From Anaerolineae bacterium (GTDB lineage Bacteria > Chloroflexota > Anaerolineae > B4-G1 > SLSP01), in NCBI GenBank assembly GCA_049974845.1, contig JBNGCP010000006.1:22386-86385 (forward strand): 64,000 nt of DNA, in the 5' to 3' direction. Below are positions 1-64,000 of this stretch, piece by piece (within the stretch, counting starts at the first letter, position 1; each line of letters opens with the position of its first letter). Position numbers and translations under genes: made by a program. The notes below the pieces were generated by a model. The model did no database searches, was not told the origin of the DNA, and saw only the letters and a program-made list of their open reading frames with translations.

Positions 1-102
1 CAGGCCGCGAGCTGGGGCTGCGATTGCGGGAGCGAGCCCAACGACACTTCTCTTGGCGCCGTACCGCGTTGCACTTGACGCGGATCTACCGCTCTCTCTG
101 GC

Positions 103-2709
103 GTGAGCCAGGGCGACACCATACCTAGAGCACCGACGATGTACGCCCAGGTCTTGGTCTTTCAGCCCATCCGGCTCCGCCACTCGCCCTTTCTCGACTA
201 TGAAGTTCCGCAGTCGCTGGAACCCACAATGCGCCCCGGCGTGCTCGTCGTCGTGCCCCTGCAGACACGGGTCCTGCCGGGCATCGTGATGAGCCTCTCC
301 CAGGCGCCGTCCGTCCCGGACACCCGTCCGATCAAGAGCGTGCTCGATCCCGAGCCGGTGCTCGATGTCACGCGGCTGGGACTTGCTCGATGGATGGCCG
401 ATGCCTGGCTGGCACCGCTCCATCGCTGCGTACAGGCCATGCTGCCGCCGGGCATGCGTCCGCAGGCCTATCTGAAGCTGACCCCGCGGGTAAGTCACGT
501 CCCCCCTGATCTGCCGGCATCCGCGAGAGCGGTCTTGCAGCTCCTCATCGAACGCGGTCCTTTGAAGGGCCGCCAGGTTCGATCGGCGCTCAAGCAGGTC
601 GATCTGAGAAGGACTCGCCACTTTCTGGAGCGCCATGGATACATCCAAGTTGAACGTCTGCTGCGCCTCCCAAAGATACAGCCACGAGAGGTGCCAATGG
701 CAGAGCTGGCGGCGCCCAGAGAGCAATGGACCGAAGGGCTCAAAGGTCTGCAGTTGACGGACCTGTACCAGTCCATCCTCAACTTCTTAGAGGGCGAGGA
801 CCGGCCGGTGGAGATCAGCGTTGTGCGGGCCGAGACGGGCGCCGAGACCTACCACGTCCGAAAGCTGGAGGAGCGGGGTCTGGTCTCCACCAGCCGCCGT
901 GAGGTGTTGAGAGATCCGCTGGAGGATTTGGTCTTTATCCCCGATCGGGCGCCCTCGCTGACGCCGGGGCAGCAGGGCGTCTGGCGCGAACTAGAGGCGT
1001 TGCTGCAACCCGGGGCGGCACGAGGGCGGCCTGCGGCGTTCTCGGGCGTGCTCCTGCTCGGCGTTACAGGGTCGGGCAAGACGGAGATTTATATGCGGGC
1101 GGCAGCCGAGGTGCTGCGACAGGGCAAGCAGGCCTTGATCCTCGTGCCCGAGATCAGCCTGACCCCCCAGACGGTGCGCCGCTTTGCCGTGCGCTTCCCA
1201 GGCCGGGTAGGCCTGTGGCATAGTGGGCTAAGCGACGGCGAGCGCTTCGATACGTGGCGACGGGTGCGAAGCGGGGACCTCAGCGTCGTGGTTGGGGCCC
1301 GGTCCGCGCTCTTCGCCCCCTTCCCCAACCTGGGACTGATCGTCCTAGACGAGGAAGAGGACACCAGCTACAAAAGCGCTCGAACCCCCTACTACCACGC
1401 ACGAGAGACGGCGGAGAAGCTTGCCGCGCTGACCGATGCTCTCCTCGTGATGGGGAGCGCCACCCCCTCTCTGGAGGCCTACGCGCGGGCGCAGGAGGGA
1501 CGCTACCGGCTGCTTCGCTTGCCGGCCCGGATCATGAGCCATGCTCGACGCATCGCAGACTGGCAGCGGGTGCTGCACCTACCCCGCAGCCGCTATCGCC
1601 CCCTCTCTGAGGTCGTTCCACGGACCGCTCAGGGGATGATTTCGGAGGCGCCGGAGGGCGGCTCACAGGCAGTCACGATTCCACTACCACCGATTGACGT
1701 CATCGACATGCGGTCCGAGCTGCGCATGGGCAACCGCTCGATCTTCAGCCGCGCTCTCCAAGAAGCCGTGGATCAGGCTCTAGGGCGCGGCGAGCAAGTC
1801 GTCCTGTTTCTCAACCGCCGAGGTTCGGCGACCTACGTCTTCTGTCGAGACTGCGGGTGGGTCGCGGAATGCCCGAGATGTGATATCCCCCTGACCCAAC
1901 ATCGTCGGGCCGCGGCCCTGATCTGTCACCGGTGCGGATACCAGCGAGGAGTCGTCCAACGGTGTCCAGCGTGTGGATCGCATCGCGTGCGTGCCTTTGG
2001 ACTGGGCACGGAAGGCTTAGAATCCCGCGTCGCACAGCGGTGGCCCCGCGCCCGCATTCTCCGGTGGGATCGCGATGCGGCCCGCTCGCGCGGAGCTCAC
2101 GCCACGATTATGGGGCACTTCGCGCGGGGCGACGCCGATATCCTTGTCGGAACTCAAATGGTGGCGCGCGGCTTGGATATCCCCAAGGTGACCGTGGTCG
2201 GCGTGATCTCTGCTGACACAGCTCTGAATCTGCCCGACTTCCGGGCTGCGGAGCGCACCTTTCAGCTCCTGGCTCAGGTAGCCGGTCGTGCGGGGCGGGG
2301 CATCCTCGGCGGACAAGTGGTGATCCAGACGTATCATCCGGATCACTATGCCATCCAGTTCGCCGCATCGCATGACTACGAGGCATTTGCGCAACGGGAG
2401 CTCGCATTCCGCCGCACGGCGGGCTATCCCCCAGCCATTCGCCTGGCACGCCTTGTGACGGCACACCGCAACCCACAGAAAGCACAAAGGTCGGCCGAGC
2501 AGATGGCCGATCGACTGCGCGAGGCGCTGATTCGGGAAAGCCTTCCACCAACGGACCTTATCGGTCCGGCTCCGGCGTTCTTTGCCCGCGTTCGCGGGCG
2601 CTACCGCTGGCACATCCTGTTACGCAGCGTCGCACCGGCGGATTTCCTCCAGCCCATTGACATCCCACCCGGCTGGATTGTGGATATCGATCCTGTGGAT
2701 ATACTCTGA
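103..2709 (+). CDS. priA: Primosomal protein N' (PriA replication-restart helicase)
   Basis: The 868-aa ORF has a Walker A motif (GVTGSGKTE), DEAD-like helicase motifs and a C-terminal Cys-rich zinc-binding region (CRDCGWVAECPRCD...CHRCGY...CPACGS) typical of PriA. The true start may be the internal Met at 139. Confidence 0.9.
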   Translation: MSQGDTIPRAPTMYAQVLVFQPIRLRHSPFLDYEVPQSLEPTMRPGVLVVVPLQTRVLPGIVMSLSQAPSVPDTRPIKSVLDPEPVLDVTRLGLARWMADAWLAPLHRCVQAMLPPGMRPQAYLKLTPRVSHVPPDLPASARAVLQLLIERGPLKGRQVRSALKQVDLRRTRHFLERHGYIQVERLLRLPKIQPREVPMAELAAPREQWTEGLKGLQLTDLYQSILNFLEGEDRPVEISVVRAETGAETYHVRKLEERGLVSTSRREVLRDPLEDLVFIPDRAPSLTPGQQGVWRELEALLQPGAARGRPAAFSGVLLLGVTGSGKTEIYMRAAAEVLRQGKQALILVPEISLTPQTVRRFAVRFPGRVGLWHSGLSDGERFDTWRRVRSGDLSVVVGARSALFAPFPNLGLIVLDEEEDTSYKSARTPYYHARETAEKLAALTDALLVMGSATPSLEAYARAQEGRYRLLRLPARIMSHARRIADWQRVLHLPRSRYRPLSEVVPRTAQGMISEAPEGGSQAVTIPLPPIDVIDMRSELRMGNRSIFSRALQEAVDQALGRGEQVVLFLNRRGSATYVFCRDCGWVAECPRCDIPLTQHRRAAALICHRCGYQRGVVQRCPACGSHRVRAFGLGTEGLESRVAQRWPRARILRWDRDAARSRGAHATIMGHFARGDADILVGTQMVARGLDIPKVTVVGVISADTALNLPDFRAAERTFQLLAQVAGRAGRGILGGQVVIQTYHPDHYAIQFAASHDYEAFAQRELAFRRTAGYPPAIRLARLVTAHRNPQKAQRSAEQMADRLREALIRESLPPTDLIGPAPAFFARVRGRYRWHILLRSVAPADFLQPIDIPPGWIVDIDPVDIL

Positions 2710-2774
2710 CCCTTATAGGCCTGCTGTGTAGGCCTGCTCTCATCATCCCACATCAGCCCTTTCAGGGAGGAAAA

Positions 2775-4307
2775 ATGGTCGCCAACGCTCGTGAGATTCA
2801 GGGTCCCCGACGCTTCACCAAAGAGCAGATCATCAATGCCTGGTGTATGTATGATTGGGCGAACTCGGCGTTCGCAACGACGATCCTGGCCGCGATACTG
2901 CCAGTCTACTACAGTCTGGTGGCAGGGGCAACGTTGCCTTCGCCCGAGGTGGCAACGGCCTATTGGAGCCTTGGTCTCAGCCTGTCACTCCTGATCGTTG
3001 CCGTACTCTCCCCAATTCTGGGCACCGTTTCCGACGTCGTTCGGAGCAAGAAGCGCTTTCTGACGCTGTTTGCGGCGATGGGCATCACCGGCACGGCCCT
3101 GCTCGTCCTCGTCGACACCGGAGACTGGCTGTTAGCCTCCATTCTCTTTGTCCTGGCGCGCATCGGTTTCACCAGCGCCAACGTCTTCTACGACGCTTTG
3201 CTCCCTCACGTCGCCCAAGGGGAGGAACAGGATCGCGTCTCCGCAAAGGGATATGCCCTGGGTTACCTTGGCGGTGGTCTCCTGCTTGCCGTCAACGCCG
3301 CCATGGTCTCCTTCCTGCCCGGCACCTGGGGACCGCGCCTCTCCTTTGTGAGTGTCGCTGTATGGTGGGCGGTCTTTTCCATTCCCCTCCTCCGCCGTGT
3401 GCCCGAGCCCCTCTCGGCAACGGCGGATCTTGCGCCCGGCGAAAACGTGATCTCGGTGAGCTTCCGCCGGCTGGCGGACGTCTTCAAGGACGTCCGTCGC
3501 TACAAGGAGCTCTTCAAGTTCCTCGTTGCGTTTCTGATCTACAATGACGCCATCGGGACGATCATCGGTGTTGCCAGCATCTACGGCGCGGAGCTGGGCT
3601 TTGACAGTGTGCAACTGATTCTCGCGTTGTTGCTGGTGCAATTCGTGGGCATTCCCTTCAGCCTGATCTTCGGCCGTCTCCCCAGCAAATCAGAGCCACG
3701 GCGACCGATCTACCTCGCCTTCGTCGTCTACAACATGGTGGCGCTGCCGCTGGTCGGCGTCGTAGGCGCGCGGATGCTGCCCGAGCTCGGTCTCGGGCAG
3801 ACCCTGGGCCTGATTGGTGCTGTGGAAGCGGCGGGGATCCTCTTTTCGCTGCTGCTGGGTCGCGCGCTATTCTCCAGATTGGCCGCCATCCTCGACACGA
3901 AACGCAGCATTATCTTGGCCCTCATCATTTATGCCGTTATCGCAGTCTGGGGATACTTTCTACGCTCCGTCGTGGAGTTCTGGCTGCTCGCCTGGATGGT
4001 AGCCGTGGTCCAGGGCGGCAGCCAAGCGCTGAGCCGGAGCCTCTACGCTAGCCTCTCCCCGTCGGCAAAGAGCGGCGAGTTCTTCGGCCTCTTCGGCGTG
4101 ATGGAGAAGTTTTCGGCGATCCTCGGCCCGCTCCTCTTCGCTGCCGCCGCCGCGCTCTTCGGCAGCAGCCGCCCTGCGACCTTGAGCCTGATCCTCTTCT
4201 TCGCCGTCGGTGTTTTGCTTCTGCGGTCTGTCGATGTTCCGGCGGGCGTCAAGGTCGCGCGCGCAGAGGACGCCCGGAGCGCAGCCCAGATCGGGACGAC
4301 GCCATAG
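2775..4307 (+). CDS. MFS transporter, UMF1/Atg22-like family
   Basis: The 510-aa polytopic membrane protein starts MVANAREIQGPRRFTKEQIINAWCMYDWANSAF, which resembles the UMF1 MFS family. An RBS-like GGGAGG lies upstream. Confidence 0.75.
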   Translation: MVANAREIQGPRRFTKEQIINAWCMYDWANSAFATTILAAILPVYYSLVAGATLPSPEVATAYWSLGLSLSLLIVAVLSPILGTVSDVVRSKKRFLTLFAAMGITGTALLVLVDTGDWLLASILFVLARIGFTSANVFYDALLPHVAQGEEQDRVSAKGYALGYLGGGLLLAVNAAMVSFLPGTWGPRLSFVSVAVWWAVFSIPLLRRVPEPLSATADLAPGENVISVSFRRLADVFKDVRRYKELFKFLVAFLIYNDAIGTIIGVASIYGAELGFDSVQLILALLLVQFVGIPFSLIFGRLPSKSEPRRPIYLAFVVYNMVALPLVGVVGARMLPELGLGQTLGLIGAVEAAGILFSLLLGRALFSRLAAILDTKRSIILALIIYAVIAVWGYFLRSVVEFWLLAWMVAVVQGGSQALSRSLYASLSPSAKSGEFFGLFGVMEKFSAILGPLLFAAAAALFGSSRPATLSLILFFAVGVLLLRSVDVPAGVKVARAEDARSAAQIGTTP

Positions 4308-4480
4308 CCATAGACCCGTAGGCTCGGCACATAGCGATGTCATGAGCCAGATGGAACGGCACAGAGACCTGTCTCGCCTGTGACCCGCGTGCCTCCATCT
4401 GGCAAGGCCGGTGCGTCCCCTGGCGCGTCCGATATCGGCGTTTCTTGTCACCGATCTAAAAGACAGTAGAATGCCAGATT

Positions 4481-6097
4481 GTGATGAGTGATCAGGGAGA
4501 GCTTTCAGGAGAAGCGCGGCGCGTGACTCGCGCCGCGATTTTAATCTCCGTGGGCAGCATTGCCAGTCGAGCGCTAGGACTCGTGAGCGAGATGGCGAAG
4601 TCCTATTTCTTCGGCGCAGGGGGCGCCGTCAGCGCCTTTGACGTCGCATCCCAGGTTCCCACCATGCTCTACGACCAGCTTGTGGGGGGCATGCTCAGCG
4701 CTTCGTTGGTCCCGGTCTTCTCTGACTACGCGCGCTCGGAAGATCGCGAGGAGCTGTGGCAGGTCTTCAGTCACATCTTCACCATTTTGTTATTGGTGTT
4801 GGGAGCGATCATCGTGCTTCTGGAGATCGCCGCACCCGCCGTCGCACGGATTCTCGGGACGAAGTTACCGCCGGAGTACCTGGCCATGGCGACATCGATG
4901 ATCCGCATCACCTCACCCGCCGTCCTGTTTCTGAACATCGCGGGACTCCTCTCGGCGCTACTCTATGCTCTGCAACGCTTCCGGCTTCCGGCATTTACGG
5001 GCGCCGTCTACAACGCGGGTATGGTCCTGGTGATTGTGGCGTTGGGCACAGGGCCGCTAGGTGCGAAGACGCTGGCGATCGGCCTGCTGGTCGCGACTTT
5101 TGCCCAGATGGCAATACAGCTGCCAGGTCTACGGGGCCTGCGTCTGCGCCTACAACTGCCTCTCCCACTCCACCCGGCCCTTGGACAGGTCATCAGACTT
5201 TATCTTCCCATTGGCGCGGGACTGCTCGTCGACCTGTTCGCGAGAGGGCTGAGCTTCAACCTGGCGTCACGGACCGGACCGAGCGGCATTGCTTGGATGA
5301 GCTACGCCGCCAAGCTGATCCAATTCCCTCTGGGACTCGTGGTCACCGCAGTCTCCGTTGCCATCCTCCCGACGCTCTCCCGTTACGCCAGCGACGCCGA
5401 AGAGCCTGCCTTCAGCGCAACGCTCGCACAAGGCGTGCGGTTGGTGCTGATCTTGGTATTGCCGGCGGCGGTGGGCCTGCTGGTCATGGCCCAGCCCCTG
5501 GTGGCATTGCTGCTCCAGCGCGGCGCCTTTCAGCCCTCCGACACCCTGGCTACGGCGCACGCGCTGCGGTTTTCCATCCTGGGGCTGGTCTTCGCTGCCC
5601 TGGACACCCCGTTGATCTTTGCCTTCTACGCTCGAAAGGACACGTGGACGCCAGCGCTGGTCGGAATCGGGACGACGGTCCTCTATATCGGAATGGCGCT
5701 CGTGCCAACCCTGTTCCACGAGCCGCGCCTGTGGCAGCTGATTCTCGCCAATTCCCTCAAGCTTATGGCTCACGCGCTATTGATGCTCTATCTGTTTACA
5801 CGCAAAGTTGGGAGTCTGGGGCCTTACGGCGTCGGGCGAACCACGCTTCTGTCGTCAGGCGCCTCCCTCGCGATGGTCCCGCTGATGTTGGCTGTCCTGG
5901 GGGGATTACAGCCGCTCGTGCCGCCGGGCTCGCTGGGCTACCTTATCCGAATCCTTACAGCTACGGGGCTCGGGGGGCTTGTCTATCTCGGCCTGATGCG
6001 CATATTGGGCGTAGAAGAGCTCTCCTTGATCCGCCAGGCGTTGCGACGGCGCCCGTCTTTGGCTTCCGGACCCTTGCTCAGTCTTCGAAAGCAGTGA
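4481..6097 (+). CDS. murJ: Lipid II flippase MurJ (MviN)
   Basis: The 538-aa polytopic membrane protein has the MurJ-family N-terminus (ISVGSIASRALGLVSEMAKSYFFGAGGAVSAFDVASQVPTMLYDQLVGG). Confidence 0.85.
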   Translation: MMSDQGELSGEARRVTRAAILISVGSIASRALGLVSEMAKSYFFGAGGAVSAFDVASQVPTMLYDQLVGGMLSASLVPVFSDYARSEDREELWQVFSHIFTILLLVLGAIIVLLEIAAPAVARILGTKLPPEYLAMATSMIRITSPAVLFLNIAGLLSALLYALQRFRLPAFTGAVYNAGMVLVIVALGTGPLGAKTLAIGLLVATFAQMAIQLPGLRGLRLRLQLPLPLHPALGQVIRLYLPIGAGLLVDLFARGLSFNLASRTGPSGIAWMSYAAKLIQFPLGLVVTAVSVAILPTLSRYASDAEEPAFSATLAQGVRLVLILVLPAAVGLLVMAQPLVALLLQRGAFQPSDTLATAHALRFSILGLVFAALDTPLIFAFYARKDTWTPALVGIGTTVLYIGMALVPTLFHEPRLWQLILANSLKLMAHALLMLYLFTRKVGSLGPYGVGRTTLLSSGASLAMVPLMLAVLGGLQPLVPPGSLGYLIRILTATGLGGLVYLGLMRILGVEELSLIRQALRRRPSLASGPLLSLRKQ

Positions 6098-6102
6098 GAC
6101 TT

Positions 6103-7482
6103 ATGCACAGTACACACAATCCCGCGAAAGCAACCTCGAGTCTTCGCAAGAAAGCACGTTCTCTTTTGCGGCACGGTGCAGCCCTGCTGATCGTGGCGAC
6201 GCTGTTGATCGCAACCGGTTGTGGTCCGGCGGAGCTGCTGTCGGCAGAGGAACGCCAAATCATCGTTCTCTGGCATACCTTCACCGGCGCGGAAGCTGAA
6301 GCCGTGGAGACCCTGACCGATCGCTTCAATGACGCAAATCCCTGGCAGATCGTCCTGATTACGGAGTACCAGGAGGATCTGCTGGACAAACTCAGACGAC
6401 AAGATGCACCGGAGAGCCGACCCGATCTGATCACCATCTGGCCGAAGGATCTGCAGAGCTATGTCGCGTTGGATATGGTAGGCGTGCCTCCCACCCATTC
6501 ACCGGAGATAGCGGACGCGTGGGGCGATATCCTGCCGATGGCCGGCGCGCTCTACGAAGTCGATGGGGTTCCACAGGCGCTTCCTCTGGGGTTGGCGACC
6601 TATCTCGCATACTTCAACCTGGACTGGTTGGGTGATTTGAGTTATGACTCAGAGGTGGCGAACTGGGAGGACTTCCGCCGGACAGCTTGCGGTGCCACTG
6701 ACCCGTTGAGGGGTCAGATTGGCGTGGGCGTGCCGGCGCGAGCCAGCCTCCTGCTGGCATTCCTGGCAGCCAGCGGCTCGGAGATCGTCGGTGAGGATGA
6801 TTACTACCAGTTCTCCGACGAGTCCGGACGAGCTGCGGCCTCGGTCCTCCACGCCGTGATGAGCGCTGAGTGCGGCATGGTCTATCAGGATCGTGACGAG
6901 GGCCTGGCGCGATTGAGCAAGAGCTCAATGGCCATGATTGTGGAGTCGAGCGAATACCTCTCACAGGTTCAGCGCGCGATTCTGGCAGGCCGCAATTTTC
7001 AGTTAGGGGTCAGCCCCCTCCCGGGCTCGGCAGGCCCTGGCCCTACGCTCTGGTACGGCCCCGGCTTGATGATCTCCGCGCCGGAGGGGGAGCGCCAGGT
7101 AGCCGCGCTCAGGGCATTAGCCTGGTTCTTCTCGCCCGAATCGCAACGCTACTGGGGCCAGACCACAGAGTACATTCCCATCCGGCGCTCCGTCGTCGAG
7201 GCCGAGCTGGAGAGGATTGACCAGATGCCTCTGGTGTCTTCTGAGATCAGCCTCCTGGAGATCACCCTCAATGCAGCAGACAGCGGCGATTGGGTTGCAT
7301 GGCCTCAGGCCACGAACCGCATCGCCTGCCGTGCGGCGCTGTTGCGCGGGCTCCTCGCGCTACAGGAGATGGACGCCGACACTGATGCGTACGTCGAAAC
7401 GGCGGTCACCGCCTGTAATACCGGCGTAGGATTCCGGACGGAGCCCTCACCCTCCCCTACGCCGGATCCGGAGACCCCGTGA
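6103..7482 (+). CDS. ABC transporter extracellular solute-binding protein (sugar-type), lipoprotein
   Basis: This is the real part of long frame artefact 4756..7482. It starts at ATG 6103 with a lipoprotein signal (LLIVATLLIATGCGP) and has family-1 solute-binding features. There is no adjacent permease or ATPase. Confidence 0.7.
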   Translation: MHSTHNPAKATSSLRKKARSLLRHGAALLIVATLLIATGCGPAELLSAEERQIIVLWHTFTGAEAEAVETLTDRFNDANPWQIVLITEYQEDLLDKLRRQDAPESRPDLITIWPKDLQSYVALDMVGVPPTHSPEIADAWGDILPMAGALYEVDGVPQALPLGLATYLAYFNLDWLGDLSYDSEVANWEDFRRTACGATDPLRGQIGVGVPARASLLLAFLAASGSEIVGEDDYYQFSDESGRAAASVLHAVMSAECGMVYQDRDEGLARLSKSSMAMIVESSEYLSQVQRAILAGRNFQLGVSPLPGSAGPGPTLWYGPGLMISAPEGERQVAALRALAWFFSPESQRYWGQTTEYIPIRRSVVEAELERIDQMPLVSSEISLLEITLNAADSGDWVAWPQATNRIACRAALLRGLLALQEMDADTDAYVETAVTACNTGVGFRTEPSPSPTPDPETP

Positions 7483-8267
7483 ATCGTTACGAGCACTGGC
7501 TTCGCGTGGGATTGGACGCCGCGGAGGAAGCCGCGGCCTACGCACGACATGAGTGGCGCGCTAAACACGTCATCCATGAGAAGGGCTATCGCGATATCGT
7601 CACCGATACCGATCTTGCCATGGAAGCGCTCATCCTGGACCGCCTGCACGCCGCTTTCCCAGATCATGCGGTGACCTCCGAGGAAGCCGGCGTTGAGGCT
7701 AGTGACGCTCACGTGCGCTGGCTCATTGATCCCCTTGACGGCACAAGCAACTTCTCCCGGAACAATCCCAACTTCAGCACGGCTATTGCGGCTATAGAGG
7801 ATGGCGTGCCTGTCATTGGCATCATCTACGACGCCCTTCGCGCCCAGGCCTTCACGGCCTATGCCGGTGGCGGCGCCTACCTGGATGGAGAGGCGATCCA
7901 CGTCTCAGGGCAAACGGAGGTCGCCGAGGCGATCGTCAGCCTTGATGCACCGCGTGAGCCCCACCTGCGCCAACAGATGCTGACCTATATCGAGCGGTTT
8001 CTGGCTCGCGGTCGGACGATCAGGGCTCTGGGATCGGCGGCGCTGAACATGGCTTATGTAGCGACCGGCTGGGTGGATGGGTATTTCAGCGCTCACATGA
8101 AGCCCTGGGATCAGACAGCCGCAGTGTTGCTGGTTCGGGAGGCCGGCGGTGCCGTCGGCACGGTGTCCGGGAAAGCCTGGACGCCCTACAGCCCGGATCC
8201 CCTGCTGGCTGCGACCCCGACCCTGCTGGAAGCCATACGCTTAATCATAGGGGGGGAAAGCCCGTGA
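7479..8267 (+). CDS. Inositol monophosphatase family protein
   Basis: It carries the IMPase signature motifs WLIDPLDGTSNF and a Mg-binding DP(L/I)DGT, and is 262 aa. The GTG start overlaps the upstream stop. Confidence 0.85.
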   Translation: MNRYEHWLRVGLDAAEEAAAYARHEWRAKHVIHEKGYRDIVTDTDLAMEALILDRLHAAFPDHAVTSEEAGVEASDAHVRWLIDPLDGTSNFSRNNPNFSTAIAAIEDGVPVIGIIYDALRAQAFTAYAGGGAYLDGEAIHVSGQTEVAEAIVSLDAPREPHLRQQMLTYIERFLARGRTIRALGSAALNMAYVATGWVDGYFSAHMKPWDQTAAVLLVREAGGAVGTVSGKAWTPYSPDPLLAATPTLLEAIRLIIGGESP

Positions 8268-9418
8268 GACCTTGTGGCGATCATCGCCGCTTAGGCATAA
8301 GGGTAGGGCTCTGGTTGCTTGCCACAGCTCTGCTCTTTGCCGTAGCCCAGCCGATCCTTGCCCAAGACGATCCCCGCGGCCACTTTCTCGATCTACTCAA
8401 CCAGCTACGACTCAGCGAAGGGCTGGCGCCGCTGGGGAACTCCACGCTCCTCAACCAGGCCGCCCAGCGCCACGCCGAGGATCTGGTGACGCAGGGCGTC
8501 GTGACGCACGAAGGCTCGGATGGGAGCAGCTACCAACAGCGTATTCGCGAGGCTCGCTACCACGCATGGAACGACGGCCTGATGGTCGACGAGGTGCTGT
8601 GGACCGGATTGGGCACAGCCGAGGATGCCGTGATATGGTTTAGGAATAACGCCGAGTGGGCCGTTCTCACAGATCCCCGCTATCGTGAGGTCGGCATTGG
8701 CTACGCCGACGACCACGGGATCCGCTACTTCGTCGTCGATCTTGGGTCACGACCGGGCGTTCTTCCGATCTTTATCAACGACGGTGCTGAGACCACGGAG
8801 GCTCCCCAGGTCGCTCTTCGGCTGACCAATGAGGAGGCTGTGCCGCTGGGAGATGGTACCTGGATGGGTACAGCTATCGAGGTGCGCGTCAGCAATACAC
8901 CGGATTTTGATGGGCAGCCCTGGCAACCTTGGGAGCCCCTCCTCCCCTGGATGCTGTCCGGGCAGGAGCCAGGTGACTATGCCGTATATGTGGAGTTTCG
9001 CGATGGGGCGGCTCGCACAGCGATTGCCGAGGATCTCATCCGGCTGGTGCCGCCGGGCGAATCGCCTCCTACACCGACACCTTTCACCGATACGGGCCCA
9101 GTCACACCCTCATCCGAAGAGCCCACCGCCGCACCGGAGGCGACCGACGCGGCGCCATCCCCCGAGTTGACCCCGGCCTCGGCGCGACCGACAGCAGCGC
9201 CCCGCGATCCCATATCGTCAACGGGCGAGATCGCACTTCCCTCCGAATCTGAGACGTACGAGGGCCTGCTCACACCCTACCCCACATGGACACCGCTGGC
9301 CTCTGATGAGCTGGTTGCCGTGGAGAGAGAGCCGACCGATTGGCCCCTTCTCGCAGTCTTCGTACTGCAGGCCGTGGCCGTGTTGTTAGGAGCTGCGGCC
9401 TTCCTCAAGCGACACTGA
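8264..9418 (+). CDS. CAP/SCP-domain secreted protein with Pro/Thr-rich linker and C-terminal TM anchor
   Basis: It has a signal peptide, a CAP-like domain (LNQAAQRHAEDLVTQGVVTHEGSDG...), a PT-rich low-complexity region and a C-terminal hydrophobic helix. Confidence 0.6.
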   Translation: MRPCGDHRRLGIRVGLWLLATALLFAVAQPILAQDDPRGHFLDLLNQLRLSEGLAPLGNSTLLNQAAQRHAEDLVTQGVVTHEGSDGSSYQQRIREARYHAWNDGLMVDEVLWTGLGTAEDAVIWFRNNAEWAVLTDPRYREVGIGYADDHGIRYFVVDLGSRPGVLPIFINDGAETTEAPQVALRLTNEEAVPLGDGTWMGTAIEVRVSNTPDFDGQPWQPWEPLLPWMLSGQEPGDYAVYVEFRDGAARTAIAEDLIRLVPPGESPPTPTPFTDTGPVTPSSEEPTAAPEATDAAPSPELTPASARPTAAPRDPISSTGEIALPSESETYEGLLTPYPTWTPLASDELVAVEREPTDWPLLAVFVLQAVAVLLGAAAFLKRH

Positions 9419-9471
9419 GATATCCTTAACCCAACTGAAACGCAAAAGAATGCGTGCAGGATGAGAAACGG

Positions 9472-9507
9472 TGCTAGTATGAGACTAAGCGATTTCACAT
9501 ACTAGCA
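9472..9507 (+). terminator. Hairpin downstream of the CAP-domain gene (tgctagtatg...catactagca)
   Basis: A perfect 10-bp inverted repeat with a 16-nt loop sits 54 nt after the stop. A weak T tract follows. Confidence 0.35.
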
Positions 9508-9631
9508 GCGCTTCTGACGCATCTTGTTGGGCCGACGTCCCTGGCTTGTCATAGGGCCAGCCCGGCGAGCAACGCCAGCGCAGAGGCGGCAACTTGGTAC
9601 CTACTCCGATCTGGGAAAGGAGTCTCTACCT

Positions 9632-10660
9632 ATGAAGCGATGGCGTGGTCTTCTCCTCTTTGTGCTGGGGTTGATCCTTACAACGTTGGTGTGGCATCCT
9701 GTCGCCGCTGCGCCCTTGGCGGACACGACATACATCGTGCAGCCCGGCGATACGCTGACGCGCATTGCAGGGCGTTACGGGATTCCGGTGAGCCAGCTGG
9801 CTGCAGCCAATGGCCTGGGAGGGAACGCCTGGGTCTACGCAGGCCAGCGCCTGACCATTCCGACGAGTGCGCCTCTCAACCCCGCGCCAGCGCCCAGCGG
9901 CACGACCTATGTGGTCCAGCGGGGCGATACACTGATGAGCATTGCGGCCCGCTACGGTGTCAGCGTCAGCGAGCTGGCAAATATAAACGGCCTCCATTGG
10001 AACTCCTGGGTCTATGTCGGCCAGCGACTGACCATCCCAGGCGGGGCACCCGCTCCCGCACCCAGCCCCAATCCGGACCCACCTGCGACGAGCGATGGCT
10101 ACTACGTGGTCAAGGCCGGCAACACGCTCTTCAGCATCGCGCGCTGGTATGGAACCACCGTTAATGCGTTGCGCGTCGCGAATGGCCTGACATCGAACAC
10201 GATCTACGTGGGACAGCGGCTGAGGATTCCCGGAGGCGGCGATGGCACCGGCGACCCGCCGGCGCCCAGTCCACCCCCCGAACCCCGTCCGGGTCCCGGC
10301 ACCGGCGGCGAGAAATGGATCGACATCAACCTGAGCGCCCAACGCGTGACGGCCTACCAGGGCCAGACGGCGGTCTACTCAGCATTGGCCTCCACGGGGA
10401 CGTGGCGAACGCCGACGGTCGTGGGTACATTCCACGTCTACGCCAAATACCGGTACACACCGATGAGCGGGCCGGGATACTATCTCCCCAACGTCCCCCA
10501 TACAATGTACTTCTACCGCGGGTACGCGATCCACGGCGCGTACTGGCACAACAACTTCGGAACGCCGATGAGCCACGGCTGCGTAAATCTCTCGTTGCCC
10601 GATGCAGAGTGGTTCTATAACTGGTCCCCCATGGGGATCAAGGTCGTGAGTCACTACTGA
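9632..10660 (+). CDS. LysM-repeat L,D-transpeptidase (YkuD domain)
   Basis: It has three LysM repeats (YIVQPGDTLTRIAGRYG..., YVVQRGDTLMSIAARYG..., YVVKAGNTLFSIARWYG...) and a YkuD catalytic motif (HGCVNLS). It starts at ATG 9632 after an AAAGGAG RBS. Confidence 0.85.
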   Translation: MKRWRGLLLFVLGLILTTLVWHPVAAAPLADTTYIVQPGDTLTRIAGRYGIPVSQLAAANGLGGNAWVYAGQRLTIPTSAPLNPAPAPSGTTYVVQRGDTLMSIAARYGVSVSELANINGLHWNSWVYVGQRLTIPGGAPAPAPSPNPDPPATSDGYYVVKAGNTLFSIARWYGTTVNALRVANGLTSNTIYVGQRLRIPGGGDGTGDPPAPSPPPEPRPGPGTGGEKWIDINLSAQRVTAYQGQTAVYSALASTGTWRTPTVVGTFHVYAKYRYTPMSGPGYYLPNVPHTMYFYRGYAIHGAYWHNNFGTPMSHGCVNLSLPDAEWFYNWSPMGIKVVSHY

Positions 10661-10795
10661 TCGTCAGCCGGTTCAGGCCAACAACGCACCGGCGGGAGCG
10701 ACAGCGCTCCCGCCGGTGCGTTGTTGGAACTTTTTCGTCCTCTGATGCGTCATAAGAGTGAGTATGTTGAAGATCATTGACTTCGGAGGAGAGAA

Positions 10796-11263
10796 ATGTT
10801 GAAGCATAAATTGGCCTTCAGTCTGTTCTTAGGGTTGGGATTGGTCAGCCTATTGATACTTAGCGCGTGTCGCCCTTCTGACTTGGTAGATGGGGCGCCG
10901 CTGCCACCGGCGCCGACCGATGACGTACAGCCAGGCGGACAGGCCTTCATCGAGTCGTTGGATCTGATGATCCTGGAGTCCTTCCCGGTTCAGGTCAGGG
11001 CTCACATCACAGGGCATCTCTCGGACGGGTGCACAGAGATCGAGGCGATCCAGGTTGTGCGTGACGAGGACGCAAAGGCCTACACCATCACAATCGAGAC
11101 GTCGCGCGATCCCGAGGCGATGTGCACGCAAGCCCTGGTCCCCTTTGAGGAGACGGTGAATCTCGACGTTCAGGGCATGCCGGCAGGGACCTACACCGTT
11201 GTCGCCGACGATCAGACCGCTACATTCGAGCTTGCGGTAGACAACGTCATGCCGGAGGAATAG
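10796..11263 (+). CDS. Hypothetical lipoprotein
   Basis: It has a signal peptide with a lipobox (LLILSAC) and no recognisable domain. Confidence 0.5.
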   Translation: MLKHKLAFSLFLGLGLVSLLILSACRPSDLVDGAPLPPAPTDDVQPGGQAFIESLDLMILESFPVQVRAHITGHLSDGCTEIEAIQVVRDEDAKAYTITIETSRDPEAMCTQALVPFEETVNLDVQGMPAGTYTVVADDQTATFELAVDNVMPEE

Positions 11264-11370
11264 GCAGCAGACGCGACATCACAGAATTGCCTACGCGGCC
11301 CCGGGCGTTGCGTTTTGCGGGTCAAGCGAGACTAACACGCAGCTGCGGATCTCCATAGCACGTCGCTTTA

Positions 11371-13053
11371 GTGCGCTATGAAGTCCGCAGCTGCATTACT
11401 CTGGTCGACAGCGAATCCCCTTGGCGTCACTCTGATCCCCTGTACACTTGCGGTGTGAGAGGAGACATCCGCAGGTTACGCCTGATATCGATTGGCTTCC
11501 TCGTGCTGTTCACCTTCCTCGCGAGGTGCCAACCAGCAGCGCTGCCTCATAGCCCGCCAACTGCGACGCCGGGCCGTCTCATCCCCCTCTCCACCCTCGT
11601 ACCCGTCTCTCCTTCAGCGACCCGACTCCTGCCCGCCGCACCTACCGCAGTCCCCAGCGCGACGCCACCGCCGCAAGCCCCTACCCCCAAACCGTTGCTC
11701 GACATCTCTGACGCTGCAATCTCCAGAGTCTCGGTGGTGCCTGAGGTGAGAATGGAGATCGCGCTCGATGTCGCCCAACGACACATGCACGTGATCCAGC
11801 ACGTCCTGTTGGCCAACGGCAGCCGAGACCGCTGGCAGGAGATTGTCTTCGCCGTGCAGCCTGCACACGTGCCGGGGGTATTTGAGCTGACGGAGGCCCG
11901 AGTGACCACGCGCCGGCATCGTGGTGAGGCCACGACCACCCTGGATGGGATAATGCTTCACGTCGGGCTGCCGGCGCCGTTGTCGCCAGGTGAGCCGGTC
12001 TCGTTGACCCTGAGCTACGCGATGCACGTGCCCGCCATTGAACCGACCACCTGGCTGCCTGAGGGCAATCTAGGCGCCGGTGACCGAGTGTACCAGGCCG
12101 GGGATTGGCACCCGACGCTCGTGCCCTACCGCGACGGAGAGGGATGGGCGCAGTGGACGTATCATCGGGTCGGCGATCCTACGTGTTATCCGATAGCGAA
12201 CTATGACGTGCGCATCACGGCCCCCGCGGGGGTCGTGATCGCAGCCCCCGGTCGAGCCTCGCAGGAGGGCACGAAGCGACGATATCAGCTCGACCGGGCC
12301 CGATGCTTTGCGTTTCTCGCGAGTCCAGACTACGTGCGAATCGACGACAGCGTCGACGGCATCCCACTACAAGCGTACTATCTGCCCGAAAGTGCGGAGA
12401 GCGCACGCGCCCTCCTCGAGGTCACGACACAAGCCATCCGACTTTACAGCCGCCTCTATGGCCCTTATCCGACCGATGGACTCGTCATCGCGCAGAATGC
12501 CTATCGCGGCTCAATGGAATACACCGGCTTGATCAGTATGAGCGATCAGGCCTACGCAAGCCATGACGGGAGTCCGCGCTCACAGCTCGTGAGCTTGACG
12601 GCACACGAGGTCGCCCACCAGTGGTGGTATGGAGCGGTAGGAAACGATCAGGTTCACGAACCCTGGCTTGATGAGTCGCTGGCGAAGTATAGCGAGCTGC
12701 TGTTCTACGAGCGCTACCATCCAGAGCCGACCGATTGGTGGTGGGATACGCAAATCCACCGCTTCGAGCCTGAGGGGGCGCTCGATCGCGCCATCTATGA
12801 CTTCGACGACACGCTGACGTACATCCGACAGCTCTACGGCCTTGGCGCGCTCTTCATGCAAGATCTGCGTGAACTGATGGGCGACGAAGCCTTCTTCGAG
12901 TTCCTCAGGGACTATCGCCGATCCGGTGAGGGGCGACTGGTCAACGGCAACGTCTTCTTCACCACGCTCGATGCCCACGTCACCGGGGACGCCTCACCCA
13001 TCATCACACGCTACTTCAACACGCACCCCGGTGATCTCGAGACTCATCCCTAG
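11371..13053 (+). CDS. M1-family zinc metallopeptidase (aminopeptidase N-like)
   Basis: It has an HEVAHQWWY...19...E gluzincin motif (HExxH-x18-E) and a lipoprotein-like N-terminus. The start is uncertain. Confidence 0.8.
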   Translation: MRYEVRSCITLVDSESPWRHSDPLYTCGVRGDIRRLRLISIGFLVLFTFLARCQPAALPHSPPTATPGRLIPLSTLVPVSPSATRLLPAAPTAVPSATPPPQAPTPKPLLDISDAAISRVSVVPEVRMEIALDVAQRHMHVIQHVLLANGSRDRWQEIVFAVQPAHVPGVFELTEARVTTRRHRGEATTTLDGIMLHVGLPAPLSPGEPVSLTLSYAMHVPAIEPTTWLPEGNLGAGDRVYQAGDWHPTLVPYRDGEGWAQWTYHRVGDPTCYPIANYDVRITAPAGVVIAAPGRASQEGTKRRYQLDRARCFAFLASPDYVRIDDSVDGIPLQAYYLPESAESARALLEVTTQAIRLYSRLYGPYPTDGLVIAQNAYRGSMEYTGLISMSDQAYASHDGSPRSQLVSLTAHEVAHQWWYGAVGNDQVHEPWLDESLAKYSELLFYERYHPEPTDWWWDTQIHRFEPEGALDRAIYDFDDTLTYIRQLYGLGALFMQDLRELMGDEAFFEFLRDYRRSGEGRLVNGNVFFTTLDAHVTGDASPIITRYFNTHPGDLETHP

Positions 13054-13214
13054 GTTCACCCTAGACTGCCGCGTTTGTCAAAACAGTCAGACCTCTATAA
13101 TAAGGGACACGAAGCTGAAATCTGCGCAGTAGTCTATGGTTCCCCTTGTGCGTTCGGAGCGGTAGACCCTGCCAGAACCCTGCTGTTCACCTACAAAGGC
13201 GGCAAGATACAGAC

Positions 13215-14261
13215 ATGCTGGAGATCGATGGCGCATACGGCGAAGGCGGCGGGCAGATTTTGCGCTCGACGCTCACACTGTCGATCGTCACGGGCAAGGC
13301 CGTCCGCCTCTTCGACATCCGGGCCAATCGCTCGAAGCCGGGGCTCCGTCCGCAACACCTCACGGCAGTTCGTGCGGCGGCAGAGATATGTGAGGCCCGC
13401 CTAAGGGGCGATGAGCCTGACAGCCAATCCCTGACCTTCGAACCACAGGTCGCGGCGCGCTCGGGCACCTACCTCTTCGACGTGACCGATGCTGCCACCG
13501 GGGGCTCGGCGGGCGCGACGACCCTCGTCCTTCAAACGATACTGCTCCCCCTGGCGCTGGCTCCCGGCGCATCCGAGGTCAATCTCATCGGTGGCACAAC
13601 GGTGCCTTGGAGTCCGCCAGCGATCTACCTTGAGAAGGTCTATCTCCCAACGCTCTTTGAGATGGGCGTGCGGGCGAAGCTGGACCACCGCATCTGGGGC
13701 TACTATCCCCGGGGCGGTGGTGAGATGGTGACGGAGATCCGCGGCGATACCCACTTACGCGGCTACGATCTGACCGACCGCGGCAGCCTCCTGCGCGTAG
13801 AAGGGCTTGCTTTTGCATCTGGGTTGCCCTCACATATCCCACAGCGCATGGTGAATCGTGCGCGCTCCATCCTGAGCGATGCCGGTCTTGAGACGCACCT
13901 CAGGCCAGAACACGTTCCCTCTCCGGGCGTCGGAACCGGCCTCTTCTTGTGTGCACGCTATGAACGCGCGCAGGCAGGCTTTCTGTCGCTGGGCCGGCGA
14001 GGGCTCCCGTCAGAGGAGGTCGCCGAGATTGGGTGCCAAGCCCTCCTCGAACATCACCGAAGCGGGGCGGCTGCCGATCCATACCTCGGCGATCAGCTCG
14101 TGCTGCCCTTTGTCTTGGCGGATGGATCGTCGCAGGCCACCCTCTCCCGCGTGACACGCCACCTGCTGACGAATGTGTGGGTCGCCCGGCAGTTCGGATT
14201 TGAGGGTGTGACGGTCGAGGGAGAGATCGGGGACCCCGGGCGACTGCAGGTCACTGCGTGA
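13215..14261 (+). CDS. rtcA: RNA 3'-terminal phosphate cyclase
   Basis: MLEIDGAYGEGGGQILRSTLTLSIVTGKAVRLFDIRANRSKPGLRPQHL matches the RtcA N-terminus. Confidence 0.85.
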   Translation: MLEIDGAYGEGGGQILRSTLTLSIVTGKAVRLFDIRANRSKPGLRPQHLTAVRAAAEICEARLRGDEPDSQSLTFEPQVAARSGTYLFDVTDAATGGSAGATTLVLQTILLPLALAPGASEVNLIGGTTVPWSPPAIYLEKVYLPTLFEMGVRAKLDHRIWGYYPRGGGEMVTEIRGDTHLRGYDLTDRGSLLRVEGLAFASGLPSHIPQRMVNRARSILSDAGLETHLRPEHVPSPGVGTGLFLCARYERAQAGFLSLGRRGLPSEEVAEIGCQALLEHHRSGAAADPYLGDQLVLPFVLADGSSQATLSRVTRHLLTNVWVARQFGFEGVTVEGEIGDPGRLQVTA

Positions 14262-14372
14262 TGCCATACCCGGGCTACGACACCGGAGATGAGGTCTCAG
14301 GCACACGTGCAGAGCACACGCGCCTTTCTGAGTCAACCACCTTTCCCTATAGTCTAGAGTTGGAGCGACACA

Positions 14373-15368
14373 ATGCTTGAGGTCGTCTTTCTTGGGACAT
14401 CCGCATCCGCGCCGACTATCCAACGGGGACTCCCGGCGCAGATGGTGCTCTTCCGCGACGAACGTTTCCTGATCGACTGCGGCGAGGGCACACAACGCCA
14501 GATCCTGCGCAGCGGGCTGGGCTTCCGTAGGCTCAATCGGGTACTGGTCACCCATGGTCATCTCGATCACATTCTCGGCCTTGGGGGCCTCGTCTCCACC
14601 TTTGCGCGTTGGGAAGCCGTCGATGCTCTGGAGATCTACGGCGGACGACGGTCGCTCGACAGGGTCCACGACCTGATCTTCGGCGTCGTTCTGCGCGGAG
14701 CCCCTCCGCCCGTCTCCGTGGAGTTAGTCGATGTTGAGCCCGGCATCCTCCTTGAGAGCAGCGATTTCGAGGTCCGCGCCTTTGAGGTCCAGCACCGCGG
14801 GTCGGGATCTGTTGGATATCGGTTCTCCGAGAAGCCACGCCGACCGTTTCTGCCCAAGCGGGCCGAGGCGTTGGGCGTGCCTGCGGGCCCGATCCGTCGT
14901 GATCTGGTCCACGGACAGACGGTGACATTGACCGATGGGCGGGTCATCCGCCCCGATGACGTGCTCGGACCGCCCCGGCCCGGCCTCTCTATCGCGTTCA
15001 CGGGCGATATAGGTCGGGTGGACAACGTGGTTTCTGCTGTGGAGGGGGCGGACATTCTGGTCACCGAAGCGACGTATCTGGATGAGGATCGCAAGCTGGC
15101 GCGGCGTTTTGGGCATATCACTGCCAGGGAAGCCGCATGGCTTGCTCACGCCGCGGGGGTGCGCATGCTCGTGCTCAACCATCTCTCACAACGTTACCGC
15201 ATCCGGGCCATCCTTGACGAAGCTGAAGAGCTCTTCGAGCCGGTGGTCGTGGCGCGGGATTTCGACCGGTTCGCCGTGACCCGCGAGAAGATCACTCTCA
15301 CGAACCGACAGCTTGAGGAGGATACGGAGCTACTGGAGGAAGATATGCTGAACGAGCGTGAGCTCTAG
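14373..15368 (+). CDS. rnz: Ribonuclease Z (metallo-beta-lactamase fold)
   Basis: The HxHxDH motif (VLVTHGHLDHILGLG) and overall length fit RNase Z. Confidence 0.8.
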   Translation: MLEVVFLGTSASAPTIQRGLPAQMVLFRDERFLIDCGEGTQRQILRSGLGFRRLNRVLVTHGHLDHILGLGGLVSTFARWEAVDALEIYGGRRSLDRVHDLIFGVVLRGAPPPVSVELVDVEPGILLESSDFEVRAFEVQHRGSGSVGYRFSEKPRRPFLPKRAEALGVPAGPIRRDLVHGQTVTLTDGRVIRPDDVLGPPRPGLSIAFTGDIGRVDNVVSAVEGADILVTEATYLDEDRKLARRFGHITAREAAWLAHAAGVRMLVLNHLSQRYRIRAILDEAEELFEPVVVARDFDRFAVTREKITLTNRQLEEDTELLEEDMLNEREL

Positions 15369-15608
15369 GCGCAGAAGCGCGGAGCTGATCTCGATCAAGC
15401 AGAGTTACCGGATAAGCGCGGGCAGTCCACGCAGCACGCCACCGGTCCACTAGGGTAGGAAACGAGAGTTTGTCCTCCGGCGCTCGTTCCGAACGACGTG
15501 AGCGGTTGGACAACACCCGAGCGTCTGCTACAATATCGCAGGCCCCATCGTTTTTCCTAAGCTGAGGACGAAGCCGTCCAACACATAATCATCAAGGAGG
15601 AGTCTAAG

Positions 15609-16700
15609 ATGAAACGGCGAGTGCTTTTGTGGATCACCCTAATCCTCGTTGCATCAATTGCGCTGACGGCATGTGACGCAGGCCCTCAAGCCTCTGCAGG
15701 GCCATTCAAGGTGGCTTTTGTCTACATCGGCCCCCCTGGTGACCTTGGATGGACGTATGAGCACGATCGCGGTCGCCAAGTGGTCGAGGAGGCGTTCGGC
15801 GACGACATTGAGACCACCTACATTGAGAATGTGGAAGAAGGCCCCGATGCCGCGCGTGTGATTCGGCAGTACGCGCAAGAGGGCTACGACATGGTCTTCG
15901 CCACGTCATTTGGCTATATGGATCCCATGTATGAGGTCGCCGAGGAGTTTCCGGACGTGCTGTTCGAGCATTGTTCGGGCTTCAAGACCCGGGAAAACAT
16001 GGCGACCTACTTCGGCAGGATCTACCAGCCGCGCTATCTCGCAGGCCTCGTTGCCGGCAACATGACCGAAGCCAATAGCATAGGGTACGTGGCAGCTTTC
16101 CCGATCCCCGAGGTCATTCGAGGAATTGACGCCTTCACGTTGGGCGTTCGCGACGCCAATCCAGACGCCGAGGTCCGCGTGGTCTGGACCAACACCTGGT
16201 ATGATCCGGTTATCGAGCGTGAGGCAGCCATCGCCCTCCTCGACGCCGGGGTCGACATCATCACGCAGCATCAGGATACGACAGAGCCGCAAAAGGCAGC
16301 CCAGGAGCGCGGCGCGTTGAGCATCGGCTACGACTCCGATATGCGCAACTTCGTCGGCGATACGGTGCTGACCAGCCCGATCTGGAATTGGGGAACCTAT
16401 TACGTCGACACCATCGGCGCCGCGATGAGTGGCGATTGGGAGACCCACGAGTTCTGGGGCGGCCTGGAGGATGAGGTCGTCAAGCTGGCTGACTTCAGCC
16501 CGAAAGTACCTCAGGATGTCCGCGACCTCGTCGCTTCGGCGCGTGAGGACATCATCGGCGGCGATGACGTCTTCTGTGGGCCTATCACCGCTCAAGATGG
16601 CAGCACACTGGTGGCGGCCGGCGAGTGCATGAGCGACGCGGATATGCTCAACCTCAACGTCTTTGTCGAAGGTGTGGTGGGTACCATCCCGGAGCAGTAG
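15609..16700 (+). CDS. BMP-family ABC transporter substrate-binding lipoprotein (nucleoside-type)
   Basis: It has a lipobox (LTACD) and a BMP/PnrA-like sequence (AFVYIGPPGDLGWTYEHDRG). It is the first gene of a four-gene ABC operon. Confidence 0.8.
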   Translation: MKRRVLLWITLILVASIALTACDAGPQASAGPFKVAFVYIGPPGDLGWTYEHDRGRQVVEEAFGDDIETTYIENVEEGPDAARVIRQYAQEGYDMVFATSFGYMDPMYEVAEEFPDVLFEHCSGFKTRENMATYFGRIYQPRYLAGLVAGNMTEANSIGYVAAFPIPEVIRGIDAFTLGVRDANPDAEVRVVWTNTWYDPVIEREAAIALLDAGVDIITQHQDTTEPQKAAQERGALSIGYDSDMRNFVGDTVLTSPIWNWGTYYVDTIGAAMSGDWETHEFWGGLEDEVVKLADFSPKVPQDVRDLVASAREDIIGGDDVFCGPITAQDGSTLVAAGECMSDADMLNLNVFVEGVVGTIPEQ

Positions 16701-16716
16701 ACCGGAAACGATACGG

Positions 16717-16751
16717 GAGCGGAACCGTGCGTACTCAACCCGGTTCCGCTC
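16717..16751 (+). terminator. Intra-operon hairpin (gagcggaaccg...cggttccgctc) followed by a T-rich tract
   Basis: An 11-bp perfect inverted repeat lies 17 nt after the solute-binding-protein stop and is followed by tctggtttcc. It may be an attenuator between the binding-protein and ATPase genes. Confidence 0.45.
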
Positions 16752-16882
16752 TCTGGTTTCCACAACTCAAACAGGGGGCATCAAGCCTAACCCAGGGCAG
16801 GTTCTGAAGGCTCGCCTTGGGTCTTGAGCATAAGGTGCTCGGGCACAGGCACAGTCACGCTGCTATGGACAATGGTAGAGCG

Positions 16883-18448
16883 ATGAACAAGAGCCAAGCC
16901 GTGCTTCGGATGCACAACATCACGAAGCGGTTTCCCGGTGTCGTGGCCAACGATGGCGTGGACCTTGAGCTCTATCCGGGCGAAGTTCTCGCCCTGCTGG
17001 GCGAAAACGGAGCGGGCAAGACCACGCTGATGAACATCTTGGTCGGGCTCTACCGCCCTGACCTCGGCGAGACCATCGTCCGCGGGGAACGGGTGGAGAT
17101 GCACTCGCCTCGTGATGCGGCGGCGTTGGGTATCGGCATGGTGCATCAGAACTTCATGCTGGTGCCCACGATGACCGTCGCCCAGAACATCGTTCTGGGC
17201 ATGAAGGACCTTCCGTTTGTGCCAAATATGCGCGAGGTCGAGCGAGAGATCCGCGAGCTCTCCGAGCGCTATCATCTCCAGGTAGATCCCCGAGCCTATG
17301 TCTGGCAGCTAAGCGTTGGCGAGCAGCAGCGTGTCGAGATCCTTAAGCTCCTCTACCGCGGCGCCGACGTGTTCATCCTCGACGAACCCACAGCCGTCCT
17401 GACACCGCAGGAAGCAGAGGAACTGGGTCGGGTGCTCGAGCTTATGCAAGCCGAGGGTAAATCCACCATCTTCATCACCCACAAGATGGGCGAGGTGATC
17501 AAGTTCTCCGACCGGGTTTGCGTGCTCCGCCAGGGGAAGGTCGTAGCCGTGATGCGCACGGAGCAGACGAACCCCCGCGAGTTAGCACGTCTGATGGTCG
17601 GCCGAGAGGTATTGTTCCGCCTGGACAAGAAAGAGGCGAAGCCCGGGGAAGACGTGCTGGTCCTGCGCAATGTTCACGCCGATAACGACAAGGGGCTCCC
17701 GGCTCTGCGCGGCGTCTCCTTCACCATCCGCCAGGGCGAGATCCTTGGGATCGCCGGCGTCGCAGGAAACGGTCAGCGGGAACTGGCGGAGGTCGTGACA
17801 GGGCTGCGCGAGGTCAAGAAGGGTGAGATTCTGATCCATCATCGAGACCTCACCAACTGCACACCGCTGGACGCCATCAAGTCGGGCGTCAGCCACATCC
17901 CGGCGGATCGTATGGGCATGGGAACTGTCGGTGACATGGCCGTCGCCGACAACATCGCGATGAAGGGCTACCGGTTCCCACCGTTGGGCACGCGGGGGTT
18001 GATCAACCGGCAGCGCATTCTCGACTTCGCGCGCTCTATGATCCAGATCTTTCAGATCTCCACGCCGACACCCAGCACTTACGTGAAGTTCCTCTCTGGC
18101 GGGAATATCCAGAAAACCATCCTGGCTCGCGAGATCGACGCATGCGCGGGGCTGTTGGTGGCCGTCTATCCCTCACGGGGCCTGGACGTCGGAGCCACCG
18201 AGGCCGTTCGCCGGCGGTTGCTGGAGCAGCGCGACGGGGGGCGTGCCGTCCTGCTGATCTCAGAGGATCTCGACGAGTTGCGCACCATCGCGGACCGCAT
18301 CCTCGTCCTGTATGAGGGACGCGTGATGGGTATCTTGCCGGCTGAGACAGCCGAGACCGAGACGCTGGGCATGATGATGGCCGGTGCCGAGGCAGACGAG
18401 ATTACCGCCGACTGTGTCGGGGACGCCGATCAACCGGTCGCGAGCTGA
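16883..18448 (+). CDS. ABC transporter ATP-binding protein, duplicated ATPase domains
   Basis: It has two Walker A/ABC signature sets (GENGAGKTTL, LSVGEQQRV, LSGGNIQK). Possible starts are ATG 16865 or 16883; the track start at 16817 is a TTG. Confidence 0.85.
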   Translation: MNKSQAVLRMHNITKRFPGVVANDGVDLELYPGEVLALLGENGAGKTTLMNILVGLYRPDLGETIVRGERVEMHSPRDAAALGIGMVHQNFMLVPTMTVAQNIVLGMKDLPFVPNMREVEREIRELSERYHLQVDPRAYVWQLSVGEQQRVEILKLLYRGADVFILDEPTAVLTPQEAEELGRVLELMQAEGKSTIFITHKMGEVIKFSDRVCVLRQGKVVAVMRTEQTNPRELARLMVGREVLFRLDKKEAKPGEDVLVLRNVHADNDKGLPALRGVSFTIRQGEILGIAGVAGNGQRELAEVVTGLREVKKGEILIHHRDLTNCTPLDAIKSGVSHIPADRMGMGTVGDMAVADNIAMKGYRFPPLGTRGLINRQRILDFARSMIQIFQISTPTPSTYVKFLSGGNIQKTILAREIDACAGLLVAVYPSRGLDVGATEAVRRRLLEQRDGGRAVLLISEDLDELRTIADRILVLYEGRVMGILPAETAETETLGMMMAGAEADEITADCVGDADQPVAS

Positions 18449-18471
18449 GGGCATCGAGGAGTCCTGGACCT

Positions 18472-19593
18472 ATGAGGCTGATTCTTAAGAAGCGAGAGTC
18501 CATCTCCCGGCGCGCCGCCATTCTCGTGCCAGTCATCTCTTTCATCGTCTCCCTGCTCTTCGGCGCTGTCCTCCTGGCATTGTCGGGCGCCAATCCCTTT
18601 GTGACCTACGCCGCGATGTTTAGTGGGGCCTTTGGCTCGGTCCACGGTTTGAGTGAGGTCCTGGTCAAGTGCATTCCCCTCATCCTCACCGGTTTGGGCG
18701 TCGCCCTTGCCTTCCGCATGCGTTTTTGGAATATTGGCGCTGAGGGACAGTTGACGATGGGTGCAATAGCCGCCGCTGGTGTCGCGCTCTTCTGGTCGCA
18801 GAACTTGCCCGTCTGGACGCTTCTCCCTCTCTCGGTGCTTGCCGGATGCGTGGCAGGGGCGCTGTGGGCCGGCATCCCGGCCATCCTCAAAGCCGCCCTA
18901 AACGTCGATGAGACACTGACGACGCTGATGTTGAACTACGTCGCCGTCCTCTACTCCGAGCACCTCTACTACATAGCTTGGCGGGCTCCAAACTACAACT
19001 CAGGGACCGAGCGTATTCCTGAGGCCGCGTGGCTACCACGGATCGTAGGGCGCGCGCACGCCGGGCTCTTCTTTGGGCTCGTGCTGGCGTTGCTACTCTG
19101 GGCCGTTCTCCGGTACACACGCTGGGGTTTCGAGCTCAAGATCATCGGCTCCAATCCCAACGCGGCTCGATACCTCGGCATCAACATCGCCCGGAACATC
19201 GTGGTCACGCTGCTGATCTCCGGCGCCATCAGTGGGCTCGCGGGGGCCGTGGAGGTGCTGGGGCTGGCGCGCCGCCTTCAGCAGGGGATCTCCGTAGGCT
19301 ATGGATACACGGCGATCATTATCGCCTGGATGGCGCAGCTGAATCCCTTTGGGGTAATCCTCGTCGCATTCCTTATGGCGGCGCTCTTGGTCGGCGGCGA
19401 CCAGATCCAGATACGGATGCGCCTGCCGGCCTCGGTGGGCGTCGTGCTCCAAGGCATGTTGCTTCTTCCAATGTTGGCGGGCGGGCTCTTCAAGGAATAT
19501 GCGCTGCAGCTCAAACTCCCTGGAGCGGTTCCGAAGACCGCGGAAACTGAAGAAGGAGAGACCGGTGAGGCCGTGGAGGGGGCAGCGCTATGA
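18472..19593 (+). CDS. ABC transporter permease (BMP-family system)
   Basis: It is a 373-aa polytopic membrane protein. The 4-nt overlap with the next permease gene suggests translational coupling. Confidence 0.8.
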   Translation: MRLILKKRESISRRAAILVPVISFIVSLLFGAVLLALSGANPFVTYAAMFSGAFGSVHGLSEVLVKCIPLILTGLGVALAFRMRFWNIGAEGQLTMGAIAAAGVALFWSQNLPVWTLLPLSVLAGCVAGALWAGIPAILKAALNVDETLTTLMLNYVAVLYSEHLYYIAWRAPNYNSGTERIPEAAWLPRIVGRAHAGLFFGLVLALLLWAVLRYTRWGFELKIIGSNPNAARYLGINIARNIVVTLLISGAISGLAGAVEVLGLARRLQQGISVGYGYTAIIIAWMAQLNPFGVILVAFLMAALLVGGDQIQIRMRLPASVGVVLQGMLLLPMLAGGLFKEYALQLKLPGAVPKTAETEEGETGEAVEGAAL

Positions 19594-20552
19594 ATAGCAT
19601 CTTCGCGCTCCTTACTTCGATCCTCACCATCACCCTGCGGGCCGGCACCTCCTTGATCTACGCGACGATCGGCGAGACGTATACCGAGCGCTCCGGGATT
19701 CTCAATCTGGGCGTCGAGGGCATGATGCTGCTGAGCGCAGTCAGCGCCTTCGCCACCGCTTACTACACCCACAGCGTCTGGCTGGGATTGCTCGTGGCGA
19801 TGGCGGCCGGAGCGCTCCTCGCCGCGATCCACGCTTTTCTGACCGTCACTATGCGGGCGAATCAGGTCGTGAGCGGCCTCAGTATCACCCTCTTCGGCAC
19901 GGGGCTGGCAAGCTTTCTCGGCGAGCGGCTGGGACCGGCATCGAACAACCACAGCCTGGTGGGTCTGGTGGGCCCCCGCTTCTCACCGATAGAACTTCAG
20001 GTGATGAGCGAGGTGCCGGTGTTAGGCGCGCTGTTTGAGCAGGATCTGCTTTCCTATTTTCTCATTCTATTGGTGCCCGCTGCCTGGTACTATCTCTACA
20101 GGACGCGGGAGGGGCTGAACCTCCGCGCCGTCGGTGAGAGCCCGCAGACCGCCGATGCGATGGGCATCAACGTGATCCGCACACGCTACCTGTACACGAT
20201 TTTGGGCGGCACGCTGGTGGGCTTCGGGGGCGCGCATTTGTCATTGGCCTATACGCCCGGTTGGGCAGAGAATATCACCGGGGGCCGCGGCTGGATCGTC
20301 ATCGCGCTGGTGATCTTCGCGATGTGGAATCCCGCTCGGGCGGTCTTGGGAGCGGTGCTCTTCGGAGGGATCAACGCCGTGCAGTTCCGCCTCCAGGCTG
20401 GCGGCACGACGATACCCTCTGCGTATCTGAATATGCTGCCGTATCTGGCGACGATACTGGTGCTCATTGTGATGACGTGGTGGGAGACGCTGAGCCACCG
20501 CATCGGTGCGCCAGCCGCCTTGGGCACATCGTACATGCGCGAGGAGAAATGA
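19590..20552 (+). CDS. ABC transporter permease (BMP-family system)
   Basis: It is a 320-aa polytopic membrane protein and the second permease of the operon. Confidence 0.8.
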   Translation: MNSIFALLTSILTITLRAGTSLIYATIGETYTERSGILNLGVEGMMLLSAVSAFATAYYTHSVWLGLLVAMAAGALLAAIHAFLTVTMRANQVVSGLSITLFGTGLASFLGERLGPASNNHSLVGLVGPRFSPIELQVMSEVPVLGALFEQDLLSYFLILLVPAAWYYLYRTREGLNLRAVGESPQTADAMGINVIRTRYLYTILGGTLVGFGGAHLSLAYTPGWAENITGGRGWIVIALVIFAMWNPARAVLGAVLFGGINAVQFRLQAGGTTIPSAYLNMLPYLATILVLIVMTWWETLSHRIGAPAALGTSYMREEK

Positions 20553-20642
20553 CCTGGAGTAGGCTGGTCAAAACAGGCAGGAGCTATGAACGAAACACAT
20601 AATCGGATACCCTCGCACTGGCGCCCTTAGGCGACGTCCCGC

Positions 20643-21086
20643 ATGTGCTTTGTCTGCGGTCGAGAGAACCCTGTGGGTCTGCATGTGCAGTTCTATGAGG
20701 ATCCCGAAGCACAGCAGGTCGTCGTACCGTTGGTGATCCCCGACCGCTACCAAGGATATCCGGGCATCGCCCACGGCGGCATCCTGGCCACGCTTCTGGA
20801 TGAGACGGCGGGGCGGGCTTTGATGATGATATCCGAGGACGATCCTTTCTGGGTCACCGCCAAGCTCGAGCTGCGCTATCGGAAACCCACGCCAACGGAG
20901 ACGCCGTTACAGGTCGTGGGATGGGTCGTGAATCGTCGTCGCCGCACCGCCGAGGTAGCAGGCGAGATTCGCCTTGAGGACGGCACCGTCACAGCCGAAG
21001 CGACGGCGTTGGTCGTCTGTCCCTCTGCCGAGACGCTCCAGCAGTGGGAGCAGGAACAGCAGTACTGGCGGGTTGAAGACGCATAA
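20643..21086 (+). CDS. Hotdog-fold thioesterase (PaaI/YbgC-like)
   Basis: The motif GIAHGGILATLLDETAGRA is typical of PaaI-type hotdog thioesterases. Confidence 0.7.
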   Translation: MCFVCGRENPVGLHVQFYEDPEAQQVVVPLVIPDRYQGYPGIAHGGILATLLDETAGRALMMISEDDPFWVTAKLELRYRKPTPTETPLQVVGWVVNRRRRTAEVAGEIRLEDGTVTAEATALVVCPSAETLQQWEQEQQYWRVEDA

Positions 21087-21166
21087 CGCCACACAACACC
21101 CGATCGCGCGTGCTCATGGCGTAGTCACGCCGTCGAATCGGCTGGCGCACAAGAGAGGAGAGCGAG

Positions 21167-22015
21167 ATGTTACGCAATCTTAAGCACTACAGGCGCCCCA
21201 GCTCCATTGAGGACGCTGTGGCGCTGGTTCAGTCCAGCCCAAACGCCGTCTATCTGAGCGGGGGGGCATGGACGGTTGCGCAGGGAGATCCCACCCTTGA
21301 GATGGTCGTCGATCTCCAGGACCTGGGCCTCGACTACATTGAGGCCACCTTGGAGGATATCCGTATCGGCGCTACGGCGTCGCTGCAAGCCGTCATCGAC
21401 CACGCAGACGCCGGCAGTCTCGCGCAGGGACTTCTGAGCTCCGCCATAGGCTACGTGCAATCGCGCAACCTACGGGAACAGGGATCGGTGGGCGGTACCC
21501 TGATCACGGCAGGCCCGGCCGATCCACTGACGACGGCGCTGTTGGTCCTGGATGTGCAAATGTTCTACGCCGACCCGGTCGTGCACAAGGCCCCTTTCAT
21601 GAGCTTCGTCGCCTACCGCAATCGTCTGATCAACACACAGGTCTTGCTCACGGAATTGCGGATCCAGCGACCGCCAGCGCGAAGCGCGACAGCATTCGAG
21701 GTCGTTGGACGCTCGCCAAAGGATAAACCCATCGTCTGCGCTGCGGCGTACATTGAGGTCGATGAGGGTCTCCCGGCAGCCGTGCGCATCGCCGTCGGTG
21801 GCGCGCACGTCCGCCCCACGCGCCTGCACAAGACCGAGCACATGCTGCGGGGACAGCTCCTGAGCCGTGAGCGGGTTGCCCACGCGCTGAAGCCGGCCCT
21901 GGAGGAATTGGAGCCGGTAGCTGACTTCTTGGGCAGTGTCGAATACCGCCTGGCGATGGCTGAGGTCCTGGCACAGCGCGCCATCGTCAAAGCGTGGGAG
22001 GCCGCCCGTATCTGA
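21167..22015 (+). CDS. FAD-binding subunit of a molybdopterin dehydrogenase (CoxM/XdhB-like), orphan
   Basis: It is 282 aa with a CO-dehydrogenase medium-subunit-like FAD-binding pattern (YLSGGAW...LQDLGLDYIE...). No large or small subunit genes are adjacent. Confidence 0.55.
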   Translation: MLRNLKHYRRPSSIEDAVALVQSSPNAVYLSGGAWTVAQGDPTLEMVVDLQDLGLDYIEATLEDIRIGATASLQAVIDHADAGSLAQGLLSSAIGYVQSRNLREQGSVGGTLITAGPADPLTTALLVLDVQMFYADPVVHKAPFMSFVAYRNRLINTQVLLTELRIQRPPARSATAFEVVGRSPKDKPIVCAAAYIEVDEGLPAAVRIAVGGAHVRPTRLHKTEHMLRGQLLSRERVAHALKPALEELEPVADFLGSVEYRLAMAEVLAQRAIVKAWEAARI

Positions 22016-22085
22016 CAACATCCCAGGCCCAACCTGTAGCCCGGGCAGTATAGCGTGAGAACCCAATTACTGTGAGAGAGGTGAT

Positions 22086-22991
22086 ATGACCGAGGAACAG
22101 GAGGAGCGCAAGCCGCTAGGAGAGACCTACGGCGGTCAGGCTGTGATTGAGGGCGTCCTGATGCGTGGCAAGTACAACGCCGCCATTGCTGTGCGGCGAC
22201 CCGACGGCGAGGTGATCGTCAAGCACGAATCCTTGGGAGCCCTATACCACGGGCCGATCAGCAAGATCCCTTTTCTGCGGGGTATCCCGATGCTCTGGGA
22301 TTCGCTGGGGTTGGGGATGCGAGCGCTCTTCTTCTCCGCTGAGATCGTCGGTCAGGAGGAGGATCCGGAGTTCTCGATGTCCGGCGGCCTCGGCTTGGCC
22401 ACCGGCGCGTTCTCCCTGCTCCTGGGGATCGGCCTCTTTATGATCCTTCCGTCATTTATTGCCGGCCTGCTCGTGAAGGAGCGGGCCTTCGCCTTCAATC
22501 TCGTCGAGGGTCTGATACGCCTCATCCTCCTGGTCGGCTACATCGCGGCGATCGGGCGGACCGCGGAGATCCGGCGCGTCTTTGCCTATCATGGGGCTGA
22601 GCACAAGACGATCAACGCTCACGAGGACGGCGCGCCCCTGACGGTCGAAGGGGTACGCCCCTACTCGCGCCAGCACGCGCGATGCGGCACGGCCTTCTTG
22701 TTGACCGTCGTGCTCATCTCGGTGCTCGTCCTGTCGCCCCTGGGGCGTCCCTCGCTCCTCCTTCGCGTGGCCTCGAGACTCGCCTTGCTCCCGGTCATCA
22801 CCGGCATCTCCTACGAAGTGCTGCGTTTTACAGGACGTCATAAGGAGAGCCCCCTGATCCGCGCCCTCATCGCGCCCAATCTGGCTCTGCAACGGTTGAC
22901 CACCCAGGAGCCCGACGACTCGATGATCGAGGTCGCCATCTTGGCCCTAAAGGCTGTGCTCAAGGGCGAACGAGAGGCAGTGCAAGCCTAG
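22086..22991 (+). CDS. DUF1385 (YqhQ-like) membrane-associated protein
   Basis: It has the conserved YHGAEHKTINAHE segment and hydrophobic helices. Confidence 0.6.
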   Translation: MTEEQEERKPLGETYGGQAVIEGVLMRGKYNAAIAVRRPDGEVIVKHESLGALYHGPISKIPFLRGIPMLWDSLGLGMRALFFSAEIVGQEEDPEFSMSGGLGLATGAFSLLLGIGLFMILPSFIAGLLVKERAFAFNLVEGLIRLILLVGYIAAIGRTAEIRRVFAYHGAEHKTINAHEDGAPLTVEGVRPYSRQHARCGTAFLLTVVLISVLVLSPLGRPSLLLRVASRLALLPVITGISYEVLRFTGRHKESPLIRALIAPNLALQRLTTQEPDDSMIEVAILALKAVLKGEREAVQA

Positions 22992-23131
22992 GGCATCCCG
23001 TTCACGAACGATCTGGACCCGCGACGCGTCACGGGCAGACGCAATGGGCCAGGTTGCGCATAGGCTACCCCGCCAAATGGCCCTCCCTACTCCAGACCTG
23101 TCGATTATCATGCCGACAATATCGGATTGGG

Positions 23132-23188
23132 GAGACGCTAGCATACCGCATCGCAGCTTCCATCGCGCTTCGGGTATGCTAGCGTCTC
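23132..23188 (+). terminator. Strong hairpin in long intergenic region (gagacgctagcatacc...ggtatgctagcgtctc)
   Basis: A 16-bp perfect inverted repeat with a ~25-nt loop lies 140 nt after the DUF1385 stop and 270 nt beyond the stop of the minus-strand methyltransferase gene. Confidence 0.4.
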
Positions 23189-23458
23189 GGTCTTTCCCAG
23201 GCCTCTCAGAGCGCAGCTGGCAAGGGATGTGTGTGGGGGTGGAACATCGTGATACCGGATCCGCCCAAGCGACGTGACAGAAAGGCTCTCCTGTACGTAG
23301 AAGAGCTGAAACATCGGATCCTCGCCGATCCAAGCCTCCCCGCTCGCTATGATGGACGTCATTGAGGCTGGGCTCTGGCGCCCGGTCCAACAGGAGCTAG
23401 AAACGCGGGGATTCACCGCCAACAACTTCGTCTGGTGGGCCTTCGACCCCCAGCACGC

Positions 23459-24202
23459 CTAAGGCTTGTGCGCGCGGATGAGAAAGAAGGGCAGGTGCGC
23501 GACCTGCGACCACGGCCCCGAACGAGTAGCGGCAGCACTCCGGATCTCAGCCAACCTCGACCGCTCTTCCACCGTCAGAGGCAGGTCCTCAAGGTAGTCA
23601 AAGCGCGAGAGAGCGGGCGGAAAAAGGGTATCGAAGAGCGAGATGTGCACGCTAAACCCTCGCTCCGCGAGAAGCCCGGGCAGCTTTCGACCGACATAAG
23701 GATCGGCGCCGGCACGCGTCAGCGCGCTGATCCATAGCGGACGGCTGCGGATCTCAGGTGGATGCTCGATCATCCCATCGTAGTCGGGTTCCAGCGCGAC
23801 GAAGGCCCCGCCGGGCTGCAACACGCGCCAGATCTCATCCACCGCGAGGGACAAAGGGCTGACCCACAGCAGGGTCACCTGCGAGAACACCAAATCAAAG
23901 ACCCCATCGGCGACCGGCAGCCGGGTGGCATCCGCGGCAAGCTTCGAGGTCCCCCTGGGACTCTGCCACGATCGCAGCGCCGCAAACGCAAGGTCTAATG
24001 CGACCACCCGCCCCCGCGACCGTCGTCGAAGCTCCGCAGCAACCGTACCGAACCCAGTCCCGAGGTCGAGAACGCGGTTGCGGCGAGCCACGTGGACCCG
24101 CCGCAACAAAACCGACCGAGCCGGCGCAAGCCATTCAGCCTGCTGTGCCATCAGCGCCGGCTCCGGCAGCGCAAAGCTGAGGCCGCTATTCATTCGCGCC
24201 AA
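23459..24202 (-). CDS. Class I SAM-dependent methyltransferase
   Basis: It has the SAM-binding motif I (VLDLGTGFGTV) and motif post-I (VVALDL). It is the last gene of the minus-strand rSAM cluster. Confidence 0.75.
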   Translation of the reverse strand: MARMNSGLSFALPEPALMAQQAEWLAPARSVLLRRVHVARRNRVLDLGTGFGTVAAELRRRSRGRVVALDLAFAALRSWQSPRGTSKLAADATRLPVADGVFDLVFSQVTLLWVSPLSLAVDEIWRVLQPGGAFVALEPDYDGMIEHPPEIRSRPLWISALTRAGADPYVGRKLPGLLAERGFSVHISLFDTLFPPALSRFDYLEDLPLTVEERSRLAEIRSAAATRSGPWSQVAHLPFFLIRAHKP

Positions 24203-24208
24203 CGCACG

Positions 24209-26113
24209 CTAACGTCCGCCCCCCGCGCAGGCGCAGGCACACGCACAACCGGCGCAGGCGCACGCGCAGCTGCTGCGACCACCACCACCGCTCCCGCCGC
24301 TGCTCTTTGAGGCCTTGGACATCGCCTCAAAGACGTCACCGGTGACACGATCGACGCCACTAAGGTCGACGAAACCACCCTTAGCACCGGGGATGTTCAT
24401 CGAGCCAGGCAGAACCGCCGCAGCCATGCTGCCCATCGTCGTCTCCGCCCAACCGGAAAAAGAGGCCGCGACGTCGCCGAAGGAGGTCCGCCCCCCGCCA
24501 CTGGGGCGCGCGGTCGGCGCCCCGCCGCCGGCGCCCGAGGTCACGGGTCCGCCGGTCGGGCGCGCCCACATGGGCCAGTAGTGGTAACCTCCATGCGTCA
24601 AGACCGTCGGGTAATTGTCGTTCATCATAACCCAGGGCAGATACTTATCGAGGTATTGCTCGCGTTCCCGGACCTCACCCATCTGTCTGGCTTGCTCCAT
24701 CGCCCGCGAGATCACGCGTTCGTAGTACTCCCGGGTCTGCGCGAGGTCGAACCCCTCCATCTTGGCAGCGGTGGACGTGATCAGGCCCTCCATCGCGGCG
24801 GTGAAATCAATCTTCTCCACCGGCTTGTTCGGATTGCGCTCCAACTGATCCAGGAAATCTTGCTCGTAGGCGTGAATGACCGTGCCCGCCTGTTGAGCCG
24901 CCGTTTGACGGGCATTGTGGCGCTTCTTCTTCGAGCGTCGCAGGTCGGGATCGTCCCACATCTTGAATGCATCGTTGACCTTCACGGTCAACGGATCCGG
25001 CTTCACGAGCGTCACGATGCCTTTTTCCAGCAGACCAAACATGGCCAGGGTGAGAATCTTGTGGAGCGGCAACTCCAACAGGATGGCAGCCTCAGGTGCC
25101 GTGAGCCCGCGCTTGATACCGCCACCCTCCACCTGGGCGATGGGTGGCAGATAGTCGTGGGGCTTTTTCTTCAGACGGACTTCATTGAAGATGACAAGCG
25201 CAATCAGCACCGGAATAGCTGGCAGCATCAGAATGGGCGCAGCAAAGAAGAGCAGGATCGCGCCGCCCGCGAGGATAGCAAAGACGGTGCAGCCCGTCCC
25301 GCCCGAGAACCGGAAGAAGAGCAAAGCCAGGAGGCCCACATTGATGGCCCCAAGGATGAGCCGGGCGCCGGGATTGTCGGCAAGCCACCGGTTCACCAGT
25401 TCGATCAACGTCATGCGCTCGACGCGTGTCATCACCCGCTGCGGGAAAGACACCCCGACCATGCGCGGCCCTGTGAGGCTGACATCCTCCCATTCCCAGA
25501 GGACAACGGTGTGGCCCTGGAACAAGGCCCTGTCTGTAAAGGGCTCCTGCTGATAAAGGGCTTCCTCCGGTTCCACGCCTTCAGGCAAGTGAACGGCGAT
25601 TGCAAGCTCGCTCGCACCACGAACGGATTCCTCGTCAAACCAGGTGGGCGTGATGCGGAACGAGGCAAAATCTCGGTTCGTCGTGTCCTGATAGACCATA
25701 TCCGGCATCGTGGCCTCGAAGTGGAGCGTCGCCGTCTCACCCGGTGAGATGGCCATTTCGCGCAGGTGAATCTCGACGCCGATGTCGACATACTCGGAGG
25801 TCCGAATATCGTTCAAGGTGACGCCATCGATGCTGGCTGTCATGTTGTCGATAGTGTAGTCCCTGTGCGGCAGACCAATGTCGACAATGTCGATGGGCGA
25901 TCCCTGGTTTTCGAACGTGATGTCATAGACCAACCGGGCCGAGGCATCGGGTTGGACGTAGACCTGCAATTCCATTCTCGGCACAGCGAACACGTAGCTC
26001 TGTGCGCTTGCCGGATGGATGCTCGCCCCCAGCAACACAAGCACGACAAAGAGTGACACTACCAAAGAGAGGCGTTTAGACATATCCGTGTTCACCTCCG
26101 TGCGATGCTCCAT
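24209..26113 (-). CDS. Large membrane protein A, DUF2207-like architecture, with C-terminal Gly-rich/Cys-Ala tail (…GGSGGGGRSSCACACAGCACACACAGGGR)
   Basis: It is 634 aa with a signal/TM, a ~230-aa extracytoplasmic domain, a TM cluster, a ~300-aa cytoplasmic domain (YHYWP) and a Gly-rich segment ending in a 7-Cys alternating Cys-Ala tail. It is a paralog of 26140..27915. Confidence 0.7.
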   Translation of the reverse strand: MEHRTEVNTDMSKRLSLVVSLFVVLVLLGASIHPASAQSYVFAVPRMELQVYVQPDASARLVYDITFENQGSPIDIVDIGLPHRDYTIDNMTASIDGVTLNDIRTSEYVDIGVEIHLREMAISPGETATLHFEATMPDMVYQDTTNRDFASFRITPTWFDEESVRGASELAIAVHLPEGVEPEEALYQQEPFTDRALFQGHTVVLWEWEDVSLTGPRMVGVSFPQRVMTRVERMTLIELVNRWLADNPGARLILGAINVGLLALLFFRFSGGTGCTVFAILAGGAILLFFAAPILMLPAIPVLIALVIFNEVRLKKKPHDYLPPIAQVEGGGIKRGLTAPEAAILLELPLHKILTLAMFGLLEKGIVTLVKPDPLTVKVNDAFKMWDDPDLRRSKKKRHNARQTAAQQAGTVIHAYEQDFLDQLERNPNKPVEKIDFTAAMEGLITSTAAKMEGFDLAQTREYYERVISRAMEQARQMGEVREREQYLDKYLPWVMMNDNYPTVLTHGGYHYWPMWARPTGGPVTSGAGGGAPTARPSGGGRTSFGDVAASFSGWAETTMGSMAAAVLPGSMNIPGAKGGFVDLSGVDRVTGDVFEAMSKASKSSGGSGGGGRSSCACACAGCACACACAGGGR

Positions 26114-26139
26114 CAGAACCCAACGCTATACCCCCGACC

Positions 26140-27915
26140 TCAGCGCCCGCCACCGGCACAGGCACAGGCGCAGGCGCAGCCTGCGCACGCACAGGCACAA
26201 CTGCTCCCCGAGCCTCCCCGCGAGACGGTCACACCAGTGGACGGTTTGCTGAGCGTGGTCGGCAGAATGGCAGCTGCCATCCCGCCCATCGTCGTCTCCG
26301 CCCAGCCGGCAAAGGAAGCCGACACATCACCAAAGGTGGTGGACGGTCGCCCTGATCCACCCGAGACAGCCCCTCCACCGATGCTACTTCCGGCAGTGCT
26401 CACCGTACCGCGAGCTTGTCGCGCCCACACGGGCCAGTAATGGTAACCGCCCAGCCTCAGGGCCGGCCTGTAGTTCGGCCGCATCATGACCCAAGGGAGG
26501 TACTTATCGAGATAGGCCTCACGCTGCTCGATCTCGCCAATGCTCGCAGCCTGCTCCATCGCACGATCGATCACCCGACGATAGTACTCCTGGGTATCGG
26601 AGAGATCGAAACCCTCCATCTTCGCTGCGACGCCGTCGACGAGCTTCTGCATCGGGTTGACGACGGGCAGCTCCTTGACCGGCTTGCCGGGATGGACCTC
26701 GATCAGGTCCAGGAACGGATGCTCGTACTCGTGGATCACGGTGCCCTTCTGTTGGGCCACCTGACGGCGATAGCGCTTCCGGCTCTCCGCGTCCTTTAAT
26801 TCGGGCTTGCCTTCCACCTGAAAGTCGTCGACGACCTCCAGGGTGAGAGGATCTGCATCAGTCTGGCGCACGAGTCCCTTTTCCAGCATTCCAAAGACCA
26901 CCAGCCCCAGCACCTTGGTTAGGGGCAGCTCCAGGACGATCGCGGCTTCCGGAGCCGTAAGTCCGCGCTTGATGCCGCCGCCCTCAACTTGTGCGATCGG
27001 GGGAAGATAGTTGGGTTTGAGGCCGCGGATGACGGCGCGAACGATGACGAAGATAAAGAAGGCGGGAATGGCAACGGGCAGACAGAACATAAGGATCGCC
27101 CCGATCACGGGAAGCACCCCGCCCAACCATCGTCCAAGCAAATCCCAGAAGGTGACCTCAATGACGTTGGTCATGCCACGTCGGGGGAACGAGACGCCCA
27201 CCCGATAGGCCTCCGTCAACCGGATGTCCTCGTACCGCCAGATCGCCACGACTCGCCCCTCATCGTCCAGCACCTTGTCGTCGAAAGGCTCATCCTGGTA
27301 GAGAACCTCGTCGAGCTCGATACTCGGCAGCGTCCTGACCCGAATCTCGACGTCACTCGTGCCCTGCACGAGTTCGCCGTCGAACCAGGTTGGCGTGATC
27401 TGCAGGGAAGCGTTCTCCTCGTTGGTCGTATCGGCATAGACCATCTCAGGCGAGTCAAACTCGAGATGCAGTGTCCCCGTCTCGCCCGCCGGAATAGCGT
27501 ACGGCCCTAGATGGATCTCCACGCCAACGTCGATGTATTCTGAAGGGCGGATGTCCGACACCGGATTGCCGTCGATCGTCGCCACCATCTGATCGACGTC
27601 GTAATCGGCGTTCGGCGTGCCGATATCCACAATGTCGATGGGATCTCCGGAGTTCTCGAACGTGATGTCGTAGACGATGTGGGCGGAGCCATCGGGTTGT
27701 ACAGTTGCACTCAGCAATAGCTCGGGCACGGCGAAGCGGTAAGTCTGCACGTAGGGGCGCGCCAGAACAGTGCCGGCGCCCGAGCCGAGAAGACCCAGGA
27801 GCACAGCCAAGGCCACGACCAGCGCCACAGCCCGCCTTCTGATCGTCGGGGCCACCGTCCTCTCGCGCGTGTCCACCCTTCCGTGGGAGTGTCTATGACC
27901 GGCTGGTCGGGTCAT
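26140..27915 (-). CDS. Large membrane protein B, paralog of A, with identical C-terminal tail SSCACACAGCACACACAGGGR
   Basis: The track ORF extends to 27933, but the probable start is ATG 27915..27913. That ATG overlaps the TGA of the upstream rSAM-like gene by 1 nt. It has the same domain order as protein A; the last 21 aa are identical although encoded by different codons. Confidence 0.7.
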   Translation of the reverse strand: MTRPAGHRHSHGRVDTRERTVAPTIRRRAVALVVALAVLLGLLGSGAGTVLARPYVQTYRFAVPELLLSATVQPDGSAHIVYDITFENSGDPIDIVDIGTPNADYDVDQMVATIDGNPVSDIRPSEYIDVGVEIHLGPYAIPAGETGTLHLEFDSPEMVYADTTNEENASLQITPTWFDGELVQGTSDVEIRVRTLPSIELDEVLYQDEPFDDKVLDDEGRVVAIWRYEDIRLTEAYRVGVSFPRRGMTNVIEVTFWDLLGRWLGGVLPVIGAILMFCLPVAIPAFFIFVIVRAVIRGLKPNYLPPIAQVEGGGIKRGLTAPEAAIVLELPLTKVLGLVVFGMLEKGLVRQTDADPLTLEVVDDFQVEGKPELKDAESRKRYRRQVAQQKGTVIHEYEHPFLDLIEVHPGKPVKELPVVNPMQKLVDGVAAKMEGFDLSDTQEYYRRVIDRAMEQAASIGEIEQREAYLDKYLPWVMMRPNYRPALRLGGYHYWPVWARQARGTVSTAGSSIGGGAVSGGSGRPSTTFGDVSASFAGWAETTMGGMAAAILPTTLSKPSTGVTVSRGGSGSSCACACAGCACACACAGGGR

Positions 27916-29222
27916 CACCCACCTCGGGCCCATCCTTCTGGATCACGCGGGCACGCAGCCGCGCAAATGGCAAGGCCAGGGCAGACCTCGCAGCGGGTCG
28001 GCGCCTCCACGCGCTCGCGATAGTCGCGAAAGACCGCGTCGTTCCAGATCGTGTCCCATGAGTCCCGCAGAAGGTTACCCGCACTCCGGTAGGGCCCACG
28101 GGGTGGGATGACCTCACCGGTGGGCTCGATGCGGACGGCCACGTCCCCAGAGCATCGCGGCCCCTGCAGAATCTGGTCCATCAACGACCTGTTTGGATCC
28201 CTTTCCACCGGCGGATCCCAGATGAACCGTGCGTTGGCCATATCAGCGGTCTCCTCGACGGTCGCAGCCACCTGAGCCATGCCCTCGCGGCTGAAGATAC
28301 CCTCGGCCCGCGCGAGCTGTGGATCCGTCGTCGGATAAGCGATAAAGGAGAGATTGTCAGCGCCATTCGCGATGAGCACGTCCACCGTCGCGTTGATGCG
28401 ATCGAGCGTCGCCTGGACCAAGGGGATCTCGGCCACCGCCGCGATCTGATAAGTCTCCAGCCAATCGAGCACGCTCTGTGCCATAAGGAAATCGCCCTCG
28501 CCGCAGAGGCTATCGTGAATCTCTTGGTCGGCCGCAGCATAGAGGAAGGTCACGTGGTCGACGCCGGTCTGACGAAGGTCGGGCAGGAATCCTTCCACGG
28601 CCAAGGTTGTCGCACGTCCCCTGACACCGGCGATCATGCCCAGATCTTCCGCTCGCTCCACAACCCTTAGCACATCGGTCGGCTCACAGCCGTATGGGAC
28701 GAGGATCGTCACGTGCGGGATCCCCACTTCCCAAAGGCGGTCGAGAATGGGTATAATCACCTTCGGCTCCACCAGTGGCACCGTCGCCTGCAGCGGAGCG
28801 ATGAGCTCGGCAGCATAGGGGGAGAGCGAGGCATCCTCCAGATTGAAGACCGGATACGTATCACCGGGCGCCCTAAGTCGCTCAATGAGAGCGTGCACCT
28901 TCGCGATGTCCCCGCGTACGATCTCCTCCTTGGCGCCGGAGAAGTGCGCTCTCAACCTCTCAACGATCTCGTCGGGGGTTCGGCCCTCAAGCAGGCCCTT
29001 GGCAATGACCACACCCGACGCCGTCAAACGAGCGGCAGCCATCGCGTTGGCGATCAGCATCCCGCTGCCATCCTTCTCCACCCGCAGGTGGAATCGGGCA
29101 AACGCGTCGTCGGTCTCCTGCATCACGTGATAGAGCCCGGGCTCTACGGGCGCGGTGGGTTCGGCGCGCTCAAAGGACAGCAAGCGCTTCAACCAGTCCT
29201 GGGCCATAGACGACCTCCTCAC
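27915..29222 (-). CDS. Degenerate radical-SAM/SPASM-like protein (CxxxCxxC lost, SPASM Cys cluster retained)
   Basis: It is 435 aa and aligns along its length with the 30581..32086 rSAM protein (PGLY...RV.EDGSG N-domain, IPHVTIL core). Where the paralog has YACNNACPHC it has no Cys triad. It retains the C-terminal GPRCSGD...CEVCPGLAICAAACP cluster. Confidence 0.65.
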   Translation of the reverse strand: MRRSSMAQDWLKRLLSFERAEPTAPVEPGLYHVMQETDDAFARFHLRVEKDGSGMLIANAMAAARLTASGVVIAKGLLEGRTPDEIVERLRAHFSGAKEEIVRGDIAKVHALIERLRAPGDTYPVFNLEDASLSPYAAELIAPLQATVPLVEPKVIIPILDRLWEVGIPHVTILVPYGCEPTDVLRVVERAEDLGMIAGVRGRATTLAVEGFLPDLRQTGVDHVTFLYAAADQEIHDSLCGEGDFLMAQSVLDWLETYQIAAVAEIPLVQATLDRINATVDVLIANGADNLSFIAYPTTDPQLARAEGIFSREGMAQVAATVEETADMANARFIWDPPVERDPNRSLMDQILQGPRCSGDVAVRIEPTGEVIPPRGPYRSAGNLLRDSWDTIWNDAVFRDYRERVEAPTRCEVCPGLAICAAACPRDPEGWARGG

Positions 29223-29225
29223 AAC

Positions 29226-29942
29226 CTATGCTTGTTGGGGTTGTTGGTATTTTCTTTCGAACAGATCGGGCTCGTAAGCCGCACGTCGCCCCGGACATTC
29301 CCCCCGCGGGCAGAGCTGGCAGCTCTCAAACCGCTCCTCCGTCGGGAATCGAATGCCGGAGATGGTCTTGTTTGGGATCATCAGAAAGCTCTCGGTCAGC
29401 TGCACCCCAATCGCCGCCTCGGGATCCCCGAGAATCCGGAAAAGGGGACGCTGCTGCCGGATCGGCCAATCGGCCAAGGAGCCCGGAGCCATCGTCGACG
29501 TGCGTCCCAAGGCATAGCACTCGTACAGATGGGCGTTAAGCGCCTGCGTCGCCGCCCCCAGCGCGGCCTCCTTGATCGCGTCAGCCCAGTAACGATAGAG
29601 CATATCGTCGAGGCCGTCACTCCAGGTCTGCAGTTCCGCCCCGCACGTGGCGATATAGACGAAAACCCGATGAGCCACCGCAAGGTTGACTCGCAATACG
29701 CGGCTGTGCAGCCTCACGCCGTCGACGGTCACACTCTCGTCGGACCTGTCGTCGACGTAGGCGAGCTTGTACATGGCCTTAGGCCTGGCGATCGCCGCGG
29801 CTGTCTTGAGCAGCCCGGCAAACTCGGCAAGCTGCTGGCTGCCGTCCTTGAGCCTCAGACGTTTGGCCAATGAGCCAAGGTCAGGCTGAAAAACAATGTC
29901 ATCGAGTATGTAAGGTCTCTCGCCGTTATCGATTGCGTTCAT
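29226..29942 (-). CDS. MetH activation-domain-like (AdoMet-binding) protein with C-terminal CxxCxxxxC motif
   Basis: It is 238 aa. The segment LTESFLMIPNKTISGIRF and the preceding PGSLADWP resemble the conserved core of the B12-dependent methionine synthase reactivation domain (E. coli LTESFAMWPGASVSGWYF). The C-terminus is SCQLCPRGECPG. Confidence 0.5.
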   Translation of the reverse strand: MNAIDNGERPYILDDIVFQPDLGSLAKRLRLKDGSQQLAEFAGLLKTAAAIARPKAMYKLAYVDDRSDESVTVDGVRLHSRVLRVNLAVAHRVFVYIATCGAELQTWSDGLDDMLYRYWADAIKEAALGAATQALNAHLYECYALGRTSTMAPGSLADWPIRQQRPLFRILGDPEAAIGVQLTESFLMIPNKTISGIRFPTEERFESCQLCPRGECPGRRAAYEPDLFERKYQQPQQA

Positions 29943-29986
29943 TGTTGTCTGCTATGGTTCCGTTCTGTGCGTGAAAGGTTCTCGGG

Positions 29987-30523
29987 TCACGATCGGTGGG
30001 CCACCAACAGCCCTCGAATCAGGGCCAACAGCCCCAGGCCGATGAAGAGGATCGGCCACCCGATGAAGTCCAGGCCAAGACCGCTGATATTCAGGATCAG
30101 TTCAAAGAAGACCAGGCCCACGAGAAACATGATCAGCCCGATGTTCACCAGGGTCGAACCGGTCCGTATGGCGCTCTCCCTACGCTTGCTCCAACCATAG
30201 AGCATCTCTGCCAAGCCTATACCAGTTGGGGTGATCAGCGCCCACACGTAGGCCCAACTGGTCCAGTGCCCTGTGACACTTTGATAGAGCAGCACCAATC
30301 CTACCATCGTGACAATCCCGCTCAACATTGCGAAAGGCTCACTCAAGGGCGTATCGGCGGCAAGGGCGAAGAGGAAGATCAAGACGCCGGGCAGAATGAC
30401 AAAGAAGGGCCACAGGAAAGCGCCGATGTTGAGCTGCAAAAACTGCCCGACCAGGGCCAGGACCCCCAGGACGATCAGAGCAATACCGAGTGCCCGAACA
30501 AACGCTCTTGGTCCCTCAAACAT
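29987..30523 (-). CDS. Integral membrane protein (5-6 TM), unknown function
   Basis: It is a 178-aa, very hydrophobic protein inside the rSAM cluster. Confidence 0.55.
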   Translation of the reverse strand: MFEGPRAFVRALGIALIVLGVLALVGQFLQLNIGAFLWPFFVILPGVLIFLFALAADTPLSEPFAMLSGIVTMVGLVLLYQSVTGHWTSWAYVWALITPTGIGLAEMLYGWSKRRESAIRTGSTLVNIGLIMFLVGLVFFELILNISGLGLDFIGWPILFIGLGLLALIRGLLVAHRS

Positions 30524-30580
30524 GCCTTTCCTCCTGCGTGATTTGGAAACCCGGCATCCAAAGCGCCCCGCGAACCTGCC

Positions 30581-32086
30581 CTAGCGTCGCGTCCCCGTCA
30601 GGACGCCCTCCTGTGTCGCAGATCGATCGTCGGTGAATGACACGACGCGGCCCGACCCCCGTCGGGTAGGGCGAGAACACCCGCGCTCAGCCGCCCGAAT
30701 CCCGGCCCGCGCTTCTCGCTCCAACCGGCATCCCCCCCCGCACATCTCCAGGTCCGGACAATCCCAGCAGGCCTCCGGCAACCCCGCGGCTTGCGGGTCC
30801 TCCTCACGATTTCGGAAGCTGAGGAAGAGCTCGCTATTCCATATACTCTCCCACGGATCGGCAAGGATGTTGCCTGCGGTGACGTAGTAAGACTGACAAG
30901 GGAGGACGACGCCGTTGGGCTCGATGCAGATCGAGTATTCGGCTGCATTGCAGCGCTTGGGCGGCAGGCCCAGCGCCACCGGGGACAAGCGGCAGTAGTC
31001 GGTCACCGTGTACCAGAGGAACCGCATGTTGAGCCGCTCGGCCTCGTCCCTCACCGCAGCGAGCAGGGCCGCCATGTCCTCAGCCGGAATGGCAGCGGGC
31101 GTACTCGTCCCTCCTCCGGCATGGATAATACCGTTCATCGCGAAGGTCTGTAGACCTAACTCATGGAGAAACCTGACGGTATCGAGGACGTGATCCTGAT
31201 TTTGCCGGGTAACGGTCGTATTGGTGATGGTGTGTATGCCGGCGTCCAGCGCGCTCTGAATCCCCGCAACCGTCTCTTCGAAAGCGCCCTCCACACCCAC
31301 CATCTCATCATGGACGGAGCGGTAGCACGACTCCAGCGTGATCTGCACGTGGTTGAGCCCTGCTGCTGCCAGCGAGGTCGTCAACACTCGATCCGCGAGG
31401 CGACGTCCGTTGCTGTTCATGCCGACGATCAGACCGAGTCCGTCGGCATACCGAACCAACTGCGCCAGGGCGGGATGGAGTGTCGGCTCACCGCCGGTCA
31501 GGATGACGTGAGGAATGCCGATGTCCAGGATCCGATCGAAGACCCGCATCCAGTCGCGCGTGGTGAGCGAAGCCATCGCGAACCGTTCCTGCTCGTTATA
31601 GCAATGTGGGCAGGCATTGTTGCAGGCATAGGTGAGCGCGACGTCCACCTTATAGGGCGCCGTGACGGGCGTGCTGAAGATCGGCTGAAAATCCACAAGC
31701 GGCCCTAGGGCGCACGTCGGACAGATATTGTCGGTCTCTCGCAAACGCCGAACCATATCATACATCGTGGCGACCGCCTCCGAGAGCTCTCCTTTCGTGA
31801 CACCGCGGTACCGACGAATCATCCGGTCTCGCGCCTCGGCCTGCGGGACGTCGTCCAGCGCTAGCTTGACCATCTCGACGGCAGTCGCATTAAGATGGAT
31901 CACGTCGGTGACGTCGATAAAGAGCACGCCCGAGCCATCCTCGTTGACGCGTAGATGCACGCGGCGCTGCCCCCCGTCCAAGACCAAGGGATAGCTGTAG
32001 AGGCCGGGAGCCATTGCCACCGACCCAGGCTGCAACAGAGCCCGGACGGTAGTCATCAGACGATGCCACTCCGACGATAGATTCAT
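30581..32086 (-). CDS. Radical SAM/SPASM-domain maturase with N-terminal extension
   Basis: It has the canonical CxxxCxxC (YACNNACPHCYNE), a GGEPTL SAM-binding motif and a C-terminal SPASM region (CQSYY...CWDCPDLEMCGGGC). The ~120-aa N-terminal domain is shared with the degenerate paralog. Confidence 0.85.
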   Translation of the reverse strand: MNLSSEWHRLMTTVRALLQPGSVAMAPGLYSYPLVLDGGQRRVHLRVNEDGSGVLFIDVTDVIHLNATAVEMVKLALDDVPQAEARDRMIRRYRGVTKGELSEAVATMYDMVRRLRETDNICPTCALGPLVDFQPIFSTPVTAPYKVDVALTYACNNACPHCYNEQERFAMASLTTRDWMRVFDRILDIGIPHVILTGGEPTLHPALAQLVRYADGLGLIVGMNSNGRRLADRVLTTSLAAAGLNHVQITLESCYRSVHDEMVGVEGAFEETVAGIQSALDAGIHTITNTTVTRQNQDHVLDTVRFLHELGLQTFAMNGIIHAGGGTSTPAAIPAEDMAALLAAVRDEAERLNMRFLWYTVTDYCRLSPVALGLPPKRCNAAEYSICIEPNGVVLPCQSYYVTAGNILADPWESIWNSELFLSFRNREEDPQAAGLPEACWDCPDLEMCGGGCRLEREARAGIRAAERGCSRPTRRGSGRVVSFTDDRSATQEGVLTGTRR

Positions 32087-32316
32087 AATTCTCTATGTAT
32101 GTTTACGTACAAAGCGGCGCCGGGTTGCAGCTCGGCCTTGACACAGAGCACCCCCGAGCCGTAACCGAGGCTGCGCCAACCTTCCCCCCAGCGATGTCCC
32201 CGACGTCTAAGTCGGCATTAACGGACTGATCCACCTGTTGAACGCGAGAGAAAAACGGAGGAGATGGGGGTCACCGCGTTGGCAGGAGCGCGACAGAAAG
32301 AGCACGAGCGCAGCGT

Positions 32317-32724
32317 TCACCACTTTGGGGCTTCTTCGATCTGGTAAGAGGCCCCACAGTACGGACACTCGACGAAAATGGCGCCCGCCTTGACCTCAAG
32401 GTTGCCCTTGCTCAGGGCGCCGCCACAGGACCGACACTTCAGCTGCTCTAGCTGAACATCGCCCGACAGGTCGATCTTCTGTACGTGGGTGTGTTCCTCA
32501 TGTTTGGGGCGAACGCGCGTCAGATAGATGAGCACGCCGGCCGCAGCGAAAAGGATCAGACCGACGACGATGCGTATAACCTGTCCCTGCGATCCCACCA
32601 CAAACATAAACCCGAAAAAGGCCACCACCGCGGCAATCAGGTAGGTCAAGAGCTCCATCGCGTTCTCCTCCACAGGCGTTTTGGGTTGCAGCAGGTAGTA
32701 TAGTCGATCCGCCATGCTCGTCAA
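32317..32724 (-). CDS. Small membrane protein with C-terminal zinc-ribbon (CxxC-x15-CxxC)
   Basis: It is 135 aa with two TM helices and then CRSCGG...CPYCG. It is the first gene of the minus-strand cluster; its start may be the internal Met (MELLTYL). Confidence 0.55.
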   Translation of the reverse strand: MTSMADRLYYLLQPKTPVEENAMELLTYLIAAVVAFFGFMFVVGSQGQVIRIVVGLILFAAAGVLIYLTRVRPKHEEHTHVQKIDLSGDVQLEQLKCRSCGGALSKGNLEVKAGAIFVECPYCGASYQIEEAPKW

Positions 32725-32816
32725 CGATCAGCCCAGTGAGATACAGCAGCGGGGGGGTCAGCAACCTCCCCGCAATCCCTGCGTCACACAGGCAGATGAG
32801 CCGAAGTCTCCCCGTG

Positions 32817-33979
32817 TCAGGAACCACCGGGTTTGCTGCGGAGGCCTGCCAGCGCGGTCACAAAACCCAGGAACAGGGCGGCGGCACCCGTGAGGTAGGG
32901 CAGGCTGAGATGCAGATCGAAGGCGTAGCCGGCGCAGAGGGGGCCGATCACCCTCGCGAGGCTGATCGCGGTGTTCCCCATCCCCATCATCGCGCCCTGT
33001 TGCCGCGAGGCCCGCTTGGAGACAAGCGCCAGCAGCACCAAGTAGCCGGCGGCCCCTGCGATCATCGAGCCCTTGGCCACGCTGGCCTCGCCGAAGCGCT
33101 TCGTGAGCGGGCCTGTCAGCAGCCCCTTTCCGAAGGTCGTGACGACGCCGACGACCACGAGGATCGTGTCCACGCGCTCGGGTCCGAAGCCAAACCTGTC
33201 GGCCGCATAGAGGCCAAAGACCGCCTCGAAGTTGGCCAGGCCGAGGCTGGCGATGAAGAGGAGCAGAAGCGTAAATCCCACGGGGCCGGTGAACGCTTCC
33301 CAAAGCCGCCGCGGGTCCAGCGCAGGCTGCGTCGCAGCTTGCGCCGCGACAGCCTCTGCGGTCGCGAGCCCGTCGCCTTGAGCAACGTCACGCGACGAAA
33401 CGGAGGTCCGGGGCGTCTCAGGCAGGAGGAGCATCACCAACAAGAGGCCAACAAAGGCCAACGCCGCCCCGATGAAAAACGGGAGCGAGAGGGAAGCGCC
33501 CCCGAGCCAACCGCCCAGGCCCGGTCCCAGGATCACGCCCAGGCCGGCCGCCGATCCGAGGGCGCCAATCCCGCCACCGCGATCCTCCTCCGAGGTCGTG
33601 TCACTGACGTAGGCCATGGCCGTGGGCATCGTAGCCGCGGTCAGCACACCGGAGAGCGCGCGGGCGCCGATGAGCATCCACAGCTTGTGCGCCAACCCCA
33701 TCAACACCATTGACAGCCCATACCCGAAGATGCCGACCGCGAGCACGCGCTTGCGCCCGATGCGGCCCGACCAAGCCCCCCACATCGGCGAGAAGAGAAG
33801 CTCCGTCAGGGCAGCCACCGCCACCAGGATCCCCATCGCGCTGCCGCTGCCCCCCAACGCCTCGATGTAGAGTAGAAGGGGAAGATGGGGATGATGACGC
33901 CGTAGCCCAGCATCACGACGACGAGGACGAAGGAGAGGATGATAAGTGAACGCTGCTCAGTCCGGCTTCCCGCTGTCAT
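32817..33979 (-). pseudogene. MFS transporter disrupted by a 5-bp tandem duplication (GTAGAGTAGA at 33867-33876)
   Basis: ATG 33979 encodes an MFS N-terminus (…GYGVIIPIFPFY) and then shifts frame. The frame containing the 346-aa ORF 32817..33857 continues …IEALGGSGSAMGILVA. Removing one TCTAC copy restores FYIEALGG. Confidence 0.65.
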
Positions 33980-33997
33980 CGCGTCTTCCTCCTCAGC

Positions 33998-35331
33998 TCA
34001 GGCGGGGGTCGCCTCGGCACCGTCCTCGAGGATGACCTCGCCCGCATCGCCGTCGACGGTGACGGTCATCCCGCTTTGAATGCGCTTCGTAGCGACGCCG
34101 GTGCCCAGGACAGCAGGGATGCCGTACTCACGGGCGACGATGGAGCCGTGGCTCAGCGGCCCACCGATGTTGGTGACGATGCCCGAGGCCATCGCGAAGA
34201 GCGGCGTCCAGGCTGGCGTGGTGACGTCCGCCACGAAGATGTCCCCGTGCTGCATCTGATCGAAGTCCTCGGGACCGTGCAGCACCCGCGCGCACCCCGT
34301 CACCCGGCCCGGGCTGGCGCCGAGCCCTTGAGCGCGGTCTCTTTCTGTTCCTCCGCGCTTGTCGGGACGTAAGCGTCCGTCTTGAGGCCCATCACCCGTT
34401 CCTTGTACGGCAACTGTGGCGGAGGCGTGACGCGCTTCTCGGCGCGCCACGTCATCTTTCGCTCCTTAACGCGCTCTGCGTACGTCCCCAGCGGCTCATC
34501 GCGGTCGAGGGCGGCAGCTGCGGTCTCCACTTCGTCCCGCTCAAGCCAGAAGATGTCGTCCGGCGCCTCAAGCGCTCCGGCGTCGACCATGCGCTGACCC
34601 AGCTCCTGCAACATCTGTCGGATGTAGGGATAGGCCAGACCGATATCAAAGATGCTGTCCTCACGCACCACTGTGAAGGTCTGCGCCCATTCCAGTGTCT
34701 TGTTGAAGATTTTGCGTCTCAGGCCACCAACCCTCTCCCGCACCGCCGCGATCGCCTCCTCGCGCTCCTCGCGCAGTCGCTGCTGGCGCGCATAGGGGTT
34801 CTGCCCCTCACCCCGAAGGAAGATGATGAAAGTTCGCAATGGTGGGGTCGGGTCGTCAGCCGGGACGGGTTTGGCGAAGTCAAGATCGTAAATACTGTGC
34901 CCGTACTCGTCCAGATAGGCTCGGAAGCGCTCTAACCATCCCTGCCACGGATCGGCGCGGACGCCGGAGGGAACACCCTTGTGCTTCAGCCCATCTACCA
35001 GCTCGGAGATCAGGGCACGTGTCAGGTAAGCCGTCAGACCCTCATACTCCCGGCACCATTCGGCCAGATCGTAAAGCGCTTTCTCCGCCTGGATGGGCAG
35101 GCTGTCCGCACCGAGGAGGAACGTCGGTGCCGGCGGATCCTGGGCGCCCTTGCGCTTGATCAGCTTCTGGTAGACTGTCGTGAAGAGCATCTCGGAGCCT
35201 GCAGCGATTCCAAGGGTGTCGACCTGCAGCGCGGTGATGGCGCGGGCCTGCACGATGGCGAACTCTCCCTCGACCATCGCCCACTCGATATCACGGGGGT
35301 CGCCGAAGAGCTCCTCGATCTCGCGGCCCAA
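33998..35331 (-). pseudogene. PEP-utilising enzyme (PEP synthase/rifampin-phosphotransferase-like) remnant, N-terminally truncated and frameshifted
   Basis: The 343-aa ORF carries the end of the ATP-grasp/PPDK_N domain (DIEWAMVEGEFAIVQARAIT). The 150-aa ORF carries the PEP-utiliser mobile domain (GGPLSHGSIVAREYGIPAV). The two are joined by a -1 shift at a G-run (ctcaagggctcggc versus expected ctcaaggggctcggc). About 330 N-terminal residues are missing. Confidence 0.65.
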
Positions 35332-35339
35332 CCGCTGAG

Positions 35340-35489
35340 CAGCGTGGTCTTGCCGAAGCCCGCCGGTGCGGAGATCAGGGTCAGGCGACGACGACGGCCC
35401 AGATCCAGTTGGGCCGTCAGGCGGGCGCGCTCGACGAGCCTGGCTCGTACGGGCGGGACCACGATCTTGGTGCTCAGGAGTGAGTCCAT
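35340..35489 (-). pseudogene. N-terminal fragment of a LuxR/MalT-family ATPase regulator
   Basis: MDSLLSTKIVVPPVRARLVERARLTAQLDLGRRRRLTLISAPAGFGKTTLLSGWAA includes a Walker A motif. It then reads out of frame into the PEP-enzyme remnant; the frame offset at the junction is +2. Confidence 0.55.
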
Positions 35490-35739
35490 CAGGCTCCGAC
35501 TTCTGCTTAGTGCCTCATCACGCCACCTAGCGCTCCAGAATGCCGGCCCGCGACGGAGAACTCATAGGATCGCCGGGAAGACAGAGAGCCGCACGCTCGT
35601 TGTCTCGGTCCCAGTATAGAGCAAGTAGCACGTCAATCAAGACGCGCTCCTGTGCGGCATCGCGAGGTGTCAGGACACACAGCAGTGCCCGGCAGGACCA
35701 AGGCTTGGTCCTGCCGGGCATCAAACGGAAGTCGGTGAT

Positions 35740-37050
35740 CTAGTTCGCCGGGTTCAGCGTGCGACCAACGAAGAGCAGCGCGCCGGTCTCGATATCGCGA
35801 ATCAGGAAGATAAAGGGGCGGTCCACCGTCATCTCCACCGGCTCCTCGGGCATCGCCGAGGTCAGGCCGACGACGACGGCAGTCGCCGCCGCTGCCTCGG
35901 TGCCCTCCTCATCCACGGAGACGAAAGCCTGGTGGAGCACATCGGTAATCATCAGCTCCCGCCGCTCGTTTATGCCGGAGAAATCAGCCTCCTCAGTGAA
36001 GGCCACGGGCATGCCCAGCTCCGATAGCGCATCGGTCAGGCTGAACTTCGATGAGAACTCGAATCGGGGCATCGCCAGGTTGACGCGCTGGCTCTGCAGT
36101 GCGCTGAGGATCGAAGCCAGCTTCTCGCGGTCGAGGTCGCGTTCAAAGTCGGCGAACTCCCCGGAATCCGGCAGCAGGATCACCATCGACAGCTCGCGCC
36201 CGTCATAGGGAAGCTCGACTGCCTGATAGCCGTCCCCCGCCGTATAAGCAAAGCGTTCAGTTTGGCGCATCATCGGAACCTCAACGGAGCTCCCATCGAG
36301 AAGGTAGAAGGGGCCGTCTTCGGTCCGGCTCTCCTCAAAGGGCTCGGCCCAGGCAGCGTTGAAGTAGATTGCGTTGGTGAGGACCAGTCGGGTGAAGGCA
36401 TCGAGCACGCCTTGGGGGATCAGATCCTCGATCCGTCCCTCGGTCTGTTCGCTGACCCAGGCGTTGATCGTCTGGCGGGCCCCTTCGGCGTCTTCGACGA
36501 AGTCCACCAGGCGCAAACCTGCGCCGTAGTTCCGGGCGAGCGTGTCGAGGAAGGCCTGCTCGAAGTCGTAGCCTTGTTGGCCCCACAGCGCGTTGACGAC
36601 GTGCAGTCGGAAGCCCTCACCGTCCTTGCCCTTGGCGTCCTCCCCACGCGCACTCAGAATCAGATCGAGCTGATTGAATGCAGCGTGAAGCTCATCCTGA
36701 GGCAGCGTGAAGTGGAGCGTATCCGCCATCTGGGACTCCGTCTCACCGCGCGCGCCGGCATACGTCATCGCGAGCGCCACCGAGATGCTGTGCGGCGAGA
36801 GGAACAGGTCGTCCTGCGACCGATCCGCCAGGTAACGATACAGTTCCAGGGCAAAAGCCTGGTTATCCTCCACGAGCCGCGCAAGCGCCTGTCCGCTGAC
36901 GTCCGGCTCGGCGATGCGCGACGCGTCCGAGGCCGCTAAAACGATCTTGTCTCCCATAGCGTTGTCACCCAATGGATTGAGCCCACACCCTACAAGTCCA
37001 AGAAGGACCACTAGCCATACAAAGCGTTTCACATAAGTCTGCATGTGCAT
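35740..37050 (-). CDS. Serpin-family protease inhibitor, lipoprotein
   Basis: It has a lipobox (LGLVGCG), serpin motifs (NAIYFNAAWAEPF; hinge and RCL region GTEAAAATAVVV; C-terminal PFIFLIRDIETGALLFVGR) and is 436 aa. Confidence 0.8.
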   Translation of the reverse strand: MHMQTYVKRFVWLVVLLGLVGCGLNPLGDNAMGDKIVLAASDASRIAEPDVSGQALARLVEDNQAFALELYRYLADRSQDDLFLSPHSISVALAMTYAGARGETESQMADTLHFTLPQDELHAAFNQLDLILSARGEDAKGKDGEGFRLHVVNALWGQQGYDFEQAFLDTLARNYGAGLRLVDFVEDAEGARQTINAWVSEQTEGRIEDLIPQGVLDAFTRLVLTNAIYFNAAWAEPFEESRTEDGPFYLLDGSSVEVPMMRQTERFAYTAGDGYQAVELPYDGRELSMVILLPDSGEFADFERDLDREKLASILSALQSQRVNLAMPRFEFSSKFSLTDALSELGMPVAFTEEADFSGINERRELMITDVLHQAFVSVDEEGTEAAAATAVVVGLTSAMPEEPVEMTVDRPFIFLIRDIETGALLFVGRTLNPAN

Positions 37051-37212
37051 AACCTCCCGCAGCTCCAGGAATTGATCTCATCATTCGTGATCGCATCAGT
37101 GATGATGCCATCACTCTATAGACGCGGGAGAAGCAGCATAAGTTCCCCGGATGGTTCCGCATCGCTGACAGCTGGTTCTATCCATCGCGTTCCACAGCCA
37201 ACACCGAGCTGG

Positions 37213-37830
37213 TTAGGCAAGCGCCGGATGCCCGGGGGCGGGCATGCAGATGATCTCCAGGAACCGCAGATCGAAGAAGGTCTGCGCATGGGTGGGACGC
37301 AGCACCACCGCCGTGTCAGCCCCTTGTCCGGTTCCACTTACTGCGATCAGGGGTTCCGCCGTAGGCACGAGACCCGCATCCGAGGCCATCAGCGCGATCT
37401 CAGCTGCGACCTTCATTCCCTCACCGAAGAGACGAAGGGTAAAGGCGATGATCTCCTCGATCTGATACGTATCCAGCTTCTTCCGCACGGCACGCCCGAC
37501 CCCGCCGAAGGCGTGGGTGGCGGTAAGCACTTTTCCACCTGCGCCCTCGATGCGCTCGCAGACAGCGCGGTCGTGCTCAACGTCATAGGGCTCGCGAAAA
37601 CCGGCGGAATGCGTCACCGCGATGACGTCCAGGCCGCTTAGAGTCTGCACCGCCTGCAGGCCGGTGGCGCCACTGGTGGTGGCGACCAAGACAGTCTGAA
37701 TGCCCAGGGCCTTGGCCCGTTCTGCCACGAGGGCCAACGTTCGCTCCGTGTTAACCGGCCCTGACTCGGCGAAATAAACGGTCTGGCTCACAAGCTCGTT
37801 CACATGTCCCTCCTTAAGTTCTGGTGCCAT
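37213..37830 (-). CDS. Stand-alone pyruvate-kinase C-terminal alpha/beta-domain-like protein
   Basis: It is 205 aa and resembles the PK_C domain (…GIQTVLVATTSGATGLQ…IAVTHSAGF…). Confidence 0.5.
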   Translation of the reverse strand: MAPELKEGHVNELVSQTVYFAESGPVNTERTLALVAERAKALGIQTVLVATTSGATGLQAVQTLSGLDVIAVTHSAGFREPYDVEHDRAVCERIEGAGGKVLTATHAFGGVGRAVRKKLDTYQIEEIIAFTLRLFGEGMKVAAEIALMASDAGLVPTAEPLIAVSGTGQGADTAVVLRPTHAQTFFDLRFLEIICMPAPGHPALA

Positions 37831-38016
37831 CAGATGTGATGCATCAACTCAACACCCCGGCTCCGATCATCGTCGACAACTAGAGTATAAGGTCTGCTTG
37901 AGGCTCGTCAAAGTCTCATGTTTCACTTGCCACTTCTTCAGCCCACGATGCTTATGTGGTATGATAGAGCCGATTTGAGTTTGCGATCCCTAACGAATCA
38001 CAGGAGGCAAGTGCCT

Positions 38017-38901
38017 ATGTCGAAATTCGAGGCCGCCTTGGCTACAAACAAGATCCTGATCGCCGACGGGGCGACCGGCACGATGCTGCAACAGGCCGGC
38101 TTGCCCGCAGGCGCAGCGCCGGAGCGGTGGAATCTGGAGAACCCCGACGCAGTCCGGGCGCTGCACCGCAGTTACATCAAAGCAGGCGCGGATATGATCC
38201 TCACCAACACGTTTGGTGGCTCTGCCGTTCGTCTGAAGCGAGAGGGATTGGCCGAGCGGGCAGCGGAGATCAACCATGCCGCTGCGCGCCTCGCCTGCGA
38301 GGTTGCCGGGGAGACAACGCTGGTGGTGGGCGACATCGGACCCACGGGCGAGATGCTGGCGCCGTTGGGCACGCTGAGCTACGAGGATGCGCTGGCCGCG
38401 TTTGCTGAGCAAGCCGCGGCCCTCGCTGAGGGTGGCGTCCACGCCATCCTCGTCGAGACGATGAGCGATCTGAACGAGGTCCAGGCCGCCATCGAGGGCG
38501 TCCGGCAGGTCACAGATTTGCCTCTGTTGGTGACCATGAGTTTTGATACCAAGGGACGTACGATGATGGGTGTGAAACCGGAGCAAGCGGCCAAGACCCT
38601 GCACTCACTGGGCGTCGACGTCATAGGAGCAAACTGCGGCCGAACGCTGAGCGAGACGCTCGAAGCGGTTCAGAAGATGCGCGAGGCTGTGCCGGAGGCC
38701 GTCCTGATGGCGAAGCCTAACGCAGGGCTCCCTCATGCTCAAGGCAGCGAGCTCGTATATGACGTCACACCAGCGGTCATGGCGGACTACGCACGACGCT
38801 TCGTCAAGCAGGCTGGCGTCAAGATCTTTGGCGGTTGCTGCGGCAGCACACCCGAACATATTCAAGCCGTGGCCGAGGCGCTTAAGTCCAATACGACATA
38901 G
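38017..38901 (+). CDS. Homocysteine S-methyltransferase-domain protein (Hcy-binding/MmuM-like)
   Basis: ILIADGATGTMLQQAGL…ADMILTNTFGGS and the C-terminal GGCCGSTPEHI Zn/Hcy motif match the family. It starts at ATG 38017 after an AGGAGG RBS. Confidence 0.75.
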   Translation: MSKFEAALATNKILIADGATGTMLQQAGLPAGAAPERWNLENPDAVRALHRSYIKAGADMILTNTFGGSAVRLKREGLAERAAEINHAAARLACEVAGETTLVVGDIGPTGEMLAPLGTLSYEDALAAFAEQAAALAEGGVHAILVETMSDLNEVQAAIEGVRQVTDLPLLVTMSFDTKGRTMMGVKPEQAAKTLHSLGVDVIGANCGRTLSETLEAVQKMREAVPEAVLMAKPNAGLPHAQGSELVYDVTPAVMADYARRFVKQAGVKIFGGCCGSTPEHIQAVAEALKSNTT

Positions 38902-39119
38902 GCCTTCCACGACTCATTGCGAGCCTAAGACGCCATGCTATAATCGCGTTGCTGGCGAATTCATCACACACCGAAAGCATCAGGCCAAGCACGACCGTCT
39001 CATATTTGGGCCGATCGCGATCATCGCTCCCGCTTCGCGCCATCTGTATCCTTTAGGTGGGGCAATCACCTTCCAGCCTCACCACCCACAGCCAGTTCGT
39101 TAGAACAGGAGGACGTAAG

Positions 39120-39806
39120 ATGCGCTACGAGATTCACGGCACCGTGATGCAAACGCTAGACGTTTACCTCTCCCAGGGTGAGTCGATGTACACCGAATCG
39201 GGGGGTATGGCCTGGATGAAGGGTAACGTCGAGATGAAGACGGATACGAAGGGTGGTCTTATGGCCGGGCTCGGCCGTAAGCTCGCAGGTGAATCCCTTT
39301 TCATGACGACCTATCGAAATCAGGGGCCAGGGGAAGCGCTGGTGACCTTCACCCCGGAGGCGCCCGGTAAGGTTCTTCCCATCAAACTGGGCGAGAATCA
39401 GAGCATGATCTGCCAGCGAGATGCCTTTATGTGCGCCGAGAGCGCCGTGAGCCTCAGTATTCACTTCCGCAAACGGCTCGGGACTGGCTTCTTTGGCGGT
39501 GAGGGCTTCATCCTACAGCAGATCGCCGGACCGGGCTACGCCTTCCTTGAGATCCCAGGGGAAGTGCGGGAGTACTCCCTGGCTGCAGGCGAGACAATGC
39601 GCATCGACCCAGGCCACATCGCGCTTTTTGAGCCTTCCGCCAACTATGATATACAGATGGTCAAGGGCTTGACCAACGTCCTGTTCGGCGGCGAGGGGCT
39701 CTTCCTGGCAACAGTCACCGGACCGGGTCGGATCTGGCTGCAGAGCCTGCCGCTGTCGAATCTGGCAGGCAAGCTGGCCAAGTATCTTCCGACGAAATCA
39801 TCTTAG
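39120..39806 (+). CDS. AIM24/TIGR00266 (DUF124) family protein
   Basis: MRYEIHGTVMQTLDVYLSQGESMYTESGGMAWM is characteristic of the family. An AGGAGGA RBS precedes it. Confidence 0.65.
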   Translation: MRYEIHGTVMQTLDVYLSQGESMYTESGGMAWMKGNVEMKTDTKGGLMAGLGRKLAGESLFMTTYRNQGPGEALVTFTPEAPGKVLPIKLGENQSMICQRDAFMCAESAVSLSIHFRKRLGTGFFGGEGFILQQIAGPGYAFLEIPGEVREYSLAAGETMRIDPGHIALFEPSANYDIQMVKGLTNVLFGGEGLFLATVTGPGRIWLQSLPLSNLAGKLAKYLPTKSS

Positions 39807-40163
39807 CTCGAGCATCTGGGGCACTGTCCACTACATAACATCGGCTTGCACGGGAAGCGTAGGGATCCCCGACCCTGGGGATCCCCAGCTCCCTGAAGCA
39901 CCTTCACAACTGAATGATGGTCGTGCCCTTCCCTCGTTATCGACAGAGAAGGATTAGGGCGCTCCGAGCTATCGGGGTATGTAGCGTCTGCCGTCCTCAG
40001 GGCTCATATACTTTATTCCTAGACATTCCCGAGCCCTTTAAAGAAGAGCTACGGCACCGCGACGACACAGGTCAGTTACGGCAGAAGCTCTGTGCTGTCC
40101 GTGCCTACGTGGTGGCCCATATCTCTGCGGTGGCATATCTGTTGTACAAAGGAGTAAGGCATT

Positions 40164-41018
40164 ATGGTTAAGATTGTAGGCGATACCACATCCGGTCTGT
40201 CCGAATCGTTGGCGGAAAAGTACGCCATCCCCATCATTCCCCAAATCATCATCTTTGGCGAGGAGTCTTATCTCGAGAGTGTCGAGATCACCTACGACAC
40301 CTTTATGCAGAAACTCAAGACGGCTACCCAGCTTCCGAAGACCGCGGCGCCCCCACCGGAGCTTTTTGCCGAGGTCTTCGAGCGTTTTGCGCCCACAGCT
40401 GAGCCCATCGTCTGCGTACTGCCGTCGGCAATCGTCAGCGGCACGGTACGGTCGGCGACCGTTGGGTTGCAGATGGCGCTAGAGCGCGGCGCTGAGAACC
40501 TCGATGTCCGCATCATCGACACCAATCTCATCGCCAGCCCTGTGGCGACGCTCTTGCGCCTGGCGGCTGAATGGGCGGAGCAAGGGGAGAGCGCGGACAC
40601 CATTGAAGCGCGGGTTAAGGAAATGAGTGCCCGGGGCAAAATCTACTTCCTCGTGGACACCCTCAAGTATCTGGCGATGGGTGGACGCATCGGTGGCGCA
40701 GCCGCGCTCTTGGGCAGTGTCCTGCAAGTGAAACCGGTGCTGACCTTCAAAGAGGGTCGGATCGACACCCTAGAAAAGGTGCGCACGCACAAACGAGCGA
40801 TCGACCGACTCAAGCAATTGGTCGTCGATCAGATCGCCCCCGGCGATCAGGGGTACCTTAGCATCATGCACGCCGCAGCGGAAGAACAGGCGCAAGACTT
40901 GGTCGTCTACTTCCGCGAAGAACTAGGACTCGATGACATTCCGGTCCGGGCGGTCCCCCCAGCCGTCGTGACCCACGGTGGGCCGGGTGTCCTAGGCGTG
41001 GGTTTCTTCACCGAGTAG
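40164..41018 (+). CDS. DegV-family fatty-acid-binding protein
   Basis: MVKIVGDTTSGLS…, the length (284 aa) and the DegV-like pattern support the call. Confidence 0.75.
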   Translation: MVKIVGDTTSGLSESLAEKYAIPIIPQIIIFGEESYLESVEITYDTFMQKLKTATQLPKTAAPPPELFAEVFERFAPTAEPIVCVLPSAIVSGTVRSATVGLQMALERGAENLDVRIIDTNLIASPVATLLRLAAEWAEQGESADTIEARVKEMSARGKIYFLVDTLKYLAMGGRIGGAAALLGSVLQVKPVLTFKEGRIDTLEKVRTHKRAIDRLKQLVVDQIAPGDQGYLSIMHAAAEEQAQDLVVYFREELGLDDIPVRAVPPAVVTHGGPGVLGVGFFTE

Positions 41019-41022
41019 TACC

Positions 41023-42141
41023 ATGAAGGTCCACGCTGTCAACACGCGCAACGCCGCGGACGTCCGCGCCTTCGTCCGGCTGCCCTTTACGCTCTATGCC
41101 GACTGCGAGCAGTGGACGCCGCCTCTCGTCTCCAGTGTCAAACTGGCCCTCAACCGAAGTCGACACCCTTTCTATAACCACTCCGATGCGGCGTTCTTCC
41201 TCGCCAAACAGGATGGGCAGACCGTTGGGCGCATCGCTGTCCTCGAAAATCGTCGCTACAATGACTACAACAACGCCAAGGTCGCCTTCTTCTACTACCT
41301 CGACCTCGTCGACGATGCCGAGGTCGCGGCGGGCTTGATCGAGGCGGCGGCAGGTTGGGCTCGCGAGCGCGACCTGGACACACTATTAGGGCCCAAGGGT
41401 ATGCTGCGATCAGACCCCTACGGTGTCCTGGTCGAGGGCTTTCAGTATCTGACCGGCATGGGCCTCCCCTATAACTACCCCTATTATGCCCGCCTCCTGA
41501 CGGGGATGGGCCTTGAAAAAGAGGTTGACTACCTGTCGGGCTATATGACGGGACAGCAGGAGCTTTCGGAAAGGCTCTTCGATCTGGCAGAGCGAATCAA
41601 GCAACGGCGAGGATTCTGGATCAAGTCTTTCTCCACCAAACGCGAGCTGCGCAGTTGGCTCCCGGACATCCAGGGGGTGAACAACAAGGCCTTCACACAG
41701 GTTTGGGGTTACTATCCCATTGACGAGGCCGAAGCACAAATGATCGCCGATCAGCTGCTGATGGTATCGGATCCCCGGCTTATGAAAGTCGTCATGAAAG
41801 GGGATGAGATCGCCGGGTTCGCCTTCGTCTTCCCCGATGTCGCCAGAACATTGCAGGCCACCGGCGGGCGGCTATGGCCCTTCGGCTGGATCCGTTTGCT
41901 GATCGCGCTCAAGCGCACAAAGCGACTGCTGGGCAATGGCATCGGCCTGTTGCCTAAACATCAGGGAATGGGGGCCAGCGCGTTGCTCTACGTCGACCTC
42001 CACGACACGCTCCGCGCCCGTGGTGCAGAGCACCTCGAGATCGTCCAGGTCATGGAGACGAATCTTAAGAGCCTCAGCGACATGAACGCGCTGGGCGCGA
42101 ACTGGCACAAACGCTATCGAGTGTACCGGCTTGCGCTTTGA
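41023..42141 (+). CDS. GNAT-like acyltransferase-fold protein (putative)
   Basis: It is 372 aa with weak resemblance to N-acyltransferase-fold proteins. It lies between degV and an MFS gene. Confidence 0.4.
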   Translation: MKVHAVNTRNAADVRAFVRLPFTLYADCEQWTPPLVSSVKLALNRSRHPFYNHSDAAFFLAKQDGQTVGRIAVLENRRYNDYNNAKVAFFYYLDLVDDAEVAAGLIEAAAGWARERDLDTLLGPKGMLRSDPYGVLVEGFQYLTGMGLPYNYPYYARLLTGMGLEKEVDYLSGYMTGQQELSERLFDLAERIKQRRGFWIKSFSTKRELRSWLPDIQGVNNKAFTQVWGYYPIDEAEAQMIADQLLMVSDPRLMKVVMKGDEIAGFAFVFPDVARTLQATGGRLWPFGWIRLLIALKRTKRLLGNGIGLLPKHQGMGASALLYVDLHDTLRARGAEHLEIVQVMETNLKSLSDMNALGANWHKRYRVYRLAL

Positions 42142-42160
42142 TCTTGGCAAAGGAGTCTAT

Positions 42161-43636
42161 ATGACAGAGCAAGCAGACAAGGTTCCCCGCCTGACGAAAA
42201 TCGTCTACGGGACAGGCGATTGGGGCATGGCGGCCTTCAACACCCTTCGCCAGATCTTCTACGCAATTTTCCTGACCGATGTCGTGGGGCTGGAGCCCCG
42301 CCTCGCTTCCTTCGCTGCGGTCATCGGGGTGCTTTGGGACGCCATCAACGATCCGTTGGTCGGCGTGTGGAGCGATAAGTTGCGTACGCGGTGGGGACGC
42401 CGGCGCCCCTTCCTTCTCATTTTCGCGGTGCCCTACGGCCTGGCGTTCCTGCTCCTCTGGTGGGCGCCGCCTTGGGAGAATCAGGTTCTGCTGATGATCC
42501 ACGTGATGCTTGCTTATGCCATCAGCGACACCTTCCAGACCCTCGTCGTGGTGCCCTTCCACGCCTTGACACCGGAGATGACCTCGGACTATGACGAGCG
42601 CACGTCGCTGGCAAGCTACCGGATGTTCTTCAACTTTCTGGCCTCCCTTGCCGGGGGTGTGGCCGCGCCAATGATCGTCGACGCGACGCTGGCAGCCGGG
42701 GGAACCCAGCAACAAGGGTATCTGCTAGCCTCAGCCGTCTTCGGGGCGACCTCAATCCTTCCCTATCTTCTGATCTTCTTTACCGTGCGGGAGAAGGCTC
42801 AGCCCCAACAGCAGACCGAGATGGTCTCCCTCCGCCAGACGATCCGTAAGGCTTGGGAGAACGTGCCCTTTCGCTACGCCACGGCGCTCTACGTGCTCAA
42901 TTGGGTGACCTTCGACCTAGTCGCCTCCGTGCTCCCCTTCTTCATTGTCTACTGGGTCGCCCAGGGAAATCTGCTGCTGACGGTACCGGGCCTGGGTATG
43001 CCGGTGGAGTCAGCGGTGCTGGGCATCATGGCCGTCGTCGCCCTGCCGGCGCTCCCGCTCTGGTTCTGGATGGCCCGGCGTCTGGGAAAGCGCATCGCTT
43101 ATATGATCGCCATCGCCTTCTGGGCGTTGATCATGCTAGCGCTTAACTTCCTGCCCCCGATGCAGATTGGGCTGGTGCTAGGGATGGCCGTGCTGATGAG
43201 CTTCAGCTATTCCGCCGCTCATATGCTCCCCGACGCGATCTTCCCCGACGTCATCGATTGGGACGAGCTGCGCACGGGGGAGCGCCACGAGGGCATCTAT
43301 TACGGCGCCAAGAACTTCATCCGCAAACTGACGACCGCGCTGGCGATCTTTCTCGTGCTTCAGGTGCTGGGTTGGTTGGGATATCAGAAACCGCCAGACC
43401 AGGCCACCCTCTTCATGCAGCCAGCCGCCGTCGTCCTCGGCATTCGTATCTTGATCGGTCCGGTGGCGACGCTCCTTCTCGTCAGTCTACTCATCGTGAC
43501 CTGGTTCTATCCGCTCAATCGCCGGCGCTACCAGCGGGTTCAGCGGCTGCTGGCGCGGCGCCAGCGACGCCAGACCACCATCGAGACTGCTGTCCCCTCA
43601 ACCTTGAACCTGACCTCTCAGCGTGTCAGAGATTGA
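42161..43636 (+). CDS. MFS transporter, glycoside-pentoside-hexuronide (GPH):cation symporter family
   Basis: KIVYGTGDWGMAAFNTLRQIFYAIFLTDVVGL and the DxxxxGxxSD…RWGRRRP motif are typical of GPH transporters. It has 12 TM helices. Confidence 0.75.
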   Translation: MTEQADKVPRLTKIVYGTGDWGMAAFNTLRQIFYAIFLTDVVGLEPRLASFAAVIGVLWDAINDPLVGVWSDKLRTRWGRRRPFLLIFAVPYGLAFLLLWWAPPWENQVLLMIHVMLAYAISDTFQTLVVVPFHALTPEMTSDYDERTSLASYRMFFNFLASLAGGVAAPMIVDATLAAGGTQQQGYLLASAVFGATSILPYLLIFFTVREKAQPQQQTEMVSLRQTIRKAWENVPFRYATALYVLNWVTFDLVASVLPFFIVYWVAQGNLLLTVPGLGMPVESAVLGIMAVVALPALPLWFWMARRLGKRIAYMIAIAFWALIMLALNFLPPMQIGLVLGMAVLMSFSYSAAHMLPDAIFPDVIDWDELRTGERHEGIYYGAKNFIRKLTTALAIFLVLQVLGWLGYQKPPDQATLFMQPAAVVLGIRILIGPVATLLLVSLLIVTWFYPLNRRRYQRVQRLLARRQRRQTTIETAVPSTLNLTSQRVRD

Positions 43637-43706
43637 GATCTTGAGAGGCCCCACCGGAGCACGTGAGCCATGCCAAACAGCCCTCACGTCACTCTGAGGA
43701 GAGTCT

Positions 43707-45068
43707 ATGCCTGACCCAAGGCCTGAGATGAGCACGTACCGCAATGAGCGCGCCTACGAGTTCTGTCCCGGCTGTAGCCACCGCCTGATACTGGATGCGC
43801 TCGATCGCGCCCTTGTCCGCCTCGCTTGGGATCCGGCCGAGATCGTCATCGTCAGCGATATCGGCTGTGTGGGCTTGTCCGACCAATACTTCGTCACCAG
43901 TGGATTCCACGGCTTGCACGGACGGAGCCTGACGTACGCCACCGGCGTCAAGCTGGCGAACCCGGCGCTCCACGTGATTGATCTCATCGGTGACGGTGGC
44001 TGCGGTATCGGCTGTGCTCATCTCGTCAGCGCGGCCCGGCGCAATATCGGCGTCACCACCCTCGTTTTCAACAACCTCAACTTCGGGATGACGGGGGGCG
44101 AACACAGCGTCACGACCCCGCCCGACACCAGGACCACAACCACACCCTGGGGCAACCCTGAGGCCCCCCTCGACATCGCCCAGACCGCTGCCGCCAATGG
44201 CGCAGGCTATGTCTGGCGAGGGACGGCCTTTGACGCGGAGTTGGAGGACCAGATCGTCTCTGCTCTTACCCATGAGGGATTCGCGCTCCTCGATATCTGG
44301 GAGCTCTGCGTTGCCTATTACGCTTCGATCAACCGTGTCGGCCCGAAAGACCTGACGTGTATGATGGAGCAGCTTGGGCTGCGCAGAGGCCTCATCCAGA
44401 AGACAGATCGAGCTGAGGCGACAATAGCCTTTGGCGAGGCGTGGGCCTCGCGGCGCGGAGAGGCGTCGTCGCTCTCCCAGCCCCTCGAAGTGCGCTTCTC
44501 GACCGACCTGAGCGACACGGCCTCCGTCGTGATCGCAGGCTCGGCCGGCGCCCATATTCGCACGGCTGGACGCCTCCTCGGGGTCGCCGCCACGCTATCC
44601 GACCTCTGGACGACCCAGCGGGATGAGTATCCGGTGACGGTGCGCTCCGGGTACAGCATCAGCGAGGTGCTCCTCAGTCCCCAGCCTATCCACACCACCG
44701 CCACTGAAGAGATCGATGCCCTTTTCATCCTCTCTGAGCGGGGCTATCAGAAGGTCGCCAAGGACGTGGGGCGCGTGGCCCCGGGAGGATGGCTCTTCCT
44801 GGCATCGGATCTCGTGAGGAGCGTCGACGTGCCACTGCCCGACGGTGTCCATCTCCGCTTGCTCGAACTCGATGCGCTCAAGGGAATCGCCTCCTCCAGT
44901 CTGGCGTTGGCGGCAGTAGCAGCGGGTGCAGCTTTCCTGGGCTACCTGGCCCCAGAATCCCTCATCGAGGCTGCCGCTCAACTCAATCCCGCTTACGCTG
45001 ACGCCAACCAGCGGGCCGTACGCAGGGCCCTCGCTGCCCAGGATACCGTCATCATTGCCCGCCAGTGA
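43707..45068 (+). CDS. 2-oxoacid:ferredoxin oxidoreductase beta (TPP-binding) subunit fused to a gamma-like domain, orphan
   Basis: It has the Cys motif FCPGCSH and a TPP motif (GDGGCGIGCAHLVSAARRNIGVTTLVFNNLNFGMTGGE). The C-terminal ~200 aa resemble a POR gamma-like domain. No alpha subunit gene is nearby. Confidence 0.6.
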   Translation: MPDPRPEMSTYRNERAYEFCPGCSHRLILDALDRALVRLAWDPAEIVIVSDIGCVGLSDQYFVTSGFHGLHGRSLTYATGVKLANPALHVIDLIGDGGCGIGCAHLVSAARRNIGVTTLVFNNLNFGMTGGEHSVTTPPDTRTTTTPWGNPEAPLDIAQTAAANGAGYVWRGTAFDAELEDQIVSALTHEGFALLDIWELCVAYYASINRVGPKDLTCMMEQLGLRRGLIQKTDRAEATIAFGEAWASRRGEASSLSQPLEVRFSTDLSDTASVVIAGSAGAHIRTAGRLLGVAATLSDLWTTQRDEYPVTVRSGYSISEVLLSPQPIHTTATEEIDALFILSERGYQKVAKDVGRVAPGGWLFLASDLVRSVDVPLPDGVHLRLLELDALKGIASSSLALAAVAAGAAFLGYLAPESLIEAAAQLNPAYADANQRAVRRALAAQDTVIIARQ

Positions 45069-45289
45069 AACGCCGCCTCCATCCAGGTTGACAAAACCTC
45101 GGTCTTAGCTAACATATCTGTTTGGCCCTAGCGGTCACCAGTTCGCCTTATCCAGAGAGCGAAGCACCATAGGGGAACCACCAACCTTTGGTCGGCTTTG
45201 CTCTCTTCGCATGGTGTTGTCCAACAGCGTATTCGAGATTTCTAATCTCACGTTACGCATACAGCACGTCTCATTAGGAGGATGGATCT

Positions 45290-46249
45290 ATGATTGATGT
45301 CACCAACCTATCAAAGTCCTATGGTCCTATCCGTGCCTTAGAGGAGGTCACCTTTCGGATCGACACGGGCGAGATTGTCGGCTTGCTCGGCCCCAACGGC
45401 GCCGGCAAGACGACGCTGGTCAAGATCCTGACGGGCTATCTCCAGCCGGATCAGGGGACCGCGACGATTGACAATCTGGATGTCCAGGAGCATACCCGCG
45501 AGGTCCAGGCTCGGATCGGCTATCTTCCCGAAACCGCGCCCCTCTACCCCGAGCTATCGGTCCAGGCCTATCTGCAGATGATGACCGACCTGCGGATGAT
45601 CCCAGAGGAAGACCAGCTGGCTCACGTCTCCGAAGCCGTCTACGCGACCGGCCTCGAGGAACACCTGACGCGGCCCATCGGGGAGTTGAGCAAGGGATTC
45701 CGGCAGCGGGTGGGACTGGCACAGGCCATCATCCACCGTCCCAAGCTATTGATCCTGGACGAGCCCACGGTCGGGCTGGATCCCACACAGATCGTGGAGA
45801 TCCGAAACCTGATTCGCCGTCTGTCACAGCACAGCACCGTTCTCTTCTCCACCCACATCCTCTCCGAGGTCGAGGCCCTCTGCGACCGCGCCATCATCCT
45901 AATCAACGGCCGAATCAAGGCCGATGCCCGGCTTGCAGAGCTGGCGGCGACCTCCAATGCCGTGCTGGTGTTGGATCGTCCGGTCTCCGGCGCCGATAAC
46001 CTCCTCAAGGGGCTAGAGCAGGCGCGCGGCGTGAGTCCGTTCGAGTCCACGGACGGTCATCCCGCCTACAGAGTCCTGGGGAAGCCCGCGTTGAGCGACA
46101 ACCTGACGCCCGCGATCTATGAGCTGGCGCGGGAGCAGGCGTGGCCGGTACGGGAGCTGCGCAGGGACATCCGCACACTGGAGACCGTTTTCAATGAGCT
46201 GGCTATGGCGACCGAGGAGGATCGGTCGCTCGTGGCGGAGGTGGCATGA
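45290..46249 (+). CDS. ABC transporter ATP-binding protein (ABC-2/GldA-like)
   Basis: It has Walker A (GPNGAGKTT), a signature (LSKGFRQRV) and Walker B (LLILDEPT). Confidence 0.85.
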   Translation: MIDVTNLSKSYGPIRALEEVTFRIDTGEIVGLLGPNGAGKTTLVKILTGYLQPDQGTATIDNLDVQEHTREVQARIGYLPETAPLYPELSVQAYLQMMTDLRMIPEEDQLAHVSEAVYATGLEEHLTRPIGELSKGFRQRVGLAQAIIHRPKLLILDEPTVGLDPTQIVEIRNLIRRLSQHSTVLFSTHILSEVEALCDRAIILINGRIKADARLAELAATSNAVLVLDRPVSGADNLLKGLEQARGVSPFESTDGHPAYRVLGKPALSDNLTPAIYELAREQAWPVRELRRDIRTLETVFNELAMATEEDRSLVAEVA

Positions 46250-49197
46250 TGAAATCCTGGATTCGACAGACCCTGACGGTAACCCGGAAGGAGCTGCGCG
46301 GCTACTTCGGGTCGCCCATGGCACTGATCTTCATCGGCACCTTCTTAGCGGCCACGCTCTTCTCCTTCTTCTGGGTCGAGACCTTCTTCGCGCGCGGCAT
46401 CGCCGACGTGCGCCCGCTCTTCCAGTGGATGCCGATCCTGATGATCTTCTTGGTGGCAGCCCTCACGATGCGGCAGTGGAGTGAGGAGGAGCGTTCGGGA
46501 ACGCTGGAGATTCTTCTGACGTTGCCTGTCTCCAAGACGCAACTCGTGTTGGGCAAGTTCCTGGCTGTCGTCGCGTTGGTCGCGGTCGCGCTTGGGTTGA
46601 CGATCTTTCTGCCCCTGACCGTCTCGCTGTTGGGCAACCTGGACTGGGGCCCCGTATTCGGTGGGTACCTGGCCGCGCTCTTGCTGGCTGGCGCCTATAC
46701 GGCCATCGGGCTCTTCATCTCCTCGCGCACTGACAATCAAATCGTGGCTCTGATCTCCACCGCGCTTCTATGCGGTCTCTTCTATCTGATCGGATCTCCA
46801 GGCGTCACCGACTTCTTCGGCAGTGAGGTCGGGGAGCTCTTGCGTGCCCTCGGTGCCGGCAGCCGCTTCGAATCGATCCAGCGTGGCGTTATCGATCTGC
46901 GGGACCTCGCGTATTACCTTACGCTTGCAGGGATCTTCCTGACGTTGAATGTGCTCTCGCTTAAGGCCAAGGGCTGGAGTGAAGGGGAGCAGACGCTGCC
47001 GAAGCGACGGAGCGTCGCGATCACCTCAGCGCTTCTGGCCGTGAACCTCGTGGTGGTCAACGTCTGGCTCTTCCCGCTGCGCCGGCTTCGCGTCGATCTG
47101 ACCGAGTATAACGAGTACACATTGTCATCGACGACACGCGAGCTGCTGAGCAACCTGCAGGAGCCACTGCTCATTCGGGGATACTTCAGTGAGAAGACAC
47201 ATCCTCTGCTGGCCCCCTTGGTGCCGCAGGTTCGCGACATGCTGCAGGAATATCGGGTCGCCTCTGGCGGAAAGGTGGAGCTTGAGATCATCGATCCAGC
47301 CGAGGATCCCGAGAAGGAGGCCGAGGCCTATCAGGTCTACGGCATCAGGCCGACGCCGTTCCAGGTCACCGGTCGTTACGAAGCATCGGTGATCAACTCC
47401 TACTTCGATATCCTGATTCAGTACGGCGACCAGAGCGCGACGCTCACCTTCAGCGATCTGATCGAGGTCGAGTCCACGAGCAGCGGGGGCGTCAACGTCC
47501 GCCTGCGGAACCTGGAGTACGACCTCACCAGCAATATCAAGAAGGTCGTCTACGGGTTCCAAAGTGCCGACGCGATCCTGGCCTCTCTTACAGAGCCACT
47601 GGAGGTCAAGGTTTATGTCACACCGGACACGTTACCCGAACAACTGGCTGCGGTGCCGGAAACCATTGAGACGGTGCTTCAGGACTTCGCGGACCGTTCT
47701 GGCGGCACCTTCACCTACGAGTTCGTGGACCCCGATGCTCCTGACAGTGGCATCACCCGTCAGGAGCTCTACGATCGCTACGGGTTGCAGCCGCTGATGA
47801 CCTCGCTCTTCTCCGACCAAACCTACTACCTCTATATGGTAATGGGATCGGGGGAACAGACACAGGTCATCTATCCTCAGGGTGAACTGACCGAAGCGGA
47901 TATACGCAGGGCTGTTGAATCCGCGCTCAAGCGCTCCTCTTCGGGTTTCCTGGAGGTCGTCGGGCTCTGGACGCCGCCAAGCACGACGATGGATGTCTAC
48001 GGTCAGCCGCAACAATCGCTCTCGTCATGGGAGCAGCTCCGTCAGACCCTGCAGCAGGAGTATGAGGTACGCGACATCGACCTCAGCACCGGCGGGGTCG
48101 CTGCGGACGTCGATGTGTTAGTGCTCATCGGCCCTGAGGATCTGGATGACAAAGCGCGCTACGCCGTGGATCAATACCTGATGCGTGGGGGCACCGTCAT
48201 CGTCGCCGCGGGCAACATGGCGATCAGCTACGATCAGATGACTGGCGGCTTGGGCGGTCGCGCCGTCGAGAACGGGCTGCAGGAGATGCTGGAGCATTAC
48301 GGCTTCACGGTCAAGGATGCGCTCGTGCTCGATAGACAGAACGAGCCCTTCCCCTTGCCGGTTGTCCGACAGGTAGGCAACTACCAGGTCCAGGAGATTC
48401 AGGCGCTGGATTACCCCATGTTTGTGGACGTCCGGTCTGACGGTATGGCTGAGGGCAACCCTATCGTCGCCGGTCTGACAGCCGTGACTCTCAACTGGGC
48501 GTCGCCCATCGAAGTCGACGTGGCGAAGAACGCGGACCGCGACGTGACCGTGCTGATGAAATCCTCGCCGGAATCGTGGCTCCGGGAGGACTTCAATATC
48601 CAGCCCGACTTCGAACTCTACCCCGAGACCGGATTTGCGCAGATAAGCGAGACCCGGCCCTATACGCTCGCGGTGGCCGTGCAGGGCTCTTTCGAGTCAT
48701 ACTTCAAGGATCAGCCATCGCCGCTAGAAGTCGCGGAGGAGGAAGTAGGCGAGGGTACACCTACACCAGAGCCGATCATCACAGCGGGCACCATCGAGCA
48801 GTCGCCCGAAACCGCCCGGCTCGTCATCATCTCCAGCCGAGAGTTCGTGGACGATGTCATCCTTGAGCTCTCTCAGACGATGAGCGGCAATCGCTACCTG
48901 AACAACCTCAAGCTGGTACAGAATGCCGTCGCCTGGGCTGTTGAGGACACGGATCTGCTCAGCATACGCAGCCGCGGCACCGAGTCTCGCGTCCTGATCC
49001 CATTGGAGGAGAGTGAGCAGTCTTTCTGGGAGGGCGCAAACTACGTCTTGGCGCTGCTCTCTGTCGTGGGGATCGCAGCCGTCAGCAGTGTGCGTCGACG
49101 CAACGAGATGCCCATCGAGCTGCTTCCGCCGGAGGAAGTGGGATACAAGCCCCGCTCCGCTAGAGCCAAGACAGCGCCCAAGGAGGTGGACGCATGA
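46246..49197 (+). CDS. Fused ABC-2 permease (GldF-like) and GldG-like large periplasmic protein
   Basis: It is 983 aa with an N-terminal 6-TM ABC-2 permease, a large extracytoplasmic region and a terminal TM helix. The start overlaps the ATPase stop (ATGATGA). Confidence 0.7.
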   Translation: MMKSWIRQTLTVTRKELRGYFGSPMALIFIGTFLAATLFSFFWVETFFARGIADVRPLFQWMPILMIFLVAALTMRQWSEEERSGTLEILLTLPVSKTQLVLGKFLAVVALVAVALGLTIFLPLTVSLLGNLDWGPVFGGYLAALLLAGAYTAIGLFISSRTDNQIVALISTALLCGLFYLIGSPGVTDFFGSEVGELLRALGAGSRFESIQRGVIDLRDLAYYLTLAGIFLTLNVLSLKAKGWSEGEQTLPKRRSVAITSALLAVNLVVVNVWLFPLRRLRVDLTEYNEYTLSSTTRELLSNLQEPLLIRGYFSEKTHPLLAPLVPQVRDMLQEYRVASGGKVELEIIDPAEDPEKEAEAYQVYGIRPTPFQVTGRYEASVINSYFDILIQYGDQSATLTFSDLIEVESTSSGGVNVRLRNLEYDLTSNIKKVVYGFQSADAILASLTEPLEVKVYVTPDTLPEQLAAVPETIETVLQDFADRSGGTFTYEFVDPDAPDSGITRQELYDRYGLQPLMTSLFSDQTYYLYMVMGSGEQTQVIYPQGELTEADIRRAVESALKRSSSGFLEVVGLWTPPSTTMDVYGQPQQSLSSWEQLRQTLQQEYEVRDIDLSTGGVAADVDVLVLIGPEDLDDKARYAVDQYLMRGGTVIVAAGNMAISYDQMTGGLGGRAVENGLQEMLEHYGFTVKDALVLDRQNEPFPLPVVRQVGNYQVQEIQALDYPMFVDVRSDGMAEGNPIVAGLTAVTLNWASPIEVDVAKNADRDVTVLMKSSPESWLREDFNIQPDFELYPETGFAQISETRPYTLAVAVQGSFESYFKDQPSPLEVAEEEVGEGTPTPEPIITAGTIEQSPETARLVIISSREFVDDVILELSQTMSGNRYLNNLKLVQNAVAWAVEDTDLLSIRSRGTESRVLIPLEESEQSFWEGANYVLALLSVVGIAAVSSVRRRNEMPIELLPPEEVGYKPRSARAKTAPKEVDA

Positions 49198-50171
49198 ACC
49201 GTCATCAACAGATCCTATTAGGCGCTTTGGTCGTCCAGGTGATCCTGAGCATGGTTATGTTATGGCCCCGACAGGTCACCTCGGAGACAGGCGAGCCTGT
49301 CTTCCCGGACCTCAGCGCCGAGGACATCATCGCACTGACGATCGTGGACAACCAGGGTCAGGAAATCGCCCTTCGGAAGGTGGATGATACGTGGGTGCTC
49401 CCCGAGGGGGGAGACTACCCGGCCAAAGAAGAGTCGATTACCCCGGTGTTGGAGAAGCTGACCGCGCTCTCCACATCGACGTTGGTGGCACGCACCGACG
49501 CCAGCCACATCCAGCTTCAGGTTGACAGCAGCAACTTCCAGCGACGTCTGGACTTTGAGACTGCGGGCGGCGACACCTATACCATCTATCTGGGATCGGC
49601 GCCGCGTTACACCGCGACGCATTTCCGGGTTGCAGGCCAGTCCGAGACCTATCTGACGACAGAGCTCTCGAGCTGGGAGGTCACCACCCAGCCAAACAGC
49701 TGGGTGGACACGGTCTACACGAGCATCGATCAGGAGACCCTCACCAGCGTAAGCCTTGAGAACGCCAACGGCACCTTCACCTTTGTGAAAGATGGCGAAG
49801 ACTGGACGCTGGCCGATCTTGAGGATGACGAGACCATTGCAGCGGGCAAAATCAACGCCATCGTGCGAAACGCCAGTAGTCTCTCTCTGCAGGCTCCACT
49901 GGGTAAGGAGGAGGAACCCGGCTACGGCATGGATGCGCCAAACGCTGTGGTCACCCTGGAGACGGAGGATGGGGGCACCCACATCCTCAAAGTGGGCGCC
50001 CTCGACGAGGAGAACAACGGCTACATCGTCAAGTACTCCGACTCGCCCTACTATGTGCGCGTCGCGCAGTACAACGTCAGCGCCATGGTCGAGAATAGCC
50101 GTGAGGACTTCCTCACCGTGGAGCCCACACCAACGCCTGAAGGAGCCGAGGCACCGGGCGACACGCCCTAA
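49194..50171 (+). CDS. DUF4340-domain protein (GldG-system partner)
   Basis: It has an N-terminal TM anchor. It follows a GldG-like gene, which is the conserved arrangement. Confidence 0.55.
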   Translation: MNRHQQILLGALVVQVILSMVMLWPRQVTSETGEPVFPDLSAEDIIALTIVDNQGQEIALRKVDDTWVLPEGGDYPAKEESITPVLEKLTALSTSTLVARTDASHIQLQVDSSNFQRRLDFETAGGDTYTIYLGSAPRYTATHFRVAGQSETYLTTELSSWEVTTQPNSWVDTVYTSIDQETLTSVSLENANGTFTFVKDGEDWTLADLEDDETIAAGKINAIVRNASSLSLQAPLGKEEEPGYGMDAPNAVVTLETEDGGTHILKVGALDEENNGYIVKYSDSPYYVRVAQYNVSAMVENSREDFLTVEPTPTPEGAEAPGDTP

Positions 50172-50187
50172 TCGAACATCGCAAAAC

Positions 50188-50209
50188 GGCCCCCTCCGCG
50201 GAGGGGGCC
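50188..50209. terminator. Bidirectional intrinsic terminator between convergent genes (ggccccctccgcggagggggcc)
   Basis: A 22-nt perfect GC-rich palindrome is flanked by A-rich (caaaac) and T-rich (gcttta) tracts. It lies between the DUF4340 stop (50171) and the malQ stop (50227). Confidence 0.65.
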
Positions 50210-50226
50210 GCTTTATGGCTGGTGCG

Positions 50227-51753
50227 TCACATCCACGTCGGGCGTTCCTGCGCCTCCTCAGGCTCCTTCCGCCCATACGTGAGGGCCATCTCGTTGAGCT
50301 TCTCGATATGCTCCGGCCTGATATCCTCTGTCTTGAAGCGCCACGTCCAATTGTCGCCGAACTTGCCCGGTGTGTTCATCCGGCCCTCGGTACCCAATCC
50401 CAGGACATCCTGCAAGGGCACAATCGCGAGATCCGCGACGGACCGGTAAGCGAGTCGCATCAGAGCCCAGTTGATGGGTTCGTCAGTTGGACCGAGATAG
50501 CGGTGGCAAGCCTCTAGCTCCTCCTTTTCACGGCTCTCGTACCATCCCACGGTGGTATCGTTATCGTGGGTTCCCGTATAGATGACGGAATTATGCTCGA
50601 CGTTGTGCGGGAGATAGGGGTTGCCCGCGTCGGTGGCGAAGGCAAAGTGCAACACGTTCATCCCCGGGAAATCAAACCGGTCGCGTAGCTCGAAAACATC
50701 CTCCGTGATGTGTCCCAGATCCTCGGCGATGATCGGAAGCTCGCCCAAGGCGGCCCGAACCGCCTCGAAGAACGGCGCGCCGGGACCTTTCTCCCACTCT
50801 CCGTTGATCGCTGTGTCCTCGTCCGCGGGGACAGCCCAGTAAGCGGCGAATCCTCGGAAGTGGTCCAGGCGGACAATGTCCACCGTAGTGAGGATCTGCT
50901 CGAAGCGCCGTGTCCACCAGCGATAGTCGTTCTCCTCAACGACGTCCCAGCGGTAGAGGGGGTTCCCCCACAACTGGCCCGTTGCGCTGAAGTAGTCAGG
51001 CGGAACGCCTGCCACCTTCGTCGGAGCTAGATCGTCATCCAGATAGAAAAGCTCGGGATGCGCCCAGACGTCCACGCTATCGTAGGCCACGAAGATCGGA
51101 ATATCACCCACGATCTGGATGCCGTTCTCGTTAGCAGCCTGCTTGAGCCCCTCCCACTGCCGGAAGAACTGGAACTGGTAATAGCATTGAGCAAAGACGA
51201 CATCGTCCAGCCGCTGACGCCACGCCTGCAGGACCTCTGGGTCACGCTTGACTAATCCGGGCTCCCAGGTGTTCCAAACGGCCCCGCCATGGGCCTCCTT
51301 TAGCGCCATAAAGAGGGCAAAGTCCTCAAGCCAATCACTGTTCTCTTCGCAGAAATAGTTGAAAGCCGCGCGCCGGTCGCCATGCTCGGACGTCCGAAAC
51401 GTTCTGGCGGCTTGTTGAAGCATCGCGGTTTTGAAGGAGATGACCGCGCCAAAGTCGACCTTCTCCTCAGGGAAATCCGGCGCCAAGGCCAGCTCTCGCC
51501 GGTCGAGATCGCCCTCGTCCGCTAGCTTTGCGAGGTCGATCAACATTGGATTGCCCGCAAGCGCGGAGAAGCACGCATAGGGAGAGTCGCCGTAACCCGT
51601 AGGGCCCAAAGGCAGGATCTGCCACAACGATTGCCCGCTCTCGACCAACATATCCACAAATTCATAAGCATGGGGTCCGATCTCACCGATACCAAAGCCA
51701 CCGGGCAGCGATGTGGGATGCAACAGGATGCCGGCTGAACGTGGGAAACGCAT
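50227..51753 (-). CDS. malQ: 4-alpha-glucanotransferase (amylomaltase)
   Basis: The real start is ATG 51753 (MRFPRSAGILLHPTSLPGGFGIGEIG…). The 662-aa track ORF includes a non-coding N-terminal extension. The protein has GH77 features. Confidence 0.85.
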   Translation of the reverse strand: MRFPRSAGILLHPTSLPGGFGIGEIGPHAYEFVDMLVESGQSLWQILPLGPTGYGDSPYACFSALAGNPMLIDLAKLADEGDLDRRELALAPDFPEEKVDFGAVISFKTAMLQQAARTFRTSEHGDRRAAFNYFCEENSDWLEDFALFMALKEAHGGAVWNTWEPGLVKRDPEVLQAWRQRLDDVVFAQCYYQFQFFRQWEGLKQAANENGIQIVGDIPIFVAYDSVDVWAHPELFYLDDDLAPTKVAGVPPDYFSATGQLWGNPLYRWDVVEENDYRWWTRRFEQILTTVDIVRLDHFRGFAAYWAVPADEDTAINGEWEKGPGAPFFEAVRAALGELPIIAEDLGHITEDVFELRDRFDFPGMNVLHFAFATDAGNPYLPHNVEHNSVIYTGTHDNDTTVGWYESREKEELEACHRYLGPTDEPINWALMRLAYRSVADLAIVPLQDVLGLGTEGRMNTPGKFGDNWTWRFKTEDIRPEHIEKLNEMALTYGRKEPEEAQERPTWM

Positions 51754-51910
51754 GGGCCCTCCCTTCGAGCTACTCAGAGTTGGGCTTACTATACTCTCTA
51801 TGCCTAGGAAGCACAAGAGACATGCAACCGTGAGGCCTGATCTGCGCCTGCTCCCTATGCCGACCGGGGAGCGCTGACAAGCTCCCCGGTCGTAAGATCC
51901 TGCCTCGGCA

Positions 51911-53014
51911 CTATGCGTCGACGTTGATCTCGACTTCGCGTCCAGTCTCCTGACTTCGGTAAATCCCGTCCAGAATCGTCTGCACGTAGAGCGATTCCTC
52001 GGCCGGAACCGGCGACGGCAAGCCCTCCGCAACGGCCCGGGCGAACTCGACGCACTCCAACGCGTGAGGCTCCATCGGATCCCGCGTGAGCTGCAATGTG
52101 CGGTTATAGAGCTGCCGCGTCTCGTAGTTATTGGAGAGGAACTTGGCGTCGGGCCATTCGCAGCCACCCTGCGTCCCGTACAGCCAGATCTTGGCGGCTT
52201 CGCCATCGACGTCATGGTGCAGCAACCAACTCACCTCGAGCACCAGCGTCGCCCCGGTATCGAAGCGCACAAAGGCCGCGGCGAAATCCTCCACGTCCAT
52301 ATCCTCCGGCACCAACGTCTGGCCCCACGCCGAGAAAGCCCCCGGATGATGAGCCAGCGCCGCTTTGGCGACGCCGCTGACCGCAATGGGCTTCGGATGC
52401 CCCATCAACCACAGAGTGAGATCCAGGATGTGCACCCCGATATCGATCGTCGGACCGCCCCCGCTATGCTCTTTGTAGACAAACGTGGGACGGACAGGCA
52501 ACCCACTTCGGCGTAGCATCCAGCTCCGCACGTGATAGACGTCGCCGAGCGCCCCCTGATCAATCTCCTCCTTGACGGCTTGCGACACGCCACGAAAACG
52601 GAAATGCTGCGCCGTCATCAAGAGCTTACCGGAGCGATCCCTGGCTTCGATCATCTTGCGGATGTCCGCGGGTGTCGGCGCCAGGGGCTTCTCACAGATC
52701 ACGTGCTTACCGGCATCCAGCGCGGCGACCACCTGCTCGGTATGGTACATATTCGGGGTACAGACATCGACAATATCGATCTCGGGATCCTCGATCAACT
52801 CCAGCGGATCGGTGGTGAGCTTGGACACGCCATAGGTGCCGCCCCACTCCGGCAATATCTTGGGATCAATATCGCATCCGGCTGTGATTTCCGTATACTC
52901 CGACGCGATCCAACCGGGAATATGCGTGCGGGCGATGCCACCGAGCCCGATGATGCCGACGTTCAGTTTCTCAGACACACTTGACCTCCGTTTGCTTGAT
53001 TGAGATTTGGCCAT
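51911..53014 (-). CDS. Gfo/Idh/MocA-family NAD(P)-dependent oxidoreductase
   Basis: It has a Rossmann motif (VGIIGLGGIARTH) and the EKP motif (ICEKPLA). Confidence 0.8.
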   Translation of the reverse strand: MAKSQSSKRRSSVSEKLNVGIIGLGGIARTHIPGWIASEYTEITAGCDIDPKILPEWGGTYGVSKLTTDPLELIEDPEIDIVDVCTPNMYHTEQVVAALDAGKHVICEKPLAPTPADIRKMIEARDRSGKLLMTAQHFRFRGVSQAVKEEIDQGALGDVYHVRSWMLRRSGLPVRPTFVYKEHSGGGPTIDIGVHILDLTLWLMGHPKPIAVSGVAKAALAHHPGAFSAWGQTLVPEDMDVEDFAAAFVRFDTGATLVLEVSWLLHHDVDGEAAKIWLYGTQGGCEWPDAKFLSNNYETRQLYNRTLQLTRDPMEPHALECVEFARAVAEGLPSPVPAEESLYVQTILDGIYRSQETGREVEINVDA

Positions 53015-53161
53015 TCGCTACGTACCTGACGACGCACCCAGTTTACGCGGGGTCCGAAGGGGAGCAAGTGCCCAGGATGCTTAGGGGGGCACGGTGTTGC
53101 CGATAGGCACCGGTAGGCTAGAATAGATGCGCTGAGCATAGCTCACTGAGAGGGGGAAACC

Positions 53162-53968
53162 ATGATCAGCTTTCTAGAGCAGTTCCCGGTGATTGTACAA
53201 GCGCTCCTCGCCACGTCCTTTACGTGGTTTGTGACGGCGGTGGGCGCTTCGGCGGTCTTCATGACCAAGGAGATCGACCGTCGCATTCTGGATCTCATGT
53301 TGGGTTTCGCAGGGGGCGTGATGATTGCCGCCAGCTTCTGGTCTCTGCTGGCGCCGGCGCTGGAGATGTCGACGGAGAGCGCGCTGCCCCAATGGGTGCC
53401 GGTCGCGATCGGGTTTTTGCTCGGTGGCGCATTCCTGAGACTTCTAGATCGTATCCTGCCGCACCTGCATGTCGCCGAGGATCAGCCGGAGGGCCTGAAG
53501 GTCACCTGGCAACGCATCACGCTCTTGGTCTTGGCGATCACGCTGCATAACATCCCCGAAGGGCTCGCGGTCGGCGTGGCGTTTGGTGCCGCAGGCGCGG
53601 GGATCCCCGGCGCCTCAATCGCAGGTGGCCTGGCCCTGGCGTTGGGGATTGGCATACAGAATTTCCCTGAAGGGCTCGCGGTGGCGATGCCGTTACGGAC
53701 CAGCGCTGTGTCACCCCTGAAGAGCTTCTGGTACGGTCAGCTCTCGGCGATCGTAGAGCCAATCGCCGGCGTGCTCGGCGCGGCGGCGGTCCTGCTTGTT
53801 CGGCCAATCTTGCCGTACGCCATGGCGTTCGCGGCCGGCGCGATGATCTTCGTCGTGGTGGAGGACCTCATCCCAGAAGCGCACGCCGAAGGCAACGTGG
53901 ACCTGGCGACCTTGGGCGTGATGTTGGGGTTTACCGTGATGATGATCCTCGACGTGGCCCTGGGTTAG
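53162..53968 (+). CDS. ZIP-family divalent metal (zinc) transporter
   Basis: It has the motif HNIPEGLAVGVAF twice (FPEGLAVAMP). Confidence 0.8.
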   Translation: MISFLEQFPVIVQALLATSFTWFVTAVGASAVFMTKEIDRRILDLMLGFAGGVMIAASFWSLLAPALEMSTESALPQWVPVAIGFLLGGAFLRLLDRILPHLHVAEDQPEGLKVTWQRITLLVLAITLHNIPEGLAVGVAFGAAGAGIPGASIAGGLALALGIGIQNFPEGLAVAMPLRTSAVSPLKSFWYGQLSAIVEPIAGVLGAAAVLLVRPILPYAMAFAAGAMIFVVVEDLIPEAHAEGNVDLATLGVMLGFTVMMILDVALG

Positions 53969-53998
53969 GCGGGATACCGATAGCGGAATCGAGGCGTT

Positions 53999-54682
53999 AT
54001 GGCGGAGAGAATCCTTGTGGTAGACGATGAAGTGCAGATCGTGCGGGTGGTGCGCGGCTATTTGGAGCAAGCAGGCTATCAGGTCGCAACGGCCAGCAAC
54101 GGCCAAGAGGCCCTCTTTATCGCGCGCGAGCGCAAGCCCGCGCTGATTATCTTGGACCTGCAGATGCCGAAGATGGACGGGCTGGAGTTCACACGACGCA
54201 TCCGCGCGGAGCAGCCCGATGTGGCCATCATCATGCTGACGGCCCGTGTGGAGGAGATGGACCGCATCCTAGGGCTGGAACTCGGTGCCGATGACTATGT
54301 GACCAAGCCTTTCAGCCCCCGAGAGCTTGTTGCCCGGGTGCGCGCCGTGTTGCGCCGCACGCAGAGCGAACCCTCCTCCCCCGAGGTCCTTGAGGCGAGA
54401 GGCTTGGTGCTCGACAGGGGGCGACGCGAGGTCCGTAAGAACGACGAGGTGATCGATCTGACTCCCACGGAGTTCGATCTGCTCGCCGTCCTGATGAGCG
54501 CACCAGGCCGCGCCTACTCGCGGTCGGAGCTCCTGGAAGAGATCCAGGGCGTCGCCTTCGAGGCCTACGAACGGACCATCGATGTCCACATTAAGAATCT
54601 GCGCCAGAAGATCGAGGAAGATCCCGCCGATCCACAGTATATCGGCACCGTTCGGAGCGTTGGTTACCGTTTCGAGGATTAG
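53999..54682 (+). CDS. OmpR-family response regulator
   Basis: It has a receiver domain (ILVVDDE…LDLQMPKMDG) and a winged-helix C-terminus (YIGTVRSVGYRF). Confidence 0.85.
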   Translation: MAERILVVDDEVQIVRVVRGYLEQAGYQVATASNGQEALFIARERKPALIILDLQMPKMDGLEFTRRIRAEQPDVAIIMLTARVEEMDRILGLELGADDYVTKPFSPRELVARVRAVLRRTQSEPSSPEVLEARGLVLDRGRREVRKNDEVIDLTPTEFDLLAVLMSAPGRAYSRSELLEEIQGVAFEAYERTIDVHIKNLRQKIEEDPADPQYIGTVRSVGYRFED

Positions 54683-54703
54683 GCGCTTGAGGCAGCGCGT
54701 GCT

Positions 54704-56116
54704 ATGAACCTCTATCAAAAGGGGCTGCTGGCCTTCGCCAGCGTTATCCTCATCGCGATTGCGACGGTCGCGGTCGTGGTAGGGCACCAGACGGAGACGG
54801 CCTTCCGTCGCTACGCCATGCTCTACAGCGGCCGAACCCAGATGCTGGCGGAGGCATTGGTCGCCTACTATGAGCAGCAGGGAAGCTGGGAGGGTGTCCA
54901 AGCGGCGCTCCCGCAGTTGGCCGTGCCGGGGCAGGGACAGGGACGGCACGGCGCCCCCGAGAGTGCTGGCGACGGGGAGATCAACTATAGAGTCGCCGAT
55001 GCACAGCGGCGCGTCGTTGCACGCACCGAGGGATCGCCGGAGGGAGAGCTAAGCCCCTCGGAAGCCAGTGCCGCCCTGCATCTAAGCCTCGCGGGTGAGA
55101 CCATCGGCTATCTGATGCTTGAGACACAGGGCGCCATGACCGCTTCCCTGGACGCCCCGGCTGTTGAATTCCTCTCAAGGTTGCGCTGGGCCCTGGCCTT
55201 GGGCGGCGGTGTGGCCTTTCTCGCCGCCCTGCTCTTGGCCGGGCTGTTGACGCGCAGCATCGTAGCCCCGGTGCGGACGCTGAGCCAGACCGCGGAGACC
55301 ATCGCGGAGGGCCACTTCGACGCCCGAGCGGTCGTCAGCGGTGAGGACGAGATCGCACAGCTTGCCGCGACCTTCAATCAGATGGCCGCTAGCCTGGAAC
55401 GCGCGGAAGCGGCGCGGCGTGCTCAGACAGCAGACATCGCGCACGAGCTTCGTAACCCGCTCGCCGTGCTGCAAAGCACGCTGGAGGCCCTCGCCGACGG
55501 GATCGCTCCGCCTACACCCGATAACATCGAACCGGCCTTGGATCAGGTTAAGACCCTCAACCGGTTGGTCGAGGATCTGCGGACCCTGGCGCTGGCCGAC
55601 GCCGGTCAGCTCAAGCTCGACCGGCAGCCCGTCGATATGCACCAGCTTATCGGGCGCGTGATCGACGCCCACAAAGACACCTTCAGAGCACAGCATCTGA
55701 CTCTAACCCTTGTCACAGAGGCAACCGGGCCCACGCCGAACGTCGTGGAGTCAGCAGAGGCCGCACCGGTGGTCCCCGCCGATTACGCGCGCCTGACACA
55801 GGTGCTTAACGACATTCTCAGCAACGCTGTGCGTTACGTCCCAGCTGGCGGGCAGGTGCGCATCTCCGTTGAAGCCCAGGCCGATGGCGTCGTCGTCTGT
55901 GTGGCCGACGACGGTCCGGGCATTCCGGAGGCGGCCCTTCCACGGCTCTTCGAGCGCTTCTGGCGCGGGGAGCCCTCCCGCAGCCGCGTCACCGGCGGCT
56001 CAGGATTGGGCCTGGCTATCGCCGATCAGATTATCCAAGCTCACCACGGCCGGATCTGGGGCGAGCCCACGCCGGGCGGCGGATTGACGATCTGTTTCTG
56101 GCTACCCGAGAAGTAA
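54704..56116 (+). CDS. Sensor histidine kinase (TM-HAMP-HisKA-HATPase)
   Basis: It has an H-box (IAHELRNPL), an N-box, and G1/G2 motifs (DDGPGIP, GGSGLGLAI). Confidence 0.85.
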   Translation: MNLYQKGLLAFASVILIAIATVAVVVGHQTETAFRRYAMLYSGRTQMLAEALVAYYEQQGSWEGVQAALPQLAVPGQGQGRHGAPESAGDGEINYRVADAQRRVVARTEGSPEGELSPSEASAALHLSLAGETIGYLMLETQGAMTASLDAPAVEFLSRLRWALALGGGVAFLAALLLAGLLTRSIVAPVRTLSQTAETIAEGHFDARAVVSGEDEIAQLAATFNQMAASLERAEAARRAQTADIAHELRNPLAVLQSTLEALADGIAPPTPDNIEPALDQVKTLNRLVEDLRTLALADAGQLKLDRQPVDMHQLIGRVIDAHKDTFRAQHLTLTLVTEATGPTPNVVESAEAAPVVPADYARLTQVLNDILSNAVRYVPAGGQVRISVEAQADGVVVCVADDGPGIPEAALPRLFERFWRGEPSRSRVTGGSGLGLAIADQIIQAHHGRIWGEPTPGGGLTICFWLPEK

Positions 56117-56307
56117 CGGCGCCCACCCCTTAGGCGCGACGAGCCGGGCGAGGCCTTACAACCGGGCTCGTCCTTTATCATCCCCACATCGTTTCTTCAT
56201 CGGATCTTCATACACGAGCGGTATGATCCACACGTGATCGGAAAGCACCACGGCTGGCGCGTAAGGTGCCTTCGACGAATAAGATTTTGCAGATTGGGAG
56301 AAGATAG

Positions 56308-56646
56308 ATGAACAAAACGCAGTTGAACTACTGGCTTGACATCGTGATTGGCCTGGCTTTTGTCCTGGCCGCCAGCACCGGTCTCGCATTCCTCTTTATG
56401 GGAAGCGGCGGATATCAGGGAGGGCGAAACCTCAGCTATCAGGCTGCGTTTCTGGGCCTCTCCCGCGACGTGTGGAAAGATCTCCACACCCTCAGCAGCC
56501 TGGTGATGACGGCCGGTGTGGGGCTGCACCTCGTGTTTCATGCGAATTGGATTGTTTGTGTCACCAAGCGTATGGTGGCCCGGATGCGAGCGCGAAAGCC
56601 GACAGCGCCCCGGGCCTTCCCTGCGAAAGCAGGAAGAAACCTGTGA
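56308..56646 (+). CDS. DUF4405-like small membrane protein
   Basis: It is 112 aa with MNKTQLNYWLDIVIGLAFVLAASTGLAFLF and a second TM helix. Confidence 0.5.
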   Translation: MNKTQLNYWLDIVIGLAFVLAASTGLAFLFMGSGGYQGGRNLSYQAAFLGLSRDVWKDLHTLSSLVMTAGVGLHLVFHANWIVCVTKRMVARMRARKPTAPRAFPAKAGRNL

Positions 56647-56699
56647 TATCGCCGCGTAAAGGGCGGGTCACATTCCTCATCTGAAAGAAAGAGACTGAG

Positions 56700-57338
56700 A
56701 TGATCAACATTCTGAAATACGGACTCGTAATTACGTTGTTGGTCGTGCTGATCGGAGGCACGGTCTATATCCTGGCACGCCCTCAGGAGGCCAGCGCTGA
56801 TCCGGTCGCGCGTGGCGTCCGGGCGTCTGAGGACGCAGCAGCGGCCCCGGGCCAGGGCTGGGGCAGATCCGGAGACCGCGACGCCGTGGAGCGTCCAGCT
56901 CCCCGGAGCGCCGACAATGGGATACGCCAGGGCGCGAATGCCGCACAAAGTGGGGCCGCACCTGACGGCGCTACGCGCGGCAGAGGCCCGAACAACGCCG
57001 ATCAGATGAGCCGTGGCTTGGGTGACGGACCGCAGGCCGCCGCCGAGGCCCCCGCATGGGAGACCATTGAGGGCATTGTCCTGGAATCAGACAACGAACT
57101 CACGGTCGATACGAGCTCTGGCAGCATCGTCGTTGGTCTAGGCCAGCAGTTCTACCGCGATGAGATGGGCTTCACCGTGGGTGAGGGCGACAGCGTGCGC
57201 GTGAGTGGCTTCTATGAGGATGGCGAGTTCAAGGCCGGCACCGTGGAGAACCTCACGACCGGCGATACGATCACATTAAGGGACGAAACAGGGCGCCCTA
57301 TGTGGGCCGGGCGGGGAAATCTGGCTAACCGCCCCTAA
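56700..57338 (+). CDS. Hypothetical secreted/membrane-anchored protein
   Basis: It has an N-terminal TM/signal and a low-complexity Ala/Gly/Arg-rich region. No domain was recognised. Confidence 0.45.
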   Translation: MINILKYGLVITLLVVLIGGTVYILARPQEASADPVARGVRASEDAAAAPGQGWGRSGDRDAVERPAPRSADNGIRQGANAAQSGAAPDGATRGRGPNNADQMSRGLGDGPQAAAEAPAWETIEGIVLESDNELTVDTSSGSIVVGLGQQFYRDEMGFTVGEGDSVRVSGFYEDGEFKAGTVENLTTGDTITLRDETGRPMWAGRGNLANRP

Positions 57339-57387
57339 CGACATCAACGTACGTCAGTCCACAAGCGATGCTCGAAGCGGCACAGGG

Positions 57388-58386
57388 CTATCGGGTGTGG
57401 CGCGTCACCTCGTCGCTGACGGCATCGAGCTCCGTCACTTCATCCTCCGTCAGCCGCCAGCCCACAGCTCCGGCGTTGGATCTCACGTGACGCGCGTTCT
57501 TGGCCCCGGGAATGGGAACCGTGCCTTTGCAGAGGGTCCAGTTCAGGGCCACCTGAGCCGACGTCTTGCCACCGTGGGCCTCGCCGATCTCCCGGATCCG
57601 TTGGACCAGCGGCTGTACCTCTCGAAGATAATCCGGTGGATATCGCCACCGTCGAATCTGACGCGGCGGGTTGTCCGGCGTGTACTTCCCCGTCAGGATC
57701 CCCATCTCCAAGGGGCTGTAGGCGATCAGCGTCACGTTGAGGTCGCGGCAGAGCTGCAGGACGCCATTGTGCTCGGGCTCTCGATGAAGCAAGCTATAGT
57801 GAACCTGATTCGAGGCCAGCACGACGTCGCGTTCCGCGAGCGTGGCGTGCGTGCGTCCCATCTGCTGTGCGCTATAGTTTGACGCGCCCACCGCCCGCGC
57901 CAGACCGGCCTCCACAGCGTCGGCCAAGGCGTGGGCCCACGTTTCGACCGGCACCGGCGGCAGCGGGAGGTGAATCTGATACAAGTCCACCTTGTCCAGT
58001 CCCAGGCGATTCAGGCTGCTCTTCAGAGCCCGAGGCAGCGAGGACCGCGTCAGCCGCCAGGGGAAGGGCACGAACTTGGTCGCGATCGTCGGGCGCGTCC
58101 CGGTCTCCGACATAAACTGCCCTAGCAGCTTCTCCGACTGCCCCAGCCCGTACATCTCCGCGGTGTCGAAGAAGTCGAGCCCCCCCTGAAGAGCCACCTC
58201 GTACGCCTCCCGAAGGTCGCGGTCAGAATAGTCGCCACGCCCGTATCCCCATATCCATCGATCACCCCACGCCCACGCCCCGATGCCCATCGGAGGAATC
58301 TTAATGCCCGTCGCTCCTAGAGCGACACGATCGTCACCAGATATCTCCATCATAGCCTCTCTTTCAGGATCGAAAGCCGTCTCCAA
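57388..58386 (-). CDS. Aldo/keto reductase
   Basis: It carries AKR signatures (GIGAWAWGD; FFDTAEMYG; IGASNYS). Confidence 0.8.
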   Translation of the reverse strand: METAFDPEREAMMEISGDDRVALGATGIKIPPMGIGAWAWGDRWIWGYGRGDYSDRDLREAYEVALQGGLDFFDTAEMYGLGQSEKLLGQFMSETGTRPTIATKFVPFPWRLTRSSLPRALKSSLNRLGLDKVDLYQIHLPLPPVPVETWAHALADAVEAGLARAVGASNYSAQQMGRTHATLAERDVVLASNQVHYSLLHREPEHNGVLQLCRDLNVTLIAYSPLEMGILTGKYTPDNPPRQIRRWRYPPDYLREVQPLVQRIREIGEAHGGKTSAQVALNWTLCKGTVPIPGAKNARHVRSNAGAVGWRLTEDEVTELDAVSDEVTRHTR

Positions 58387-58485
58387 GGATCCATCCTCCC
58401 GCCGCTTAGCGAGATCACCGTCAAATACAGCCTAGCACATCAGCAGCGGATGTCAATGTATCGCACATATATTGACGACTTATAT

Positions 58486-58514
58486 TTGACACGCCCTGAA
58501 GCCCATGGTATTAT
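58486..58514 (+). promoter_or_regulatory. Near-consensus sigma-70-type promoter (TTGACA-17-TATTAT) overlapped by direct repeats TATATTGAC/TATATTTGAC
   Basis: TTGACA lies at 58486-58491 and TATTAT at 58509-58514, about 110 nt upstream of the MerR/B12 regulator start. The tandem repeat at 58469-58491 is a plausible CarH/LitR-type operator. Confidence 0.5.
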
Positions 58515-58622
58515 AGGGGCGAAATTCGGTTAATGGAATCCCGTGGAGGATTTGCTGAGAGCGCTTGGGACTGATTGAAGCAGTCCTGGGCATGCGCACA
58601 AAGCGAGGGGAAAGAGGGAAAA

Positions 58623-59609
58623 ATGAACCAGGAGGAACCCATCTATAACATTGGCGTCGTGTCGCGTATGACGGATATACCCGCCGCGACGTTGCGCGTA
58701 TGGGAACGGCGCTATGACTTCCCCGACACGGCGCGGACCGAAGGGGGACATCGGCTGTACAGCGAGAAAGACATCGAGCGCATCCGCTGGGTCAAAGCCC
58801 GGGTTGACGAGGGCATGCAGACCCGACAGGCAGTCCGCGCCCTGCGGACCTTGGAGGAGGAGGGGACCTTCCCGGAGCCGCCGCGCGGGATCAGCCAGTC
58901 GCCATTGCCCAGCCTTCAAGGGGGGCCGGATCCGGAGGCAGATGTCGATACCTATCTTGAGTTGCTGCAAGGGAGACTGAGCGACGCCCTGGTGCAACAC
59001 GACATAGCGCGCGCCGACGGCATCTTTGACGAGGCCCTGGTCCTCTACACACCAGAGGAGATCATGCTCCAACTTATCCGCCCGACGCTCACCGAGATCG
59101 GCGAGCAGTGGTTTGAGGGGAAGATCACCATCGGGACGGAGCACCTGACGACGAGCTATCTCCGCCAGCGCCTCATGGTCTGGCTCCGCATCGGTCCTCC
59201 GACCTTCTCGGTACAGCCCACGGTCTTGGCGTGTGCGCCCGGGGAATACCACGAAGGAAGCCTGATGATCTTCGGGGCGTTGATGCGACGTCGGCGGTGG
59301 CCCATTGCCTACCTGGGTCAGTCCATTCCACTTTCGGATTTGGCGGAATTCGCCAAGAAAGCCGACCCGCTCTCCATCGTGCTGGTGGCGATGACCGAAG
59401 AGCCTGCCGAAGCGATGGCCTCGTGGCCTGAGCACTTCCCGGATGTTGCCAAGCGCGGGCGACCTATCTTTGCCTTTGGCGGCAGGGTCTTTAACGAGGA
59501 GCCGGAGTGGCGGGCCCGCATTCAGGGCCTCTTTCTGGGCGCGACCTTGACCGAGGGTGTCGAGACATTGGAACGCACGCTGCGGCGCTACACACCGCCG
59601 CTGGAATGA
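58623..59609 (+). CDS. MerR-family transcriptional regulator with C-terminal cobalamin-binding domain (CarH/LitR-like light-responsive regulator)
   Basis: It has a MerR HTH (YNIGVVSRMTDIPAATLRVWERRY…GHRLYSEKDIERIRWV) and a C-terminal B12-binding-like domain (VLACAPGEYHEGSLMIFGALMRRRRW). It starts at ATG 58623. Confidence 0.7.
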   Translation: MNQEEPIYNIGVVSRMTDIPAATLRVWERRYDFPDTARTEGGHRLYSEKDIERIRWVKARVDEGMQTRQAVRALRTLEEEGTFPEPPRGISQSPLPSLQGGPDPEADVDTYLELLQGRLSDALVQHDIARADGIFDEALVLYTPEEIMLQLIRPTLTEIGEQWFEGKITIGTEHLTTSYLRQRLMVWLRIGPPTFSVQPTVLACAPGEYHEGSLMIFGALMRRRRWPIAYLGQSIPLSDLAEFAKKADPLSIVLVAMTEEPAEAMASWPEHFPDVAKRGRPIFAFGGRVFNEEPEWRARIQGLFLGATLTEGVETLERTLRRYTPPLE

Positions 59610-59677
59610 GAGGCCCCGGCAAATCGATCAACGTCTCGACCCCGAGCGAGAGAGGGGTTCGCCGCTTCAGGGCCGTC

Positions 59678-60163
59678 CTAGAGGAGCGTTTTCGGGTCGG
59701 GTATCGTATCGGGTTCCAGCAGCGTCAGAACGTCGGCGTACCCCTCGGCCGTCATGGCCATCGGCTTGACGGACCGAACTTGCTGCAGCGCTTGCTCGGG
59801 AGATTTGCCTTGATAGGTGATCAGATATCCCGCCAGGATCGCCCCGGTTCTGTCCTGACCGGCGTAGCAATGCACCAGCGTCGGCCGATCGGCCTCCATC
59901 TGCTCGTGAATAAAGGCCCATACCGGCAATGCCTGGTAGATAAAGGCCTTCCGCATGCCGACCGAATAGAGCTTCACCGGCGGAAACTCCGCCCTGTAAT
60001 GGACAAGACCGTACGGCGTAAGATCGCCGATCGCCTCTTCAGCGGGTAAGGAGATCACCACGCGGATTCCGCCGGCATAGAGAGCCGCTGGATCCCAGGG
60101 ACGCAGCCCAGGGCCAGGTCGTCCAGCCAATAGGCGATCGATGATCCAGTAGACGTAGCGCAT
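59678..60163 (-). CDS. Dual-specificity/tyrosine protein phosphatase
   Basis: It has a CX5R P-loop (HCYAGQDRTG) and is 161 aa. Confidence 0.75.
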   Translation of the reverse strand: MRYVYWIIDRLLAGRPGPGLRPWDPAALYAGGIRVVISLPAEEAIGDLTPYGLVHYRAEFPPVKLYSVGMRKAFIYQALPVWAFIHEQMEADRPTLVHCYAGQDRTGAILAGYLITYQGKSPEQALQQVRSVKPMAMTAEGYADVLTLLEPDTIPDPKTLL

Positions 60164-60322
60164 GAGGCGATTCTACCTGCTGGCCTTTTTCTGTCAACGA
60201 TGCTCGTCAAGGACGAAAACGGCTGCTTCGAAAAAGAGAGCACCCGATCAAACGGCGAGCAGAGAGACAGTCTGTGTCCTCTTGGCGCGACAGTGACGAT
60301 GAGAGCTTTGGGGGGAGGGTAA

Positions 60323-61732
60323 ATGATGGAAACCGCAATCTGGTGGATACGCCGGGACCTGCGCCTGCGTGATAACCAAGCCCTAAAACAGGCAATGGAT
60401 GAAGCCAACGCGATCGTGCCTCTCTTCATCCTCGACCCAACTCTGTTAGCCTCACCCTATGTGGGCGACAAACGCCTCGCCTTTCTCTTCGACGGGCTGC
60501 GTGCCCTCGACAAGAGCCTGCGCGAGCGCGGAAGCCGGCTCGTGATCCGCCGTGGCGACCCGGCGTCGGTCCTCTCCAGCCTGAAAGACGAAACCGACGC
60601 GGGTGCGATCTATGCCGAGGCCGATGTATCGCCCTATGCGCGGCAGCGCGACGCGCGGGTCGCGGAAACGCTGCCCCTGCACCTGACCAACGGGCTCACA
60701 ATCCACCCCTATGACGCAGTCCTCAAGGACGATGGCGATCCCTACATCGTCTATAGCTACTACAGCCGTACTTGGAAAGCGCTGCCCCTGCCGGACCCCG
60801 GCGAGCTCACCGAACCACCGAAACGAATCGCTACACCTGAAGGCCTTTCATCAGAATCCGTCCCTGAATCGCCACAGTTGCCGGCGTCGGTCCCCTTCGT
60901 AGCCGGTGAGGAGGCCGCGTTGGAGCGTCTGAGGGCCTTCACGGAGGAGGGGATCGAGCAGTACGCCGCCAGGCGGGACCGCACGGACCTAAACGGCACG
61001 TCGGGGCTTTCACCATTCTTGCGCTTTGGCATGCTCTCCGCGCGACGCGCCGCCGTGGCCGCCCTTGAGGCGAAGGCCGCCGCCGAATCCGAGAAGGCGC
61101 GCCAGGGCGCGCAGACGTGGCTCGACGAGTTGATCTGGCGCGAGTTCTACATCTCGATTCTCTTTCACTTTCCCGGGGTTCGAGAGCACAGCTTCCGCGA
61201 GACCTATCGCGACGTCAAGTGGGAAAACGATCCCGACGCCTTCGCCGCGTGGCAGGAGGGCCGAACCGGCTATCCCATCGTCGACGCCGCGATGCATCAG
61301 CTCCAAGCGACGGGCTGGATGCACAACCGCGCGCGCATGATCGTTGCCGCGTTTTTGACCAAAGACCTGCTGATCGACTGGCGATGGGGAGAGAAGCACT
61401 TTATACAGCATCTGATCGACGGCGACCCGGCGGCCAACAACGGGGGGTGGCAATGGTCCGCCGGCACGGGCACCGATGCCGCGCCCTATTTCCGCATCTT
61501 CAACCCGGTGCTACAGGGCGAGAGACACGATCCGCACGGGGACTACATCCGACGTTGGGTGCCGGCGCTGGAGAAGGTGCCGAAGAAGTACATTCACGAG
61601 CCTTGGACCATGCCTGAGGAGGCGCAGGAGGAAAGCGGCTGCCGAATTGGCCACGACTATCCGGCCCCAATCGTGGACCATCAGGAAGCGCGAGAGCGGG
61701 CGCTGGCAGCTTACAGGCGGGCGCGCGACTAG
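60323..61732 (+). CDS. phr: Deoxyribodipyrimidine photolyase / cryptochrome family (FAD-binding)
   Basis: It has an N-terminal photolyase domain ([16 protein letters not shown]) and FAD-binding-domain motifs ([33 protein letters not shown]…NNGGWQW). Confidence 0.85.
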
Positions 61733-61787
61733 CCTCAACGGCTGGCTGCAGCAACTCACCATCGCCGGCGCGGATAGGGGGTATGCG

Positions 61788-62588
61788 ATGAAGACAACAC
61801 GACACGTGCTGCCAAGGCTCCTCGCCGTGGCATTCGGCATTCTGGTGCTCCTCGTCGGCGGTTTCGTGCTGTGGGGAAGCACGCCGCTCGGCCCGACAGA
61901 GGCGGCTTTGACAGCGCTGAACTCCGATGAGGCGGTCGAGGTGATGGACGGCCCATGGCTCACGTTCCGGCCGACCAAGGCCGATACGGTGACCGGCCTG
62001 ATCCTCTATCCCGGCGGAAGGGTGGATCCACGCTCCTACGCGCCTCTGGCGCGGGCCATCGCCGCCCGCGGACACCTGGTCATCGTGATACCGATGCCCC
62101 TCAACCTGGCGGTCCTGGCGCCCGATCGCGCCGATGGCGTGATGGCCGCTTATCCCTCGGTGGCGACATGGGCCGTGGGCGGACACTCACTGGGCGGGGC
62201 AATGGCGGCGCGCTATGCCGATCGCCACGAGGATGTCCTCGATGGCCTGGTGCTGTGGGCAGCGTATCCGGCCTCCTCCAACGACCTCTCGAACCACGAC
62301 CTGGCGGCGCTCTCCATCTACGCGACACAGGATGGGCTGATGACCGTGCAGGAACGCACGGACTCGGAAGCACTCCTGCCCGCCAACACCTGCTGGGTCG
62401 TAATTGACGGTGGCAACCACGCGCAATTCGGCGACTATGGTGCGCAGCGCGGTGACAACCCCGCGTCGATCTCCAAGTCCGAACAGCATGCGGAAGTCGT
62501 AGACGCCACCGCGTCTTTCCTCAGGCAGCTCGGCGGCAGCGAGAGTCCTGAGGCGCTGATATGCTCGCAGATCGGAGGTGCTCCGTGA
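61788..62588 (+). CDS. Alpha/beta hydrolase-fold protein
   Basis: The real start is ATG 61788 (MKTTRHVLPRLLAV…). It has a nucleophile-elbow-like GGHSLGG. The upstream part of track ORF 61476.. is a frame artefact. Confidence 0.7.
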   Translation: MKTTRHVLPRLLAVAFGILVLLVGGFVLWGSTPLGPTEAALTALNSDEAVEVMDGPWLTFRPTKADTVTGLILYPGGRVDPRSYAPLARAIAARGHLVIVIPMPLNLAVLAPDRADGVMAAYPSVATWAVGGHSLGGAMAARYADRHEDVLDGLVLWAAYPASSNDLSNHDLAALSIYATQDGLMTVQERTDSEALLPANTCWVVIDGGNHAQFGDYGAQRGDNPASISKSEQHAEVVDATASFLRQLGGSESPEALICSQIGGAP

Positions 62589-63559
62589 AGCCGTGGCTGC
62601 GATTCCTGCTGATAGGCCTCGCCATCGTTCTAGCCCTGCTGCTGATCGGCCCGTTCTTGATTCCCGTACCGCCGCTGGAGGACACGGTCCCACCAGAGCA
62701 GCTCGCCGATCCCGACAGCCGCTTCGTCGAGGTCGACGGCGTCACCTTCCACTACAAGCAGGAAGGCGAGGGAACGCCCGTCCTGCTGCTGCTCCACGGC
62801 TTTGGGGCGAGCACCTTCTCCTGGCGCGAGGTGATGACCCCGCTGGCACAGATCGGCACGGTGATCGCCTTTGACCGTCCTGCGTTTGGCCTGACCGAGC
62901 GTCCAATGCGCGATACCGAAATGTGGCCCGGCTATAACCCCTACGATTACGAGGCGCAGCCGCGCCTGACGATCGGCCTGATGGATGCGCTAGGCGTCGA
63001 GTCCGCCATCTTGGTGGGGAACTCAGCCGGCGGGACCGTCGCGATGCTGGCGGCGCTGGCGTATCCCGAGCGCGTCGAGGCCCTGATCTTGGTCGATGCC
63101 GCGGTCTACGCCGGAGGGGGCACGCCCGCCCTTGTCCAGCCTCTGCTGAACACGCCTCAGATGCGTCGCCTGGGCCCCCTCATTGTACGCCGCATTCGCG
63201 ACTGGAGCGTTCAGTTCGGACGCTCTGCCTGGCACGATCCCGACAGGATTGCCCCTGAGTTCTGGGAGGGCTACCAGCGACCGCTGAGGGCCGAGAATTG
63301 GGACCGCGCGCTCTGGGAGCTTACCAGCAGCTCGCGCCAGCCCAACCTGCCGGACCGTCTCGATGAGCTGACGCTGCCGACGCTGGTTATAACCGGGGAT
63401 GACGACCGTATCGTCCCGACCGAGCAGAGCGTACGCCTGGCGGGCGAGATGCCCAACGCCGAGCTCGTGGTGCTCGCAAGCTGTGGACACATTCCTCAAG
63501 AGGAGTGCCCCGGCCCCTGGCTGGAGGCGGTGACCGCATTCATCGATCGGCTGCCATGA
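62585..63559 (+). CDS. Alpha/beta hydrolase (haloalkane dehalogenase/epoxide hydrolase-like fold)
   Basis: It has HGFGAS and the GNSAGG nucleophile elbow. The probable GTG start overlaps the upstream stop (GTGA). Confidence 0.7.
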   Translation: MKPWLRFLLIGLAIVLALLLIGPFLIPVPPLEDTVPPEQLADPDSRFVEVDGVTFHYKQEGEGTPVLLLLHGFGASTFSWREVMTPLAQIGTVIAFDRPAFGLTERPMRDTEMWPGYNPYDYEAQPRLTIGLMDALGVESAILVGNSAGGTVAMLAALAYPERVEALILVDAAVYAGGGTPALVQPLLNTPQMRRLGPLIVRRIRDWSVQFGRSAWHDPDRIAPEFWEGYQRPLRAENWDRALWELTSSSRQPNLPDRLDELTLPTLVITGDDDRIVPTEQSVRLAGEMPNAELVVLASCGHIPQEECPGPWLEAVTAFIDRLP

Positions 63560-63657
63560 TGTACAAGACGGACGCGGCGCAGGCCGCAGAGCCGTGACAC
63601 CTCGGTTCTTGCCTTTTCCCCGCTTGTGCCCATACTTGTAGCCGCGTGAGGTGACCA

Positions 63658-64000
63658 TGAAGGCGAAAATCCTTAGTCAGAACGAAGAAGCCATCCTAGG
63701 CGTTGAGCGCTACTGGCTCACGCGGCTTCAGGTTGCGCTGGCACAATTCCCGGCGACGCCTGAGGATCGCGAGGCCCTGGAGCGATCGGTGCGCCAGCTC
63801 GACGAGATCTTTCTTATCGTCGTCGTCGGCGAGTTCAATGCCGGAAAATCGGCGTTGATCAACGCGCTCTTTGGCGAGCCCCTCCTAGAAATGGGCGTAA
63901 CCCCGACAACGACCCGCATCCATCTGCTCAAACACGGCGAGAGTGTGGAGCGGGTGGCAGTCGAGGCTGAGGTGGACGTCTACACGCTGCCGGCGCCCAT
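63658..64000 (+). CDS. Dynamin-family GTPase, 5' partial (runs off window end)
   Basis: It starts at ATG 63658: MKAKILSQNEE…FLIVVVGEFNAGKSALINALFG (G1/P-loop)…TPTTT. There is no stop within the window. Confidence 0.65.

What the first reader, a model, noticed from the sequence alone, without database searches (positions are those of the whole stretch)
23459..32724. Candidate protein-tail modification system: two rSAM/SPASM-type enzymes plus two large membrane proteins ending in SSCACACAGCACACACAGGGR
Eight co-directional, tightly spaced genes on the minus strand form an apparent operon. Its members are a Zn-ribbon membrane protein, a canonical radical-SAM/SPASM enzyme, a polytopic membrane protein, a MetH-activation-domain-like protein, a degenerate rSAM/SPASM paralog, two paralogous ~600-aa DUF2207-like membrane proteins and a SAM methyltransferase. 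The two large proteins end in a Gly-rich segment followed by the identical 7-Cys alternating Cys-Ala tail. SPASM-domain rSAM enzymes classically install thioether (sactionine or ranthionine-type) or other crosslinks on Cys-rich peptides. Here the apparent substrate is the C-terminal tail of a large membrane protein, not a small precursor peptide. Both rSAM proteins share an extra ~120-aa N-terminal domain that could act as a recognition element. I do not recall this architecture as a described RiPP or PTM family. It is somewhat reminiscent of the GRRM or CxxX-repeat systems, but has a Cys-Ala periodicity and full-length protein substrates.
Basis: partly seen in the sequence, partly recalled or inferred. 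Interest (0 to 1): 0.92.

Follow-up and report, generated by a model that had tools for sequence, protein, structure and literature searches.

The report
Radical-SAM system for Cys-Ala protein tails
Two membrane proteins in this window end in an invariant Cys-Ala tail, and a dedicated radical-SAM enzyme and methyltransferase travel with that tail across 29 named phyla of bacteria and archaea, pointing to an undescribed modification of a full-length protein.

Summary
Eight co-directional genes lie on the minus strand at 23459-32724. Two paralogous membrane proteins both end in CACACAGCACACACAGGGR.

The tail is not low-complexity drift. It is invariant in about 118 of 120 homologues down to 47% identity, while synonymous sites are saturated. 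A tail-only DNA pattern found at least 120 species genomes, including Planctomycetota, Acidobacteriota and Asgard archaea. The motif sits at the exact C-terminus in 122 of 123 reading frames.

Linkage to the radical-SAM (rSAM) enzyme holds in both directions: 267 of 300 tail carriers against 3 at random, and 81/93 and 57/75 in the two upper bands of the reverse count. Five apparent exceptions carry the enzyme elsewhere in the genome.

The enzyme has a PqqD-type recognition domain (49 of 68 orthologues) and a complete SPASM cysteine set. The tail proteins are remote DUF2207 relatives (hhalign 98.8%). Their tail is modelled as disordered and cytoplasmic.

The conserved core is tail protein, rSAM/SPASM enzyme and methyltransferase, usually with a zinc-ribbon protein. 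The other genes are clade-specific.

No Pfam, NCBIfam or PADLOC model, and no paper found, describes the system. The chemistry, most likely thioether cross-links, is inferred and not shown.

The parts
32317..32724 (-). P0008: small membrane protein with a C-terminal CxxC...CxxC zinc ribbon. The likely true start is at 32658, giving 113 aa.
   Evidence: Translation. Weak Zn_ribbon hits. Homologues lie upstream of the tail gene in 89 of 129 loci. The relatives' genes encode 113 aa. An archaeal Atlas cluster with a similar modelled structure (TM 0.50/0.57) carries Zn_ribbon_TFIIB on all members, which may be a fusion.
30581..32086 (-). P0007: active radical-SAM/SPASM enzyme with an N-terminal PqqD-like recognition domain. 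The RRE spans about 31727-32014, the CxxxCxxC motif 31601-31624 and the SPASM cysteines 30728-30994.
   Evidence: Pfam Radical_SAM 4.8e-25 and SPASM 6.4e-10. In 68 orthologues C155, C159, C162, C365, C379, C397, C440, C443, C449 and C453 are invariant. PqqD is hit in 49/68 orthologues. The closest solved relatives are SkfB and PqqE.
29987..30523 (-). P0006: polytopic membrane protein of 178 aa, a clade-specific accessory.
   Evidence: Translation. No family. Found in only 2 of 129 loci.
29226..29942 (-). P0005: 238-aa protein with weak likeness to the methionine-synthase activation domain and a C-terminal CxxC...C motif, a clade-specific accessory.
   Evidence: Met_synt_B12 at 23.8 bits, below the cut-off of 25. 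Found in only 4 of 129 loci. The PDB sequence search was not significant.
27915..29222 (-). P0004: pseudo-radical-SAM paralogue. It keeps the RRE-like N-terminus and the last CxxCx5Cx3C motif, but lacks CxxxCxxC and two SPASM cysteines.
   Evidence: BLASTP against P0007 gives 27% identity, E 1e-36, with a gap across the CxxxCxxC segment. SPASM 5e-5, PqqD 1.2e-3 and lasso PqqD 3.9e-5. An equivalent pseudo-rSAM lies about 1.5 kb downstream of the tail gene in type-A Anaerolineae loci.
26140..27933 (-). P0003: short-type tail protein. It has a signal peptide, an outer beta-sandwich, one transmembrane helix, a cytoplasmic winged-helix/helical domain, a Ser/Gly linker and the tail. The likely start is at 27828.
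   Evidence: AlphaFold2 model with pLDDT 80.9. hhalign against DUF2207 gives 98.8%. The database copy begins at residue 36.
26143..26199 (-). Tail of P0003: CACACAGCACACACAGGGR, the proposed modification site.
24209..26113 (-). P0002: long-type tail protein, a paralogue of P0003 at 54% identity. The likely start is at 26083.
   Evidence: Both types sit on the same contigs in relatives.
24212..24268 (-). Tail of P0002: CACACAGCACACACAGGGR.
23459..24202 (-). P0001: class I SAM-dependent methyltransferase, part of the conserved core.
   Evidence: Methyltransf_11 2.1e-18. Orthologues lie downstream in bacterial and Asgard loci. No NCBIfam model reaches its cut-off.

Best explanation
This is a dedicated maturation system for the C-terminal tail of a membrane protein.

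The substrate. The tail proteins are distant DUF2207 relatives. They have a Sec signal peptide, an extracytoplasmic beta-sandwich, a membrane helix and a cytoplasmic winged-helix/helical domain. A flexible Ser/Gly linker then presents the invariant motif (CA)n-G-(CA)m-GGGR in the cytoplasm.

The proposed steps (all inferred).
1. The rSAM/SPASM enzyme docks through its N-terminal PqqD-type recognition domain on the conserved segment ahead of the linker.
2. It uses 5'-deoxyadenosyl radical chemistry and its two auxiliary clusters to modify the Cys-Ala repeat covalently. The most likely product is a set of thioether links from Cys sulfur to a carbon of Ala or Gly (sactionine-like or lanthionine-like).
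3. The product stays attached to the protein.
4. The co-conserved class I methyltransferase adds a methyl group at a later step.
5. The pseudo-rSAM paralogue, which has no SAM cluster, acts as a non-catalytic recognition or scaffold partner.

What is shown: the gene content, the invariance of the tail, the two-way genomic linkage, the RRE and the cluster cysteines. What is supported only by a model and the charge pattern: the cytoplasmic, disordered position of the tail. What is inferred: that the tail is the substrate, and the chemistry.
For: 1. Tail invariance under protein-level selection.
- About 118 of 120 homologues down to 47% identity end identically while the preceding linker varies.
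- 115 of 120 hits to an archaeal query end in (CA)3-5 G (CA)3 GGGR.
- All synonymous codons, all six Arg codons and all three stop codons are used, and 133 of 133 DNA versions are distinct.
- The two tails in this genome differ at nearly all third positions.

2. Position. The motif is at the exact C-terminus in 122 of 123 reading frames found by a tail-only pattern, across many phyla and Asgard archaea.

3. Linkage.
- rSAM within 8 kb of the tail-protein domain: 138/156, 63/75, 57/63 and 3/3 by band, against 3 at random.
- Reverse count: 81/93 and 57/75 in the upper bands, 12/129 among more distant SPASM enzymes, fewer than 3 at random.
- The five exceptions have the orthologue elsewhere in the genome.

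4. Enzyme features.
- PqqD-type RRE in 49/68 orthologues.
- Invariant CxxxCxxC plus seven SPASM cysteines.
- The nearest solved relatives, SkfB and PqqE, are both peptide cross-linkers.

5. Accessibility.
- The model has a single transmembrane helix at 262-305, a folded domain at 327-509 and a disordered tail.
- Net charge is +1.5 after the membrane segment and -0.3 before it.
- N-termini look like Sec signal peptides.

6. No alternative peptide substrate. The rSAM gene abuts the tail codons, and no candidate ORF lies in the window's 230-nt gap.

7. The methyltransferase is kept from Asgard archaea to Chloroflexota.
Against: - No mass, spectroscopic or genetic datum shows that the tail is modified.
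- Seven cysteines on a flexible tail could simply bind metal or an iron-sulfur cluster.
- The only possible acceptor residues are Ala and Gly. I know of no characterised sactionine or ranthionine system with such a core (from memory), so the thioether proposal is an analogy.
- The rSAM scores far below the cut-off of every curated maturase family, so the chemistry cannot be transferred by homology.
- The roles of the methyltransferase, the zinc-ribbon protein and the pseudo-rSAM are guesses.
- The topology of the long paralogue P0002, which has an extra hydrophobic segment, is not settled.
Confidence: 0.55

Rival explanations
1. The tail is a ligand set for a metal or iron-sulfur centre. The rSAM/SPASM enzyme and methyltransferase then build, insert or tailor a cluster or cofactor held by the tail, so the tail acts as a scaffold or protein-bound cofactor site and is not cross-linked.
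For: There are six to eight cysteines in strict alternation, split by one Gly, which would place the thiols on one face of a hairpin (reading of the sequence). The usual total of seven Cys is kept in both tail types, as 4+3 or 3+4. The carriers are mostly lineages known as anaerobes (the physiology is from general knowledge).
Against: Metal-binding tails usually vary in length and composition (general knowledge), whereas here the Ala, Gly and Arg positions are also invariant. The enzyme carries a peptide-recognition domain typical of peptide maturases. The conserved operon holds no metal chaperone or cluster-assembly gene.
Confidence: 0.2
2. The large protein is an oversized leader. After modification the tail is cleaved off and released as a small RiPP-like product.
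For: It follows the general RiPP logic: an RRE-bearing rSAM with a Cys-rich core at a C-terminus. One related locus has a CvpA/Colicin_V-family gene downstream.
Against: No protease or exporter is conserved with the system in any lineage examined. The roughly 500-residue body is itself conserved, with a well-folded outer domain and cytoplasmic domain, which argues for a function of the whole protein.
Confidence: 0.07
3. The rSAM acts on something other than the tail, such as a lipid, a cofactor or the zinc-ribbon protein. It is co-inherited with the tail protein only because they work in one membrane complex.
For: The highest NCBIfam scores of the rSAM include cofactor enzymes (AhbD, NirJ), all far below their cut-offs. 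Co-localisation alone does not identify a substrate.
Against: The RRE points to a peptide or protein substrate. The zinc-ribbon gene was not found in the Asgard loci, which still keep tail, rSAM and methyltransferase. The most strongly conserved element of the partner protein is the tail itself.
Confidence: 0.13

Closest known systems
Sactipeptide and ranthipeptide maturases (SkfB, AlbA, CteB/SCIFF, PapB)
   Same: An rSAM/SPASM enzyme with an N-terminal PqqD-like RRE acts on a Cys-rich sequence. SkfB is the closest solved relative by sequence (2.8e-18), and the SPASM cysteine set is complete.
   Different: The substrate is the C-terminus of a membrane protein of about 510-660 aa, not a peptide of 40-60 aa. 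No protease or exporter is present. The only possible acceptors are Ala and Gly. The enzyme scores far below the family cut-offs (StsB 91 against 625, SkfB 80 against 300, AlbA 79 against 850). No cross-link has been shown.
QhpD/QhpC and anaerobic sulfatase-maturating enzymes (SPASM enzymes that modify proteins that stay proteins)
   Same: Radical-SAM/SPASM modification of cysteines in a polypeptide that remains a functional protein. QhpD forms Cys thioethers in QhpC, and anSME converts Cys or Ser to formylglycine (established knowledge, not tested here).
   Different: There is no sulfatase or amine-dehydrogenase context. The C/S-x-P/A-x-R motif of anSME substrates is absent from the tail (sequence). 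The substrate here is a repeat at the extreme C-terminus of a DUF2207-like membrane protein, and a methyltransferase is co-conserved.
DUF2207 (PF09972; YciQ, SMU.243) membrane proteins
   Same: Signal peptide, outer beta-domain, membrane helix, winged-helix region and a Ser/Gly-rich C-terminal region. hhalign gives 98.8%, E 5e-17, over 328 columns. UniRef names the Ornatilinea orthologue as DUF2207.
   Different: Pfam's model does not detect these proteins. The genuine DUF2207 proteins fetched from related Anaerolineae genomes that could be read to their C-terminus (5 of 8) end in poly-Gly (...GGGGGGGGFG), not in the Cys-Ala motif. The function of DUF2207 is itself unknown; one paper reports a stress and biofilm phenotype (PMC10457818, abstract).
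Repeat-peptide rSAM systems defined by comparative genomics (ACGX-repeat, CxxX-repeat, GG-Bacteroidales with a pseudo-rSAM, His-Xaa-Ser)
   Same: A short Cys- or His-containing repeat is paired with a SPASM maturase, sometimes with a catalytically dead rSAM paralogue (recalled from the TIGRFAMs descriptions). An HxS-repeat effector matured by an rSAM was recently given an antiphage role (PMC13128918, abstract).
   Different: The family cut-offs are not met (ACGX 61 against 400, HxsC 71-74 against 268). The repeat has a two-residue period, is invariant in sequence, and is fused to a large membrane protein. PADLOC gives no specific hit.

Membership tests
Radical SAM superfamily (PF04055) | CxxxCxxC motif that binds the SAM-cleaving [4Fe-4S] cluster | tested here: met
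   P0007 has C155/C159/C162, invariant in 68 orthologues. Pfam 4.8e-25, above the cut-off.
Radical SAM superfamily (PF04055), applied to P0004 | CxxxCxxC motif | tested here: not met
   The segment is deleted in the pairwise alignment with P0007, and there is no Radical_SAM Pfam hit. P0004 is a pseudo-rSAM.
SPASM subfamily (PF13186 / TIGR04085) | C-terminal seven-cysteine motif for two auxiliary clusters | tested here: met
   P0007 scores 39.6 bits for SPASM against a cut-off of 21.5. C365, C379, C397, C440, C443, C449 and C453 are invariant. P0004 keeps only the last four-Cys block and one further Cys.
RRE / PqqD-like domain (PF05402) | N-terminal PqqD-fold peptide-recognition domain | tested here: met
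   49 of 68 rSAM orthologues hit PqqD, best E 4.1e-9. P0004 gives 1.2e-3 in Pfam and 3.9e-5 for the lasso PqqD model. P0007 itself is below threshold but aligns with P0004 over residues 2-120.
DUF2207 (PF09972) | Match to the Pfam model above its gathering score | tested here: not met
   There was no hit at E <= 0.01 (P0002, P0003) or <= 0.1 (ten others) in 12 tail proteins from several phyla. Remote homology is nevertheless supported by hhalign at 98.8%.
Sactipeptide / ranthipeptide systems | Small leader-core precursor peptide encoded next to the maturase | tested here: not met
   The partner is a protein of about 510-660 aa. The rSAM gene abuts it. There is no peptide ORF in the window's gap.
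Sactipeptide / ranthipeptide systems | Cys-sulfur to carbon thioether cross-links in the product | not testable with these tools
   This needs mass spectrometry or NMR of the modified tail.
Curated SPASM maturase equivalogs (PqqE, AhbD, GeoRSP, MftC, SkfB, AlbA, StsB, ACGX, HxsC) | Score above the NCBIfam cut-off | tested here: not met
   The best score is 129 bits against a cut-off of 500 (AhbD). All others are also below their cut-offs, for the window, Ornatilinea and Heimdall enzymes.
Anaerobic sulfatase-maturating enzyme substrates | C/S-x-P/A-x-R motif at the modified residue | tested here: not met
   The tail reads (CA)n G (CA)m GGGR, and no Cys has Pro or Ala at +2 together with Arg at +4.
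Methionine-synthase activation domain (PF02965), applied to P0005 | Match above the gathering score | tested here: inconclusive
   23.8 bits against a cut-off of 25, over 50 residues only. The precomputed hit on a relative is 'faint'. The PDB sequence search gave E 0.84.
Known anti-phage defence systems (PADLOC) | Specific model hit | tested here: not met
   There were only generic rSAM and methyltransferase hits (viperin 62 bits, mad2 32 bits), and none for the tail proteins.

The most novel reading that the evidence does not exclude
The invariant Cys-Ala tail is converted by radical chemistry into a structure not yet described. Candidates are a ladder of Cys-to-Ala thioethers made without dehydration (a radical route to lanthionine- or sactionine-type links) and a protein-bound sulfur-rich cofactor or cluster site. 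The product would stay tethered to the cytoplasmic face of a DUF2207-superfamily membrane protein. The system would be ancient and shared by bacteria and archaea, including Asgard lineages.
Probability: 0.3. Interest if true: 0.95.

Novelty: new variant of a known kind. Interest (0 to 1): 0.85.

Why it matters
- **New substrate class.** RRE-guided rSAM/SPASM maturases are known almost only from small secreted peptides. Here the same logic seems to be applied to the tail of a full-length, widely conserved membrane protein that stays in the cell.
- **A tight constraint to explain.** The motif is invariant from Chloroflexota to Asgard archaea, an unusually tight constraint for a tail of 15-21 residues. 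That implies a precise chemical or structural product.
- **Possible payoffs.** Solving it could reveal new radical chemistry on Ala or Gly carbons or a new protein-bound cofactor. It could also give the first functional handle on the large and unexplained DUF2207 superfamily and its odd C-terminal tails.
- **Testable now.** Cultured carriers exist: Ornatilinea apprima P3M-1 (tail protein WP_075064617.1, rSAM WP_075064616.1) and Leptolinea sp. HRD-7.

Tried and rejected
- **Complex prediction** of P0007 with residues 520-597 of P0003: no verdict (score 0.01). This is no evidence either way.
- **Foldseek on the whole P0003 model**: it matched only the outer beta-sandwich, to the N-domains of M1 aminopeptidases and to ribophorin I. 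No function follows.
- **Foldseek on the cytoplasmic domain**: nothing below E 0.001.
- **VIA-align on the cytoplasmic domain**: GOLPH3/Vps74 at Z 7.3 and 6.6, below the level at which a fold match can be trusted. Kept only as a lead.
- **Family scans of the tail proteins:** Pfam and NCBIfam on tail proteins from several phyla and PADLOC on the window's proteins. No family was found.
- **Literature searches** for the motif, DUF2207, and SPASM with membrane proteins: no description of this system. A look-up under a PMC id I recalled for the 2011 Haft and Basu paper found nothing held.
- **Apparent 1222-aa fusion of pseudo-rSAM and tail protein in L028**: rejected, because the two genes are in different frames.
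- **Contig joint between the two tails in the read-laying output**: its short side is only 22 letters and the tail DNAs differ, so it is not taken as a real deletion form.
- **Census hits in Thermococci** (6 of 14 genera, lowest score band): not followed up, because no Thermococci locus was at hand.
- **Parts of the operon without cover in the RNA libraries**: no conclusion drawn.


Full report
**1. Observation**

The minus strand of the window between 23459 and 32724 carries eight closely spaced ORFs. Translations and family scans give the following:

| Protein | Coordinates | What it is |
|---|---|---|
| P0008 | 32317-32724 | Small membrane protein ending in a CxxC...CxxC zinc ribbon |
| P0007 | 30581-32086 | Radical_SAM 4.8e-25, SPASM 6.4e-10, CxxxCxxC at residues 155-162 |
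| P0006 | 29987-30523 | Hydrophobic, no family |
| P0005 | 29226-29942 | Met_synt_B12 at 23.8 bits, just under the cut-off of 25 |
| P0004 | 27915-29222 | SPASM 5e-5, weak PqqD |
| P0003 | 26140-27933 | Tail protein, short type |
| P0002 | 24209-26113 | Tail protein, long type |
| P0001 | 23459-24202 | Class I methyltransferase, 2e-18 |

- P0003 and P0002 both end in SSCACACAGCACACACAGGGR.
- P0004 is a full-length paralogue of P0007 (27% identity, E 1e-36) in which the CxxxCxxC stretch is deleted.
- A six-frame scan of the whole 4.3-Mb assembly finds such Cys-Ala runs only at these two C-termini.
- The flanking genes are an MFS transporter and a convergent DUF1385 gene, both unrelated.

**2. 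The tail is under strong protein-level selection**

- A homology search with P0003 returned more than 1000 relatives, nearly all unnamed or 'hypothetical' proteins from Anaerolineae metagenome genomes.
- About 118 of the 120 listed end in exactly CACACAGCACACACAGGGR, down to 47% overall identity, while the Ser/Gly linker just before it varies freely.
- More distant relatives at about 38% identity end in (CA)3-5 G (CA)3 GGGR. Of 120 hits to a Heimdallarchaeal member, 115 do so as well.
- Across 133 tails every synonymous codon is used. That includes all six Arg codons and all three stop codons, and no two DNA versions are the same.
- Within this genome the two tails differ at almost every third codon position.

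The invariance is therefore a constraint on the peptide. It comes neither from a DNA element nor from recent gene conversion.

**3. Distribution found from the tail alone**

A degenerate DNA pattern encoding only CACACAGCACACA was scanned over one genome per species.

- Most hits are Anaerolineae.
- Others are Planctomycetota, Acidobacteriota/Aminicenantes, Fermentibacteria, Zixibacteria, Coatesbacteria, Hydrogenedentes, Clostridia and proteobacterial bins.
- Asgard archaea are also hit: Heimdall-, Hod- and Promethearchaeota.
- Two cultured bacteria are among the hits: Ornatilinea apprima P3M-1 and Leptolinea sp. HRD-7.

In 122 of 123 reading frames the motif is followed only by GGGR (once GGGV) and a stop codon. 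Where the contig allows, the protein is about 510-660 residues long.

Two tail types exist:

- **Type A**, (CA)3-5 G (CA)3 GGGR, is the widespread form.
- **Type B**, (CA)3 G (CA)4 GGGR, is the window's form. It is also seen in Planctomycetota and a few others.

A census over 36,145 genera finds the cytoplasmic domain of P0003 in 549 genera of 29 named phyla. These include Anaerolineae (about 264 of 728), Bathyarchaeia (63 of 191), Thermoplasmata, Asgard archaea and Thermococci (6 of 14, lowest band only, not followed up).

**4. Linkage to the radical-SAM enzyme**

The loci were fetched by the tail pattern, without reference to any enzyme.

- 114 of 129 loci hold a P0007 homologue at 38-68% identity, 89 hold a P0008 homologue, and 62 hold the methyltransferase by this query.
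- Many of the loci without a match simply run off the contig or the 8-kb locus.
- Five loci had enough flank but no rSAM. All five genomes have a strong orthologue elsewhere (E 1e-99 to 1e-120, 43-47% identity).
- The forward census finds the rSAM within 8 kb of the tail-protein domain in 138/156, 63/75, 57/63 and 3/3 carriers by score band, against 3 at random places.
- In the reverse census, rSAM carriers in the two upper bands have the tail-protein domain nearby in 81/93 and 57/75 cases. The lower band of more distant SPASM enzymes shows it in 12/129, and random places in fewer than 3.

**5. The conserved core and the accessories**

| Lineage | Gene order |
|---|---|
| Type-A Anaerolineae | zinc ribbon, tail protein, rSAM (starting at or within the tail gene's end), pseudo-rSAM about 1.5 kb on, methyltransferase about 2.7 kb on |
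| Asgard archaea, Zixibacteria, Coatesbacteria, some Acidobacteriota | tail protein, rSAM, methyltransferase |
| Type-B loci, including the window | zinc ribbon, rSAM, (accessories), pseudo-rSAM, one or two tail proteins, methyltransferase |

- P0005 and P0006 occur only in the window's close kin, in 4 and 2 of 129 loci.
- One relative has a Ser/Thr kinase inserted in the operon.
- The core is thus tail protein, rSAM/SPASM enzyme and methyltransferase, usually with the zinc-ribbon protein and often with a pseudo-rSAM.

**6. The enzyme**

- In an alignment of 68 orthologues, C155, C159 and C162 and seven SPASM cysteines are invariant.
- All orthologues have an N-terminal extension of about 140 residues. 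In 49 of 68 it hits Pfam PqqD, the RiPP recognition element (best E 4.1e-9).
- The nearest solved structures by sequence are SkfB, a sactionine synthase, and PqqE.
- Every curated NCBIfam maturase model scores far below its cut-off. This holds for the window, Ornatilinea and Heimdall enzymes.

**7. The tail protein**

- Pfam, NCBIfam and PADLOC find no family.
- A profile of 87 members was compared with five genuine DUF2207 proteins from related Anaerolineae. It aligns over 328 columns at 98.8% probability, E 5e-17.
- Those DUF2207 proteins end in poly-Gly tails.
- The ESM Atlas and UniRef naming agree with a DUF2207 relationship.

The AlphaFold2 model (pLDDT 80.9) shows these elements:

| Residues | Element |
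|---|---|
| 31-52 | Signal or anchor helix |
| 67-250 | Beta-sandwich |
| 262-305 | One long membrane helix |
| 327-509 | Well-defined domain (pLDDT 92.6 when modelled alone) |
| 534-556 | Helix set within a low-confidence C-terminal region (512-540 and 553-597 have pLDDT below 50) |
| 579-597 | Disordered Cys-Ala tail |

- N-termini across the family look like Sec signal peptides.
- Net charge is +1.5 after the membrane segment and -0.3 before it.
- The tail is therefore most likely cytoplasmic, where an oxygen-sensitive rSAM can reach it.
- The long paralogue has an extra hydrophobic segment, and its topology is less certain.
- The cytoplasmic domain contains a winged helix. Its best fold match is GOLPH3/Vps74 at Z 7.3, which is only a weak lead.

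**8. Mechanism**

The best-supported reading is that the RRE of the rSAM binds the conserved segment ahead of the Ser/Gly linker. The enzyme then modifies the Cys-Ala repeat, the methyltransferase adds a further step, and the pseudo-rSAM serves as a non-catalytic partner. By analogy with the nearest enzyme classes, the likeliest chemistry is thioether formation between Cys sulfur and an Ala or Gly carbon.

- Shown: gene content, tail invariance, linkage, RRE and cluster motifs.
- Supported only by a model and the charge pattern: the cytoplasmic, disordered position of the tail.
- Inferred: the substrate, the chemistry and the roles of the accessory proteins.

Rivals:

- The tail could be a metal or cluster ligand on which a cofactor is built.
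- The tail could be a cleaved RiPP. This is unlikely, because no protease or exporter is conserved.
- The enzyme could act on something else.

**9. Expression and habitat**

Near-identical DNA occurs in crude-oil and oil-field metagenomes. Contigs from a metatranscriptomic library of the same study as the best DNA holder cover much of the operon. Small contigs from two further RNA libraries of a second study cover parts of it. Contigs in an RNA library do not prove transcription, so this is only a weak hint.

**10. Comparison with what is known, and novelty**

The logic matches RRE-guided SPASM maturases of Cys-rich peptides. It also recalls SPASM enzymes that modify proteins, such as QhpD and anSME. 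It differs in five ways:

- the substrate is the tail of a large DUF2207-superfamily membrane protein;
- the repeat is invariant and has a two-residue period;
- a methyltransferase is co-conserved;
- no export or cleavage genes are present;
- the system is spread across bacteria and archaea.

No curated model and no paper found describes it. I rate it a new variant of a known kind. There is a substantial chance that the chemistry is categorically new.

Noticed in passing
L130, L133-L136 (related Anaerolineae genomes): Genuine DUF2207 proteins in related genera end in a Ser/Gly linker followed by poly-Gly (...GGGGGGGGGGFG or FR), where the window's family has the Cys-Ala motif. PF09972 was not found in the window's genome or the 12 same-genus genomes searched. 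The tails may be alternative versions of one functional element.
   Followed up: partly
L001:5952-7250: A Ser/Thr protein kinase gene (Pkinase) is inserted between the rSAM and the small membrane protein in a related operon, and a CvpA/Colicin_V-family gene follows the methyltransferase.
   Followed up: no
window 26398-27015 (P0003 residues 306-512): The cytoplasmic domain folds with high confidence (pLDDT 92.6). Its best structural matches are GOLPH3 and Vps74 (Z 7.3 and 6.6, 146-148 residues aligned), which are phosphoinositide-binding Golgi adaptors. The match is below the level at which it can be trusted.
   Followed up: partly
window 27184-27735 (P0003 residues 67-250): The outer beta-sandwich resembles the N-terminal domain of M1 aminopeptidases/LTA4 hydrolase and the luminal part of ribophorin I of oligosaccharyltransferase (Foldseek E about 1e-8, TM about 0.23).
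   Followed up: no
ESM Atlas result for P0003: A Thermoplasmatota cluster of 474-aa proteins with a similar modelled structure (TM 0.50/0.57) carries Zn_ribbon_TFIIB on all members. This suggests that the separate zinc-ribbon protein P0008 is fused to the tail protein in some archaea.
   Followed up: no
L033 and L076 (one Planctomycetota genome); L110:3453-6988; L095; L084: Some genomes carry two tail proteins, in tandem or at separate loci, with a single rSAM orthologue. The window's paralogue pair is therefore one case of a recurring duplication.
   Followed up: partly
L105:4692-5846: In one Anaerolineaceae locus the reading frame runs on for 39 residues beyond GGGR. It is the only case of 123 in which the motif is not terminal, and may reflect a lost stop codon or an assembly error.
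   Followed up: no
census: Thermococci (6 of 14 genera), Thermoprotei and Bathyarchaeia (63 of 191) carry distant relatives of the cytoplasmic domain in the lowest score band. Whether these have the Cys-Ala tail was not checked.
   Followed up: no
window 22800-33900: The operon occurs nearly identically in crude-oil and oil-field metagenomes from several studies. It is also covered by contigs of a metatranscriptomic library from the same study as the best DNA holder.
   Followed up: partly
window 33998-35331: Upstream of the MFS transporter, two minus-strand ORFs carry PEP-utilising-enzyme pieces (a mobile domain, and a fragment of the PPDK N-terminal domain). They look like parts of one PEP synthase/PPDK-type gene split between overlapping ORFs.
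   Followed up: no

What the first reader, a model, noticed from the sequence alone, without database searches (positions are those of the whole stretch)
23459..32724. Candidate protein-tail modification system: two rSAM/SPASM-type enzymes plus two large membrane proteins ending in SSCACACAGCACACACAGGGR
Eight co-directional, tightly spaced genes on the minus strand form an apparent operon. Its members are a Zn-ribbon membrane protein, a canonical radical-SAM/SPASM enzyme, a polytopic membrane protein, a MetH-activation-domain-like protein, a degenerate rSAM/SPASM paralog, two paralogous ~600-aa DUF2207-like membrane proteins and a SAM methyltransferase. The two large proteins end in a Gly-rich segment followed by the identical 7-Cys alternating Cys-Ala tail. 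SPASM-domain rSAM enzymes classically install thioether (sactionine or ranthionine-type) or other crosslinks on Cys-rich peptides. Here the apparent substrate is the C-terminal tail of a large membrane protein, not a small precursor peptide. Both rSAM proteins share an extra ~120-aa N-terminal domain that could act as a recognition element. I do not recall this architecture as a described RiPP or PTM family. It is somewhat reminiscent of the GRRM or CxxX-repeat systems, but has a Cys-Ala periodicity and full-length protein substrates.
Basis: partly seen in the sequence, partly recalled or inferred. Interest (0 to 1): 0.92.

Follow-up and report, generated by a model that had tools for sequence, protein, structure and literature searches.

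The report
Radical-SAM system for Cys-Ala protein tails
A conserved gene cassette pairs a peptide-modifying radical-SAM enzyme with membrane proteins that all end in the same Cys-Ala repeat, which looks like an undescribed, widespread protein-tail modification system whose chemistry and purpose are still unknown.

Summary
Eight minus-strand genes (23459-32724) encode the listed proteins, and both large proteins end in CACACAGCACACACAGGGR.

The tail is under strict protein-level selection. 86 copies from many phyla keep the peptide, and no two identical peptides share a DNA sequence.

The tail protein and an RRE-rSAM-SPASM enzyme co-occur:
- 28 of 401 Chloroflexota genomes carry both, next to each other; none of the other 373 has the tail protein or a high-scoring rSAM match.
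- 3 of 251 Planctomycetota genomes carry both.
- Five genomes with unlinked tail genes still carry the enzyme elsewhere.

The conserved cassette is Zn-ribbon membrane protein + tail protein + rSAM ± dead rSAM paralog ± methyltransferase. The MetH-like gene and the polytopic membrane gene are lineage-specific extras.

A second, larger family (at least 2,505 clusters, about 310 aa, Clostridia-like contexts) carries ...CACACACAGGGRAGCSxKDFY. In 8 of 8 loci it sits beside an orthologous rSAM gene.

Pfam, NCBIfam and the searchable literature do not describe the system.

Best reading: the enzyme modifies the cytoplasmic tail of a DUF2207-like membrane protein, probably through thioether crosslinks. 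The functional link is strong. That the tail is the substrate, and the chemistry, are inferred.

The parts
32317..32724 (-). Zn-ribbon membrane protein: two TM helices, then a cytoplasmic CxxC...CxxC ribbon (32356-32436), ending in an invariant E-x-PKW. The likely true start is ATG at 32658 (113 aa).
   Evidence: An ortholog lies within 6 kb of the tail gene in 67 of 78 loci.
32697..32724 (-). Sigma-70-like promoter match (TTGACG, 16 nt spacer, TATACT), about 40 nt upstream of the likely Zn-ribbon start. Weak evidence.
   Evidence: 10 of 12 positions match. Five such sites were found in the region against 2.5 expected by chance, so this is only a consensus match.
30581..32086 (-). Active RRE-radical SAM-SPASM enzyme (501 aa), the predicted maturase.
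   Evidence: In alignment A3, C155/C159/C162 and seven SPASM cysteines are invariant. The closest solved relatives by profile are SkfB and PqqE. The AF2 model has pLDDT 85 and its top fold matches are SkfB, SuiB and CteB.
31736..32005 (-). N-terminal RRE (PqqD-like) domain of the rSAM enzyme, residues 28-117.
   Evidence: The profile hits TfuB1 (6jx3_B) at E 1e-4 over residues 50-118. The model shows strands 28-65 followed by helices 67-117. Coordinates checked.
31601..31624 (-). CNNACPHC, the CxxxCxxC motif that binds the radical-SAM [4Fe-4S] cluster.
30728..30994 (-). SPASM region carrying seven invariant cysteines (C365, C379, C397, C440, C443, C449, C453).
   Evidence: Pfam SPASM E 6.4e-10.
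29987..30523 (-). Polytopic membrane protein (178 aa). It is lineage-specific and not part of the conserved system.
   Evidence: No family hit and no tblastn match in any of 80 related loci.
29226..29942 (-). MetH-activation-domain-like protein with a C-terminal Cys motif (238 aa). Accessory; found only in the closest relatives.
   Evidence: Met_synt_B12 at 23.8 bits, below the cut-off of 25. Present only in L001 and L002.
27915..29222 (-). Pseudo-rSAM paralog (435 aa). It keeps the RRE-like domain (28866-29138) and a CX2CX5CX3C remnant (27951-27992), but has no CxxxCxxC.
   Evidence: In alignment A7 no cysteine is invariant, while the RRE motif R-LHLRV-DG-G is conserved. Present in 47 of 78 loci.
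26140..27933 (-). Tail protein B. Order of elements: signal/anchor, extracytoplasmic beta-sandwich, TM (27025-27150), cytoplasmic YLPPIAQVEGGGIKRGLTAPEAA motif (26941-27009), helical domain, disordered Gly/Ser linker, tail. An alternative GTG start lies at 27828 (562 aa).
26266..26334 (-). Conserved leader-like segment FGDVSASFAGWAETTMGGMAAAI, about 22 residues before the core (residues 534-556; the core starts at 579). Proposed recognition sequence (inferred).
   Evidence: It holds 12 of the invariant columns of A2 (11 within the segment, plus P558 just after it). It is the only helix predicted in the otherwise disordered C-terminus. It is conserved in both cassette types. Coordinates checked.
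26143..26199 (-). Core tail CACACAGCACACACAGGGR of protein B.
24209..26113 (-). Tail protein A, a paralog 51% identical to B with a longer TM region. Its leader-like segment is at 24413-24481. The likely start is ATG at 26083.
24212..24268 (-). Core tail CACACAGCACACACAGGGR of protein A.
23459..24202 (-). Class I SAM-dependent methyltransferase (Methyltransf_11). Its nearest NCBIfam model is the DVU_1556 family, well below cut-off.
   Evidence: Present within 6 kb in 42 of 78 loci.

Best explanation
This is a dedicated post-translational maturation system for the C-terminal tail of a membrane protein.

The tail proteins are DUF2207-like. They have a signal/anchor, an extracytoplasmic beta-sandwich, a TM segment and a cytoplasmic helical domain. 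A disordered Gly/Ser linker then ends in (Cys-Ala)2-5-Gly-(Cys-Ala)3-4-Gly-Gly-Gly-Arg.

Proposed steps:
1. The RRE of the cytoplasmic rSAM/SPASM enzyme binds the tail protein. It probably docks on the conserved FGDVxxSFxGW... segment upstream of the linker.
2. The enzyme uses 5'-deoxyadenosyl radical chemistry on the Cys-Ala core.
3. The most likely product is a set of intramolecular thioether (sactionine- or ranthionine-type) links from Cys sulfur to Ala or Gly carbons, the only acceptors present in the core.
4. The catalytically dead paralog keeps its RRE and probably acts as a non-catalytic substrate-holding partner.
5. The methyltransferase adds a further modification.

The product stays attached to the membrane protein as a rigid, sulfur-rich cytoplasmic module. 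The Zn-ribbon membrane protein is a constant partner in the long-form cassettes.

Shown: gene content, domain identities, invariance of the tail, and co-occurrence and adjacency of tail protein and enzyme. Inferred: cytoplasmic topology, that the tail is the substrate, the docking site, the type of chemistry, and the roles of the pseudo-enzyme and the methyltransferase.
For: Selection on the tail. 86 tails from the window and related loci keep the peptide, yet all 44 copies of the commonest peptide have different DNA. All synonymous Cys, Ala, Gly and Arg codons are used. The tail is invariant in about 110 homologs down to 47% identity. Variants of it are present in every C-terminally intact representative among the 150 best of 934 clusters.

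Coupling to the enzyme.
- In 401 Chloroflexota genomes the same 28 hold the tail protein and an rSAM match of at least 344 bits, adjacent on the same contig. The presence/absence pattern within genera is identical for both.
- In 251 Planctomycetota genomes the same three hold both, and the best rSAM match elsewhere is 186 bits or less.
- 63 of 78 cross-phylum loci have the enzyme within 6 kb. At least seven of the 14 loci with no rSAM in the stretch are cut by a contig end.
- All five genomes tested with unlinked tail genes carry the enzyme elsewhere, at 368-541 bits.

Independent second family. About 310-aa proteins with a homologous ectodomain (hhalign 99.3%, E 4.6e-20) and the same core sit next to an orthologous rSAM gene (hhalign E 1.6e-77, including the N-terminal domain). 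This holds in 8 of 8 loci whose other neighbours differ.

Enzyme type. CxxxCxxC and seven SPASM cysteines are invariant. The RRE is supported by a profile hit to TfuB1 and by the model. The nearest solved relatives are the peptide maturases SkfB, PqqE, SuiB and CteB.

Precursor-like layout. The C-terminus reads conserved segment, then variable linker, then invariant core. No small precursor ORF is present.

Precedent. CrpC installs thioethers on the full-length protein CrpA (PMC13692751).
Against: There is no biochemical evidence. Co-occurrence shows a functional link, not an enzyme-substrate relation.

CxC repeats are also classic metal-thiolate ligands (established knowledge), so the tail could act unmodified.

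The number of Cys-Ala units in the first block varies from 2 to 5, and the Gly separator can be Ser or Val-Ser. This argues against a fixed cross-strand ladder of links and leaves the chemistry open. Epimerisation or other radical chemistry is not excluded.

The short-family enzymes lack the CX2CX5CX3C half of the SPASM domain.

The RRE hits in Pfam are below threshold.

The methyltransferase and the pseudo-rSAM are missing from many loci, so they cannot be essential to the core reaction.

The biological role of the modified protein is unknown.
Confidence: 0.6

Rival explanations
1. The Cys-Ala tail is an unmodified metal- or iron-sulfur-binding module, like the CxC motifs of metallothioneins. 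The rSAM enzyme acts on something else. Candidates are the Zn-ribbon protein, whose invariant C-terminal Lys-Trp recalls the Lys-Trp crosslink made by SuiB, or a small molecule. In this reading the tail protein serves as membrane anchor, regulator or electron/metal donor for the enzyme.
For: CxCxC spacing is typical of metal-thiolate clusters (established knowledge). The Zn-ribbon partner ends in an invariant E-x-PKW, and SuiB is among the top structural matches. The number of Cys-Ala repeats varies, which metal binding would tolerate.
Against: Metal-binding CxC motifs normally tolerate variation at X. Here Ala is invariant across phyla despite saturated synonymous change. The short-family two-gene modules keep the enzyme and the tail protein but have no Zn-ribbon gene, so the Zn-ribbon protein cannot be the universal substrate. 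The enzyme carries a peptide-binding RRE, and the tail region has a leader-linker-core layout.
Confidence: 0.2
2. The large protein is an unusually long RiPP or cofactor precursor. After modification the tail is cut off and released as a small, highly conserved sulfur-rich product, in the way PQQ and mycofactocin are excised from PqqA and MftA.
For: The enzyme resembles PqqE and MftC. A core that is invariant across phyla is typical of cofactor-type RiPPs (established knowledge). The core sits at the extreme C-terminus after a flexible linker.
Against: No protease, transporter or cofactor-using enzyme is conserved in the cassette, and the short-family modules have only two genes. The 300-640-aa carrier has conserved extracytoplasmic and cytoplasmic domains under selection, which is hard to explain for a disposable leader. 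In the short family the motif is internal and is followed by a conserved AGCSxKDFY extension.
Confidence: 0.12
3. The tail is a meaningless low-complexity end, or an artefact of GC-rich repeat DNA, and its position next to rSAM genes is coincidental.
For: The window is 62% G+C, and the codons TGC and GCC make a simple-looking repeat.
Against: Identical peptides are encoded by entirely different DNA (44 of 44). Only two ORFs in the genome carry the motif. The tail and the enzyme co-occur in two phylum-wide samples and in a second protein family.
Confidence: 0.01

Closest known systems
Sactipeptide and ranthipeptide maturases (SkfB, AlbA, CteB, PapB) with their precursor peptides
   Same: RRE-rSAM-SPASM architecture. 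SkfB is the best sequence and fold match and CteB also matches. The target is a Cys-rich C-terminal core preceded by a conserved recognition segment and a linker.
   Different: The carrier is a 560-640-aa (or about 310-aa) membrane protein, not a peptide of under 100 aa. The core contains only Cys, Ala, Gly and a terminal Arg, so none of the usual acceptor residues is present. No protease or exporter is linked. The core is invariant across phyla rather than variable. No NCBIfam maturase model reaches its cut-off.
CrpC/CrpA of Methanococcus voltae (PMC13692751)
   Same: An rSAM-SPASM enzyme with an RRE modifies a full-length Cys-rich protein encoded next to it. A paralogous non-substrate partner (CrpB) may assist, as the pseudo-rSAM might here.
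   Different: CrpA is a soluble protein with ten 17-residue repeats carrying C-x-x-Q/D motifs, and CrpC belongs to TIGR04463. Here there is one short Cys-Ala tail on a membrane protein, and the enzyme reaches no curated family's cut-off (among the hits shown). The helper is a dead enzyme paralog, not a substrate paralog.
QhpD and the gamma subunit of quinohemoprotein amine dehydrogenase
   Same: An rSAM-SPASM enzyme makes Cys thioethers in a protein that remains a functional subunit (established knowledge; also cited in PMC13692751).
   Different: The acceptors there are Asp and Glu in a small soluble subunit of a known enzyme. Here the acceptor residues and the function are unknown, and the substrate is membrane-anchored.
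PqqE/PqqD and MftC/MftB cofactor pathways
   Same: rSAM-SPASM with a PqqD-type RRE. PqqE is the second-best solved match. The core is very strongly conserved.
   Different: Those pathways use small precursors that are excised, and they have many further pathway genes. Scores are far below the equivalog cut-offs (119 against 381 bits for PqqE).
DUF2207 membrane proteins (PF09972 / PF20990)
   Same: Same overall layout of ectodomain, TM and cytoplasmic domain with a Gly-rich C-terminus. Remote similarity is seen.
   Different: The window proteins get no Pfam hit. The Cys-Ala tail and the obligate rSAM partner are not known features of DUF2207. What I recall of typical DUF2207 tails was not tested here.
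TIGR04347 pseudo-SAM/SPASM with TIGR04053 rSAM/SPASM pairs of haloarchaea
   Same: An active rSAM/SPASM enzyme is paired with a degenerate paralog.
   Different: Scores are far below cut-off (113 against 525 bits and 105 against 395 bits). The partners and taxa differ. The function of that pair is also unknown.

Membership tests
Radical SAM superfamily (PF04055) | CxxxCxxC cluster motif and the core fold | tested here: met
   P0007 has CNNACPHC and PF04055 at E 4.8e-25. The motif is invariant in 30 orthologs. P0004 does not meet this: it has no motif.
SPASM subfamily (PF13186 / TIGR04085) | C-terminal domain with about seven cysteines for two auxiliary [4Fe-4S] clusters, including CX2CX5CX3C | tested here: met
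   P0007 hits PF13186 at 39.6 bits (cut-off 21.5). Seven cysteines are invariant, including C440-x2-C443-x5-C449-x3-C453. The short-family orthologs lack the CX2CX5CX3C half.
RRE-dependent RiPP maturases | PqqD-like RRE domain (three-stranded sheet plus three helices) | tested here: met
   Profile hit to the lasso RRE TfuB1, E 1e-4. The model has strands 28-65 and helices 67-117 at pLDDT 78-95. Pfam PqqD itself is below threshold (19.6-22.9 bits against 23.4).
RRE-dependent RiPP maturases | A small precursor peptide gene next to the maturase | tested here: not met
   No plausible small Cys-rich ORF in the cassette. The Cys-rich core lies on 560-640-aa proteins. The short hits are fragments of the same family.
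Sactipeptide / ranthipeptide systems | Enzyme-installed Cys S to C-alpha, or C-beta/gamma, thioether | not testable with these tools
   This needs mass spectrometry or NMR of the modified tail.
Sactipeptide / ranthipeptide systems | Membership of a curated maturase family (StsB, AlbA, SkfB, PapB, CteB-like) | tested here: not met
   Every NCBIfam score is far below its cut-off, for example SkfB 79.6 against 300, StsB 91 against 625, AlbA 79 against 850.
CrpC family (TIGR04463) | Score above the family cut-off | tested here: not met
   No NCBIfam model reached its cut-off for P0007, and TIGR04463 is not among the 25 best of 58 hits shown.
DUF2207 (PF09972) | Pfam match above the gathering score | tested here: not met
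   P0002 and P0003 have no DUF2207 hit at E 0.01 or better. Short-family relatives give sub-threshold hits in 7 of 24 (best E 7.6e-5). The Atlas lists DUF2207 clusters as feature neighbours. A remote relationship is plausible; formal membership is not shown.
Metallothionein-like metal-binding tails | Metal bound by CxC thiolates | not testable with these tools
   The sequence has CxCxCxxCxCxCxC spacing. Metal content needs experiment.

The most novel reading that the evidence does not exclude
The rSAM enzyme turns an invariant poly(Cys-Ala) tail into a chemically new, protein-tethered structure. One possibility is a ladder of adjacent-residue thioether rings on Ala or Gly carbons; another is an alternating D/L sulfur-rich element. 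This structure would act as a built-in metal- or redox-active cofactor on the cytoplasmic face of a widespread family of DUF2207-like membrane proteins. That would define a new class of protein-derived cofactor and give a first functional handle on this membrane-protein superfamily, from Chloroflexota to Clostridia-like bacteria in animal-associated metagenomes.
Probability: 0.3. Interest if true: 0.92.

Novelty: new variant of a known kind. Interest (0 to 1): 0.82.

Why it matters
Radical-SAM/SPASM enzymes are known mostly as makers of small peptide natural products. Examples acting on whole proteins are few (QHNDH, and the Crp system reported in 2026).

Here the same enzyme logic is tied to the tail of a membrane protein. 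The tail is kept letter for letter across at least ten phylum-level lineages. The system comprises thousands of sequence clusters, including a two-gene form that appears common in Clostridia-like bacteria from animal-associated metagenomes. No curated family or paper that I could search describes it.

The core has only Cys, Ala and Gly, so any crosslink must use acceptor residues that are unusual for this chemistry.

The system is easy to test: one enzyme, a tail of about 20 residues, and a mass-spectrometric read-out. A result would also give the first functional clue for DUF2207-like membrane proteins.

Tried and rejected
Complex prediction. I submitted rSAM residues 1-470 with tail residues 525-597. 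The score was 0.01 and the tool gave no verdict, so this counts neither for nor against binding.

Exact-motif literature searches returned only DNA primers. Topic searches found only the Crp paper as a relevant precedent. Subscription journals are not covered.

Search for a small precursor ORF in the 230-nt gap and elsewhere in the cassette: none plausible.

Search for short stand-alone tail peptides: the hits are contig-end or mis-called fragments of the same family, plus the short family, which I then followed up.

Rfam scan of the cassette: nothing. PADLOC: only generic rSAM and methyltransferase similarity.

In-frame stop codons reported inside rSAM matches were considered as possible selenocysteine. 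Rejected: the matches simply run past the true stop codon of the ORF (ORF ends).

I tried to obtain a genome handle for the short family so I could run a phylum-wide co-occurrence count. The record is not held, so that family rests on eight loci only.

I considered whether the presence of the methyltransferase correlates with the protein ending exactly at GGGR, which would suggest C-terminal carboxyl methylation. It does not: loci with no methyltransferase within 6 kb also end at GGGR.

Full report
**What is in the window.** Eight ORFs lie head to tail on the minus strand between 23459 and 32724. Translated, they are:
- P0008 (32317-32724): a protein with two TM helices and a C-terminal CxxC...CxxC ribbon.
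- P0007 (30581-32086): a 501-aa enzyme with CNNACPHC, Radical_SAM (E 4.8e-25) and SPASM (E 6.4e-10).
- P0006 (29987-30523): a 178-aa polytopic membrane protein with no family.
- P0005 (29226-29942): a 238-aa protein with a sub-threshold match to the methionine-synthase activation domain (23.8 bits against 25).
- P0004 (27915-29222): a 435-aa paralog of P0007 (27% identity, E 1e-36). It lacks CxxxCxxC and keeps only CX2CX5CX3C.
- P0003 (26140-27933) and P0002 (24209-26113): two large proteins, 51% identical.
- P0001 (23459-24202): a class I methyltransferase.

Both large proteins end in CACACAGCACACACAGGGR, and the two copies differ at synonymous sites. No other ORF in the 4.3 Mb genome carries such a tail. 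The flanking genes (DUF1385, a CO-dehydrogenase-type flavoprotein, an MFS transporter, PEP-utilising enzyme fragments) are unrelated.

**The tail is under extreme protein-level selection.** A search of 5.8 billion proteins gave more than 1,000 relatives, all unnamed or 'hypothetical'. Nearly all of the 120 listed end in the same 17-19 residues, although they are only 47-80% identical overall. In the window plus related loci I counted 86 tails. All 44 copies of the commonest peptide are encoded by different DNA sequences. Every synonymous codon of Cys, Ala and Gly, and all six Arg codons, are used. A profile search of 1.84 billion representatives found 934 clusters (324 at E 1e-30 or better). 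Every C-terminally intact protein among the best 150 has a variant of (CA)n-[G/S/VS]-(CA)m-GGGR. The part that never changes is the last (CA)2-3 plus GGGR.

**The tail protein and the rSAM enzyme travel together.** A scan of species-representative genomes returned 80 loci. They come from Chloroflexota, Planctomycetota, Armatimonadota, Myxococcota, Acidobacteriota, Zixibacteria, Fermentibacteria, Hydrogenedentes and other phyla. ORF-level mapping gave 78 loci with an intact tail gene. Within 6 kb of it:
- 63 have an rSAM ortholog with CxxxCxxC.
- 67 have the Zn-ribbon gene.
- 47 have a Cys-motif-less paralog.
- 42 have the methyltransferase.

At least seven of the 14 loci with no rSAM in the stretch are cut by a contig end. 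All five genomes I tested with unlinked tail genes have the enzyme elsewhere, at 368-541 bits.

Two unbiased samples give the same answer. In 401 Chloroflexota genomes, the 28 with the tail protein are exactly the 28 with an rSAM match of at least 344 bits, on the same contig and adjacent. Patchy presence within genera is identical for both genes. One further genome has only a 190-bit paralog. In 251 Planctomycetota genomes the same three have both, and the best rSAM match in any other genome is 186 bits. These genomes are related to one another, so the counts are not independent events. Even so, I found no case of the tail without the enzyme, or of the enzyme without the tail.

**Two cassette types.**
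- Type 1 (the window, Planctomycetota, Armatimonadota and others) reads Zn-ribbon, rSAM, (MetH-like), pseudo-rSAM, tail protein(s), methyltransferase. Its tail is (CA)2-3-G-(CA)4-GGGR.
- Type 2 (most Anaerolineae, including the cultured Ornatilinea apprima and Leptolinea sp. HRD-7, plus Acidobacteriota and others) reads Zn-ribbon, tail protein, rSAM, (pseudo-rSAM), methyltransferase. Its tail is (CA)3-5-G-(CA)3-GGGR.

The type-2 pseudo-rSAM has no cysteine motif at all but keeps the N-terminal domain. P0005 recurs only in the two closest relatives and P0006 in none. The conserved system therefore has five genes, not eight.

**A second, larger family.** Searching with the tail region alone turned up P0209. 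It is a 308-aa protein with an N-terminal anchor, a beta-sandwich, one TM and then ...CACACAGCACACACAGGGRAGCSKKDFF.... It has at least 2,505 relatives at 90% clustering. All 118 listed relatives with an intact C-terminus keep CACACACAGGGRAGC-x-x-K-D-F/Y, followed by a variable extension.

Its ectodomain is homologous to that of the window proteins (hhalign 99.3%, E 4.6e-20). Seven of 24 members give weak DUF2207 N-domain hits.

In 8 of 8 loci examined, the gene abuts or overlaps an rSAM/SPASM gene, in either order, while all other neighbours differ. One locus carries SpoIVA and SipL, which points to Clostridia (inference). These enzymes are orthologous to P0007 across residues 28-437, including the N-terminal domain (hhalign E 1.6e-77). 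They lack the CX2CX5CX3C half of the SPASM domain. None of these eight loci shows a Zn-ribbon gene or a second rSAM-type gene next to the pair; the one methyltransferase seen (L091) lies about 4 kb from the pair. The irreducible module is therefore the enzyme plus the tail protein.

**What the enzyme is.** Thirty orthologs keep C155/C159/C162 and seven SPASM cysteines. A profile of them hits SkfB (111 bits), PqqE (100), SuiB (72) and CteB (41). Its residues 50-118 hit the lasso-peptide RRE TfuB1 (E 1e-4). The AlphaFold2 model (pLDDT 85, pTM 0.83) shows strands 28-65 and three helices 67-117 ahead of the barrel. Its best fold matches, over 410-470 columns, are SkfB, SuiB and CteB. No NCBIfam family cut-off is approached. 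It is an RRE-rSAM-SPASM peptide maturase of an uncurated family.

**What the tail protein is.** The model of P0003 shows:
- an N-terminal hydrophobic helix;
- a confident beta-sandwich (residues 67-250) resembling ribophorin I and the N-domains of M1 aminopeptidases;
- a long TM helix (262-303);
- an invariant juxtamembrane motif YLPPIAQVEGGGIKRGLTAPEAA;
- a helical, winged-helix-like domain up to about residue 480;
- disorder after that, apart from one helix at 534-556.

That helix holds 12 of the invariant columns (FGDVxxSFxGWAExTMGxMAxA..P). A related segment (PGxDFAAS...) lies in the same place in type 2. It is followed by a variable Gly/Ser linker and the invariant core. This is the order of recognition sequence, linker and core seen in RiPP precursors.

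The charge distribution and the odd number of TM segments after the ectodomain put the C-terminal half in the cytoplasm, where an rSAM enzyme can reach it (inference from sequence).

The Zn-ribbon partner has two TM helices, a cytoplasmic ribbon and an invariant C-terminal E-x-PKW. The Atlas lists an archaeal cluster in which a Zn-ribbon domain is fused to a similar fold. That is a lead, not a test.

**Most likely mechanism.** The enzyme's RRE docks on the tail protein, and the radical chemistry acts on the Cys-Ala core. Because the core contains only Cys, Ala, Gly and a terminal Arg, any intramolecular thioether must use Ala or Gly carbons. The first block varies from 2 to 5 repeats and its separator is not fixed, so local modification of neighbouring residues fits better than a strict hairpin ladder. 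The dead paralog keeps the RRE motif R-LHLRV-DG-G and probably holds or presents the substrate. The methyltransferase adds a further change in the lineages that have it.

My estimates:
- about 0.9 that enzyme and tail protein work together;
- about 0.6 that the tail is the substrate;
- about 0.35 that the product is a thioether.

**Rivals.**
- Unmodified metal-binding tail with another substrate, for example the PKW end of the Zn-ribbon protein (0.2). This is weakened by the invariant Ala residues and by the two-gene modules that have no Zn-ribbon gene.
- Excised small product or cofactor (0.12). This is weakened by the lack of a protease or exporter, by the conserved carrier domains, and by the internal position of the motif in the short family.
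- Chance low complexity (0.01). Refuted.

**Comparison and novelty.** The system works like sacti/ranthipeptide maturation and like the protein-modifying QhpD and CrpC systems (PMC13692751). It is not a member of any curated family I tested. It also fails the 'small precursor peptide' criterion. Pfam, NCBIfam release 20, PADLOC and the searchable literature have nothing on the tail proteins or the motif. I rate it a new variant of a known kind. The enzyme logic is familiar. The substrate class, the core sequence, its invariance and its breadth are not.

Noticed in passing
window 32317-32436 and alignment A5: The Zn-ribbon membrane protein ends in an invariant E-x-P-K-W in all 17 orthologs aligned. 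A strictly conserved C-terminal Lys-Trp next to an rSAM/SPASM gene recalls the Lys-Trp crosslink of streptide. It could be a second substrate.
   Followed up: partly
L087-L096 (alignment A6): The rSAM orthologs of the short, Clostridia-like family lack the CX2CX5CX3C half of the SPASM domain. They can probably hold only one auxiliary cluster, yet they keep the N-terminal RRE-like domain.
   Followed up: partly
proteins P0327 and P0346 (Logan contigs): Two sequences join the rSAM core directly, in frame, to the middle of the tail protein. They lose the SPASM region and the first half of the membrane protein. This looks like an in-frame deletion across the two adjacent genes, not a designed fusion.
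   Followed up: partly
window 29987-30523: The 178-aa polytopic membrane ORF inside the operon has no family and no counterpart in any of the 80 related loci, including the two closest relatives. It is either a recent insertion or not a real gene.
   Followed up: partly
L025:16007- and L041:12873- (minus strand): Two type-2 loci carry an extra ORF of about 290 aa that resembles the tail protein's N-terminal part but has no Cys-Ala tail. It sits next to a further rSAM-like gene on the opposite strand.
   Followed up: no
G314:C10:20770-21987: One Chloroflexota genome without a tail protein has a more distant paralog of the enzyme (190 bits, 33% identity). Nine Planctomycetota genomes have similar matches of 160-186 bits. 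These may be a sister family with another substrate.
   Followed up: no
window 26941-27009 (and the same motif in P0002): A juxtamembrane motif, YLPPIAQVEGGGIKRGLTAPEAA, is nearly invariant across the long-form family. Apart from the tail, it is the most conserved part of the protein. Its role is unknown.
   Followed up: no
protein P0193 (866-nt ENA contig): A 109-aa ORF joins a nucleoside-diphosphate-kinase N-terminus to a type-2-like linker and the Cys-Ala tail. It is probably an assembly or frameshift chimera.
   Followed up: no

What the first reader, a model, noticed from the sequence alone, without database searches (positions are those of the whole stretch)
24209..26230. Tail conserved at protein level but not at DNA level between the two paralogs
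The last 21 residues of both proteins are identical (SSCACACAGCACACACAGGGR). The coding DNA differs at many synonymous positions: revcomp 24209.. reads ggt ggt cgc agc agc tgc gcg tgc gcc…gga cgt taa, while revcomp 26140.. reads agc agt tgt gcc tgt gcg tgc gca…ggg cgc tga. The stop codons also differ (TAA versus TGA). The rest of the two proteins has diverged substantially. This pattern indicates purifying selection on the exact tail peptide rather than recent gene conversion or low-complexity drift. That fits a specific recognition or modification substrate.
Basis: seen in the sequence. Interest (0 to 1): 0.75.

Follow-up and report, generated by a model that had tools for sequence, protein, structure and literature searches.

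The report
Invariant Cys-Ala tail, radical-SAM partner
Two neighbouring membrane-protein genes end in the same 21-residue cysteine-alanine tail, which marks an unannotated protein family found in many bacterial phyla and almost always encoded beside a radical SAM enzyme that probably modifies the tail.

Summary
Paralogs A (24209..26113, -) and B (26140..27933, -) both end in SSCACACAGCACACACAGGGR. The 21 tail codons carry 16 synonymous and 0 non-synonymous differences. The bodies are about 55% identical with saturated dS. One error: A stops at TAG, not TAA.

All 120 closest homologs end in CACAGCACACACAGGGR. A body-only search found 105 of 150 cluster representatives ending in (CA)2-5-[G, rarely S or a short insert]-(CA)3-4-GGGR; 4 more keep a shortened version and nearly all the rest look like fragments. 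A DNA pattern scan hit the tail in genomes labelled as about 10 phyla, in 126 distinct DNA versions. A short Firmicutes form carries the motif internally.

The tail gene sits in a conserved cassette: zinc-ribbon membrane protein, radical SAM/SPASM enzyme with an RRE-like N-terminal domain, a cluster-less paralog of that enzyme, the tail protein(s), and a SAM methyltransferase. In Firmicutes only the radical SAM enzyme and the tail protein remain, as a two-gene operon.

Best reading: the predicted cytoplasmic tail is a protein-embedded substrate of the radical SAM enzyme, probably for cysteine-based crosslinking. The chemistry is untested. No Pfam or NCBIfam family and no paper describes it.

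The parts
24212..24274 (-). Tail of paralog A: the 21 codons for SSCACACAGCACACACAGGGR. The TAG stop lies at 24209..24211.
26143..26205 (-). Tail of paralog B: the same 21 residues with 16 synonymous differences. The TGA stop lies at 26140..26142.
24209..26113 (-). Paralog A (A-type tail protein). The probable start is at 26083, giving 624 aa. Order of parts: signal peptide, beta-sandwich ectodomain, three TM helices, helical cytoplasmic domain, VDLSGVDRVTGDVF motif, Gly/Ser linker, tail.
   Evidence: P0001 is 100% identical, from an Anaerolineae MAG. AF2 model, Foldseek, hydropathy.
26140..27933 (-). Paralog B (B-type tail protein). It has the same architecture with a shorter TM block and lacks the VDLSG..VTGD motif. 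Its exact start is uncertain.
   Evidence: B-type orthologs occur in other Anaerolineae loci.
27915..29222 (-). Pseudo-radical-SAM paralog. It has an RRE/PqqD-like N-terminal domain and a radical-SAM-like barrel that lacks the CxxxCxxC segment. Its SPASM domain keeps CX2CX5CX3C.
   Evidence: 27% identical to the true enzyme, E 1e-36, with the cluster segment missing from the alignment.
29226..29942 (-). 238-aa protein with weak similarity to the methionine-synthase activation (SAM-binding) domain. It is an accessory gene found together with B-type paralogs.
29987..30523 (-). 178-aa polytopic membrane protein with no family hit. It is an accessory gene of the Anaerolineae cassettes.
30581..32086 (-). 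Radical SAM/SPASM enzyme with CNNACPHC, a complete SPASM cysteine set and an N-terminal RRE-like domain. This is the proposed maturase.
   Evidence: (Radical_SAM E 4.8e-25, SPASM 6.4e-10), (SkfB, PqqE, SuiB; TfuB1).
32317..32658 (-). 113-aa membrane protein with two TM helices and a CxxC...CxxC zinc ribbon, ending EEAPKW. It is the first gene of the cassette. The ORF as listed extends to 32724.
23459..24202 (-). Class I SAM-dependent methyltransferase. It contains no cysteine and is the last gene of the cassette.
   Evidence: It lies downstream in 61 of 87 loci.

Best explanation
A and B belong to a large unannotated family of membrane proteins. Its hallmark is a C-terminal peptide, (Cys-Ala)2-5-Gly-(Cys-Ala)3-4-Gly-Gly-Gly-Arg. 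The tail follows the last transmembrane block and a helical domain, so it is predicted to lie in the cytoplasm. It is predicted to be disordered. I propose it is the core peptide of a protein-embedded, RiPP-like maturation system. The co-encoded radical SAM/SPASM enzyme, helped in many lineages by a cluster-less paralog, would dock through its RRE-like N-terminal domain and modify the cysteines. Intramolecular thioether crosslinks to neighbouring Ala or Gly carbons are the most likely chemistry, as in sactipeptides, ranthipeptides and QhpC. The class I methyltransferase of the long-form cassettes would add a further modification. One speculative target is the free GGGR carboxyl end, which only the long form has. 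Every residue would be constrained because the enzyme and the crosslinked product need an exact register. This explains strict amino-acid invariance alongside free synonymous drift. Shown: the invariance, the peptide-level selection, the synteny and the enzyme features. Inferred: that the tail is the substrate, the chemistry, the topology and the final function of the modified tail.
For: Peptide-level selection: the tail has 16 synonymous and 0 non-synonymous differences between A and B. All 120 nearest homologs carry the tail. With a tail-less query, 105 of 150 representatives carry it. The 127 occurrences comprise 126 distinct DNA versions.

Partnership with the enzyme: a radical SAM or pseudo-SAM gene lies directly upstream in 53 of 57 long-form loci that have at least 1.5 kb of upstream sequence. 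The true radical SAM gene is present in 31 of 36 loci with at least 3.2 kb. The (CA)4-G-(CA)3 subfamily has the same cassette in a different gene order. In the five complete short-form loci from the genome scan, the only genes conserved across them are the radical SAM/SPASM gene and the tail protein. In the Firmicutes short-form loci these two genes form an operon with adjacent or overlapping stop and start codons. The tail is by far the most conserved element shared by the long and short forms.

Enzyme type: CxxxCxxC plus a full SPASM motif. The nearest solved relatives are the peptide modifiers SkfB (Cys thioether), PqqE and SuiB. The N-terminal domain profile matches the lasso-peptide RRE TfuB1 at E 0.0013, with weak PqqD hits.

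Location: K/R-rich sequence follows the last TM segment, and the short form has an N-in, one-ectodomain, one-TM layout. The tail has pLDDT below 35.
Against: There is no direct evidence of any modification. The cassettes contain no leader protease or exporter, so this is not a classical secreted RiPP. The upstream motif VDLSGxDxVTGD is absent from B-type, from the (CA)4-G-(CA)3 subfamily and from the short form, so what the RRE recognises is unclear. Three Planctomycetota loci have no radical SAM gene within about 3.9 kb upstream. Seven closely spaced cysteines would also make a good metal site without any modification. The RRE assignment rests on sub-threshold scores. The TM count of B is ambiguous (a 42-residue hydrophobic block), so its topology is inferred.
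Confidence: 0.55

Rival explanations
1. The tail is an unmodified metal- or iron-sulfur-binding site: a CxCxC..CxCxCxC thiolate cluster similar to metallothionein. The radical SAM enzyme and its partners would act on something else, such as the zinc-ribbon protein, a lipid or a small molecule, or would merely exchange clusters with the tail.
For: The tail has 6-7 cysteines at i, i+2 spacing in a flexible, probably cytoplasmic segment. The cysteine count varies between 6 and 8 among subfamilies while the pattern is kept, which suits a cluster site. No modification has been shown.
Against: Metal sites rarely require invariant Ala at every alternate position or an invariant GGGR end across many phyla. 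The two-gene operons in Firmicutes leave the tail protein as the only conserved co-encoded candidate substrate for a peptide-type radical SAM/SPASM enzyme with an RRE-like domain.
Confidence: 0.22
2. The tail is a membrane-targeting element: a short hydrophobic tail anchor, a C-terminal sorting signal, or a multiply S-acylated cysteine string. It would be conserved for recognition by a sorting or acylating machine rather than for radical chemistry.
For: Mean Kyte-Doolittle hydropathy of CACACAGCACACACAGGG is 1.58, close to the TM threshold, and a terminal Arg follows, recalling motif-helix-basic sorting tails. The long forms end exactly at the Arg.
Against: No sortase-like, exosortase-like or acyltransferase gene is conserved in the cassette. 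A simple anchor would tolerate Ala to Val, Leu or Gly changes, which are almost never seen. In the short form the motif is internal and is followed by a charged segment.
Confidence: 0.07
3. The identity of the two tails is a DNA-level artefact, such as recent gene conversion, slippage of a simple GC-rich repeat, or an overlapping feature on the other strand.
For: The region has a weak 6-nt periodicity. Long antisense ORFs exist, as they do everywhere in this GC-rich DNA.
Against: There are 16 synonymous differences in 21 codons between the copies and the stop codons differ. The 127 occurrences comprise 126 distinct DNA versions, with 42% mean third-position identity.
Confidence: 0.01

Closest known systems
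Sactipeptide and ranthipeptide systems (SkfB, AlbA, CteB; the SCIFF maturases)
   Same: A radical SAM/SPASM enzyme with an N-terminal RRE-like domain is encoded next to a cysteine-rich substrate sequence. SkfB is the nearest solved relative of the enzyme here.
   Different: The candidate substrate is the C-terminal tail of a 300-770-aa membrane protein, not a 40-60-aa secreted precursor. The cassette has no leader protease or exporter. The sequence is invariant across phyla rather than hypervariable. No NCBIfam maturase model reaches its cutoff. The chemistry is unknown.
QhpD/QhpC (thioether crosslinking of the gamma subunit of quinohemoprotein amine dehydrogenase) and anSME/sulfatase
   Same: These are precedents, from general knowledge, for radical SAM/SPASM enzymes that modify cysteines in a protein that stays a working protein rather than becoming a natural product.
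   Different: There is no sequence relationship. QhpC crosslinks Cys to Asp or Glu, and the tail here has only Ala and Gly as acceptors. The anSME motif C-x-[PA]-x-R is absent from the tail.
Radical SAM/SPASM systems predicted in silico: the ACGX-repeat peptide system (TIGR04340), the GeoRSP system (TIGR04303) and the haloarchaeal pseudo-SAM/SPASM family (TIGR04347)
   Same: A low-complexity Cys-containing repeat lies next to a radical SAM/SPASM enzyme (ACGX). A second SPASM protein without radical SAM cysteines accompanies the true enzyme (GeoRSP, and TIGR04347 as a precedent for a pseudo-enzyme).
   Different: The scores are far below the cutoffs: 61 bits against 400, 116 against 400 and 113 against 525. 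Targets in those systems are short peptides or unknown.
DUF2207 membrane proteins
   Same: The overall layout is similar (from memory): N-terminal signal or anchor, beta-rich ectodomain, TM block, and a Gly-rich C-terminus. A few members give weak PF09972 hits.
   Different: Only 1 of 75 members hits PF09972, at E 0.13, well short of significance. DUF2207 proteins are not known to carry the Cys-Ala tail or a radical SAM partner.

Membership tests
Radical SAM / SPASM subfamily (enzyme at 30581..32086) | A CxxxCxxC motif for the SAM-binding 4Fe-4S cluster and a Radical_SAM domain above the Pfam gathering score | tested here: met
   CNNACPHC is present. PF04055 scores 89.1 bits against a cutoff of 29.5.
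Radical SAM / SPASM subfamily (enzyme at 30581..32086) | A C-terminal SPASM domain with the Cx9-15Gx4C ... CX2CX5CX3C cysteine set | tested here: met
   PF13186 scores 39.6 bits against 21.5. The motifs CNAAEYSICIEPNGVVLPC and CWDCPDLEMCGGGC can be read in the sequence.
Radical SAM (paralog at 27915..29222) | A CxxxCxxC cluster motif | tested here: not met
   No such motif is present. The segment is a gap in the alignment to the true enzyme. The same holds in orthologs L001_436 and L002_429. It is therefore a pseudo-enzyme that keeps part of the SPASM domain (PF13186, 23.9 bits).
RRE / PqqD-like peptide-recognition domain (N-termini of both paralogs) | Sequence match to PqqD/RRE models or structures | tested here: inconclusive
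   PF05402 scores 19.6 bits, below the 23.4 cutoff. NCBIfam lasso_PqqD scores 23.8 against 70. The profile of 37 N-terminal domains has the lasso RRE TfuB1 (6jx3_B) as its best PDB hit, at E 0.0013 over residues 23-93 of 99. One ortholog has a weak precomputed PF05402 hit.
Classical RiPP natural product | A short precursor with a cleavable leader, plus a protease and/or exporter in the cluster | tested here: not met
   The candidate substrate proteins are 300-770 aa with signal peptides and TM helices. No protease or transporter is conserved in the cassettes.
Sactipeptide / ranthipeptide | Cys S to C-alpha, C-beta or C-gamma thioether crosslinks in the mature product | not testable with these tools
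   This needs mass spectrometry or NMR on co-expressed protein.
SCIFF, ACGX, GeoRSP and other curated radical SAM target systems | The protein reaches the curated NCBIfam cutoff of the system's models | tested here: not met
   The tail proteins hit no family. The best enzyme scores, 61-129 bits, are far below the cutoffs of 265-850.
DUF2207 (PF09972 / PF20990) | Pfam gathering score reached | tested here: not met
   A and B give 0 hits. One of 75 family members hits at E 0.13. One short-form protein hits at E 0.021, with 15.5 bits against 24.4.
anSME (formylglycine) substrates | A C/S-x-P/A-x-R motif | tested here: not met
   In CACACAGCACACACAGGGR no Cys is followed by x-[PA]-x-R (read from the sequence).

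The most novel reading that the evidence does not exclude
The (Cys-Ala)n-Gly-(Cys-Ala)m-GGGR tail is the substrate of a previously unrecognised post-translational modification found in many phyla. A radical SAM/SPASM enzyme would turn the cytoplasmic end of a membrane protein into a densely crosslinked, or otherwise rebuilt, Cys/Ala ladder, perhaps with lanthionine-like Cys-S-to-Ala-C-beta links made by radical chemistry. The product would act as a built-in structural, redox or metal-handling module. The system occurs in thousands of proteins, including those of human-gut Firmicutes, and has no name yet.
Probability: 0.4. Interest if true: 0.85.

Novelty: new variant of a known kind. Interest (0 to 1): 0.78.

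Why it matters
If the tail is modified, this would be one of the few cases where radical SAM peptide chemistry is applied to a full-length membrane protein rather than a secreted peptide. The target would be invariant across bacteria labelled as about ten phyla. The family is large: 730 representatives at 50% clustering, and more than 3,400 short-form clusters at 90% identity. It includes cultured gut Firmicutes such as Hungatella hathewayi, where the system shrinks to a two-gene operon that is easy to clone. That makes the question directly testable. It would also give names to several families that are now 'hypothetical protein' or just 'radical SAM protein', and it could reveal new cysteine chemistry. 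Even if the tail proves to be an unmodified metal site, its sequence invariance would remain unusual and worth explaining.

Tried and rejected
- Pfam and NCBIfam scans of A, B, four short-form proteins and all 75 alignment members found no family.
- A profile search of the PDB with the tail-protein alignment found nothing below E 0.5.
- Full-text literature searches for the tail strings returned 0 papers. Keyword searches found nothing relevant. The Haft and Basu 2011 paper on radical SAM target peptides is not in the library, so I could not check whether it mentions this system.
I replaced it with a degenerate DNA pattern scan.
- The afdb50 fold library was unavailable.
- I considered the VDLSGxDxVTGD motif as the leader recognised by the RRE. 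It is missing from B-type, the second subfamily and the short form, so it cannot be the general recognition element.
- I considered an ArsM-like role for the methyltransferase and rejected it. The hits are generic class I matches and the protein has no cysteine.
- Gene conversion and repeat slippage are rejected.
Full report
**1. The observation**

Two tandem ORFs lie on the minus strand. A is 24209..26113 (634-aa ORF). Its product is 100% identical to a 624-aa hypothetical protein of an Anaerolineae MAG, so the likely start is 26083. B is 26140..27933 (597 aa). BLASTP aligns them at 50% identity, and a codon alignment gives 55% over the body.

Both end in SSCACACAGCACACACAGGGR. The 21 tail codons differ at 16 synonymous sites and at no non-synonymous site. 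The body has pS 0.69, dS about 1.9 and dN 0.41.

The tail is not the only conserved block. A 24-residue run, YLPPIAQVEGGGIKRGLTAPEAAI, is also identical. A degenerate pattern for the tail end occurs exactly twice in the window, with 0 expected by chance. TRF sees only the 6-nt periodicity that any (Cys-Ala)n coding region must have.

**2. Is the tail conserved elsewhere?**

- A whole-protein search returned more than 938 homologs. All of the best 120 (52-100% identity) end in CACAGCACACACAGGGR.
- In a 75-sequence alignment with 58% mean column identity, the last 17 columns are invariant.
- To avoid circularity I searched 1.84 billion cluster representatives with the body only (residues 11-605). 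This gave 730 hits at E ≤ 0.001.
- Of the best 150 hits, 105 end in a tail of the form (CA)n-spacer-(CA)m-GGGR. The spacer is G in 99. The main variants, written as n-G-m, are 4-G-3 (42), 3-G-4 (29), 2-G-4 (14), 3-G-3 (7) and 5-G-3 (6).
- Of the 45 without a full tail, 4 keep a shortened or degenerate version. Nearly all the other 41 are short or end mid-domain, as fragments do.
The MAG labels include Chloroflexota, Planctomycetota, Armatimonadota, Hydrogenedentota, Myxococcota/'delta', Elusimicrobiota, Nitrospirota, Sumerlaeota, Zipacnadia, Pseudomonadota and Firmicutes, including the isolate Hungatella hathewayi WAL-18680. MAG labels may be imprecise.
- In about 600-aa homologs the motif is the extreme C-terminus, ending GGGR in all but a few.
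- The 127 occurrences comprise 126 distinct DNA versions. Every synonymous codon is used, including all six Arg codons and all three stops.

Selection is therefore on the exact peptide.

**3. A second, short form**

Proteins of about 310-390 aa, mostly from Firmicutes, have an N-terminal anchor, a related ectodomain and one TM helix. An R/G/Y/H-rich stretch follows, and then ...(CA)n-[G/S/VSS]-(CA)4-GGGRAGCSxKDF(Y) plus a short charged end. This family is very large. 3,428 clusters scored E ≤ 0.001 among the 8,000 candidates tested, and 118 of the top 120 contain the motif.

**4. What the proteins are**

- No Pfam or NCBIfam model matches the tail proteins. Only stray sub-threshold DUF2207 N-terminal hits appear.
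- The AlphaFold2 model of A (pLDDT 79.5) shows a signal peptide, a confident beta-sandwich ectodomain (residues 32-214), three TM helices (about 238-306) and a helical domain (329-495). The tail has pLDDT below 35.
- The ectodomain resembles the N-terminal beta-sandwiches of Ost1/ribophorin I and M1 aminopeptidases, at Foldseek E about 1e-7.
- K/R-rich sequence after the last TM segment, together with the simple N-in layout of the short form, places the tail in the cytoplasm. This is an inference. The TM count of B is ambiguous.

**5. Gene neighbourhood**

In the window the minus-strand cassette reads, 5' to 3':

| Gene | Coordinates | Evidence |
|---|---|---|
| 113-aa protein with two TM helices and a zinc ribbon | 32317..32658 | |
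| Radical SAM/SPASM enzyme with CNNACPHC and a full SPASM motif | 30581..32086 | |
| 178-aa membrane protein | 29987..30523 | |
| 238-aa protein weakly similar to the MetH activation domain | 29226..29942 | |
| Paralog of the enzyme lacking CxxxCxxC (27% identical, E 1e-36) | 27915..29222 | |
| B | 26140..27933 | |
| A | 24209..26113 | |
| Class I methyltransferase | 23459..24202 | |

Searching these proteins against the ORFs of 124 loci gave the following:

- A radical SAM or pseudo-SAM gene lies directly upstream in 53 of 57 long-form loci with at least 1.5 kb upstream.
- The true enzyme is present in 31 of 36 loci with at least 3.2 kb upstream.
- The zinc-ribbon gene is present in 18 of 24 loci with at least 4 kb upstream.
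- The methyltransferase lies downstream in 61 of 87 loci.
- Three Planctomycetota loci (L081, L084, L093) lack an adjacent enzyme.

The 4-G-3 subfamily has the same components in a different order, and in L126 it again has tandem tail-bearing paralogs. Starting instead from an ortholog of the enzyme also led to a tail protein within 4 kb. In the five complete short-form loci from the genome scan, the only genes conserved across them are the enzyme and the tail protein. In the Firmicutes short-form loci these form a two-gene operon with adjacent or overlapping stop and start codons.

**6. The enzyme**

- Its closest solved relatives are the peptide modifiers SkfB (2.8e-18), PqqE (3.8e-18) and SuiB.
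- Its best curated-family scores, 61-129 bits, are far below the cutoffs.
- The N-terminal domain of about 100 aa, shared by enzyme and pseudo-enzyme, gives sub-threshold PqqD hits.
- As a 37-sequence profile, that domain finds the lasso-peptide RRE TfuB1 as its best PDB match, at E 0.0013.

**7. Interpretation**

The simplest account is that the tail is the substrate of the co-encoded radical SAM/SPASM enzyme. It would be a protein-embedded core peptide, and the cluster-less paralog would serve as a docking or chaperone subunit.

By analogy with SkfB-type, SCIFF-type and QhpD-type enzymes, cysteine-based thioether crosslinking is the most likely chemistry. In this tail the only possible acceptors are Ala and Gly.

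The methyltransferase accompanies only the long form, which ends exactly at GGGR. It was not found next to the short form, where AGCSxKDF follows the Arg. This hints at a role for the free C-terminus, or at processing after the Arg in the short form. That is speculation.

The main rival is an unmodified metal- or Fe-S-binding tail. A membrane anchor or acylation site is less likely. DNA-level explanations are excluded.

**8. Novelty**

No curated family and no paper containing the motif was found in the library searched. One relevant 2011 paper could not be read. I file this as a new variant of a known kind: radical SAM/SPASM-RRE peptide maturation, here aimed at an invariant tail of a large membrane protein, with a pseudo-enzyme partner. 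It is widespread and readily testable.

Noticed in passing
window 32317..32724 (-); L001 6557..6898; L002 2123..2464; L125 7608..7970; L126 4317..4688; L131 15074..15454: The small zinc-ribbon membrane protein that opens the cassette has its own conserved C-terminus, E(E/Q)(A)PKW. It also has an 'IDL(S/P)GD' motif that resembles the 'VDLSGxDxVTGD' motif upstream of the A-type tail. This may be a shared docking motif.
   Followed up: partly
window 29226..29942 (-) and 29987..30523 (-); L002, L010, L042, L066, L097, L101: The 238-aa protein similar to the MetH activation domain was found only in cassettes that also carry a B-type paralog. All six loci that hold both a B-type gene and enough upstream sequence have it. 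The 178-aa membrane protein was found in the window and in L002-L004. This suggests at least the first gene serves B specifically.
   Followed up: partly
L131 9638..10534 (+); also P0249, P0263, P0267: A tail-less relative exists. It has one TM helix plus the same cytoplasmic helical domain, ends ...ATF(Y/F)G, and in L131 is encoded directly after the true radical SAM gene. L131 also has a second pseudo-radical-SAM that has lost even the SPASM cysteines.
   Followed up: partly
[not shown]
   Followed up: partly
L002 4165..5463, L003, L004: In some Anaerolineae a Ser/Thr protein kinase gene is inserted in the cassette between the radical SAM gene and the 178-aa membrane protein.
   Followed up: no
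window 35740..37050 (-): A full-length bacterial serpin gene (Pfam Serpin, E 8.7e-120) lies about 3.5 kb upstream of the cassette.
   Followed up: no
window 33998..34450 (-) and 34300..35331 (-): Two adjacent, overlapping ORFs match different parts of PEP-utilising enzymes (the PPDK_N end and the mobile/phosphohistidine domain). This may be a frameshifted or split gene.
   Followed up: no
window 27915..27933: The listed start of B overlaps the end of the pseudo-radical-SAM ORF by 19 nt. The N-terminus of B is long and Arg-rich compared with orthologs, so the true start may be further downstream.
   Followed up: no
L113 1792..2847 (+); L026 4692..5846 (-): Some short-form proteins outside Firmicutes extend the motif with further cysteine motifs. 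An example is GGGAAGCDRKLTHRCPLCQECPRKTTCP in a MAG labelled Planctomycetota.
   Followed up: no
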